NCBI GenBank assembly: GCA_964016885.1
Contig: OZ024741.1
Location: 342,674,001 to 342,738,000, forward strand
From: Eledone cirrhosa
Lineage: Eukaryota
Reading direction: 5' to 3'
DNA: 64,000 nt
Part shown: positions 1 to 64,000 of the stretch, piece by piece
Position numbering within the stretch: position 1 is the stretch's first letter
Layout of the letters: each line of letters opens with the position of its first letter
The notes under the pieces: model-generated
Told to the model about the DNA's origin: nothing
Database searches by the model: none
Seen by the model: the letters and a program-made list of their open reading frames with translations, nothing else
Made by a program: the position numbers and the translations under genes

Positions 1-1370
1 CCCCTATCCGCTAGCCCCACACGATCCCAGAGTGCATCTAAGATACCGTTCCAGTCGCCCACTAACACTAAAGAGCGGGACGTTCCAAGAAAGGTCTCTA
101 GACGTCTGAAGAAATCTGGCCGTCCTGCCCCTGTTGCGGCGTAGACGGCTACTAGCCTGAAAGCATTGCCTTCGCTGCCGGTCACGTCCAGCACCACCGA
201 CTTATCTTCTGGGTCTAGGAAGATGGCCCGTATCGCGAGATCCAAGCCTCTCAGAAAAAGAACGGCAACCCCGCCCCCCGATCCTGGACGGTTGGGAGAT
301 GCGTATACATCGTAGCCACCGAAGATCGGTGCGAAGGCTTGGGCTTCGCAGATTCTGGTTTCACTGATGGCCACCACATCTATGTTTAGTGACCTGAGGT
401 CGTTGAGCAGGTGACTCTGCTTCCAAGATGACCCCAGGCCATGTGCATTTATACTGCCTATTCTGAGTACGGCCATGCTGGATGAGAAACGGGCCAAGTG
501 AGAAAGGGTCACTTACCTTTATCGTGTGGTGAAGGGACAGTAGAACCGTCCCTTTCGCTGGTCATGGGTGTTTCCAAGAGGATGTCAGTGTATATCCTCT
601 TAGTAACCGACCCATTGAAGTCTCCAACTGCGTTGGGGAATTTTTGTTTTAAAGGTTTGTAATGTTCTATTGAGATTTCGATGATGCTTATGTTTGTCGG
701 GAGAGTTCTTGGTGTTGGTGGGGTGTAGTAGTTTTTTTCTGTGATGTCTGTGTGCTGCTTTATATATTGTATGAGTTCTTTGTTTGTCATGTTTATGGCT
801 GTTTACTTTTTGGGGGGAGGGGTGATTTTGTTGCTGTTTTCTTCTTGTTGCTGTTTGGTGTGTGTGTCTTGTTGTATTTGCGTGGTTGGTGTTTTTGGTG
901 ATGCTGGTGGTGGTGTGGTTGTTGTTGTCATTGGTGCTTGTGGTGGTGATGGTGATGCTGGTGGTGTTGCTGCAAGTTTCCTTGCTGCCTTTACCCCTCT
1001 TTGTATGCCTTCGTTTTCTAAGGTTTTTTTTTGTTTTCTGTTTTTTGTGGCAGGCCGTTTGCCACTTCACTCCCGCCTCAAACTCCATGTCGGATTCCGT
1101 CTGGGAGGGGTATATGCTCCACGGCTGTTGGTGGTGGTAGTGAAGCCCTCTTCGGCAATTTTGTTGCTGGTGTAGCTACTTCAAATGTAGCTATTGGTGT
1201 TGCCGCCACTGATGCTGCTGCTTTAGTTGTCCGTGGTCTTGGTACGGGTGCCACGGACGTTGCTCTGCTACTCACCGTGGAAGGGGCTTCTGCGTTTGTT
1301 GCCTGCCCTGCTCTTGGTAGCAGCGGACCAGGTATTGGAAGGAGACGGGCCTTCTTCTTCGCTGTCTTCA
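1..1370 (-). mobile_element. Tx1/L1-clade LINE, 5'-truncated copy (3' part of ORF1 and start of ORF2 APE domain; runs off window edge)
   Basis: The minus strand from 476 reads MAVLRIGSINAHGLGSSWKQSHLLNDLRSLNIDVVAISETR, nearly identical to ORF2 at 32609. ORF1 fragments at 509-1370 match 31593-32573. (TAA)n lies at 1371-1390. Confidence 0.92.
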
Positions 1371-1402
1371 TAATAATAATAATAATAATACTATATATAT
1401 AT

Positions 1403-1485
<83 letters not shown>

Positions 1486-1644
1486 AAAAAATATATATAT
1501 ATATTTAAATTTATTTTACCACAAGAATTTTTGCAACACGAATTGGCGCGAAATTTATAGTGCTTATTCACGTGACATTCAACAACCAACCAAATCTTAA
1601 TACCTCCCAAGCCACTTGTTTCACATAAAACAGGAAGAATTTTC

Positions 1645-1842
1645 AAAACTGATCAGATTAGAGCAAAAATCACGAGCACTCTATCTCAAAATTAATTTTG
1701 AAAAGCATAAGAAATGCGCAACCAGTAAAAACTGAAAACTAAAACTGAATACTAACTAATACTTATTACTAATTTATACTTATTCCTAATTAAACTATTT
1801 TTCACTGGGAAAAAATTGTCAGCATTTTCTTTTTTTTTTTTA

Positions 1843-1846
<4 letters not shown>
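1645..1846. repeat. Single arm of the repeat family that forms the 19130-19512 palindrome
   Basis: Near-identical to 19320-19512 (gattagagcaaaa...ttgtcagcattttc) and ends in (TA)n. Confidence 0.8.
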
Positions 1847-1881
<35 letters not shown>

Positions 1882-2416
1882 ATATTTAAATTAATATCTT
1901 TAATCTTGGTTTACTTCGATTTAAATATCTATGTTCTGCCGCCCTCACTGTCTTTAACACCAAGAAATTTAACCATCGGAAGACTATTTCGATTGTTTTG
2001 AATCCTTACGTACTGTAGACCATTAGCGCGCAGTGGAGCTTTTCACAACTTACTAAAATCACTAGTGGAACTTTCCACACACACACACACACACATACAC
2101 ACACATACTCACACACTCACACACCCACACACACACTTCACACACACACACACACATACACACAGGCTACACACAGGCACACACACGCTCACACAGCCCG
2201 CACACAAACACATATATATATATATATATCCATTTGCATATGTAAAAGCCATTCATATTTTGAAGAAACAGGTTCGGGAATCAATATACTTGAGTATTTG
2301 CGATATATATGTGTTTTAGAGTAAAGGGACACCCTTTCTCTGAAAAAAAACAAACTTATAAAAAAAAAAAAAAAAATTACACACATACATACGTGCAAGC
2401 GCGTGCAAATAAATAT

Positions 2417-2459
<43 letters not shown>

Positions 2460-2562
2460 ACAATAAAGAAGTATAGCTACAATGTATTATCATCACCTAG
2501 AAACGATCGTAAAGCAGTAAAGTATATCTCTAATGACTTGATTTTTTATTTCATTGTTTTAA

Positions 2563-2599
<37 letters not shown>

Positions 2600-2613
2600 C
2601 CCGCTACGTTTCT

Positions 2614-2648
<35 letters not shown>

Positions 2649-2853
2649 TTATATATGAGGAAAATGATAAATAAAAAACGCGCACCTGGTATATATATAT
2701 AAAAAGGATCTTTATAACATGCACACAAAATTGATGTTAGCAAAGTCTGCTTTCTCTGTTTTGGATCGTCAAAACATTTGTTATTTGGTTAAATTGCTTT
2801 TTCGTTAAAACTCCTGCATGGTGATTTTCGATTACATTGATTTGGGAAGCCAC

Positions 2854-7250
<4,397 letters not shown>

Positions 7251-7314
7251 CTACAAATAACTGTGGTGATAGGGTTAATTTTGGTTTCGATCGTGACGAC
7301 AATACAAGTGAACA

Positions 7315-7690
7315 GATAATGATGTCGATGATGATGATGATGATGATGATGATGACAGCGATGTTGATAGTGGTGGTGGTGATGATGATGATGATGATGA
7401 TGATGACGATGGTGATGATTATGATGATTATGGTGGTGATGTCGATGATGATGATGATGATGATGATGATGACAGCGATGTTGATAGTGGTGGTGGTGAT
7501 GATGATGATGATGATGATGATGACGATGGTGATGATTATGATGATTATGGTGGTGATGTCGATGATGATGATGATGATGATGGTGATAATGATGATGATG
7601 ACGATGGTGATGATTATGATGATTATGGTGGTGATGTCGATGATGATGCTGCTGCTGCTGATGATGACGACGACGACGACGACGACGACG
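7315..7690. repeat. (GAT)n-derived repeat with a higher-order duplicated unit of about 117 bp
   Basis: The block gatgtcgatgatg...gacagcgatgttgatagtggtggtggt...gattatgatgattatggtggt is repeated. Confidence 0.85.
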
Positions 7691-8072
7691 TTGTCAACAG
7701 CGATAACATCGAAGTCGATGGCCAACGGAGACGATGAAGAAACTATGGTATTATTAACCCTTTTAAAAGCACCACAAGAACGTAATGACATTGCCTGATA
7801 GCAAAGGGGAAGCCGGACGTGTGTATCTAACTTTATATCTTAATGAAGACATAATCCGAGTCATCGTGAAGTTGCCATTGCTGGTGCAGGTGATCACTTG
7901 TACATTTACACGCATGTCTATGAGGGTACGTAGTTGAGAATTTAGAGCAGGCATGAACAACGTTTTTTTCGATCAGTGGGCCGCTTAAGAAGCTTATCAT
8001 AAGGGGTCACACTACTAAAAAAAATCAAGGTAAAATTTTGGAGTTTTATTAATTTAAATAAAAATGTGCAAA

Positions 8073-8263
8073 GGGCGGTGGATTGGCAGTATCGGTAGAG
8101 GATCGGACACCATGTTTTGCAGCATAGAGTTACGGCTCTTTACTGTCTGAATTCAAATCCCGCTGAGGTTAATTTTGCCTTTCATCCCTACGGGGTCGAT
8201 AAAATAAAGTATCAGTAATGCACTGGGTATTTGCTGGCCTTGTGCCTAAAGTAGAAACAATTA
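8073..8263 (+). mobile_element. tRNA-derived SINE, octopus OK-like family with Meta-type core
   Basis: A-box-like tggcagtatcggta, B-box-like gaattcaaatcc, core gcctttcatccctacggggtcgataaaataaagt. At least 8 copies in the window. Confidence 0.85.
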
Positions 8264-8499
8264 TTTTAAATAAAGAATAATCGTAAACAAATCTATTTCA
8301 AATAACACTACAGATATTTAAAAAACTGAAAATGAAGAGAAGAACAAGGGCTCTAGTGTCACAGAAGAGTGGGAGGAGGAGGAGAAGGAGGAGGAGGAGG
8401 AGGAGGAGGAGGAGGAGGAGAGGGTGATAGGCTTTAGGCCCAGGGTGCGGTTAGCATGCTATTCAGAAAGCCAAACGGGCCACAGTTTGCCCATAACTT

Positions 8500-8800
8500 G
8501 GTTAGAGTGTTCGGCTCATCATCGCTAGCTTGTGAGTTGGATTTCTGGTGACGCGTTCTGTCCTTGAGCAATGCACTTTATTTCCCACTGCTCCAGTTCA
8601 ACTCGGCTGGTAAATTTGAGTAGCACCAGTAGTGCAAAGGGCATGCTTTGTCACACACTTTGTCATGCTAAATCTGCCTGAGTATTACATTAAGTATATA
8701 CGTGTCTGTGGAATGACCGGCCACTTACATGTTAATTTCTTGAGCAGGGGATGTTCCATTGTTCCAATAATTGAAACATTCGCCGTCGGAACCGACGGAG
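8500..8800 (+). mobile_element. CORE-type tRNA SINE (OR-like)
   Basis: ggttagagtgttcggctc head and tgtccttgagcaatgcactttatttc CORE-like motif. Related copies at 24985, 50790 and 60590. Confidence 0.65.
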
Positions 8801-8966
8801 GTTCGGCAACAACACATACGTGTCATCTTGCATTCTATACACACATACATACGTATGTATATATATGTATATAGATATATGTATATACACATATATACAT
8901 ATATACATACAGATACATGCACTTGCTCGCATAAACACATATATATACACACACAGTCAAACACAA

Positions 8967-8997
<31 letters not shown>

Positions 8998-9078
8998 CTG
9001 GGTGCCCCCCCCCAAAATGTATACATACTTTTATTAGAATGCCGTTGAAGTATGTATACATTTTTTTGTGACACCCTG
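8998..9078. mobile_element. Tiny Tc1/mariner-type MITE
   Basis: TA-ctgggtgcc..caaaatgtatacatact / agtatgtatacattttt..gacaccctg-TA inverted termini. Confidence 0.7.
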
Positions 9079-9090
9079 TATATATATATA

Positions 9091-9260
9091 CCGTATTTCT
9101 CGGCGCCGAAGACTCTTCGTCCTCGAGGACGCACCCTTATCTTGACAGCCAAAAAAAAAAAAAATAAATAAATAAACAACCTTCGGCTTCCAGGGCACAT
9201 GGTAGATTTTTGAGACTTATTTTATGAAAAAAGTAGCGTCTTCGATGCCGGGATATACGG
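9091..9260. mobile_element. pogo/Tigger-like MITE
   Basis: TA-ccgtatttctcggcgccgaagac ... gtcttcgatgccgggatatacgg-TA. Confidence 0.75.
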
Positions 9261-9265
9261 TAGGT

Positions 9266-9296
<31 letters not shown>

Positions 9297-9740
9297 CTAG
9301 ACCTGAAAAATGCGCAAGCTCAAAAGAGCCACATGATGTTATAATAAACCTTCAAAAGTGTGGGACTAGAGTTGTTGCTCAAAAATATTGTAATCATTAT
9401 CTATCGTACACTCTGTGGCATCCTTTTATAAAAAAGAGACTCATAACGAACTCAAGACGACACGATAATTATTTAAGCTAATGTTCAATATCTCATATTA
9501 GTTGTTTAGTAATGATTAATACGAAATGCACTTAAACCGAATTCTATATTATAAATTCACTTAGATAATTATCCCGTCGTCTTGAGTTTGTTATGAGTCT
9601 TTTTTTTATAAAAGGATGCCACAGAGTGTACGATAGATAATGATTACAATATTTTTGAGCAACAACTCTAGTCCCACACTTTTGAAGGTTTATTATAACA
9701 TTCTGTGGCTCTTTTAAGCTTGCGCATTTTTCAGGTCTAG
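9297..9740. repeat. Long fold-back element (about 185-bp arms, about 75-bp spacer)
   Basis: ctagacctgaaaaatgcgcaagc... / ...gcttgcgcatttttcaggtctag. Starts at a (TA)n tract. Confidence 0.9.
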
Positions 9741-10503
9741 TTTAATATTTTTTAAAGGCAACGCTTGTAATAACTCTAGTTGAACATGATATATATTAAT
9801 AATAAATTATCGTTGTAATATAATTAGATTATATAATTGTTATTTTGTAAATGATCTTATAAATATTATTGTAAGATGTATGAAAATATTTTCAGACTTT
9901 TAATATAAACAACTACAAAAAACAGTCAATATTAAATAAATATATTTTACATAATAATTGTTATAGTTGAATTAATAAAAATTAAATATTACATACAAAT
10001 TATCTAACATAATAATAAAAAAAATAATCTAACATAATAATGATAAAATAATCTAACATAAAACGAACAATAATATGGACAAGTAAATTGATACAACATA
10101 TACAAGTAAATATGATACAACCAATATTATAAGCATGTTTTAACGAACTAAAAAAAAATAGTTAATATAAATTAAAAAAAATCATATATAAATTAATAAT
10201 ATAAGTTACCTAAACGAGAAAAATATTTTGATGTTAAACGACGAAATACAGGAGGAAGATTCGAAAGCGAAACGATAAATAAACGTGCAAACAAAATGGC
10301 GGATGCTTTTGAGCAACAATTACTCTCGGTGGTTGATTAGCCAATAAGACGATGAAATTAGCCAATAAGACGATACATTACAAAACATGTTTGGCAGGGA
10401 TCACAACGGCCAGCGACACCCCTTGATTTTTTTTATTCACAAGCTACGCATGTATGTCAGACACGCAGATTTAAAACGTTCTGTTGTTAGTCACTGCGTG
10501 TCT

Positions 10504-10564
<61 letters not shown>

Positions 10565-10765
10565 TTAGTTATACTAATTATGGTTATGTAAACACAAAAC
10601 CTTAAGCAGTTGTAAGTATTTTACACACACCCTAAATAGTGGTAGGCAGTAATGTATTACTACCTTATTACCAGTAAGTTAAGTAGCTCAATGTAAAAAC
10701 ATCAGATGATTTACAGAGCAGTTATATGAAATATAAGAATCAAAGAACTGTTCAAAACATTATTG

Positions 10766-10812
10766 TGCTTACAGCTGTTTCCTCCAAACCGAGGTTTGGA
10801 TTCTTCGGAGCA
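10766..10812 (-). ncRNA. Type I hammerhead ribozyme motif, variant core CCGAAGA
   Basis: Minus strand tgct-CCGAAGA-atccaaac ctcg gtttggag-GAAACAGCTGTA-agca. Palindromic stem III; stem I tgct/agca. Confidence 0.7.
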
Positions 10813-11979
10813 ATTTATTAATGCATGGACAGTTATATGACCTCCTTTTCAGTCGAGAGACATACCAATACATATTCAAACATTGATACATATTCAAACA
10901 TTGAGGGTCAACATTCATTACAGAATTTAGAGTGGCAGTACACACTTTGAGATTACATTTATATTAATAGGTACAATCAAAAATCAAGGATATAGGTTAA
11001 AGTACAACATGAAGATAAGTGGTTATATAGTGCAAATGTTATATGTGTGGCACGCATGTGCGTCTTGTTTATATAGTGTGGCAGAGAGATATGTGTGGTA
11101 GAGGCACTTAGGTAGGTAAATAAGAGTGTTAGGTTGGTAGATCTGGTGGCAAAGTCTTTATATGATTGATATAGTCTGTGTGTGGAGAAATATTATAAGC
11201 ATTAAAGATGGTGCAAGCATTAAAAGTGTTATAAGTATTGGAGATGCGCAGCGCAGGGATGTCAAGTAATTCATGTACTTCGGCATTTTCATGGTCAAGG
11301 GAGTGTATATTTCGATTATATGCCTTTCACATAATCCACGACAATCCAGTTAGAGATCGTAGTCTGGTGTTCTTTAGTTCGATACAGGAGGTTGTTACGT
11401 TTCGAGAAACGCCATTGAATACCGGAAGTGTGTGTGTGGCTAAGGGGAGTTAATGCATGCGGGGAGGTAACTCTGGGGTTTCTATATCTAGCCATTAAAA
11501 TGTGTCCCAATATAGACCCTAAATTCTATATATATGTGTTTGTGTGTGTGCGTGTGTGTGCGTGTGTGTGCATGTGTGTGTGTGTGTGCTCTTCCAGCAA
11601 AATTCGAAGAATGAAACCTAAACCAGAAAGCAAGAATATTCAGATAACGAAACAAAAGGAATTTTTTTGATTGGATACATGTACAAAAGTAAAATAGATT
11701 AAATAAATATATAATATAATATATAAAATATAACATAATATAAACAGCTTAACCTTGAAACTAACGAGGTTTCAAACGCATTCAATTTAGCTAACGTAAT
11801 ACAATGACCTTTTCCGCCAACCATATATCACATTTAAAAACCACAAAAATAAGTTTACAATCGTCTCTAAATGTACAGGCTGGTCCGAAAGTCTTGCCCC
11901 CCACCTCTGTCACATATTGTTTTAACTTTCATTATTTTTTGTTTTAATAATATATATAATATAATTAATTATAATATAT

Positions 11980-12172
11980 AGTGATGGATTGGCAGTATCG
12001 GTAGATGGTCGGACGCCATGCTTTGACGCATAGAGTTACTACCCTTGCCATTCTGAGTTCAAATCCTGCCGAGGTTAACTTTGACTTTCATCCTTATAGG
12101 GTCGATAAAATAAAGTACCAGTAATACACTGAGTAATTGCTGGCCTTGTGCCAAAAGTAGAAACAATTAATT
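11980..12172 (+). mobile_element. OK-like SINE
   Basis: Same family as 8073-8263. Confidence 0.85.
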
Positions 12173-12271
12173 ATAATATATAGTAACAATTGGTTCTACT
12201 TTTGGCACAAGGCCAGCAATTATCCCAGTGTATTACTGGTACTTTATTTTATCGACACCGTAAGGATAAAG

Positions 12272-12446
12272 GGGGCATACGGGGCTTGGGCAGGGGTAGT
12301 ACCCTTGATGGTTGACAGCTGCACCCTAACTGGTAGGGTGGTCAGTCATCACCGGCCCCCACCCATCTCCTAAATCTCTCACGTGTGGCTCCAAGCGCCA
12401 TGCCCCGGCACATCGCTTCAGCTGGTGGACTGAACCACGCGAGGGA
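12272..12446 (+). ncRNA. HDV-like ribozyme at RTE 5' end
   Basis: P1 GGGGCAT(12272-78)/ATGCCCC(12400-06); P3 GGC/GCC; L3 TCCAAGC; P1.1 GG 12407-08; P4 catcgc-ttca-gctggtg; J4/2 CTGAA; P2 tctctcacgtg/cacgcgaggga. Confidence 0.82.
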
Positions 12447-13515
12447 GTGGTGTTGACACGGCACCACTAGGCGTATGAGCTTCAACAAGGAAGCCACTGG
12501 TTAAAGAAGAAGGAAATCCTCCCTCGGCACTGGTCCAGGGCTGAAGGCGACCCACACCATATTCCGTGGCCATCGGTTTGCAGTTCTACCAGAGACTACT
12601 CTACTTACTGTCTCTTTACTAAATGTCAGTGGTTGGGCTTCAGGTCAGCGACCTGTTCCCCGAAAAACTCTCCTGCTACGAAAACAATCCATAGTGCATC
12701 AGATTCAAATTCCAAGGGACTTTGTGGACGATATTGCTGCACTTGCAGAGAGCACAGCTGAACTGCAAATCATTGTGAACAATATCAATGTCGAAGCAGG
12801 AAGCTTAGGTCTCAATATCAGTGCCAAGAAAACCAAAAGCATGTTATCTGGGACACACCCACCATCAACCAGTGTCTTCATTGAACAGGGGGAGGTGGAG
12901 ATAGTGGACAACTTCACCTACCTAGGAAGCTCCATTAACAATGAGGGCACCATGGACAGTGAACTGAAATATAGAATGGGAAATGCTTCAGCAGCATTTA
13001 ACCAGCTTGACAAGATCTGGAAGAGCAGGAAGTTCACCCTCAAAACAAAGATGAGATTCTACAACAGCAACGTGCTGTCCACACTCTTGTACGGAAGTGA
13101 AATATGGCACCTTAAGACCAGCCAAGAGAAGAAGTTGGACGCATTCGATTCCAGATGTCTGCGAAAGATCCTGGGGATTAAATGGAGTGACCATGTAACA
13201 AACCAGGAAGTCAGGAACTGCACCAACCAGCAGCTAGTCTCTTCTACCATCTGCAAGCGACGCCTAGGCTGGTTTGGACACGCTTTGAGACTTCCCCCGG
13301 AGAGACTGGCGAACCAAGTACTTAAATGGAGCCCGCAGGGAAGCAGACGGAGAGGCCGACCCAAAATGAAGTGACGCCAGACAGTTGAGAGGGACCTGCG
13401 AGCGACAAACAGACAATGGCGGGACGCTGTGCAACTGGCTGCTGACCGAACGCGATGGAACACTATGATTGCCTCATGCGTCGCAAGACGCGGGAGCTTC
13501 TGAGTCTGAGTCTGA
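12272..13515 (+). mobile_element. Internally deleted RTE-clade LINE (intact 5' UTR, RT C-terminal part, (CTGAGT)n tail)
   Basis: ORF 12694-13374 contains FVDDIAAL..FTYLGS..LLYGSEIW..WFGHALR..RRRGRPK. Tail is ctgagtctgagtctgag. About 12-13 bp TSD. Confidence 0.9.
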
Positions 13516-13647
13516 GTAAGGATGAAAGGCGAAGTTTACCTTGGCGGGATTTGAACTCAGATCATAAAGGGTCGTAACTCTTTGCTGCAAAGCAATGCGT
13601 CCGACCCTCTACCAATACTGCCAATCCACCGCCTTTATAATTTATAC

Positions 13648-14395
13648 ATATATATAAAACTGAAGTTGTCTGTGTGTTTGTGTGTCCCCCCTAATTTTTG
13701 CAAAGTCTATACAAATCCACATTTCTACTCCGATTGACTTCAAACTTACATTTATATATTCCTTGCGGTCTAAAGATATTAACTGCAGTTTTTAATTTTC
13801 AATTTTCTGTTGTTAAAGGCGTTTTTTTCATTAAAACTTTAAGCCCTTTTTGTCGGCAATTTTGTCTACAATGTTTAAGAGAGACAACTCTTTAGTATTT
13901 TGAAAGAGTTACCTATCTTTATAGACTATATTATCCTTACTTAAACGTACACCCCTTGAAATTGTTGATGGTGACCCTAATAGTAACTCCGAAGCGTTCG
14001 GCATCCGATATAACAGTTCGGTCTATATCAGATTGAGTAGATTTTTGTAACCTTAAAAGTATCCAACTAAATTCCTTCATGCTCTCCACCACTGCAGTCC
14101 CACATGCTTACTACTCTGTAACTATTGCTTTCATTGTACCATAGCACAACAAATATATGTTCGGTTTGTCGAATGCCTTTTTACTTAACCCTATCGTCTT
14201 GGCTTTCGTGGTTTAAACATTTTACTCTCAGGCACCCAATTAAGTAATCTACAACGAATTTTTTTTATAAGCACAAAATGTAGACACCATCCCCAGGTCG
14301 AGGTATTCCGTACTTCTCTGTACTGTTTCAGAAAGGAGGGATAAACATGCCAATCTATGTTTAGAAGCCCGAGCAACGCCGAGCCATTCTGCTAG
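13648..14395 (+). mobile_element. Non-autonomous Helitron-like element
   Basis: 5' tatatataaaactgaagttgtctgtgtgt head; 3' GC hairpin gcccgagcaacgccgagc followed by CTAG|t. Confidence 0.65.
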
Positions 14396-14867
14396 TAATA
14401 ATAGTATACTTTTCTATTTCAGAGCTCCTACAGTTTGGAAGAGAGGCTGTTAGTAAGTGTGTGGACACATGATCGTGTGCATTCTGGTAAGAGCATGGAG
14501 GATGTGCGACATGACTTCACTGCAAGATTCGGCAAACCAGCTCCTCCGAAGAGGACGATACTGCGATGGGAACATACACTGTTTCTCATTACTTTTTGGT
14601 AGGGGGTGACAAGACTTTCGTGACCACATTGTAGCTAAGTGAACCCTACAAAAACAAGCTCATGCATAGAAACTCGTTGATCTTATTATTTTGAGAGTTA
14701 GAAAAATAGTTCATCCCCATTTACAGAATAATGGTTTGTCAGAGAATTGTTTCGTAATATGTATGATAAAAAAATAAAACTCTACATTTTCAGTTTGATA
14801 TTGTGGAGTTTTATCCCTCTATCACTACACTACTCCTACTACAAGCTCTTGCCAACCCTGCATACAG

Positions 14868-15336
14868 CAGCGATGGATTGGCAATATTAGAAGAGTGTCT
14901 GGCAACATGCTTTACGATATATAGTTACGTCCCTTTATATTATGATCTAATCGACTTTCCTCTCCCCAAATATTGTTAAGAACGTCGGATAAAATGTCTC
15001 TTGACATTCCGGGTTCAACAAAATAAAGTACCAGTCAAGTACAGGGCTTGAATGAATCAACTTTGATCTTCCTCCAAAATTGCTGGCCTTGTTCTTAAAT
15101 TAGAAATCATTATAGGGCGGTGGGTTGGCAGTGTCGGTAAAGCGTCGGGCACAATTCTTTGTATCATAGAGTTACGCTCCTTTATGATCCAAGTTCAAAT
15201 CCCGCCGAGGTTAATTTTTCCTTTCATCCTTACGGGGTCGATAAAATAAAGCACCAGTAATGCGCTGGGGTCGATTTAATCGACTTCCTCCTCCCTCCCA
15301 ATTTACTGTCATTGTGCCTATACTAGAAACCGTTAT
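14868..15336 (+). mobile_element. Two tandem OK-like SINEs (degenerate 14868-15112; better preserved 15114-15336)
   Basis: Family motifs gttcaaatcccgccgaggttaa..ggggtcgataaaataaagcacc. Confidence 0.8.
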
Positions 15337-15599
15337 ATTCACAGTTTATTACATTTCTTATATAAACGGTTCCGATGTTGAACGTAGGAATAAATCATGT
15401 GACGGATTATTTCGTTTGCGAATTATGAAGGAATATGACACTTAGGAAGGATATTATTTTATCTTTTGTTTAATTACGTTTAAAAATTACTGTCGAGAGT
15501 AACCTTGAAAAAAATTAATTTTCTAAATATAACATTCGATTTAAATGCTAATAAATCTTTTCTTTTATCACAAGCTTAATGAAAAATTTTAAATTAATA

Positions 15600-16260
15600 A
15601 ATTTAGTCTCCAAAATGACTAAATTATGGAGAATGATTGAGATGCATACCCAATATCAAATGGCAGACGCTAAAACCAGACACCGAGGTACTTCAAAGAA
15701 TCGACTATCTCACCATTGAATTACAGATCGTCGTCGGTCAAATGTGTCTGCAGGGTATACTGGGTGTACGAACAATGTATGAGGAGTAAACAGCTCCACT
15801 ATTCTGAACTGAAAATTGGAAAACATTCGTAAAATAAACTCCAAATATATAAAAAGACTGCATAAATTATAATCTAAAAGTAAAACTACTGATAAATATG
15901 TGTGACTGGAAAGAGCTGGCAGTAAATCGGAACTATTCGGGTGATTCCGTTAAGAAGGGTTGCAATATATTTGAGAAAAATGCAGATTAAGCAAGCCAAG
16001 TTAAAACATGCCTTACGTAAAGGCACCATTCTTATCATGTCTGACAATCTGAAGAACTGAAGGTATGATACCCGTGGATGAGGTCTTCTTTAGAAAACAG
16101 GTTACATTAATTACATGAGGTCGCACACATATTCACGAAAACAATCTACGGATACAAATGTCTCTTAGCTTCACTTCTGCAAAATACTACTTGTGAAATG
16201 TGCAGCAAATTGTGTGTTAAAACCTGGACTGCAAAGATATGGTAGTGAATAATAATTGGA
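15600..16260 (+). pseudogene. Decayed RTE/BovB-like LINE 3' end
   Basis: Broken translation with IKWQ..PDTEVL, QLHYSELKIGK and DWKELAVNR motifs. Confidence 0.55.
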
Positions 16261-16311
16261 TTTCATAGACAGACCTAATCAATCCTGTAGATATGTTAAT
16301 TTTTAACTAGT

Positions 16312-16577
16312 CCAGGCATGGGCAACCTTTTTCGAGAAGCCGGCCGCATGAGATATGGCTCATCATCAGGCGGACCGCAAGCGTTAATTTACATTCGTGG
16401 CCACATTAAAAAAAGGGCGGTAACTCAGGTTGTTTTGATTTGTTTCTTCAGAATTCGTACACGTTGTTTTCCTCGATCGTAAAAATGATAGAAAGAAAAA
16501 TTACAACTGAAAAGTTGAGGTAAAAAAATCAGAAAGATTTCACTTAGGTGACTTAGGCGCAGGTTGCCCACGACTGA
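16312..16577. mobile_element. hAT-type MITE (related copies at about 7948-8500, interrupted, and 52831-52983)
   Basis: caggcatgggcaacc / ggttgcccacgactg termini with internal gggccgc motifs. Confidence 0.7.
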
Positions 16578-16721
16578 TCTAGTCTGTTGTTCTAGAGCTT
16601 ATAATTTATAAACTTGTTTTAAGTGTCATTCATAATAAGGCACGGGGGTCAGTGAACAAAAATAGACCGAACAATGAATAATGTGACAGCTAGCATCTCA
16701 CAAATCGAAGCAATCATTATA

Positions 16722-16939
16722 TATGAAGGCGAACTAAAAAGTTTAATGGATGACTATGAAGGAATGAGGCTAGAGCTGTGAAATCTTGCAAGTGATAATT
16801 TCAACTCTCCTTATTAATAACTGCATTGTTTCTTTCTAGGGATTATGTTGAAAAATAAACCACATTTGGTCATTCCATGAGAATATCTTGGGCAGCCTAT
16901 GAACTGTTCAGCCAATAAACTTTTCAGCTGACTCTCGTA
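16722..16939. mobile_element. mariner-type MITE; second copy inverted at 56433-56650
   Basis: TA-flanked; shares ctagagctgtgaaatcttgca and aaaataaacc.catttggtcat with 56433-56650. Confidence 0.75.
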
Positions 16940-17147
16940 TGTATAAACGTCTAATAATATAACTGGCCGTTTTGGAAGCCTCAACAGTGAAGATGGTAAA
17001 TCTCCGGGTAACAGAATCAGGTGGTAATGAGCGAGAGAGAGATGTAAGAGGAAGTGTAGAAAGAGACGTAGAGAGCGTAAAGGAACGTAGGAAAAGTGTA
17101 AAAAATAATAACACGAGATAGAATTACCTTGGAAGTGATTTAATAGT

Positions 17148-17182
17148 CCCTATATTTCGGATTTCGCATCCGTCAACTGGGG
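17148..17182 (-). ncRNA. Degenerate minimal type I hammerhead
   Basis: ccc-CAGTTGA-cggat gcgaa atcc-GAAATATA-ggg, with two core substitutions. The flank 16950-17025 matches 23200-23262. Confidence 0.5.
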
Positions 17183-18306
17183 GTTTTCCGAGAGGAAAAA
17201 GTTATGTTGGAAAGGGACAACACGTGGCCTCCGTTGTTTAGAAAAGATGATGTGGTGGTTGTGCTGTGTTGATATTAAGATGGTGACACTAGTTATTGTG
17301 ACGCTGTGTTAGGTGGGGGTTAAGAGGGCAGTACAAGCAAGTATTGCATTGGTCATATATATACACCTGCAGAAGAGAATAAAAGAAACAGACACGCACC
17401 TCCACTGACACACACACACACATACGTATAAATATATAAGTGCATCTGTTCACATGTGTGTGTACGTACATAAGTGTTTACATTTTAAAACTGAATGAAA
17501 CATGGTGATGCAATGGAATTCTATATCAGTCATTGTGCACAACAATTTGAGAGATATTTATGGCTCGAATCGGTGTCACCTCATTTGCGCTTTGGTGTAA
17601 TAAGAGCCACCATACTAGGAGCGATGGCGAGCAGCTAAATTTCCACACATGCCATCAATACGTCCACTACACACTTGAGCATCTCTATACTAGAAAACAT
17701 CAAATTGAGACTGTTTTCCCTTACAAAAACTAGCGCGTATGCGCATCTCCTGTCACGATTCGACGAGCGACAGTGAGCTGATATATTTCCGGATTATTTA
17801 AAGACATAACTATTCTTTTCAGCGCATCAATAGTTTCTAAAAGGAAAAGAGTAATTTGGGATGAAAAGACAACGGATGCTGGACAAGAAAACGATGGTAC
17901 ACATTGGGTCTTTTCGACTCATTGAACAGAGGAAACAAGAAGACATATCTACATAACGAGACGGGATAGGAAAAGTTCTACAAACAAAGGCAGGAAAAAC
18001 GGGTAGGTAACCGTAGGACGAATAGAGAGATTAATATAAGATAGTTCGAGCAATGGCCCTGGAACTAATAATGATGATACCCAAAGAAGAGACGAAGCAG
18101 AGTGAACTGACTAAGTCAGTGGACAAATTCAAATTTCCTAAGGATAAGAAAGGGCTTGTTGGGCAGACTGTAAGTAAGAGTTAAAACAGCAGGAGGAATA
18201 AAAGGTGAGGAAGAGATGACGATAGATAAAGAGAGAGACTGAGTGAGAGAGAGAGAGAGAGAGAGTGAGAGAGAGAGAGAGGAAGATATACATATATATA
18301 TATGTG

Positions 18307-18416
<110 letters not shown>

Positions 18417-18539
18417 GGAGGTGAGTTTTATTGTAGTACAATAAAGCAATGCAGATATCGGATAAGAAGCACTCTACAGTTTGTAGGACTGGAGTATACA
18501 TAATATAAGATCAAAAGATGGTTAAAGGAGTTCCATGTA

Positions 18540-18606
18540 TTTTATTATGCGCATTTCAAAAACAAACACCATCATGCAATAATATTTGTGTTTTCATCAG
18601 ATAAAA
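18540..18606 (-). ncRNA. Type I hammerhead ribozyme, long stem II, AUA site
   Basis: ttttat-CTGATGA-aaacacaaatat...gtgtttgttttt-GAAATGCGCATA-ataaaa. Confidence 0.8.
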
Positions 18607-18728
18607 CAGGAGAACATGATATGAAGGTTAAAAAACACTTGTGGATAGTGCAGTTTTAAATCAACATATGTTGATTTAAAACTGCACTATCCACAAGTGT
18701 TTTTTAGCCTTCATATCATGTTCTCCTG

Positions 18729-18795
18729 TTTTACCTGATGAAAACACAAATATTATTGCATGATGATGTTTGTTTTTGAAATGCGCATAATAAAA
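18729..18795 (+). ncRNA. Type I hammerhead ribozyme (inverted twin of 18540-18606)
   Basis: ttttac-CTGATGA-...-GAAATGCGCATA-ataaaa, with one stem I mismatch. Confidence 0.75.
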
Positions 18796-19091
18796 TACAT
18801 GGAACTCCTTTAACCATCTTTTGATCTTATATTATATATATATATATATATAATATTAAGGATACTATTTATGGTTATGTATATACTAAAATTTTTTATA
18901 GTTATGTATATTTTAAACCCTAAACAGTGAAGGTCAGTAATTTATTACTACCTTATTACCAGTAAGATAAATAGCTCAATGTAATAACATCAGTTGTTCT
19001 ACAGAGCAGTTATATAGAATTCACAAGAATCAAAGCTATGTTCAAAGCATTTATTCACTTATATGCTTTGAACATAGCTTTGATTCTTCTG

Positions 19092-19129
<38 letters not shown>

Positions 19130-19132
<3 letters not shown>

Positions 19133-19512
19133 TAAAAAAAAAGAAGAAAATGCTGACAAACTTTTCCCAGTGAAAAATAGTTTAATTAGGAATAAGTATA
19201 AATTAGTAATAAGTATTAGTCAGTATTCAGTTTTAGTTTTAAGTTTTTACCGGTTGCGCATTTCTAATGCTTTTCAAAAATAATTTTGAGATAGAGTGCT
19301 CGTGATTTTTTCTCTAATCAGATTAGAGCAAAAATGACGAGCTCTCTATCGCAAAATTATTTTTGAAAAGCATTAGAAATGCGCAACCGGTAAAAACTTA
19401 AAACTAAAACTGAATACCGACTAATACTTATTACTAATTTATACTTATTCCTAATTAAACTATTTTTCACTGGGAAAAATTTGTCAGCATTTTCTTTTCC
19501 TTTTTACTAATA
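19130..19512. repeat. Near-perfect palindrome (about 190-bp arms, no real spacer)
   Basis: Centre ctctaatcagattagag; arms agaaaatgctgacaaa.. / ..tttgtcagcattttct. Confidence 0.92.
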
Positions 19513-19600
19513 TATCACAACTCGTGTGTCACACCTCTATTCTTATATATATATATATATAATATATAAGATCAAAAGATGGTTAAATGAGTTCCATGTA

Positions 19601-19667
19601 TTTTATTATGCGCATTTCAAAAACAAATATCATCATGCAATAACATTTGTGTTTTCATCAGATAAAA
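19601..19667 (-). ncRNA. Type I hammerhead ribozyme (third copy of the 18540 family)
   Basis: Same core and stems as 18540-18606. Confidence 0.78.
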
Positions 19668-20037
19668 TAGGACATGATATGAAGGTTAAAAACACTTGTG
19701 GAGAGTGCAGTTTTAAATCAACATATGAAAAGTAGTTTTAGATTGATGTGTGATATTGGGGAAACATTTTTTTGAGGGGGGGGGGAGGTTGGAAAGGATG
19801 AAAAAGAGGAGGAGATGAGAGTAAAAAGTGGAGGGGGAGGAGTATAATGAGGAAGGATGAGATAGGAGGAGAGATGGGTGATAGAGAGAGAGAGAGAGAG
19901 ATAGCTTTGATAACTGAGAAAAATATATTGTTTTACATAGAGAGGTTGAAAAACCGTTGGAAGATAATGTATAAATTAAAAGAATTTGAAAATTAACGAA
20001 GAGAAAAATAATGTAAAGTTAACGTTTGTATATTGAA

Positions 20038-20205
20038 GGGTTTAATAATATGTGCGATGAAAAGAAATTGTTAATATGTATTAAGAATAATATTTAAGGG
20101 TTTAATAATATGTGCGATGGAAAGAAAATGTTAATATGTATTAAGAATAATATTTAAGGGTTTAATAATATGTGCGATGGAAAGAAAATGTTGATATGTA
20201 TTATT
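20038..20205. repeat. 60-bp tandem repeat, about 2.8 copies
   Basis: gggtttaataatatgtgcgatg.aaagaaa.tgttaatatgtattaagaataatatttaa repeated. Confidence 0.95.
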
Positions 20206-20383
20206 AAAAAAACAGAAGTCATGTAAGTAAGGATATATTGTGAGATGAGCATGAATAAGTTAGATGAAAGTGAGAAAAAAGTAATGAATATATTATGTAT
20301 ACTCCAGTCCTACAAACTGTAGAGTGCTTCTTATCCGATATCTGCATTGCTTTATTGTACTACAATAAAACTCACCTCCTACG

Positions 20384-20454
<71 letters not shown>

Positions 20455-20999
20455 TAAATATATTTTAGGCAGTATTAGCCTGCGCTTTGTAGCAACCAGA
20501 CCACTCGCCGTAAGGCACCAATCACATTCTTTCTGACTTGACCACTGCCACGTCACAGTTCTTAGCCATTTTGAATTCGTTTCTGGCGGGGATCATTTAA
20601 GAAAAATCTTCGTCCAAGTGAGTTTGTTTCCTGATGATTTCGAAACTCGGGAATTTATCCGTGATCGGATATTTCCAAAAAGCGAATGAAATCTCATGGG
20701 GTAGAAACATAATTTTGGTATGCTTATATACTTTTTTTCTTCTAACTTTGATTTTATACCTAATTGTGTATGGTTGACGATATACTTAATCGATTTCCAC
20801 GTGCTATTAGAAATGGTGGGTAAATATTCTATAGCTGTTGATCGCGGATAGATAGCAGTCGTTTATTTATCTACTATTTCTTCATAGGTGCCTTTTAATC
20901 TTATAACCTTGTTTAATTGGTTTTTTGTCTGGTTGATTATGCTGATTGGGAGAGGAAATAATGTATATATTTTATCAAATGATTCTATGGACATACTTT

Positions 21000-21056
<57 letters not shown>

Positions 21057-21059
<3 letters not shown>

Positions 21060-21255
21060 AAAAGGTTCAGGACCCCGACGGCAGAGGTCAAGCCGTTTCG
21101 ACAGCTATTTCTAGACAGTCCGGAAATAGCCGTCGAAACGGCTTGAGCTCTGCCGTCGGGGTCCTGAACCATTTCCTATTACCCACTCTACTATCCAAAG
21201 TATCGAGTACTCTGGTGCGTTATGTTCCACCTGCTTCCTTACCACACTTTGTTCG

Positions 21256-21260
<5 letters not shown>
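21057..21260. mobile_element. TA-embedded hairpin element family (other copies 38396-38575, 38722-38903, 40471-40617)
   Basis: Shared gaaatagccgtcgaaacggcttgagctctgccgtcggggtc and ggtaagga...gtactcaatacttagggtagtagagtggg modules. Confidence 0.8.
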
Positions 21261-21351
<91 letters not shown>

Positions 21352-21578
21352 GTATATATAGTGTATTTTGCAATACACTGTATGCTTAATTAAAAGCATT
21401 TTGAAGACCATACGCTATAGTTTTAAAGTAGCGACATTGTCGCTTACTTAAATTTTCGGCATTTAAGTATATATATCGCTATGTCAGAGCACCAATTCTA
21501 ATTTTCATATATATATATATATAAATATACATACTTACCTATATATATATCCCTCAATCTATCTTATTTCTCATTATT

Positions 21579-21614
21579 TCTTCTGATGAAGGACTAGCGT
21601 CCAAAACGTTAAGA
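21579..21614 (+). ncRNA. Minimal type I hammerhead with G12A change
   Basis: tctt-CTGATGA-aggac tagc gtcc-aAAACGTT-aaga. The copy at 40731 keeps GAAACGTT. Confidence 0.65.
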
Positions 21615-21699
21615 CCCTCTTCCTGGTATATCAGGCGTGAACCTAATATATCCCATCCATATACTGTACCGATTGTGTTGTTATTTCTGTTTATCTTTT

Positions 21700-21812
<113 letters not shown>

Positions 21813-21891
21813 GGAAAATTTGAACAGGAACAAAACAGAGAGGCAGTACAACGAATGTTTATTAGTTTCACGCTCTGGAGAGTGGGGTGGT

Positions 21892-21989
<98 letters not shown>

Positions 21990-21994
21990 AATAT

Positions 21995-22092
<98 letters not shown>

Positions 22093-22093
<1 letters not shown>

Positions 22094-23108
22094 GTGGGAA
22101 AGTAAGAAATCGGAGAATAGACCGTTAAAACATGTTTATTTAAAACAGCACCTACGTACGTTTCGCCCAGTTGGACTTCTCAAGGGCATAAATAATCAAA
22201 AGCGTTCCTCGGAAAGAGCTTTTGGGGTTAAATCCACGTCAAGGTTCATTGCGCGCAAAAATACCTTGTTTTGATTTTGCAGCAGGTCAAGGGAGGTAAC
22301 TCTGGCCGGTGTTAGGGCAGTCTTTCCCGGACAAATTTTTTTTATCCGCTACGAGATGAGGTTACAACCTTACCATTGTCGATACGCATGTAATCAACAC
22401 TTATTTTGAGAGTTTTTTTCTCCGCATCTGTTTGTCTGAGTCGTTTGAGGCTGGGTCTGGTATGCAAGGATTATTTCCTGGGTGTTATTTAGCAGCGCCT
22501 GCCCGCCGGGTGTTAAGACTTGTTGCAGGGAGATCCGGTGCACGGTTTCACTCCTCATCCTTAACCCATCTGAAGAAGGATATTTTTAAGCGATGCGTAC
22601 AACTTATCGCTGTTTCAGCTCTGCTGTTGATGAGCTCGTGGGGTGCAGTTATGATGTGGTAGAGCTCCATGAGGCAAAGATCGCATTTCCTTTTGAAGTT
22701 GTATGGTGCAGCCCTGCCGTCAATATCCCAGTGCGTGGAGAAGCTGATGTTTAAGTCCTCTAGTGATGTGATGTAGTCCGCGAGCGAAGTGGAGTGTCTT
22801 AATTTTTTATTTGTGAAAGAGTCATGTCCTGCATGTTTCCCAGTCATTTTGCGGTTATGCTGGTTGTGTCTGCGGATGCCGTTGCCAACACTATTGGATG
22901 CTGCCAGGGAGTTGTTAAGGCCGATATAGTTATTGTCAGGTGTAGGTGCGTCTGTGTCGAGGTGCTGTGTCTTGGTGATCTTACTGTGGTTCGTTGTTCC
23001 TATGATATCTGCTAGGTTAGGAGTAGTAGAGAATGATATTTTTATATTGTTCCTATTAAGAATTTTTCTATACCTATGGTTGGGCGGGAAGTTCTTCTCT
23101 AAGGCTTC
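22093..23108 (-). mobile_element. Penelope-like element 3' fragment (linker, GIY-YIG domain C-terminal half, pLTR)
   Basis: Translations [35 protein letters not shown] and HSTSLADYI..HWDIDGRAAPYNFKRKCDLCLMELYHII..LINSRAE..SCTHR are typical of PLE ORF C-termini. Confidence 0.85.
22148..22187 (-). ncRNA. Atypical-core type I hammerhead in PLE pLTR
   Basis: gccc-TTGAGAA-gtcca ac tgggc-GAAACGTACGTA-ggtgc. Confidence 0.62.
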
Positions 23109-23258
23109 TGTCGGATAGGTGCGAAACGTGTCCGCTCTTTCCTAAATTCTTCTAAACACTATACATCTAATTCTACATTCACTTACATCTCTCTCTTCAC
23201 CACCGGATCTTGTTACCCGGAGAATTACCCATCTGCATTGTTGAGGCTTCCAAAACGA

Positions 23259-23342
<84 letters not shown>

Positions 23343-23362
23343 CATACATACATACACACACG

Positions 23363-23412
<50 letters not shown>

Positions 23413-23597
23413 ATAAGAAACCGAGAATCAGTGGTGCGACGAATTAAAATTTATTAGACATATTACAATCGTTTCTCTGGCGACCAGCACGAGGCACGTT
23501 TCTTATGTGATATTATACTCTACTCTGTAAAACCATCAAGTGCTCAAACGGCCTACCACTTACCGACGCTTTAAGGATCCCAATATTTATATATATA

Positions 23598-23655
<58 letters not shown>

Positions 23656-23738
23656 GTTATTCCGGGTTGAATCGGAGGTAACCACAGTAAGTAAGGTACT
23701 CAATACATAGCAGAGTAAAAAGGTTTTAATATAGATGG

Positions 23739-23787
23739 GATTCTACAGGACTAGAACTGTTTCATTCTTTAGAAATCATCAGGAATC
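23739..23787 (-). ncRNA. Type I hammerhead ribozyme, GUA site
   Basis: gattc-CTGATGA-tttc taaa gaat-GAAACAG ttctagtc CTGTA-gaatc. Confidence 0.82.
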
Positions 23788-24046
23788 TGGCTTTCCAAAA
23801 TAAATGTTGTGCTATTTATGTCTTTTCAGGTGGAAGGAGATGGTGGGGAGTGGGATGGGTGGAGGTTGTTGGTTGAAAGAAAAGGGAATTCATTAAAAGC
23901 TAATTCTTTAAGGCTATAATTAGCTTTTAATTAGCTTTTAATGAATTCCCTTTTCTTTCAACCAATGACCTCCACCCATCCCACTCCCCACCCTCTCCAA
24001 CCACCTGAATAGACATAAATAGCACAACATTTATTTTGGAAAGCCA

Positions 24047-24095
24047 GATTCCTGATGATTTCTAAAGAATGAAACAGTTCTAGTCCTGTAGAATT
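24047..24095 (+). ncRNA. Type I hammerhead ribozyme (inverted twin)
   Basis: gattc-CTGATGA-tttctaaagaat-GAAACAGttctagtcCTGTA-gaatt. Confidence 0.8.
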
Positions 24096-24098
24096 TAA

Positions 24099-24176
<78 letters not shown>

Positions 24177-24790
24177 GTGAGAGAATCACAACAGTAGTAA
24201 ACGACAGATTGGATTTTGAGACTCTTTTCTTTTATAAGACGCAGCGCATGCGTAGCTTATATCTGTATTTGACATCGATGTTATTGGATCGTGAAACTCC
24301 CTTCTTATTTATAAAATGCCGAGAGTAGTAAGTGACACATCATCCAATCCGCTAAGATAAATTTTAAAGGAATTTACTTGTAGTTTACTTTACGCTTTAG
24401 TAGTTCAACAACTAAATTTACTATTTCTTTGGTTCACCTAGGATTGAACGACGAATACAAGCTTAGACTTTTAGACACAAGCGAAACGTGCTAAAACAAA
24501 GTGTACTCATGTGAAAGAGTATGAAAATGGGGAAATAAAAAAAAAATGACTGTTTATTGCTCACGTACGTGGCATAAACAGATATTTAAATGTTTTATTT
24601 ATTTGTTTGTAGATGAAAGAGTGGCAGGGAGGGAGGGAGGGAGGGAGGGAGAGAGAGAGAGAGAGATATATAGTGAAAGAGCGAGAGAGAAGCAGAAAGT
24701 CAGAGAGGGGAAAGAACGGGAGAGTAGGAGAGAGAAATAAACTGAAGAATAATATATAGAAAAGTCGATATATAGAAAAATACGATAGAT

Positions 24791-24881
<91 letters not shown>

Positions 24882-24984
24882 TAGATAGATAGATAGATAG
24901 AGACTGATGGACTGACAGGCAGACGGACAGGCAGGCGGACAGACAAATAGATAGATAGAAAGAAAGATAGATATTTCTAGAATC

Positions 24985-25350
24985 TGGTGGACTTGTGGTT
25001 AGGGTGTTCTGACTACCGGATTAGGAAACACTTAGTGTCCTTAAACAAAGTGTTTTATTTCCCTTTGCTCAACCTAACCAATTAATACCAGTAACAGCTA
25101 AGGGGTCAACCTTATGTCTTACAAGCGGTTAAAGCTTCATGAACCGGGGGTAAGCTCCGGCATGATTTTAACTTGAATATAGTTGCCACTGTGGCGGCAA
25201 ATTAGTAGAATCGTTAGAACGTCGGATAGAATGTTTTGTAGCATTCGTTTCGATTCTCTGCTCAATGAGTTCAAATCCCACCGAGGTCAACTTTGTCTTT
25301 CATATTTTCGAAGTCTATAAAAAAAGTACCAGTCTAGTACTAAGGTCGAT
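24985..25350 (+). mobile_element. CORE-type SINE followed by OK-like SINE (both degenerate)
   Basis: gtggttagggtgttctgact..gtgtccttaaacaaag; gagttcaaatcccaccgaggtcaactttg. Confidence 0.65.
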
Positions 25351-25833
25351 TCTTCCTCTATATATCTTTCTTACTACCTCTCTCTCCCACCCTCTATCCT
25401 TCCCTGGAAGAAATCTGAGATGTTCATTCTTGGAGAGGAGATGGGCTCTGCCATATCTAAACAAAATGGGCAAGAAACGCCGTATGTCACCACGACTCCA
25501 TCAGGAGTTTTGGATTAAAAAAAGAAGATAGAAGATAAAAGATTGTCGTCGTTGCAAACACTCAACCAGAGAACACGTTAACTTAGTGACACATACATCG
25601 TACAACTGAATTTATCAGTAATATTCACAAGCAACTACTGATGTTTAGTAGAATTCCTTAGATTTTTAAAACTGAAATACACTTGCTTCAAATTAGATAG
25701 AATTCTTCAAAGAGAATTCTACGTTGCACCTAACATAATAGTAAAAAATGTTGTTGACGTTCGTTGGTGTCTTATTTTGTCATCTTTATTATTGTTGTTG
25801 TTGCTGTCGTTGTTGTTGTTACTGTTGCTGCTT

Positions 25834-25889
<56 letters not shown>

Positions 25890-26625
25890 GGTTGCCTTTA
25901 TTGTTGTTGCTATTGTTGTTGTTTAGACCCATGTAAGTTTGAGCAGACCTATGATTAAAAGCATTCCAGCCATCAATGTCTTGTGTTTTTTTTTCGGGTA
26001 TAATGTATCAACGATTACATCAGCCAATATATCCTCCTGTCTTTTTAAGATGGTAAAGGGGTATTTGAAGATGTATCTTCTATTTCTTAGCAAATTGAAT
26101 GATCACGTAGAAGTTCCCTCAATTGCTCGCGAAAATAATAATATGTATATACGTATCCAGCACTAAAACAGTTTCAAGTAGCAGTTGCTAAAATCTATTT
26201 CATTGCGTCATATTGAAATGTAATGGAAGGGAAAATATATTAATACATATTCGTTTGTTCTGATTCCAAACCTACAGCTGTTCAACACAATTGATATGCA
26301 ACTCATGGAGAACAACTGGTTGATTCAGAACAGGTTGATGTTTTAGTTAAGTAAAAATTGTGGCGGAATTCTTAGGAGTGCCGATTGCATAAGAAACACG
26401 TGGTTAAGTGAGGGATAAGATATTATATGTGGTAAGTCAAATAAATATTATCATTAGAATTAGAATATAGCTTTGACATAGATGCATACATACATGTATG
26501 TGAATTTCGTACATCTAAAGATATATGGTATGTTTAATAAATAAACATTTTGAAAACCTCAGCTATGAATAGAAGGCTGACGGACAACGGCGTCTAGCGG
26601 AATCCAGCAGAAGCAAGGGGTATAA

Positions 26626-26667
26626 TTGTCTATGCATTTCGAACTTAAATGGTTCTCATCAGAATAA
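26626..26667 (-). ncRNA. Minimal type I hammerhead, between about 90-bp direct repeats (26455-26545, 26790-26880)
   Basis: ttatt-CTGATGA-gaac catttaa gttc-GAAATGCATA-gacaa. Confidence 0.75.
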
Positions 26668-27350
26668 GGATTCTCTCTGCCTACTGCTGAACTTTGAGAC
26701 AGGCGAAAATATATAGTTTTTTCGCCTGTTTAAATGGGCTGATTAGCCTCATTTGCATACGAAGCTCTATAAGTTGGCTCAACTTAGAATAGAATTAGAA
26801 TTTAGCTTCAACATAGCTGTATACATACATGTATGTGAATTTCGAACATCTAAGGATATACGCCATGTTTGATAAATAATTAGATTTCCTGAATAATTCT
26901 CTAGACTAAAAAGTTAGACAGTTCCGGAATCAAAATTTATGAAAAAGAAAGAAAAAAAAGAGATATATTCAGTGGAGTGTAATTACGGGGGGAAATTTAG
27001 GGTATGTTTAGATACATCAGAATAGAAATTCTAATTCGGTTCACTGCTTTAAAAATGTTACCCGTAACCAGTTAAGAAGCTCGAACTGTGGATACGTTAT
27101 AGCTTAAATTGAAAGGTAAGTGTGACTGAAGAGACATACCAGTTCGTAAAAGTCAATGACCTATTAGTTTCCAGGCTGGTATACTGCAAGAGAAGTATTC
27201 TTAGAAGTCTTATATAATGCTTTCTTTTAAAAATAATAAATAGCATTGACATTTTACAGGGAATAAACTCAAGTAGAACTTTTTACTGACGTTCTGCTTT
27301 ATATATATATATATTTTTTTTTTTTTTTCGGCGAAAGCAGGGGAATACGT

Positions 27351-27392
27351 GGCTCTGATGAACGCCAACCAGCGTGAAACAGACTGTCACCT
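27351..27392 (+). ncRNA. Type I hammerhead (stem I damaged), first of tandem pair
   Basis: ggct-CTGATGA-acgc caacca gcgt-GAAACAGACTGTC-acct. Confidence 0.75.
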
Positions 27393-27653
27393 TCTCTCCC
27401 TTCTTACGCCGAAAAGAAGTAAGTGACATATTCACTACTTTAAAACTGATAGCGTATCGTCTTCTAAAACATACGGTATATTGCCAGATATACTATACAT
27501 ACATTCTTGTATACATCACTATTTCTGAGCACCAATCCTAATACCTAATTTTTGCTGGACCGGCAATCGCTTTGTATAATCAGCTCCTGATTATTACTAG
27601 AATTCTATAAGAATCCAGCTTCTATAATTTTCGGCGAAAGCAGGGGAATACGT

Positions 27654-27695
27654 GGCTCTGATGAACGCTAACCAGCGTGAAACAGACTGTCAGCT
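27654..27695 (+). ncRNA. Type I hammerhead, second of tandem pair
   Basis: ggct-CTGATGA-acgct aacc agcgt-GAAACAGACTGTC-agct, enclosed by outer stem ttttcggcgaaag/ctttcgccgaaaa. Confidence 0.85.
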
Positions 27696-27817
27696 TCTCT
27701 CTTTCGCCGAAAAGAAGTAAGTGACATAATCACTACTTTAAAACTGATAGCGAATGGTCTTCTAAATGTTTTAAATTAAACATACCGTATATTGCCAAAT
27801 ATACTATACATACATTC

Positions 27818-27911
<94 letters not shown>

Positions 27912-29307
27912 TTATTAATAAGGTGTGTGAGAAAACAATCCAAAGATAGACCGTAATAAAATGTTATGGCTAATACAGGGGCATTCTTCGAAACCTATGG
28001 TAACGATTAACTGTGCCAAGCAGACATTAATAATGATAATAATAATAATATGCTCGGGCTGAATAACATCATCGGGCTGAATAACATCAGATATCACCAA
28101 GGAAACAATAGTAAACATAACCAGAAAACGAAGAAAAATATTTTAGACAAGAACCAACGAACTCTACCAAAAATTTATTTTATGTATGGCTGTCCCTATG
28201 ATATAAATTTCTTTGTTAATACTGGAACCATGTGCAAAAAATACGACAATACAATACAGAGAGTTTACAAGTACCGAATAATAACGACTAAAACAGCAAA
28301 TAAACCAAAACAAAAACGAAATAAAGAAAAACCAAACAAATAAAATAAAGAAATAACGATGGATGTAAGTAACACAGAATTTATTGATTGTATTACAGGT
28401 GATCAGATTGTAAAAATAGCGAAACATGTATACAAGTGAAGCACATAGATGTGTGGATGTTCGTCGTTTGAACTTAAGAAAAAAAAAATTGTACGAAGAT
28501 CGATGCGCGCAAAAACACACACATTTCGAAGCACAAAAGCCGGTACCCAACAACAATGATAACATTCTAAATGATGGGCTGGACTTTAGCTCTCAAGTAT
28601 CACAAGTAAAACTAAAAAGACACAAATGTACACGAGAGGGTTATGCATCGATTCTACACACATTTTTACGCAACACTATACCCTAAAAATGAAAACACTA
28701 CACCACATACATCTATAATCTGTCAACCCCTCCAAAAAGACAATCCACACTCTGATTCAAAGCCCGACGCCAACAAACTATCAAATTCAAAGGGACACAT
28801 ATTAAAAACAAAAGAAAAACACAAAAATATCAGACATGGAAATAGAGCACTTAAAAGAAAAAAATACACAATGAAAACACAGAAAAACGAACTAAAAAAT
28901 AAAGAACATAAAAATATTGAGAATTTAAAACGTGAAGATAAAACCAACATATCTAAACAAATAAAGTAAACGACAAAAAGTAGTAAACCCTAACCGTAAA
29001 AGACATACAAAGTACTGACTAACAAAACTGATTCAAGTCATCACAGCCAAAACTTCAAATGAAAAGAAATATGAGAAAGATGTTTGAAAAAAACCCCTAA
29101 AGACGAAATTCATGACTACAGTATGATAAAGCTGAATATAATCCAAGAACTCCAAACAATAGAAGATCTCCCTATGGACCGAAGAATACACGTCCCAACG
29201 ATAAAAATTAATAACAAAATAACAACAATTATAAAACAACCCCGCTAGCCTAGCCATCATAGAGTTAATAAACACGAATAGAAACATTAGTATTAAACAT
29301 TAGTATT

Positions 29308-29490
29308 ATAATTGTTTCTACTTTTGGCACAAGGCCAGCAATTACCTAGTACATTACTGGTACTTTATTTTATTGACCCCGTAAGGATGAAAGGCAAAGT
29401 TAACCTCGGCGGGATTTGAACTCAGACCGTAAAGGGACGTAACTATGCTGGAAAGCATGGCGTCTGACCCTCTACCGATACTGCCAATTC
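29308..29490 (-). mobile_element. OK-like SINE
   Basis: Reverse complement of the 8073 family. Confidence 0.85.
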
Positions 29491-30227
29491 ATAAATAATA
29501 TGATATATGCAGCAGCCGCTGTTGGTACAAATGAAAGTAGGTATCCCCTTAGATCTACACAAACAAAAATAACGAAACCCACACAAACATGGAAATCAAA
29601 GATTCACAATAAAAATAAAAACTAGGCGGCGGACCAACAAAAAAAAAAGGGTTCTTAAATTTGTACCAAATCCTCATATCTTTAATAAGGAAATGAACCA
29701 TTAGATAATATTGTCCTAGATATCCATAAAAACCTGGATGGTCACAGCTGTATTGCCCTCTGTAATATATCTTCTCGATCAGAGCCGACCTGAGGTTAAG
29801 CAACAACAACAACAACAGTAACAACAGCAACAACAACATAATCAACAATAACAACAACAACAACTACAATAACGTCTGTTTATGAAAAAAAAAAGAAGTC
29901 CCGAAATCAAGCAACTATCTCTGTTTATCACACCAGTGTGTTGTGGAATAATAAAAACGATATTCTGTCGTTCATCTTTGTTTTTATTCTTTTTATTATA
30001 TTTATTAGGTTTTTTGTTTTATTTGAATACATTTTTTTGCTGTTACTTTATGTTTTATTGTTGATGCTGTTGTTGTTTTGATTTCCATCTTCTTATTAAT
30101 TTTACCCTATTTTCTAAACATGCGATTAATTTATCGATTTTTTCCCTCCAATCGAATATCGATCTTTCTCACTCGTTAATGTAGAAAAATATTTTAAAAG
30201 TATTTTTTGGATTTTTATTTTTGTGCA

Positions 30228-30263
<36 letters not shown>

Positions 30264-30476
30264 GAATGCCATGGTTGACGGAGGCTCGGCTCTGTAAGGT
30301 ATAGTAATTTTTAACCGTTAAAACAATTGTAAATTGTTTAAAACTTGAACCAAATTGTTGATAAAGACACCCTCCTCCTCGTGAGAGGGGTCTTTCTGTC
30401 CGTTATTTGGCCCTTCGGGGTTAAATAACCAGTTATTGGGGTTTTGTACCCAAAATTTCATTTTAAACAAAAAAAC

Positions 30477-32573
30477 ATGGCTACGAAAAAGAAATTTCAT
30501 ACGTCACTCCCACTCATTCCGTCTTCTTCTTCCTCAATCATCACTACAGCAGAGAGAAGATTGTCTCTCTCCCTCCCTTCTTTAAATGTGTCTCTCTCCC
30601 TCCCTTCTCTTTCGCAAGCGACGAAAGAAAAGAAAAGTCTCGTGCAAAGCGTGCAAGGTTTCTCCACGACGACGACGACAGCGACGAAACAGGTGTGCGG
30701 GAAATACGAAAACCCAGTTCATTCGTCTGACGTCAGGAATAATAGCAGTAGCAGCCGTAATAACAACAGCAACAGTGACAATGAAAACAACAGTAGCAGC
30801 CGCAACAGCATCACCAGCAGCATAAACAACAACAGCATTAGCAGCAGCAACACCAACAACAACCACAGCAACAGCGGCGGAGGCAGTAGTCGTAGTACCT
30901 GCAGCAACAACAAAAGTACCAGCAGCTCTGACGACAACAACAACAGCAGAGAAAAACCAATCTCATTTGCAGGTATTGCGAAAAACTTGGAAACAATCCT
31001 CATAACAAATGAGGAATTAGAGGAAGCGAAGAAGATGGTGACAAAGAACGGACACCGAGCAATCTGCAAGGCAGCGAAAAATTTTTTCGAAACCCAAGAG
31101 CACTGTACGGTCACGTACCGTACAGTAAGTACAAAATCCCGTAGGGTGGAAAGAGCCACAGAGGCCCGAATACAAAAAGCCTTGGGGTCTGTGTGGCAGA
31201 GGAAAACGCACATCACCCGAGGCAAAAAATACGCCACCGTAGACGTACTTTTTGCCACACCCCAGGAGGCAAAGGCCCAATCAGTAGTGACCCTAAGGAG
31301 CGAGGAAATGGTGTTGGTGCCCTCCTACTGCGGGCAAAAAATTGTGAGGGTCAAACTGACCCACGTCCCCCCCCGGAATGACCCCTTCTTGGCTGGCCGC
31401 GTCTGTCCTCGTCGGAATCGAGGACAAAACAACTGTACTGCAAGTACAGAAAAAAGTAAGAGAAGATTGGGTCGGCTCCTCCATTGAGATGCTAATCCAA
31501 ACCAACCAGGAGTGCATCGAAGCTATCCCGGATGTGATAGACTTCGATAACGGCACTCAACTGCCCATAAGTGTTGAGGGCAAACGCCCGAAATGCTTTC
31601 GCTGTGGATCGAAGACTCACCTCAGGGCCTTCTGCAACGAGAAGACCCTGAGAAAGGAGAAAACCCCCTCCTTCCGAATCCGGCTCCACGGCTACCAGCA
31701 ACAGGACAAGCGGCAACCAGGAACGATAGGTCCGTGGCACCCATACCCACTCCACGGAAATCAAAGACAGCAGCAGCAGTGGAAATATTAACAACAACAA
31801 CAGCAATACCAAATGCAGCTGCAACAGAGACTCCAGTGCAAACATCACCAACAACAACAAGTGAAAGAGTGGAGCTGGTACCCCTCCCCGACCTTACAGA
31901 ATCAGACATGGAGTGTGAGGTGGGAGAGGGATGGCAAAAGGTCGCAAGAAGGCACAAACGCAGAAGCAGCGCATCGTCGCCTTTGAAAAGGGAGGAAAGA
32001 AATGAGAAAAGGGTAAAGTCTACTGCAAAGAGACCCACAGCAGCAACACCACCAACACCATCACCACCCACACCAGCACGACCATCACCACCGGCGACAA
32101 CCCCACCGCCAACAACACCTTCAACACCACCACCACAAGCACCAACATCGCAAACACAACAACAAAACACACACACCCAGCAACAACGACAAGAAAATAG
32201 CAGAACCACACCCCACCCCCAGAAAAACAAATGCACGGCAATAAACACACACAACAAGAAACTAATGACTTACATAATTGAACACACAGACATTTCACAA
32301 CAGGACTACATAATACCAGCACCAATCAAAACGCCAACTAACATAAGACTGCTAAAAATAGCACAGAAACAATACACAAACATTAAAACGAAATTCCCCA
32401 ACGCAGTTGGTGATTTCAGGGACCTAGGAGGAACCATCAATCGAAGAGTATATTCAGACATTCTCTTAGAAGAGCCGACGACCAGCCGAAGGGACGATTC
32501 AACGGTCCCTTCACCAGACGATCAAGTGAAAAGGGATGTAAAAACCATCCCTCCTCTACCAAAAGTACGGTAA
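30477..32573 (+). CDS. LINE ORF1 (gag-like, zinc knuckle), split by two frameshifts near C-runs at about 31370 and about 31665
   Basis: ORFs 30444-31487, 31378-31791 and 31593-32573 overlap in successive frames. Motif CFRCGSKTHLRAFC. Confidence 0.8.
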
Positions 32574-32608
32574 GTGGTCTTTCCCATCTTTTCCACTCTA
32601 TTTTAAAC

Positions 32609-35600
32609 ATGACCTCACTCAGAATAGGCAGCATAAATGCGCGTGGCTTGGGGTCGTCATGGAAGCAGGGTCACCTGCTCAACGACCTCAGGTCACTAAA
32701 CATAGATGTAGTGGCCATCAGCGAGACCAGAATCTCCGAAGCACGGGCCTTCGCACCAATCTTCGGCGGCTACGATGTGTACGCATCTCCCAGCCGTCCT
32801 GGATCGGGTGGAGGAGTTGCTGTGCTTTTTCGGAGAGGTTTGGATCTCGCCATACGGGCCATCTTCCTGGACCCAGAGGGTAAGCTGGTGGTGCTGGACG
32901 TGACCAGCGGAGACGGGCAAGCTTTCAGGCTAGTGGCCGTCTATGCCCCGACAGGAGCAGGGCGGCCTGATTTCTTCCGGCGTCTGGAGACCTTTCTTGG
33001 AACGTCGCGCTCTTTAGTGTTAGTGGGCGACTGGAACGGGATCTTAGATGCACGCTGGGACTGTGTGGGATTAGCGAATAGGGGTGGAGGGTGCAAGAGC
33101 CTCACCAACCTGCTCAGGCGTTTTGAACTGTCTGACAGGTACCGATTGGATTTCCCGAATGTGCCAATGTGGACTTGGACAAATCGCATAGGGTCATCCA
33201 GATCATATCTAGATAGAGTATTTTGTAGGGAAATAGATAGGTCTAGCATAGGCTGTCCACAATTCAAGATAGTCAGCTACACGGACCACAAATTCGTGAC
33301 CTGTGTGCTTGACTTAGATAGGCTTCATAGACGAGGACCCGGCTACTGGAAGCTAAACGCGTCCTTACCAGCGCGCAAGGCCTACAGAGACCGGATTAGC
33401 GAACTAGTTAAGCGGGCGTTGACGGGGGCCATCGTCAACAACAAGTGGTGGTTTGCTCTGAAAAGAGCGATTAGAATAGAATCGATTAGGTTTAGTAAGG
33501 CTTTAGCAATAGAGAAAAATAGAGTAGAGGGAGAACTAGTTAGAAAATTAGACGAGGCGCTTAGCAAAGGCATTGCGACCGACGTGCTTGCGGCGAAATT
33601 GGCCCTTGACCAATTCTTCAATGCAAAGCACGAAGGCTGCGTTGTCAGAGCTAGGGTGCGTGCTCTCAGACACGAGGGGACGAAAGCCGTTCAATGGGCC
33701 CGAGTGGCGGAGGCGCGTCGTGGCAACAAAGCCACGATCCGGTCTTTGGTGGACCACGACGGGCGCATGCTACTCGATCCCGGGCAAATGTGTGAAGCTT
33801 TTCAGCGACACTTCGCTCAGCTGTTCGGGGGCAGCGGGGGGCCGGGTAGAGGGATGGACTTTAGTGTCTACCTCGACGGACTGCCGCGGCTCTCGGCCAC
33901 TGAGGCGAAGTGTTGCGAAAAGCCGATAACAGCCGCTGAAGTACGGGAGGCAATGACTGGCTGCACAAGGGGTAAATCGCCTGGTTTGGATGGTCTGCCC
34001 TATGAACTTTACGTACAGATGCCAGACTTGTTCGGAGGCCTCTTGGCGGACGTCTACTGCAACTGGCAACAGAACGGGAGAATTCCCAGTTCTGTGAGCC
34101 GAGGAGCGGTGGCACTGCTGAGAAAGGATCCGAACAAGGGGGATAACATAGAAAATTTCCGGCCCATAACCCTGCTAAACACAGAGTTTAAGATTTTGGC
34201 CAAGGTGCTAGCAAAGAGGTTGGCGCTTGTCGTTGGTGGTCTGGTGGGAGAGGCGCAGACATGCGCCATTCCCGACAGAACCATCCACGACAACCTCCAC
34301 CTCATGCGATACATCGTAGAGAGGGTAGCTAGGGAACCTGGCACGGGTGGGTCCTTGATCAATTTAGATCAGTCGAAAGCTTTCGATAGGGTCGACCATC
34401 GTTACCTAGCGGCAGTCCTGAGGGCGGCTGGCTTTGGGCCCGTCTTCAGAGGCTGGATCGCTGCCATGCACAGCGACATCTGCTCTGTGGTGAGAGTGAA
34501 CGGTCACCTGTCGGAACCGTTCAACATCATGCGCTCGGTCCGCCAAGGATGTCCCCTCTCGTCCCTCTTGTACGTATTGACTCTCGAGCCATTACTGCAC
34601 AAACTGGAGACGTTGAGGGGAGTCCCGCGCGAACTAGGATGCGGAAGATCCGTGTCAGCATATGCGGACGATGTCACCGTAGTGGTGTCGAACGCCAAAC
34701 ACATCGAGGCGATCGGCACTACACTAAGAGAATACGAAGCGGTGACTGGAGCAATGATCAACCAGGAAAAGTCAGTGGGCCTGCAGCTCGGCACCTGGAG
34801 AGGCAGGTCCATGCCGTCCAACAGCGTCGTGGGGCGCTGGACGGACGGACCGGTTAAATTGCTAGGGGTCTGGTTCGGTCCGGACCTCCAGACGGACAAA
34901 AACTGGGACGAGGTGACGAGCAGGGTGGCTTCTCTCACCCAGAAATGGGCGGAGAGGAAGCTATCCCTGAAAGGTCGAGCGGAGCCTATGGACAACTTCC
35001 AGAAACCCCTGGCCTCGAAGTGCTACCGAGGAGCTTTGCTCTTTCGCTTTTTGTGGAAGGGACGTGCTCCGATGGTCAGGCGGTCCATCTGTTGTCAACA
35101 CCCGCTACGTGGAGGGCTGGGCATGCGTGGCTGATGATGCGCAGGCACGCGCTCAGGCTACGACATCTCCACCTCTTCCTCGACGGTGATCAGGTGTGGT
35201 CGCCGTTTGCTAGACGCGTTTTTCCCCAGCTCGTTTCCTTGACGGAGCTGCAGTCCTGGGTCAAGCGAAGACCGAGAGGGAGCGCCTGGAGACTGGAATG
35301 TCTTCAGGCGCTCACAGCCCTCGACCAATCGGGCAATGTGATCGGTGGAAACTCCACCTCGGCGTTCTATAGAGGATTAGTGGAGGGGAAGAGCGACGAC
35401 GTACTTGGGGAAACTCTAGGCGTCGACGAAAATCAACTAGCCAATCTCTTCGGAAGAACTTTCGGGCCAGGGCCTATGGACAACTTCCAGAAATCTCTGG
35501 CCTGGCAGTGCTACCGAGGAGCCTTGCCAGTTCGGGATAAACTCTACAGGCATGGAGGTGCCGTCAGCCGGGCATGTCCGAGATGCGCGCAGGGCGACGA

Positions 35601-35991
35601 AACCGTCCTGCACGCACTCGTCCAGTGTCCGAAAATTGCTGACTTGTGGGTTTATGTCGAACACCTGCTGTCGCGTTTAGGACGGATCCAGCTATCATCT
35701 GAGTCTATCGTGAGGATTGCCCCGCCCTCCTCCTTTAGTCGGGAAGGGCAGGCAGTTTTTATCTGTCTGGTGGCCATGGCGAAAGAGATAGTATGGTGGA
35801 CACGTTTGAAAGGGCTGAAGACGAGCACTTACCTCTTCGGTGATGCTCTGATTGACTTTTTCAAATTTCATTTGAAAAGGAAAATCAGAGTAGAGAAGGA
35901 AGTGCTCTCTTCCCAGCATTTTGTTGAAAGATGGGTGAGAGAAGCAAGAATGGCCCGAGTGAATGGGCCGACTCTGAGTATATATCTGTAA
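32609..35991 (+). CDS. LINE ORF2: APE endonuclease, reverse transcriptase and C-terminal zinc finger; one frameshift at about 35125
   Basis: SINARG, SET, GDWNG, YLDR, TDHK; KSPGLDG, RPITLLN, KAFDRV, VRQGCPLS, AYADD; CPRC..ETVLHALVQC. Confidence 0.93.
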
Positions 35992-36252
35992 ACTAAAGGT
36001 GGAAAACTGGGAGAGGGCACTTGCCTTGGTGGTCAGGGTCATTGTGGCTTTTTACTGGGCTTTCTCCACAAATGTCCCTCCGAAGTCTCCCCCCTATTGG
36101 GGAATTTTTTCATTGTTATTTTCATTGTTATTTTTGTTACATCCTCTGTTTTTGTTTTTTTACACGCAGAAATGCCCATTTGTACCGCCCTGCATTGTCC
36201 TGCACTGTCCTTAATGTCTACTTTATGTAAACCCTTGTGGTTAATAAAGAAA

Positions 36253-36310
<58 letters not shown>

Positions 36311-36494
36311 CATTGTTATTGTTTCTGAGATATATGCCGAGTGTCTTCCTGACACCTAGGGCAAATAAATTCACAGTGTGCATTGGTAAGCCAGTTAATA
36401 CAGCACATTGATTATAATTAAAAAAAAAAACAGACTACATATATACACATGTGCATATGTAAATACAAGGAGGGATATCAATCTTACAGAGATA

Positions 36495-36935
36495 GTGCTC
36501 TTCTCAACGTGTGCAGTACCAGTCAAAACAATTGTTTGCACTTCGTGCAGAGAGGGTAATCCATGAATCATTCGCAAATATTGTTCTGTTCCTTTCTTGA
36601 TCATTCCCAGTCCTCCCACAATCACTGGTATTGTAACGGGCTTGAGGTGCCACATTTTCTCAATTTCAATAAGCGGATCTTTATATTTTCGTAGCTTGTC
36701 AAATTCTTTTGCTGCGATATTGTGATCACATGGGATGCTCATATCTATCAATAAACAGACCTTGTTTTGTTGATATTTTACAATGATGTCACGTCTATTT
36801 GATTTTATGGTCCTGTCAGTATGTACAGGAAAGTCCCAGAGAATTGTTACTTTATCTCCTTCAGTTACAGCCTCAGGGTGATGATTGTACCACTCGTCTT
36901 CAGCTTTCATTTTGTAATGCTGACATATTACCCAG
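36495..36935 (-). pseudogene. R4/Dong-like LINE 3' fragment (restriction-like endonuclease domain)
   Basis: WYNHHPEAV..ILWDFPVHTDRTIKSNRRDIIV..CLLIDMSIP..KEFDKLRKYKD..IPVIVGGLG. Confidence 0.85.
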
Positions 36936-37392
36936 ATACTATTCACAAACATGATTGTGTATACATAAATGCACAGTCCACATATCCATACATACATCCA
37001 CTCATTTATACCAGCTCCCATCAAAAGATATAGACTTATCAATGCTAAAAAAAAAAGAGAAAAAACTGACAGCAAACTTTGACTCCTACTCTCATTCTTA
37101 CTATTATCCTCCCATCATGTCATGTTAGCTATTTTTCAATCTATCTTCGTATTTGTAAGTCTGTGTTTTTATATAACAATGTATCTCGCTATCTATCTAT
37201 TTGCACCCTTCAATATCTCTCTCCCAACATCTCGCTTATATATATACATAATATATATAAGATGAGAGACAAGCCATAACAGAAACACAAACCCTCCATC
37301 CCAATTTTACTTTTGAAAATCATAAGAACTGTGAAACCCGTAAAGTAAATGAATATTTTAAAAAGACTTCAGTTGCATTTTCAATTTCTTTT

Positions 37393-37454
<62 letters not shown>

Positions 37455-37641
37455 AGAAACAGGAGCTGTGTAGTTGCTGGAGAAGGTGTACCTATAAATA
37501 AAAGGAAAGCACGAACGGGAGAAAATTTTTCATCGTCAGTTGTCTGCTGGGGATCATAGATATTTCTACGCATTAAAGACAAGATATCTAACCCCAGTGC
37601 GTTAAAAACTAAAGGAAGTTATTGGGGAAAAAAAGGATACA

Positions 37642-37677
<36 letters not shown>

Positions 37678-37819
37678 TATATGTATATATGTATGTATAT
37701 ATATATCTTGAGATTAAAGGACTGTTAATTACACTAATGATAACAGTGTCAAATTTAAACCGAATGTTAAGTCTTATAACTCATACTTTACCTTTCACAT
37801 CCTCAGACTTAACGGGTAC

Positions 37820-37862
<43 letters not shown>

Positions 37863-38344
37863 ATAGATCATAATACATTAGAAGTGTAAACACACGCGAA
37901 AGGCAATGGGGTTTTACCTTGATTGCCCTAATCTTTAATTACCTCCACCAATCAGGAAATCGGATCCACTGCAATTTTTATTACTAGTTCAATCTACATA
38001 TATGCTATAGGAATATATAATACAATGACAACAATGCAAGATACCATATCTTGAAGATAACTGTTGTATTGTGAGAAGGCTGCCTTCTCACAATACAACA
38101 GTTGTTTTACAGCAGTCCCCGGGTCTAATTTCCATTTTTGAATTTCCTATTATCTTTTCCCTATCTTCCATGATAAGTTTGGGTTCCACATAACACTGTA
38201 ATGTAATTTTCTCGAAGCTAGCTGATGAGATTGTCCTGTCTTGCGTCATTATTGAATGATGGAGCTGGGTCATTGAAATATGTATAGTGATTTTACGGAA
38301 TAAGAAATTTAAAGCATATCTTCCAGTCCGGCCTTTCGTTGTCG

Positions 38345-38396
<52 letters not shown>

Positions 38397-38573
38397 CAAT
38401 GAGGGTGTGGTAAGATACTAAGTAGATCATAATGCATCAGAGTACTCGATACTTAGGGTAGTAGAGTGGGTAATAGAAAAAGAGTCAGGACCACAACGGT
38501 TGAGCTCCGGCAATTTCGAAACGGCCGGAGCTGCTCAACCATCGGGGTTCTGACTCTTTTCACCCCCCACCCC

Positions 38574-38701
<128 letters not shown>

Positions 38702-38899
38702 TATATATACACATATATATATAACAAAGGAATTGTGGTAAGGAACCAGATGGACCATAACGCACCAGAATACTCAATACTTAGGGTAGTAGAGTGGGAA
38801 ATAGGACAAAGTATGACCCCGACTAGGCTAAACATTCTAATTTAGTCCAGAAATAGCCGTCGAAACGGCTTGAGCTCTGCCGTTGGGGTCATACTTTTT

Positions 38900-38946
<47 letters not shown>

Positions 38947-39056
38947 TGTATATATATACATTTATACATATATATACATACATATATATATACATATACA
39001 TATATACATATATATATACATATATATATATATGTATATATATACATATATATATG

Positions 39057-39160
<104 letters not shown>

Positions 39161-39281
39161 CATATATATATTGTCTTGTTTTACTTACGTTTTTCTCTAG
39201 CTAGCCTTAAACTAACACCTTTTACACCTCACCTCATTACGGCAGGTGTTGTTTGATTTAATTATAATATGATACTGTTAA

Positions 39282-39425
39282 TAATTGTTTCTACTTTAGG
39301 CACAAGGCCAGCAATTACCCAGTGCATTACTGATACTTTATTTTATCGACCCCGTAAGGATGAAAGGCAAAGTCAACCTCGGCGGGATTTGAACTCAGAT
39401 CGTAAAGGGACGTAACTATGCTGGA
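39282..39425 (-). mobile_element. OK-like SINE, 5'-truncated
   Basis: Matches 29308-29455. Confidence 0.85.
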
Positions 39426-39991
39426 ATAATGTTAGCCAATTGTACTTATACCCCTTGGCCTATCAATATGTCCTCGACCCCTTTATAATATTTCTATTGC
39501 CATTATACATATATCTTTAGCTATTAGGTATTAATGTATTTATTTATATAAATATTTTCTATTTCTACGATCACATGAATTTGCAAACACGAGACAATAG
39601 TGCTCAATATTAAAGTTGAGTATAACGCATATTTTATGTTATATTACTGAAGCTACACTCTGTGCTATTTCGAGTTTCGCAGTTACCCACTGATCACGTA
39701 AGCAAGTACAATTTGACATGAGACTGTATATATGCCAATGTTGTGAGTTTGTACCTGACAAGTTGACATGGACAACCGTCGTAAGGGAAATAATATTATA
39801 CGCTTGCCAATGATATTATATACAAATACTCGCTATTATTGAAGTGCACACACATACAACACACACACACGCACACACACAACACACAAACATACACACA
39901 TACACACACAACACACATACACAAACATACACACATACACACACAACACACATACACAAACATACACAAACACACACAAACACACACACCT

Positions 39992-40077
<86 letters not shown>

Positions 40078-40402
40078 TATAAGACTATAATATTTATTGA
40101 AGCTGAAATATCCCTATTAGGTTTCTGAGTTTCACCATTCAGCTATTTAAACAATGGTAGTGTCAACAATATGTTTATTATACATATAATTTAAAAGACA
40201 GTTGAATTGAAATAAAACATTTCAGAAATAAACACTAACTTGATTGCTTGTCAAAATCCTGGAGAATTAATGTTAGAAATATATATATTATGAATGAAAA
40301 ATGAAAAATAGAATGTGAAGGAACGAAACGAACAAAATAAAAGAGAAAAATATAAATTAAATTAGAAAGATTGCATTACCACGCGCGCGCGCACACACAC
40401 AC

Positions 40403-40467
<65 letters not shown>

Positions 40468-40730
40468 CATATAACAAAGGAATTGTGGTAAGGAACCAGA
40501 TGGACCATAACGCACCAGAGTACTCAATACTTAGGGTAGTAGAGTGGGAAATAGGAAAAGTTCAGAAATAGCCGTCGAAACGGCTTGAGCTCTGCCGTCG
40601 GGGTCATACTTTTTCCTATATACATATATATATATATATGTATGTAAAAGGTAAACAGAAATAACAACACAATCGGTACAGTAAATGGAAGGAATATATT
40701 AGGTTAACGCTTGAAATAGCAGGAAGAGGG

Positions 40731-40766
40731 TCATAACGTTTCGGACGCTAGTCTTTCATCGGAAGA
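40731..40766 (-). ncRNA. Minimal type I hammerhead with U4C change (family of 21579)
   Basis: tctt-CCGATGA-aagac tagc gtcc-GAAACGTT-atga. Confidence 0.6.
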
Positions 40767-40991
40767 AAGAATGAGAAATAAGATAGATTGAAGGGACGGG
40801 CGGGTTGGAATTGGAAAAAATGTCTTTAGGTCCATTCATGTTGACATCTCTTGGAAAACTGTTGATGCTGGCGTTTTGTGTATGATATATTTTTTTTAGA
40901 AAAGTGGATGATGGAGCACGTCTACTTGAAATGAGGAAAAATCGTTTTGGAAAAAGAGCTATACTTGTGCGTATACGTATGAATTTTTGTG

Positions 40992-41027
<36 letters not shown>

Positions 41028-41363
41028 GCACGTTTACAAAATGGCTGACTAACTATATACGTGTTTTCTTTCTGAAAATTCAAAATTCTTTTTTCCTTTC
41101 AAATTCTCGTCTATCTTTCTATTTCTTCTCCTCCTTCTCATCCTATCTTCCAATTTAAGACTAACGCCCAAAATATTACAACTCTTTGCCCATTGTATCA
41201 AGCATCAAACTAATATATATCATTATTGTTCTCCAGAAATTAAACCAAATAAAATATTATTACTATCTTTACATAAATTCCAATCAGCCCTTAATTATTT
41301 TAAAGAATTCAGACATTTATATCATTCATCTGATAAACAATTCGTTTAGTAATCTAGAAAATG

Positions 41364-41820
41364 CTATTCTTGTGACGCTAAACTCCACAAAGTTCGATCA
41401 CCAGCAGCATCAAGTCCAGTCCATAAGTTGACATTGTTAAGCCATCGTTTTGGCTGCCATCGTTTTGGCATACCATCGTTTTGGCATACCCTAATCACAC
41501 CACGAGTTGATCTTTTTATATGACCGTACAGTTTAAGCACACTTGACCTGACAATTGATGTAATTGGTCTAAGTTTGGTAATGTTGAGCAGCTCACTGAT
41601 ACACATACTGTCGCTGAGCCGCTTGCCAGTCATAAGTCTCATGATGTGGTTCTGGAATGTAGAGAACTTCTGAAATGACTTTGTCGTCCAATTAACACAG
41701 TCAAGACCATATAACACAGCTGGTAGGATGTAAGATCAAATGATAGGAAAGTCATTTTGATGTTAGTACTTTCTTGTTCTTGTTGAAAGCTGCCCAGCCT
41801 AGAGCGATTCGATACTGAAA
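41364..41820 (-). pseudogene. RTE-like LINE 3' remnant
   Basis: VLYGLDC..FQNHIMRLMTG..LKLYGHIKR..PKRWLNNV. Confidence 0.7.
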
Positions 41821-42823
41821 AATGCTATTATAATATCTTAATACGGAGAGATTTCAAGGAAAAAAAAGAAATAATTTTAGATTAAAAACAAAATAGGAAA
41901 TACAAAAATATTGCTCAGTCCATCTTAGAGTTGTCACTTATATTTTCAAAAAGTTAAAATACTTTGCATAAAGATATTCTCAAAGAACACGAATATTGAA
42001 AATATTTAACAGTAACTTGCTCAGAGTTAATTTGTGTAGAATGTTTTCAAATATCAATTGCAAAAAGAATTCATACTTTCAACCAACTCTAACCCTATTT
42101 AAATGTATAATTGTTCAATCCAGTGTAACATATATCTTTGACGGTAAATACATTAGGAGCCACCATCCAATAAATTGATTTATAAAGACTGTATTGGACT
42201 AATAGCAAATCCGTTCAAACTGAGGTACAATCAACATACAATACTTTTTAGAACCTCGGCCAAAGAGTCATATATTATTGCGTCTAAAAATATTTTCAAC
42301 TTGAAAAATAAACAATTTTGCGCCACTAGAAAAAATATATAGATTACACAATACCGTACAACCATGGAAGATCTATATGTATATCCTATGTATTTCGGAG
42401 AAAACTGAGCTTATTATATAATGAACATATTTTTAATATAATCTCCCAGTAAATTTCATTTTGCAGAAATACATCAAGACTTTATTTTGTATTCTTTCTT
42501 TTCCTCACTTTCATTTTCAACTTCATATTTTATCTATGTTAATTCTATAGAATTTTTGAGAAGCATTTCAATTATTTTGTTCAAATGTAACGGAGGTTTA
42601 AATTATATGTATGTAAACACATGTTTATTGTTAACTTCATTAACGCCAAAAGACCGGAGAGTTAGATCTCAAAAGGGAAGTTTCAGCTTCAATGAAATAT
42701 CATATCACCCCCTTTTTTGTTTTGTATAAATCCTTTTTTTTTACCTGATTCATTGTAAATCCGAGCATTTACTATAAAAATATACATCTATCTATCTATC
42801 ATCTATCTCTATCAACCTATATG

Positions 42824-42867
<44 letters not shown>

Positions 42868-42993
42868 GTGTGTGTGTGTATGTATATATATATATATATA
42901 TATATATTATATGGAGAGAAAGAGTGAAAGAATCGACAGAAAATAAAAACGAAATCATGACAGTATACGCTTAGATGTGAGAGAAAGTCAGGA

Positions 42994-43026
42994 CATAACT
43001 TTTCGGACTTTGTCCTTCATCAGATG
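42994..43026 (-). ncRNA. Minimal type I hammerhead (diverged relative of 21579 family)
   Basis: cat-CTGATGA-aggac aaa gtcc-GAAAAGTT-atg. Confidence 0.55.
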
Positions 43027-43213
43027 GTAGAAAGAGGAGGAAAAACCTTTCTTCTTTGAGTGACATTTTAACTAAAGACACTCGTAATAATAAAATTCCA
43101 TAACCCTAACTCTAAATCTAAAGACTAACCGTAATCCTATCTCTAAACATAATTCCTTGACTATTTCTTGCAGTATGGTAGTGAAGGGAGTCTGCCTGCC
43201 TGATCCTTTGTTT

Positions 43214-43620
43214 TTATTTTAGCATCGTTTCTGAACAGTCTTCATCTTGGAGTATCTTAGCTGCTACGAATTGGTAGATGTCTTTAAGGTTTGATTTCAA
43301 CATTCTGTGATGAGAGAATTTCAGTTTATTCTGAAATACCATTTCATAGTCTACATAGCAATGCAAAGATCTCATTGGTAATCGTTTCACTTTTCTATAA
43401 CATAATTTATTGATTAATGATGATCTACAGTAGAGAATATCTTTCTGATGTCTGGCTCTTCTTATTTGATTTTCATCTAAGTCTCTTACCATTCTATTTG
43501 ATATGATTCTGTGGAAAATGTTGTGCAATTGGAATAATAAAATGATTGACTTTGTAGTTCTTAATGTCCTTCCTGTCTTCCTTTTTATGAATCAGTATAA
43601 TCTTTGCTTCATTTCTCTTA
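43214..43620 (-). pseudogene. Highly decayed RTE-like RT fragment
   Basis: LHNIFHRIISNRMVRDLDENQ..CYVDYE resembles RT domains 1-3. Confidence 0.45.
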
Positions 43621-43918
43621 TTTGATCTGACACCCTAATGACTCTGCCAATTTGCCACCATATGTCTCTAATAACTATTATAAATGTGACTGGGATGATA
43701 TAAAAGAGGAACATTAGGCTAGAATACATAAATTGTAGTTACACGGGTGCAGCGGAAGAAGAACAGCATTTATCAGACAGCATTTGTCAGACAGCATTTA
43801 TCTTTGGACTTAGTAAGTATCATATTAAGTTTTTGATGTCTGATTCGTGTCTAAATCTCTAGGATGGTGGAAGAAATAGGCAGAGAGAGAGAGAGAGAGA
43901 GAGAGTGAGAGAGAGAGA

Positions 43919-44035
<117 letters not shown>

Positions 44036-44354
44036 AGTGAGAGAGCGAGAGCGAGAGAGGCTGGTTTACAGATATCGGCTAACAAGAGGTATTCAGGCTA
44101 AGAGAAAGGTACGCTGAAAAAAAAAAAAAAAATGGTCAGGCAGCGACGAATTAATAAAGCTTTGACAGTCGTACTTTAATCCAGGCAAGATGACCAATAT
44201 CTAACTAGATTGGAACACCGGTACATTTGACATGTTGAAGCAGATGCAGATTATTTGCATCAGAAAATCCATTTTCTGCCAACACCTACACAATATTAAA
44301 TTGAACCTCAACTGCATCGACCAAACCATTCCAATATTATGTAGCAGTATATAG

Positions 44355-44357
44355 CAA

Positions 44358-44413
<56 letters not shown>

Positions 44414-44623
44414 ATATTATAATTAGTGGTAGTTTAAGTAATAGCAATAGTAGTAGTAGTAGTAGTAGTAGTAGTGACAGGGGCTACCATGATCATCGTC
44501 ACTATTATAATAATTATCATGATTTACTTTAGCATTATCAGCTGAATTCTCATCACCATCTTCTTCCCCCTCATCAACACCACCATCACCACCACCACCA
44601 CCACCACCACCGCCACCACCACC

Positions 44624-44657
<34 letters not shown>

Positions 44658-44666
44658 TATCATCCT

Positions 44667-44697
<31 letters not shown>

Positions 44698-44869
44698 ACC
44701 ACCACCACCACCACCATCATCATCATCGTCATCATATCCTCTCCACTACCATCACCACCACCACCACCACCACCACCACCACCACCACCACCATCATCAT
44801 CATCGTCATCATATCATCCTCTCCACCACCACCACCACCACCACCACTACCACCACCACCACCGCCACC

Positions 44870-44901
<32 letters not shown>

Positions 44902-44988
44902 ATCATCCTCGTTGACGCCATCGTGGATGTTCAACAGATATTCCTGTCGAACACACCAAGAATCCTTTGCTAATGACGTGATGGCATG

Positions 44989-45041
<53 letters not shown>

Positions 45042-45269
45042 GTATATATATATATATGTATATATGTATATATGTATATATATTTACACACACACACGCA
45101 CATATATATATATATATGTGTATATATTTACACACACACACACACATATATATATATTTACACATACACACACATACATATATATATGTATATATATTTA
45201 CACACACACACACATATATATTTACACATACACACACATACATATATATATATATTTACACATACACAC

Positions 45270-45341
<72 letters not shown>

Positions 45342-45483
45342 ATAAGTAAATATGTATATAACATACACGTATATATGCGTGTATATATATATATATGTAT
45401 ATAAATAAATCTATATGCATGTGTGGTTATATATATATATATATACTGTATATACATATATATATATATATACTGTATATACA

Positions 45484-45580
<97 letters not shown>

Positions 45581-46323
45581 GTGTGTGTGTATATATATAT
45601 ACACATACACACACCACACATATATATATATAAATATATAAATATATATATATGTATATATATATATACATATGGGCGTCTGTGTGTATGTATGTATATG
45701 CGTATATATATGCAAACACACACAGACATATATATATATATATGTATCAGGGTGTGTGTGTGTGTGTAATGTAAATGTGTGTGTATTTGTGTCAGCGTGT
45801 ATGAGTATGCTTTCGTCTATGTAATACATACTTATATATGTGTGAGTGTATGTACATAGGTGTATGTATGTGAGTGTGTACATGTGAGCATGTGTGAGTA
45901 AGAGAGAGAGAGAGAGGGTATTTGATTGTGTACACATTCGTTGATATCTTCTAAACACATGCATTTGAATGGCTTTATATTTTTGAAGGGTATACGTTGG
46001 TGTATATATATTTCTATGTATATATGTTTCTGACACTGATGTATATCGTGAATGTCTACATGTAATGTATGTATGTATGTATGTATGTATGTATGTATGT
46101 ATGTATGTATGTATGTATGTATGTATGTATGTACGTATGTATGTACGTATGTATGTACGTAAGCATACACACACAGAGACACACACACACACACAAACAT
46201 ATGTATATATATGTATATACATACATACGTATCCATACCTGTTCATTATTGATATATATATATATATGCGTCTATATTTGTGTGGGATACACATACATAC
46301 ACACACTCAGATGACTACATAGA

Positions 46324-46372
<49 letters not shown>

Positions 46373-47246
46373 TTACACATATATATAAACAACCATATAC
46401 ACACACACATGTATGCATATATAATATATATATATATCAGTGTATATACAATACACACACAAACGCACATACAAACACACACACACGCACACACAAACAC
46501 GCACACACACACAGAGAGACACACACATACATATATATATATATCAGTGTACCTGTGTGTATATATACACATGTCCATATATACCTGTACATGTATATAT
46601 CTCTATGTCTGCGTTGGTATAAGGCAGTATCGTATGCGGTTATCGATCGAATACGTTGAGACAGAAGTGAGATGGTGTAGAGTGGTGTGGTGAGTGTATG
46701 ATGGCGGCGGCTGTGCTGTGCTGCTGGTAGTGCCGGTATTGATGGTGGTGGTGGTGGTGGTGATGGTGGTGGCGGTGGTGGTGGTGGTGGTGGTGGTGGT
46801 GGTGATGATGATGGTGGTGGTGGTGGTGGTAGAGGATCCATCTCTGCATAACTGTATACTACTTGTGACCCAACTGTCTCCTATGTATCGTAGACAGCGG
46901 CATTAATATTGGCAGGTGATGGTGATGGTGGGATGAGGGTGGTTATAGCAGTGTGTGTATGTGTCTGCGTCTATGTCTGTGTGTGTCTGCGTGTATGTCT
47001 GTGTGTGTGTGTGTATGTGTGTCTGCTTGTATGTATGTGTGTGTGTGTGTGTGTCTGTTTGTGTGCGTGTGTCTCTGTCTGCGTGTATGTGTGTATGTGC
47101 GCGTGTGTGTCTGTGCACGTGTGTATGTATGTGTGTGTGTGTCTGGTGTGATGACAGAAGCGTGTGGTGGTTTGCAAAAGGTATGGTTGGTGTGTGTGTT
47201 TGTGTGTATATATGTGTGTGTGTGTGTGTCTGTGTGCGTGTATATA

Positions 47247-47281
<35 letters not shown>

Positions 47282-47896
47282 CTACGTGTATGTGTCTACG
47301 TGTATGTGTGTATCTGCGTGTATGTATGTGTGCGTGTGTCTGGTGTGATGACAGACGCGTGTGGCGGTTTGCAAAAGGTATGGTTGGTGTATGTGTGTGT
47401 GAGGTGATGCTGGAATATGGTGGAACAAACATGGCTGCAGTGTCTATAAATAGCCGTCTATAAGTCTCTCTCACTCTCAGCTTCTATCTCTCTCAACCTC
47501 TCCCCTCTCTCTCTGTCACTCTCTCTCTCACCCTCTCATACACTCATCCTGTCTATTGAAATCTTATTCGCTTTATATCAATTTTTCTCATACCTTCTGC
47601 TCCCTCCTCCCCACTCTCTCCCTTTCTTTCTCTCTCTCTTTTTCTCTGTCTCCCTCTCTACGTCTAACTTCTTTCTTTCTTTCTTTCTTTTTTCTCTCTC
47701 TCTTTCTCTGGCCCTCCCTTTGTCTCGCATCTTCCTTTCTTTCTTTCTTTCTTTCTTTTTTCTTTCTTTCTGTCTTTCTCGTTTTCCTTCTCCCCTTTCT
47801 CTCTTTGTCTCGCTTCTTTCTTTCTTTCTTTCTTCCCTTCTCGCTTTCCGACTCCTCTCTTTTTCTCTGTCTCTCTAAGTCTCGCTTTTCTTTCGT

Positions 47897-47928
<32 letters not shown>

Positions 47929-47932
47929 TCGT

Positions 47933-47991
<59 letters not shown>

Positions 47992-50150
47992 CCTTCTCTC
48001 TCTTTCTCTCTCACATTCTCTCTGTCTCTGCTTCCCCACTCACTCTACCCCCCCCCTCTCTCACTTAGATTACTTGAAGCTGTAAAGCTGTCACATACAT
48101 TCGACTTGTCACTGCAATATAAAACGTGTGTGAATTCTTGGTTGGAGGCGATGAGTGATAATTGTGATGGTGATGGTGGTGATGGTGATAGTGGTGGTGG
48201 TGTTGGTGGTGGTGATGGTGGTGGTAGTGATGGTTATGGTGGTGATGGTGTTGGTGATAGTGGTGGTGGTGTTGGTGGTGGTGATGGTGGTGTTGGTGTT
48301 GAAGGTGAAGGTGTTGGTGTTGGTGATGGTGGTGGTGGTGGTGGTGATGGTGTTGGTAATGGTGATGGTGGTGGTGGTGATGGTGGTGGTGGTGGTGGTG
48401 GTGGTGGTATGGGTGGTGTTGGTGGTGCTGTTGGTGGTGATGGGGGTGGTGGTGTCGTTGTTGTTGTTGGTGGTGGTGATGTTGGTGGTGATGGTGTTGG
48501 TGATAGTGGTGGTGGTGTTGGTGGTGGTGATGGTGGTGTTGGTGTTGGTGTTGGTGTTGTAGGTGAAGGTGTTGGTGTTGGTGATGGTGGTGGTGGTGGT
48601 GGTGGTGATGGTGTTGGTGATGGTGATGGTGGTGGTGGTGATGGTGGTGGTCGTGGTGATGGTGGTGGTGGTGGTGGTATTGGTGGTGTTGGTGGTGCTG
48701 TTGGTGGTGATGGGGGTGGTGGTGTCGTTGTTGTTGTTGGTGGTGGTGATGTTGGTGGTGATGGTGATGTTGGTGGTGGTGGTGTTGGTGGTGGCATTGA
48801 TGGTTTGGTGTTGTTGGTGGTGTTGAAGGCGATGAGGTGATAATTGTGATGGTGATGCTGGTGATGGTGTTGGTGGTGGTGATGGTGTTAGTGGTGTTGG
48901 TGTTGGTGGTCATTGTGGTGGTGGTGATGGTGGTGGTAGTGATGTTGGTGATGTTGATGTTGATTGTGATGGTGGTGTTAGTGATGGTGTTATCGGCGGT
49001 GGTGATGGTGGTGATGGTGGTGATGGTGATGTTGATGTTGATGTTGATGGCAATAATGGTAATGGTGATGTTTGTGATGGTGGTGGTGGTGTTGTTGATG
49101 TTGGTGATGGTGTTGTTGGTGTTGGAGGTGATACGGTGATAATTGTGATGGTGATGTTGATGATGGTGTTGGTGGTGGTGGTGATGGTGATGGTGGTGGT
49201 GTTGGTGGTGGTGATGGTGATGGTGGTGGTGTTGGTGGTGGTGATGGTGAGGTTGATGATGGTGTTGGTGGTGGTGGTGATGGTGATGGTAGTGGTGTTA
49301 GTGGTGGTGGTGATGGTGATGGTGGTGGTGTTGGTGGTGGTGATCGTGAGGTTGATGATGGTGTTGATGCTGATGTTGGTATTGATGGTGGTGTTGGTGA
49401 TGGTAATGGTGATGTTGTTGGTGATGGTTTTGTTGTTGTTGGTGGTGATGGTGATGTTGATGATAGTGATATTAAAGTTGATATTGATGGTGGTGTTGGT
49501 GGTGGCGATGGGGATGGGGGTGTTGTTGATGGTGGTGATGGCGATGGAGGTATTGTTGATTTTGATGTTAGTGTAGGTGATGGTGTTGGTCGTGCTGGTC
49601 ATGGTGCTGTTGTTGGTGGTGGCGATGGTTAGTGGTGTTGTTGATGATTTTGTTGGTGGTCGTGGTGATGATGGTGATGGTGGTTGTCATTGTGGTAACG
49701 GTGGCGATGGAGGTAGAAATGGAAATCTTGTTGATGGTGGTGTTCGTGATGGTAGTGGTGATGGTGATGGTGGAGTTGACGACGATGATGATGGTGGTGG
49801 TGGTGATGGCGATGGTGATGATGGTGATGGTGATGATGGTGGTCATGGCGATAGCGATGGTGATGATGGTGTTGGTGGCGGTTTTAGTAATGGCCGTTGT
49901 ATGTCCTTGTGTGTGGAGAATTAAAATGTAGTGTTGGTGGGGAGGGTGTTAGCGGTGGTAGTGATGATGGTATTGGTGAGGATGATAGTGGTGCTGATGA
50001 TGGTGGTAGTGGTGAGGGTGGTTGTGATAATGGTATTGGTAAGGATAGTAATGGGGGTGGGATGGTAACGGTTGGGATAGTGATGGGGATGGTAATGGTG
50101 ATGGTGGTGGTGGTAGTGATGATGGTATTGGTGGTAATGATGATGGGGAT
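44355..50150. repeat. Simple-repeat field: (TAG)n, (CAC/CAT)n, (TA/CA)n, (TATG)n, (TTTC)n, long (GGT/GAT)n
   Basis: Directly visible. The poly-G, poly-P, poly-H and poly-V ORFs are artefacts. Confidence 0.95.
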
Positions 50151-50231
50151 GTGTGTGAAATCATATTTGACTTGATATGGTTTAATGTCTTTAATTGTAA
50201 TATTGGTTCTGATAATGATGACGATAGTAAT

Positions 50232-50652
50232 TGTTGGTGTTGCTGTTTAACCCTAGGTCAGCCTAGGTTGAGTATATCTACGATAGAAGTTAGACCAATT
50301 GTGATATTGATCACGAAGGTGACTGTTGGTATTGTTGTTAAACCCTAGGCCAATCTGAGTTGAGTATATCTACGATAGAAGTTAGACTAATTGTGATAAT
50401 GAACACAATAATAACTGTTGGTACTACTGTTTAACCCTAGTCTAGGTCTACGATAGATGTTAGACTAATTGTGATAATGACCATGATGGTATCTGTTGGT
50501 ACTGTTGGTACTGTTGTTTAACCCTAGGCCAGTCTTAGTAGTGTATATCTACGATAAAAGTTAGACTAATTGTGATAATGATCCCGATGGCAACTGTTGG
50601 TGTTGTTGTTTAACCCTAGGCCAGTCTTAGTTGTGTATATCTACAATAAAAG
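50232..50652. repeat. About 91-bp tandem repeat, about 4.6 copies
   Basis: aaccctag recurs at about 50249, 50342, 50433, 50520 and 50612, each with tctacgatagaagttagactaattgtgataatga. Confidence 0.9.
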
Positions 50653-51834
50653 TAATTCCAACTCTGATCATTTTATCTTTTTCTTATGCGCAAAGAATCC
50701 AGGACCACATTATCCCGCATGTTCTTTTCTATAAAAGTAGGCGGAGGTGAGTTGGAGTGATACGAAGAAGATTTTGTTGTTGTTATTTGTTCTGGGTTAG
50801 TGGTTCGGGAGTTCGATTCACAATCGTGAGGTTGTAAGTTTGATTCCTCCCGGGCGATGCGTTATGTCCTTAAGCAAGACATTTTATTTCCTGTTGCTCC
50901 TTCTGCCAGGAATTAAAACCGGTAGGTAGTAATAGTAATTGGAAAGACGAATGGAGACATTGTTTCCATTGGTCAAATCTGCCGAATTCTTCGCCCCTTC
51001 CTCCGGTAAGCGAGCGAGGTCTGGGGTTTTGTTGTTCATTTAAAGATTTCTAGAAAGTCGAGTGACTACATAGAAGCTTATTTGCAGAGTTAGTAGACGT
51101 TGATAATGTCTTGTCTTCAGGCTACTCCTCTGACTAATGACAGTATGCCAGTCAACATTCAGGCACAAAAACAGCTTCAAAAACTAATCGAAGTAAACCT
51201 TTAAGGAACGCCACTTGCACATGTTCAGAAAATGCGATTAAGGACCATTCGTCATTTATAATTTAACCCTTTTGATAAACTATCTGAAACTGTCATTGGT
51301 TCTACGAAACAAAATTGCTTCTTTTATAATATCTAAAGAAAATCTAGGAAATTCAGACGCAGAAAGTAACTGTAAATACAGTTGGTTATTATAAATAACT
51401 GCTTGACGGAAATGGTTTATAACTTGAATTATTTTCTGAATTCCATTTCTGTCATCGTTTCTGGCAGAGCAGCCATCATACATTTCTTGATCGTCTAAGT
51501 TGAATCCTTAAGATTTCAGTAATTTCATTTGTTATTAATTTATCATTTGTTTGGGCAACTTCCACATCTCACAGACAGTGTTTGTTTACATTTTCTTCGT
51601 TGCTAGTGTAACGGACTCACATAAACAATTGGCATTAAATAGATACGTCTTGTGTTTTATTGACAGTCACTGGCAAAATATAATAACTAGATTCCTTCAG
51701 TTCAGCTAAAGTATTGACTAAATTTTTTCTACACAACAATTGATAAATTTATTTTGAATCTGCGATGCTAAAAAGCCAAACTCGCTATCTTCAATTCGGT
51801 AATCGTGTCAACCCAATGGTTATGAATCTTGGGT

Positions 51835-52210
51835 AATGACCGAAAGAATACAATCGCGAATACAAGCGACCGAAATGGGGTTCATCCGAAGAGTTTCTTT
51901 ACATGATAGAGTGCGTAGCTCGGAGATCAGAGAGTCGTTCTAGGTAGAGCATTTACTTCTCCGAATTGAGAGATCACAACTCCGATACTGTAGACAGGTG
52001 GTTAGAATGTCTCAGGAAAGAATCGTTGGACAGATTTTACGGGAAAAACAAAACGACAGGAGACCCAGGGTGGATCCCCGAGCAAAATGGTTGGATAACA
52101 TCCATGAGCTTGGTCGGATTCGCTTCGGGATCCAGCAGGATAACTTGGCGACGGTGGCTTCTGACAGGACCCGATGGAAGGAGTGTTTGAGGACTCTCGC
52201 TCCACGACCC
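51835..52210 (+). pseudogene. RTE-like LINE 3' remnant
   Basis: VRMSQERIVGQILR..PRAKWLDNI..LATVASDRTRWKECL. Confidence 0.7.
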
Positions 52211-52555
52211 TTTCGTGAAATGTTTTTCGAAAATGAAATCAAACGCAGCTTTTCATATTAAGTTACCTTAAATACTTGTACTCCTCTGCAACATATTATC
52301 TACACAACAGCATATGTTTCCTGGACAACCAAATAATTACACCAAGTATTAGGAAAAATATTTCCTTGTTTTGTTTCATAAACTAATGGTGTGGAGTAAC
52401 AAGTTTTTCTGATATTGACAATTGTTATCTCTCAGGTTATCAGGTTGATAAAAGATTTGTATTGAATTACGTTGATCTTGTGTTTGGTACACGCTACTTT
52501 GGTATTATGCTTTTTCTTAAGCTGACAATTATTTTCTAGCAATCATATTTACATA

Positions 52556-52750
52556 TGGTAGAGCGACGGACACTATGCTTCGCGGCATAGAGTTACGGCC
52601 CTTTACATACTGAGTTCAAATCCCGCCGAGGTTAACCTTGCATTTCATCCTTACGGTGTCGATAAATAAAGCACCAATAATGCACTGGGGTCGATTTAAT
52701 CGACTCCCCCCCTTCAAACTACTGACTTTGTGTCTAAAGTAGAAACAATC
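52556..52750 (+). mobile_element. OK-like SINE
   Basis: Family motifs as at 8073. Confidence 0.85.
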
Positions 52751-53586
52751 GTATTTACATATTATCTGTACAACTATTTCATATCAACTATTTACTTCTC
52801 TAACCAGTTCTCAAACACCACATGTATAAACTAGGCATGAGCAACCGTTTTCAGGCAGTAAGCTGTATAAGTTGTGGCTCATCATAAGGCGGGCCACACT
52901 ACTAGAAAATTCAAGGCAATTTTGAATTTAGGCGTGCCACTCAGAAAGGTAGACGGGCCGCAGTTTAGTTTGCCAATGATCGGTATAAGCCGTATGGGAA
53001 TTGTTTATCTTTTCCTCTTGAAACATTCTCTCATGGTCTACATCAACTAAAATCTACAGGTTTGTTGTATTAGAAAATTATACCCATATGTTATTTAATA
53101 TATTGACTAAATCTATGTAAAAAACAACAACATTATATGGAATAACTTTAGAAAAAAATTATGTCAACAAAATAGTCGTACTAATATCCATTTTGAACAT
53201 TAAATATAATTAGTTTTTATTTATGATCTGAAGCTGCTGTAAAAATCAATTTTAATTTACTGAACTAAGAGATTTTGGTGAAATAGGAGCATGAACTTAT
53301 TCAAAATAGCAAATATAGTTAACTTCAAAAACATATAAATTAACAAAAACACATATATAACGTATTCCTGTATCATGCTACTAGTTTACAGTTTACAGTT
53401 ATCACCGTAGTCTTCACATAGTAAAAATATCGTTAGGCGGGCAATGATTGTATCAACACATCTTTTAGTATAAAGATGTTAGGTAAGCAATGGGTGTCAA
53501 TAATATTTTTCAGACTAGTAAAGTATTGTAAAGGGAGGAACATTTATTAAAAAATATTTATATTTAAACCTCAGACTATATTGTAC

Positions 53587-53782
53587 CAGACCTGCCAACC
53601 TCTAAAAACCCAAACGGGGAGTACCACGAAAAAAAGGGTCCCAAAACTGGGAGAAACGAGGCAATGTGGGGGAGATTTTACATAATAAAAGCTATACCCA
53701 TTTTCACAAGAGAAGACATCTTTCACCCACCCCAAGGTGGGTGGGAGATCTCCCTGTCGGACAGGGAGAGTTGACAGGTCTG
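53587..53782. mobile_element. MITE with CAGACCTGCCAAC TIRs and 6-bp TSD TTGTAC
   Basis: ttgtac|cagacctgccaacctct ... gagagttgacaggtctg|ttgtac. Confidence 0.82.
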
Positions 53783-54708
53783 TTGTACAATATGACCTTC
53801 ATCTTTTTAAAAACGTTAATGTGTGATTTCAGAGTGATTTGGTTGCTTCTTTCTAGAAAGTCGAGCAACTCCATAAAGACTCTGGTAGTAATGTTTTGTT
53901 TAGCTTCATATCAACCATGATTAAATAAACATAGACTGAAACATGACAGGATTTACACCTGTATTATTAATGATAAGGGTTACTCCCCACTGTATTCCAG
54001 TTTAAATAACTTTTAATTACCAATATCTCAGTTGTCTCCCTTTCTATTTTGACGAGGGTTATTCATCTGGTTCTCATTAATTATCTTAATCTCATTAAAT
54101 TTTATTGGGTTAATTTGAGTATTTTTGTCGTATTTTTCAGACACACTACACATAGAAAGAAGTGCTTCACCCAAAATATCTTTTGTTTGTAAGAAGAAAG
54201 ACGGTAGATTGAGGGACGATTTTAACAGGTCGATTGACCACGCAGTGGATTTATGGTTGCCGTGTGATTCCACGTTGATTCGATGAAGTTGAAGTTGTTG
54301 ATGTTTAAGGGAAACTTATAAAGGTATATACGATTTGAGTATAACATGAATGGCTAGATTGGGAACAAAATCTAGATCTTAGAATTCAGGAGAATAGGAT
54401 CTATGATGTATTAAGATAAGTTTCGATTTAGAAAATATTAACCACATAACATGCTAATCTGCAAATAATAATACCGTTCTTTATAAAATATGTTTAGTGG
54501 AATATATATATATATATATATATACATACTCAGGGAGTGTAAAGCGAAGTTACTGTGGGTTCATCCAGGCGAGCATTCGATGTTTAGGTTCACATCAGTA
54601 GCGAGGTGTAGAGCTAAACAGGGTGTAATATAATAAGGCAAGGACGATTGCTTACTCCTTCATTACGTTTATTGATAAACGGAATGAAGGCTTACCCAAT
54701 CGTCCTTG

Positions 54709-54750
<42 letters not shown>

Positions 54751-54756
<6 letters not shown>

Positions 54757-55493
54757 AAAAAGAAAATTTCGCTCTACATGGCTGAATACATTAAATGTAA
54801 TCTGAGTTTTTCGAATATTAATAATAACATTCGATTCGTTTGCAATTATGCAAACAAGCCTCATTTTATAGCCATGTCAGTAGAATGAACCCTTGATTCT
54901 TGCTCTTCTGTTGGCATGCGAACAGAACTGCAGACACTAATGTTTCTGGGTATCACCCTTCATCAGTACAGCACATTATTCACCTGCCAAACTGTCAGAG
55001 CTAGTGAAAATATATGCTATTTTCAAAAATACACAGTGACTGATCGGCCTGATTTGCATATTAACAGACTGGCTGATCAGTCAGATCTGCATATTAGCAG
55101 ATCCACTGATCAGCAGACTGGCAAGTCAGTTTCCTGTATACGAGCCATAAATGGCCGGCTTTGCCAAATTCAAAATAAAAAAGAAAATTTCGCTCTACAT
55201 GGCTGAATACAATAAATGTAATCTGAGTTTTTCGAATATTAATAACATTCGATTAGTTTGCAATTATGCAAACAAGCCTCAATTTTATAGCCATGTCAGT
55301 AGAATGAATCCTTCATTCTTGCTCATATGTTGGCATGCGAACAAAACTGCAGACACTAATGTTCGCATGCCAACACAAGAGCAAGAATGAAGGGTTCATT
55401 TTGCTGTCATGGCTATAAAATTGAGGCTTCTTTGCATAATTGCAAACGAATCGAATGTTATTAATATTCGAAAAACTCAGATTACATTTATTG

Positions 55494-55496
<3 letters not shown>
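54751..55496 (-). mobile_element. PLE pLTR-type array: direct repeat (period about 421 bp) plus terminal inverted copy
   Basis: 54751-54944 matches 55172-55363, and 55360-55496 is an inverted copy. Flanked by (TA)n. Confidence 0.85.
54928..54971 (-). ncRNA. Type I hammerhead ribozyme, GUC site
   Basis: ctgta-CTGATGA-agggt gat accca-GAAACATTAGTGTC-tgcag. Confidence 0.85.
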
Positions 55497-55546
<50 letters not shown>

Positions 55547-55969
55547 TTGTATTTAAGGCACTGTGGAATCAATAAATTTGGTAGAACTAAATTCTCGTGC
55601 AAAGAAGCAATATAGTTAGTTATATTTACAAAGCGATGAACATAAAAAAATGTGTATCGCTTAAAATAACATTAACTATTACATGTTAGACTCAAATTGA
55701 TAATGTGTATAAGTGTAAATTGCATCTGGTTATGGCAGACAGGCATGTTAGTATAGTGGATTTTATAAATTTAAATGCACCAACATACATAAACATAAGA
55801 TAACAGTTGAAAAGAAATTGCATGAAAACAATGGTATAAAAGATAAAAAATAGAAGATTACCAGATATCATGGAGTGGATTAAAATAATGTAGGAAAAGA
55901 TTACAAATTCAGATAACTAGATGTATCTTGAGTCTTATACTAATTTTTGGTATACAAACAACACACACT

Positions 55970-56000
<31 letters not shown>

Positions 56001-56009
56001 GTATATATG

Positions 56010-56046
<37 letters not shown>

Positions 56047-56093
56047 ACAAGAATATACATATATACATATATATATATACACACACACATATT

Positions 56094-56158
<65 letters not shown>

Positions 56159-57274
56159 TATATTTATCTGAAGCCATGGAATAGCCTACACAAATCTTTT
56201 GGATACAAAGTAAAATACTCAGTAAAATATTGTGGCAGATTAGCTACAGTCTACAGTTACAGATGTAAATTTCATGAAAATGAACCAATAGAAAACCAGA
56301 ATTTATGGGTAACACTCTTCATAACTAAATAACTCCAGCAACAGAAATTTCAATGTAAATTTTAAGAACAACAAACAACGGCAATAACAACAACATTAAC
56401 AGTTGTTCGACACTCTAACCACATTGCCAATCTACGAGGGTCGACTGAAAATTCCTAGGTTAAAACGTTCATAGGCTGACTAAGATACTCTCATGGTATG
56501 ACCAAATGAGGTTTATTTTTCAACATAGTCCCTGGAAAGAAACAATTCAGTTATAAATAAGAAGAGTTGAAATGAATGCATGCAAGATTTCACAGCTCTA
56601 GTATCATTCCTTCATAATCAGCCAATGAACAATTCAGCCTATCCTTGTACTAATGTTAGAAACAATTATAATAAAACGTAAAGAGGAGAAACAATACCAA
56701 CAACAACTAAAAGAGCATCAACATAATAACAACAACATCAACTATAACAACAATAGCATTATGAGACAAAAGACTAGGAAAAACACTTTTAAATACATTA
56801 TTTCCCCCCCCCCCCCCCCTAAAAAACACACAAACAAATTTGGATTAGTTAATATCGATAAAGTTATCTCCCTTATTTTATATTGACATTTGAAATATTC
56901 TGATAGAGAGTTTCTGTTTTCTAATTGCATGGATAGTCACAGTTAATCGAATATTTTCTACTCATTAGATTGCATACTGCATGAAAACAACCATCACAAT
57001 AACGTGGGAGACCCTGCTTTGTCGCTCTACTTGCTAGATAAAGCAGTCAAATCACCCCTAAATCACACAATACCATTTTAGGAAATAAAAGTAGGCAGAT
57101 ATTTAACAATGTAGGTCGTAGATATACAAAGAAGAATGGATAGTTAGTGCTGAAACATCTTTTATCTTAGGTCTACTCTTTTCCTCCCCCGGTTCTTTCT
57201 CTCTTTCCCTCCTCTCTATCTCTCGTTGCACTTATCTATCATATTTCCTCATCTTTTAATACTTGTGTTCCCAT

Positions 57275-58110
57275 AACATCACCACCACAAACGCCACCAT
57301 CACCATTATCACCACCATCACTACCACCACCACCACCACCACCACAACCACCACCGTCACCATTATCAACACCATCACTACCACCACTACCACCACAAAC
57401 GCCACCATCACCATTATCACCACCATCACTACCACCACAACCACCACAAACGCCACCATCACCATTATCACCACCATCACTACCACCACCACCACCACAA
57501 CCACCACCGTCACCATTATCACCACCACCACTACCACTACCACCACCACCACAACCACCACCATCACCATTATCACCACCACCACTACCACTACCACCAC
57601 CACCACAACCACCACCACCACCATTATCACCAGCCACCACCGCCAACACCAAGACGCCGCCGCTACCAACACCAACATCACCACCACCATCACCACGACA
57701 ACCACCACCACCATCACCATTACCACCACTACAGCCACAACCGAGCCGCCGCCACCAACACCACCACCACTACCACCATTACCACCACAACCACCACCAC
57801 AACCACTGCCAGAACAACCACCACTACCTCTGAGACGCCGCCGCCACACCAATACCAACACCAGCATCACCACCACCGTCGCCGTCCACCACCACCATCC
57901 CCACCACACCACCACCGAGACGCCGCCGCCACCAACACCAGCATCACCACCACCGTCGCCGTCCACCACCACCACCATCCCCACCACACCACCACCGAGC
58001 CGCCGCCGCCACCAACACCAGCATCACCACCACCGTCGCCGTCCACCACCACCACCATCCCCACCACACCCCCACTGAGCCGCCGCCGCCGCCACCAACA
58101 CCACTCCAAC
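57275..58110. repeat. (CAC)n-derived minisatellites with higher-order units
   Basis: Repeating caccattatcaccaccatcactaccacc and caccaccaccgtcgccgtccaccacc blocks. Confidence 0.9.
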
Positions 58111-58243
58111 TACATTTCCACTGTTCTGCTCTTTCCCCAAGCTCCCCTCTTCATCTTTCCTGCCGTCATTTCCCAAATGTGGTGGCGAAAATGTTGGCCT
58201 TCCAGAAAATCTTCTGTATGTGATGTGTAACACACACACACGC

Positions 58244-58367
<124 letters not shown>

Positions 58368-58475
58368 GGTACTCATGTATATTCATTTGTGCACTCACAC
58401 ACACAGTGTGTGTGTGCATGTACGTATGAGTATGCATGTACGTATATATATTTAAGCCTTTGTACATATACCTGC

Positions 58476-58564
<89 letters not shown>

Positions 58565-58606
58565 TCTACCGATTGAGTTGTTATTTCTGTTTACCTTTTA
58601 CACATG

Positions 58607-58697
<91 letters not shown>

Positions 58698-58712
58698 GTA
58701 TATATATATATG

Positions 58713-58775
<63 letters not shown>

Positions 58776-59435
58776 ATATATATATACAAATATATATACA
58801 CAAATATATATGTACACTCACACACACACATATATATAAATATATATGTGTGTGTGTGCGCGTGCGTGTATGTAGGAGTGTGTGTGTGTGTGTGTAGGTG
58901 CATGTGTGTGCTTGTATATAGATTTTGATTATTTATAATGTACATCTAAATTATATATATACGTATGTAAAATCTGAGTGGAATTTTGTTGCAGAAAGCT
59001 TCGTTATTTTCACTGTTGAATAGGAATATTTTCACCTTAGGTTTGTTTCTTCAATAATGCAAAGAGTATCCTGCCATCTTGCAAGCTTGGCAAGATAGAT
59101 CATATTCCCATTTGAAGCCAACTCACTTCAAATATACGCAGCTCATATCTATAGGGATTGCAATCTCTCGTGTTTTGTCCTACATACTTAGGTCTTTGTA
59201 TGAAAGTTATAGGGAATGCATATTTGCAAGCAGATTTACTGAACAACAGTGCTTTTGTATGAAGTATGCTTGTCTGTCGACACAAAATACACAAAGATGC
59301 ACACACACACACCCACCACACACACACACACACACACACGCATATATATATATACATATACATACATTTAGTCAGTTTCGATTAACTTTGCACTGTATAT
59401 TTATACATGTATGAGCACGTATCTCTCTCTCTCTC

Positions 59436-59527
<92 letters not shown>

Positions 59528-59597
59528 TATAGATATTTATATATATATCCACACACACATACACACACACTTACTTGTACGTGTACTTGTGTCGACA

Positions 59598-60390
59598 TTC
59601 ACCCTGGACGGGTTGAGCCGGCTTCTTCCCTTGTCCTGACGGCATCCTGAACCATGGCAGCCCATGCACGACGGTCCCGGGCTAGGTCACTGGAGATAGC
59701 GAGCCAGTCACGGTTCCATTGGCGCAGGCCGACCACCTGCGGACCTGAGAGTTCGGAGAGGTCCTCCTTGATTATCGTTGCCCAGGTCTTCAGCTGCCCG
59801 CCAACGCTCTTGCGCCAGTTAGGGAGTGGAGGTGGGCGGAGAACATCGCGGATCAGCTCACCCTCAGGGTACCGGGCTGCGTGACCAAACCATCCCAAGC
59901 GCCGTTGCAGAAACACTGAAGGAAGGGGTCGAAGATTCAGGCGAAGACGAATACTGGTGGTAGGTACCCGATCAACGCGTCGGCAGCGAAGAATGCGGCG
60001 GAGACAGTCTTTGTCGAAGACCTCCAGCCCTCGTTGATCGACTACCCTCACAGGCCATGTTTCACAGCCATAGAGGAGGATAGTGCGAATGACGGCCTGG
60101 TAGATTCACCCTTTGGTCGCCAAGGTGATCTCTCTTCTGTCCCACAGAGACCACTGGAGGCGCCCAAAAGCGGATCTGGCAGCACCTATGCGACGTTTGA
60201 CCTCGGCAGCTGCACCCTGTCCCGTTGGAACCACTGTTGAGCCCAGGTAAACGAAGGACTCCACATCCTCCAGGTCTACGCCCTCGATAGATATTGGCTG
60301 CCAGGCATCAGGCGAGACCAGTGACGTCATGACTTTCGACTTGGCGGCATTGATTCGTAGACCAACAGCGGCGGCTGCAGTGTGCACCCC
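59598..60390 (-). mobile_element. RTE-clade LINE 3' fragment (5'-truncated, frameshifted)
   Basis: GLRINAAKSKVM..FVYLGS..ARSAFGRL; FDKDCLRRIL..WFGHAAR..GGQLKTW. Confidence 0.88.
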
Positions 60391-60394
60391 CCTC

Positions 60395-60445
<51 letters not shown>

Positions 60446-60589
60446 TATGTGTATGTGTGTATGTGTGGAAAATATCAATAAGTGTAAAACACGAAAAAAA
60501 AAGGGAAAGAGTGCTCAAACAGAAAGAGAGCTGATATATTATATTATGTATAAAGGATCGATCGACTATCGTCAAACCGGACCGAGGAA

Positions 60590-60768
60590 ACAATGTTTCC
60601 GTTGGTCTTTCCAGTTGCTAGTACTATCTATCGGTCGCAACTCCAGGTAGGAGGAGCAGCGTGAAATAAAGTGTCTTGCTCAAGGACATAACGCATCGCC
60701 CGGTCCAGGAATCGAACTCACAACCTCAACATTGTGAATCCAATTCTCTAACCACTCAGCCACACGCC
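60590..60768 (-). mobile_element. CORE-type tRNA SINE
   Basis: Minus strand ggcgtgtggctgagtggttagag..gttcgattcctgg..gtccttgagcaagacactttatttcac. Confidence 0.8.
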
Positions 60769-61039
60769 TATTATGTATTTATGTCCATATTTGGAACAAA
60801 AGCGCTACCTAATGTTTCAAGGCTATATTTTGACCATATCTCCAGATTGCAAGAGGGATCAAAATTGCGATCTAATCTTTAGGTACTTATACGAGTTTTT
60901 AAGATATCGTTAAAAGTATAGCATGCTGAAAAGTTAGTTTACGAAAAACGTATTATATCAAAGGGAAATAACTCAAATATGTCAATTTGAAATAGCAGAC
61001 ATACACGTGTTAGTATTCATGTGTTATAGCAGCTGTATA

Positions 61040-63821
61040 GTATTATGTGGTGGTATGTAATACAGAGATGGTAGTGTTAAGGTATGGAGTAGAGTGGTAT
61101 AGAAGGTGTACTGTATTGTGTGGTGGTATGTAATACAGAGATGGTAGTGTTAAGGTATGGAGTAGAGTGGTATAGAAGGTGTACTGTATTGTGTGGTGGT
61201 ATGTAATACAGAGATGGTAGTGTTAAGGTATGGAGTAGAGTGGTATAGAAGGTGTACTGTATTATGTGGTGGTATGTAATACAGAGATGGTAGTGTTAAG
61301 GTATGGAGTAGAGTGGTATAGAAGGTGTACTGTATTATGTGGTGGTATGTAATACAGAGATGGTAGTATTAAGGTATGGAGTAGAGTGGTATAGAAGGTG
61401 TACTGTATTGTGTGGTGGTATGTAATACAGAGATGGTAGTGTTAAGGTATGGAGTAGAGTGGTATAGAAGGTGTACTGTATTGTGTGGTGGTATGTAATA
61501 CAGAGATGGTAGTGTTAAGGTATGGAGTAGAGTGGTATAGAAGGTGTATAGTATTATGTGGTGGTATGTAATACAGAGATGGTAGTGTTAAGGTATGGAG
61601 TAGAGTGGTATAGAAGGTGTACTGTATTGTGTGGTGGTATGTAATACAGAGATGGTAGTGTTAAGGTATGGAGTAGAGTGGTATAGAAGGTGTACTGTAT
61701 TGTGTGGTGGTATGTAATACAGAGATGGTAGTGTTAAGGTATGGAGTAGAGTGGTATAGAAGGTGTACTGTATTATGTGGTGGTATGTAATATAGAGATG
61801 GTAGTGTTAAGGTATGGAGTAGAGTGGTATAGAAGGTGTACTGTATTATGTGGTGGTATGTAATACAGAGATGGTAGTGTTAAGGTATGGAGTAGAGTGG
61901 TATAGAAGGTGTACTGTATTATGTGGTGGTATGTAATACAGAGATGGTAGTGTTAAGGTATGGAGTAGAGTGGTATAGAAGGTATACTGTATTGTGTGGT
62001 GGTATGTAATACAGAGATGGTAGTATTAAGGTATGGAGTAGAGTGGTATAGAAGGTATACTGTATTGTGTGGTGGTATGTAATACAGAGATGGTAGTGTT
62101 AAGGTATGGAGTAGAGTGGTATAGAAGGTGTACTGTATTGTGTGGTGGTATGTAATACAGAGATGGTAGTGTTAAGGTATGGAGTAGAGTGGTATAGAAG
62201 GTGTACTGTATTGTGTGGTGGTATGTAATATAGAGATGGTAGTGTTAAGGTATGGAGTAGAGTGGTATAGAAGGTGTATAGTATTGTGTGGTGGTATGTA
62301 ATACAGAGATGGTAGTGTTAAGGTATGGAGTAGAGTGGTATAGAAGGTGTACTGTATTATGTGGTGGTATGTAATATAGAGATGGTAGTGTTAAGGTATG
62401 GAGTAGAGTGGTATAGAAGGTGTACTGTATTGTGTGGTGGTATGTAATACAGAGATGGTAGTGTTAAGGTATGGAGTAGAGTGGTATAGAAGGTGTACTG
62501 TATTGTGTGGTGGTATGTAATACAGAGATGGTAGTGTTAAGGTATGGAGTAGAGTGGTATAGAAGGTGTACTGTATTGTGTGGTGGTATGTAATACAGAG
62601 ATGGTAGTGTTAAGGTATGGAGTAGAGTGGTATAGAAGGTGTACTGTATTGTGTGGTGGTATGTAATACAGAGATGGTAGTGTTAAGGTATGGAGTAGAG
62701 TGGTATAGAAGGTGTACTGTATTGTGTGGTGGTATGTAATACAGAGATGGTAGTGTTAAGGTATGGAGTAGAGTGGTATAGAAGGTGTACTGTATTGTGT
62801 GGTGGTATGTAATACAGAGATGGTAGTGTTAAGGTATGGAGTAGAGTGGTATAGAAGGTGTACTGTATTATGTGGTGGTATGTAATATAGAGATGGTAGT
62901 GTTAAGGTATGGAGTAGAGTGGTATAGAAGGTGTACTGTATTGTGTGGTGGTATGTAATACAGAGATGGTAGTGTTAAGGTATGGAGTAGAGTGGTATAG
63001 AAGGTGTACTGTATTGTGTGGTGGTATGTAATACAGAGATGGTAGTGTTAAGGTATGGAGTAGAGTGGTATAGAAGGTGTACTGTATTATGTGGTGGTAT
63101 GTAATATAGAGATGGTAGTGTTAAGGTATGGAGTAGAGTGGTATAGAAGGTGTACTGTATTATGTGGTGGTATGTAATATAGAGATGGTAGTGTTAAGGT
63201 ATGGAGTAGAGTGGTATAGAAGGTGTACTGTATTGTGTGGTGGTATGTAATACAGAGATGGTAGTGTTAAGGTATGGAGTAGAGTGGTATAGAAGGTGTA
63301 CTGTATTGTGTGGTGGTATGTAATACAGAGATGGTAGTGTTAAGGTATGGAGTAGAGTGGTATAGAAGGTGTACTGTATTATGTGGTGGTATGTAATATA
63401 GAGATGGTAGTGTTAAGGTATGGAGTAGAGTGGTATAGAAGGTGTACTGTATTATGTGGTGGTATGTAATATAGAGATGGTAGTGTTAAGGTATGGAGTA
63501 GAGTGGTATAGAAGGTGTACTGTATTGTGTGGTGGTATGTAATACAGAGATGGTAGTGTTAAGGTATGGAGTAGAGTGGTATAGAAGGTGTACTGTATTG
63601 TGTGGTGGTATGTAATACAGAGATGGTAGTATTAAGGTATGGAGTAGAGTGGTATAGAAGGTGTACTGTATTGTGTGGTGGTATGTAATATAGAGATGGT
63701 AGTGTTAAGGTATGGAGTAGAGTGGTATAGAAGGTGTACTGTATTGTGTGGTGGTATGTAATACAGAGATGGTAGTGTTAAGGTATGGAGTAGAGTGGTA
63801 TAGAAGGTGTACTGTATTATG
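61040..63821. repeat. 73-bp satellite array, about 38 copies
   Basis: Unit tgtattgtgtggtggtatgtaatacagagatggtagtgttaaggtatggagtagagtggtatagaaggtgtac; period 73 measured (61081 to 61154). Confidence 0.98.
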
Positions 63822-64000
63822 TAAGAGTGGAAAAAGTAAGAGAAAAATATATTAAGAAAGTATATAAATCAAATTAAGGTGGTTGAAAATCAGTTGAAGT
63901 TGTTGAGTATTTCTTCTTCTTCTTCTTCTTCTTCTTTCGATATACAAATCACCGCCACATCCCCCATCCACATTGAAATCGAGAGAACGTTCCCCTACCC

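Follow-up and report, generated by a model that had tools for sequence, protein, structure and literature searches.

The head of the element has the fold of an HDV-like ribozyme

We found that the first 175 bases of a deleted RTE-type element in the genome of Eledone cirrhosa (12272..12446) fold as an HDV-like double pseudoknot, which, judging from a descriptor match, pairing and covariation, very probably frees the element RNA from a longer host transcript by a cut immediately before G12272. Positions refer to the window, the whole stretch of 64,000 nt that was analysed (GCA_964016885.1, contig OZ024741.1, 342,674,001-342,738,000, forward strand), and all features listed in it lie on the plus strand. 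Whole-genome counts refer to the 3.0-Gb assembly, and work cited by PMC number is drawn on for the sections of it that were available.

The nested double pseudoknot is complete in HDV order (P1, P1.1, P2, P3, P4), with all the core parts that an earlier note on this DNA had named in place. The 5' strand of P1 (12272..12278) opens with G1, the first base of the element, and forms seven Watson-Crick pairs with 12400-12406, the 3' strand that is followed by the P1.1 GG (12400..12408). J1/2 occupies 12279..12371 and is joined by an AAA linker (12372-12374) to the extended 5' strand of P2 (12375..12385). The P3-L3-P3 unit (12387..12399) pairs 12387-12389 with 12397-12399 around an L3 loop, UCCAAGC (12390-12396), in which C12391 and C12392 pair with G12408 and G12407 to make P1.1, and U12390 and G12395 may by analogy form a reverse wobble. 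P4 (12413..12428) pairs best across the alignment as 12413-12417/12424-12428, an alternative register (12411-12416/12421-12427) having been set aside with 71.6% of cells paired versus 84.7%. J4/2 (CUGAA, 12430..12434) starts with the candidate catalytic C12430 and includes A12433. The 3' strand of P2 (12436..12446) is directly followed by a conserved 7-bp hairpin (12447..12467). The 11 bp claimed for P2 hold as 11 positions only (12375-12385/12436-12446), since they comprise nine Watson-Crick pairs, one G-U and an A12381-C12440 mismatch. This mismatch is rare, 19 of 23 other family rows having T. The window copy departs from the family majority also at 12280, 12368, 12413 and 12446; pairs are broken by the differences at 12280 and 12440, and the catalytic core is untouched.

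Scanned over both strands, a generic HDV descriptor, composed after sight of the sequence, matched once in the window (G1 at 12272, C at 12430), twice in 60 block-shuffled windows and in none of 5000 segment shuffles. An Rfam scan matched no HDV-type model and returned weak matches only, of hairpin-driven miRNA-type and other kinds; a tRNA scan of 11000-16000 was likewise empty. Folded without constraints, the sequence is unremarkable (z -0.95), yet P1 is present in the best structure; such folding is uninformative here because the fold is a pseudoknot. In pseudoknot-free folding the probability of P1 is 0.82 for the head alone and 0.25, 0.15 and 0.00 with growing flanks, and P3 and P4 stay near 0. 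Directly upstream of G1, two head-to-head copies of a host repeat make a long inverted repeat (12087-12270, arms of 45 and 35 nt, 91-97%), and the window copy may have to fold in competition with it.

The element and its family

The window copy is bounded by target site duplications (TSDs). The left one (12260..12271) lies inside an abundant short interspersed repeat and has one G fewer than the right one (13516..13528), which follows a (TCTGAG)3 microsatellite tail whose last 2 nt are common with the target (13499..13517). Behind the ribozyme stand a 9-codon upstream ORF that occurs in most of the family copies examined (12475..12504), a blunt deletion junction joining element nt 445 to nt 2670 (12716..12717), and a 3' remnant of the RT ORF with the tail of RVT_1, DUF6451 and one in-frame stop (12717..13503). 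About 2.2 kb have thus been lost, including the endonuclease and most of the RT, with no microhomology at the joint.

A search with the head allowed 40 of 42 candidates to be scored, namely 29 copies of a young family A (85-97%) and 11 older ones. Family A has 338 exact 3' ends and 836 candidates by likeness; counts from these DNA searches are lower bounds. Its full-length copies measure about 3.47 kb, encode endonuclease and RT in one frame and end in a (TCTGAG)n tail; at the position of the relatives' initiator Met they have GTG in 24 of 27 copies and ATG in three. The architecture is that of the RTE clade, with about 3.5 kb, a single ORF for an APE endonuclease and an RT, and no further domain. 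So are the insertion traits: a microsatellite tail, TSDs, and a T-rich stretch that precedes the TSD by about 10 nt (27 sites, five of them the same repeated SINE site), as in the published RTE signature (PMC6007223). None of the protein matches is labelled RTE, and the clade name rests on architecture, tail and insertion signature rather than on an RT tree.

The earlier note had called the element a mini-RTE, which does not hold in the sense of a family. The deletion junction occurs once in the assembly (pattern search, one mismatch allowed) and in one of 40 scored out of 274 candidates. Internal deletions affect six of 28 mapped copies, and each of the five others has breakpoints of its own. 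A single-copy junction among other private deletions indicates one deleted copy. That the short element would instead belong to an amplified non-autonomous family, of the SIDE or bipartite RTE kind, is extremely unlikely: it does keep both ends and its TSD, its 5' and 3' ends are joined by an internal deletion as in R2 SIDEs and bipartite non-autonomous RTEs, and RTEs are known to spawn bipartite families (PMC5786205), but those are multi-copy, and here neither the window junction nor any of the five other deletions is shared by several copies. The window copy is a privately deleted, dead insertion, and selection acted on its source elements.

Other observations concern the family's insertions. 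The deletion joint of the window copy falls on element nt 2670, where one 5'-truncated copy (L150:779) also begins; this base is possibly an RT stop or RNA break site. An insertion hotspot was noted for the window, L132-L142 and L051: among 30 loci, selected by flank match as the best-scoring of 836 candidates, 11 have the tail joined to one and the same site in a SINE-like repeat that is abundant in the genome, the expected count being about 0.2-0.5 loci from one site per 6.4 kb; this site, a T stretch and then a GT matching the tail, fits the published RTE signature. Five family 3' ends lie on one strand within G000:C1:143415954-143695411, four of which are spaced at about 58-59 kb, in what is likely a segmental tandem duplication. 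Fragments of related heads occur in contigs of sequencing run X1, one of them showing a tandem repeat of the core region, and a weak hammerhead HH9 match on the minus strand of one locus (L125:1143-1218; 23.9 bits, gathering threshold 52, E 0.1) is probably due to chance.

Conservation and covariation of the fold

Covariation was assessed in 17 hand-chosen heads, comprising five of the 28 family A copies, seven of an older group B and five of an older group C, older copies lacking the P1 end being omitted. P1 changes on both strands between groups: GGGGCAU/AUGCCCC in A, RGGRAAU/AUUYCCY in most of B, and RGGGUGU/ACACCCY in C. Overall, 89% of its cells are paired versus 29-49% in slid controls, 16 cells are changed on both sides, and none of 500 shuffles does as well. 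Across the 17 rows, pair 5 is C-G in six, A-U in four and U-A in three, pair 6 is A-U in 12 and G-C in four, and pair 1 is G-C in nine, A-U in four and G-U in two; such counts are of related sequences and not of events, and perhaps three to five changes are independent. One P2 pair also covaries (G-C in seven, A-U in six), whereas P3 and P4 do so little, the third P3 pair being broken in six of 16 rows. Covariation in P1-P4 and J1/2, which the earlier note had proposed to check, is therefore present in P1, in one P2 pair and in a J1/2 stem other than the one it drew, but weak in P3 and P4. P1 pairing is not broken in the older families, which change both of its sides.

Among the core bases, U12390 and G12408 are each kept in 32 of 33 rows, A12433 in 30 and C12430 in 28 (22 of 24 young rows, six of nine old ones). 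Inserted copies decay neutrally and the core is not spared (25/501 versus 110/3845 cells). Position 12394 in L3 is A in all 33 rows although its neighbour varies. One published design descriptor fixes a C before the L3 G and a CRRA J4/2 (PMC6326823), whereas J4/2 here is CUGA or CUAA. The available sections of PMC3774820 describe R2 ribozymes with few rigidly kept positions, so that the descriptor's C is no strict requirement, and stress the importance of the L3 G (section 12). Because A12394 is invariant, descriptor and Rfam searches miss such ribozymes; related ones with the same L3 may be found in Ruminski 2011, Webb 2009, Webb and Luptak 2011 or their supplements.

These departures from the descriptor, together with the missing Rfam match, also fit a relic whose ancestors cleaved, the A in L3 and the CUGA in J4/2 having stopped cleavage, and which was kept as a protein-binding or translation element; the frequent GUG at the start position suggests a role in translation. 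We regard a relic as very unlikely, and the head is very likely functional, as a prediction, in the source elements.

The J1/2 arm resembles that of drz-Agam-2

The earlier note had closed J1/2 with an outer stem ggggc/gcccc, which shows no covariation: 73% of its cells are paired, and its score is reached by 249 of 500 shuffles. A rival outer stem, UGGG-CA-GGGG/CCCC-A-CCCA (12287-12290 and 12293-12296 with 12357-12360 and 12362-12365), covaries instead, with 88.7% of cells paired and none of 500 shuffles equalling it, and is preferred when the core is held folded. The two inner helices of the same proposal (tgatggttgac/gtcagtcatca and caccct/agggtg) do form in the core-held fold. J1/2 then makes a single long, irregular P1.2 arm, paired as 12279-12284/12366-12371, 12287-12296/12357-12365, 12306-12316/12341-12351 and 12322-12327/12335-12340. 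It folds as one long arm in all five A rows and in three of five C rows, and more poorly in the decayed B rows. A side hairpin at 12292-12306 has 87.8% of its cells paired but is unpopulated in the core-held fold, and possibly represents an intermediate of folding.

drz-Agam-2 is a ribozyme of RTE origin. The Eledone head shares with this Anopheles gambiae ribozyme a structured P1.2 in J1/2, short linkers, a cut before the first P1 base (predicted in the Eledone head) and an extended P2, of 12 bp there and 11 positions here (PMC4908430). According to the available sections of the same paper, this build, with a long P1.2, a short linker and an extended P2, makes drz-Agam-2 faster by orders of magnitude. 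The likeness is one of build; the place equivalent to C24 in L3 is an invariant A here, and cleavage, demonstrated for drz-Agam-2, is predicted for the Eledone head.

Family 5' ends pile up at G1

The predicted cut, placed by the earlier note at the TSD boundary, coincides with it to within one G. The TSD is 13 bp long with one G missing from the left copy, which ends at 12271, and the target base that follows the right copy (13529), as read from empty sites, is also G, so the boundary fits 12271/12272 within 1 nt.

The ends of other copies bear out the claim that the element's 5' end is G1. In 29 family A 5' regions, starts pile up at G1 (16, one of them degenerate), with five at nt 2-5, three at nt 9-10 and five further in. 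No common sequence extends upstream of 12272, for the flanks preceding the 16 copies that start at G1 show no relationship, being alike over 20 nt by 25% on average and by 50% at most. As the query itself began at G1, truncated copies are under-counted in these figures; a common 5' extension would still have shown. Clear TSDs end 0-8 nt before G1, and in an older-lineage copy (L059) the TSD also ends at the first P1 base.

Inversions flanked by TSDs make up four of 28 copies (L040, L046, L047, L050); their inverted piece reaches nt 1 at the internal joint, three with 1-4 extra bases and one degenerate. In the twin-priming model, the inverted piece is a cDNA run-off. Under this model, the pieces running to nt 1 place the end of the RNA template at G1, irrespective of pairing with the target.

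An internal promoter at or near G1 could also make most 5' ends, cleavage being secondary, as in the promoter-ribozyme Pr77 of L1Tc. Such a dual module has precedent in trypanosomatids (PMC3383444, PMC4035085), transcription initiated by a promoter at G1 would leave ends piled up in the same way, and the sequence of the head itself, beyond its pairing, is kept across lineages. The base at -1 of the 16 G1 starts is most often G (six, with five A and five T), weakly like a copied cap. However, ten of these junctions have no G there, several of the Gs are target bases, and the two-sided changes in P1 tie G1 to the catalytic fold. We therefore consider a promoter origin of most ends unlikely, and infer that self-cleavage, not initiation at G1, made the 5' end.

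One head on three coding lineages

The likeness of family A to the older groups ends near 12484, just behind the hairpin 12447-12467. Over 200 nt, heads are 57-78% identical between groups, and J1/2 53-78%, values uncorrected for decay. In contrast, the ORFs belong to three lineages whose intact representatives are 28-34% identical to one another, while each lineage has relatives 65-75% identical in distant animals or in other assemblies: the family A protein is 66-73% identical to Branchiostoma and other proteins, and pieces from loci L058 and L126 are 69% and 75% identical to other best matches, each different. Of 22 older loci, eight have lineage II coding sequence, four lineage III and ten none within 4.5 kb. 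A head continuous with the ORF is present in L058 (aa 1-1052), L069, L126 and L062, and L059, a lineage II copy with a deletion, is bounded by TSDs. At one locus (L033:1560-3698, minus strand), the family A protein is 69-73% identical to Branchiostoma and about 30% to the other RTE lineages of the genome; family A possibly arrived by horizontal transfer, as this sequence comparison suggests.

Closer relatives of the family A coding region, found in metagenomes, start otherwise. Metagenome elements with 42-47% identity to the family A endonuclease (L163/164, L165, L169) gave no match to the ribozyme model and start with a different common 5' motif. In L163, L165 and L169 this motif precedes the ORF match by about 180-260 nt, and it resembles a P2/P3 pseudoknot whose J4/2-like strand lacks a C. 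The descriptor had no match upstream of metagenome RTE loci in two scans, of 32 and of 14 loci, and the core pattern is absent from the viral and prokaryote collections searched. Against the metagenome, the ribozyme model hit only one RTE-like element, weakly (L166:4-185, E 0.17-0.56), which has a similar HDV-like build with an imperfect P1 and L3 UCCACGU, where C replaces the A found here.

Similar heads on ORFs only about 30% alike, with the closer metagenome relatives starting otherwise, favour exchange of the head within the host lineage. We consider it moderately probable, from these sequence comparisons, that one 200-nt HDV-like ribozyme cassette of the A24 type, resident in the host, was captured by template switching by incoming RTE coding regions, so that it now heads at least three lineages about 30% alike. 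Vertical descent with unusually strong conservation and no exchange would also leave a shared head. The head tree is a star, with two of 14 branches supported and no supported discordant clade, as descent would have it, and the similar build in the distant metagenome element agrees with this. However, J1/2 has kept its identity although the proteins have diverged so far, whereas silkmoth R2s keep little J1/2 identity, and the metagenome elements closer in endonuclease start with another motif. Descent alone thus appears somewhat unlikely.

Proposed mechanism and relation to known systems

In the mechanism that we propose, a source copy would be read through from a host promoter and the head of its transcript would fold. 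C12430, by analogy the general acid acting with Mg2+, would cut before G1, while the long P1.2 arm and the 11-position P2 may, as in related ribozymes, pinch P1 against P2 and so speed the cut. The uncapped RNA would be translated from its single ORF, mostly with a GUG start, probably aided by the head and the hairpin behind it; an IRES-like role of such heads has been described (PMC6765202). The protein would nick about 10 nt behind a T-rich stretch, prime on the tail and copy the template to its end at G1, with 5' joining by few or no extra bases. Template switching would move the head between RTE lineages, and the same kind of jump may have made the deleted copy.

Ribozymes at RTE 5' ends are already published (PMC5786205), and cutting at the 5' junction has been described for RTE as well as for other clades (PMC3774820, section 17; PMC5786205, section 23). 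Like known 5'-end HDV-like ribozymes, the Eledone head folds at the exact 5' end and has variable, microhomology-type junctions with few extra bases. Unlike them, it is common to three deep RTE lineages, which is unreported in the literature searched. The closest parallel is Pr77 of L1Tc/ingi/SIDER, also a single 5' module with a ribozyme, carried by LINEs that differ greatly in other respects (PMC4035085, PMC4758252). However, Pr77 has 77 nt, is also a promoter and is read by its authors, in the available sections, as common descent in one clade (PMC4035085), whereas the Eledone head has 200 nt with a large P1.2. The literature searched on HDV-like ribozymes in octopus, mollusc, cephalopod and RTE, which leaves repeat databases and most subscription papers outside, holds no description of an Eledone ribozyme or of RTE head exchange, the available sections of PMC4870747 and PMC10879173 included, and the word ribozyme is absent from two octopus transposable element papers (PMC9115989, PMC13282606).

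The mechanism is thus a known one, here unusually well documented, since the twin-primed copies are rare genomic evidence of where the template RNA ends and three families supply natural compensatory variants. Less expected are the invariant A in L3 and the same head on three ORF lineages about 30% identical. If the head was exchanged among these lineages, it would provide an explanation, open to testing, of how RTEs that move horizontally come by a functional 5' end in a new host.
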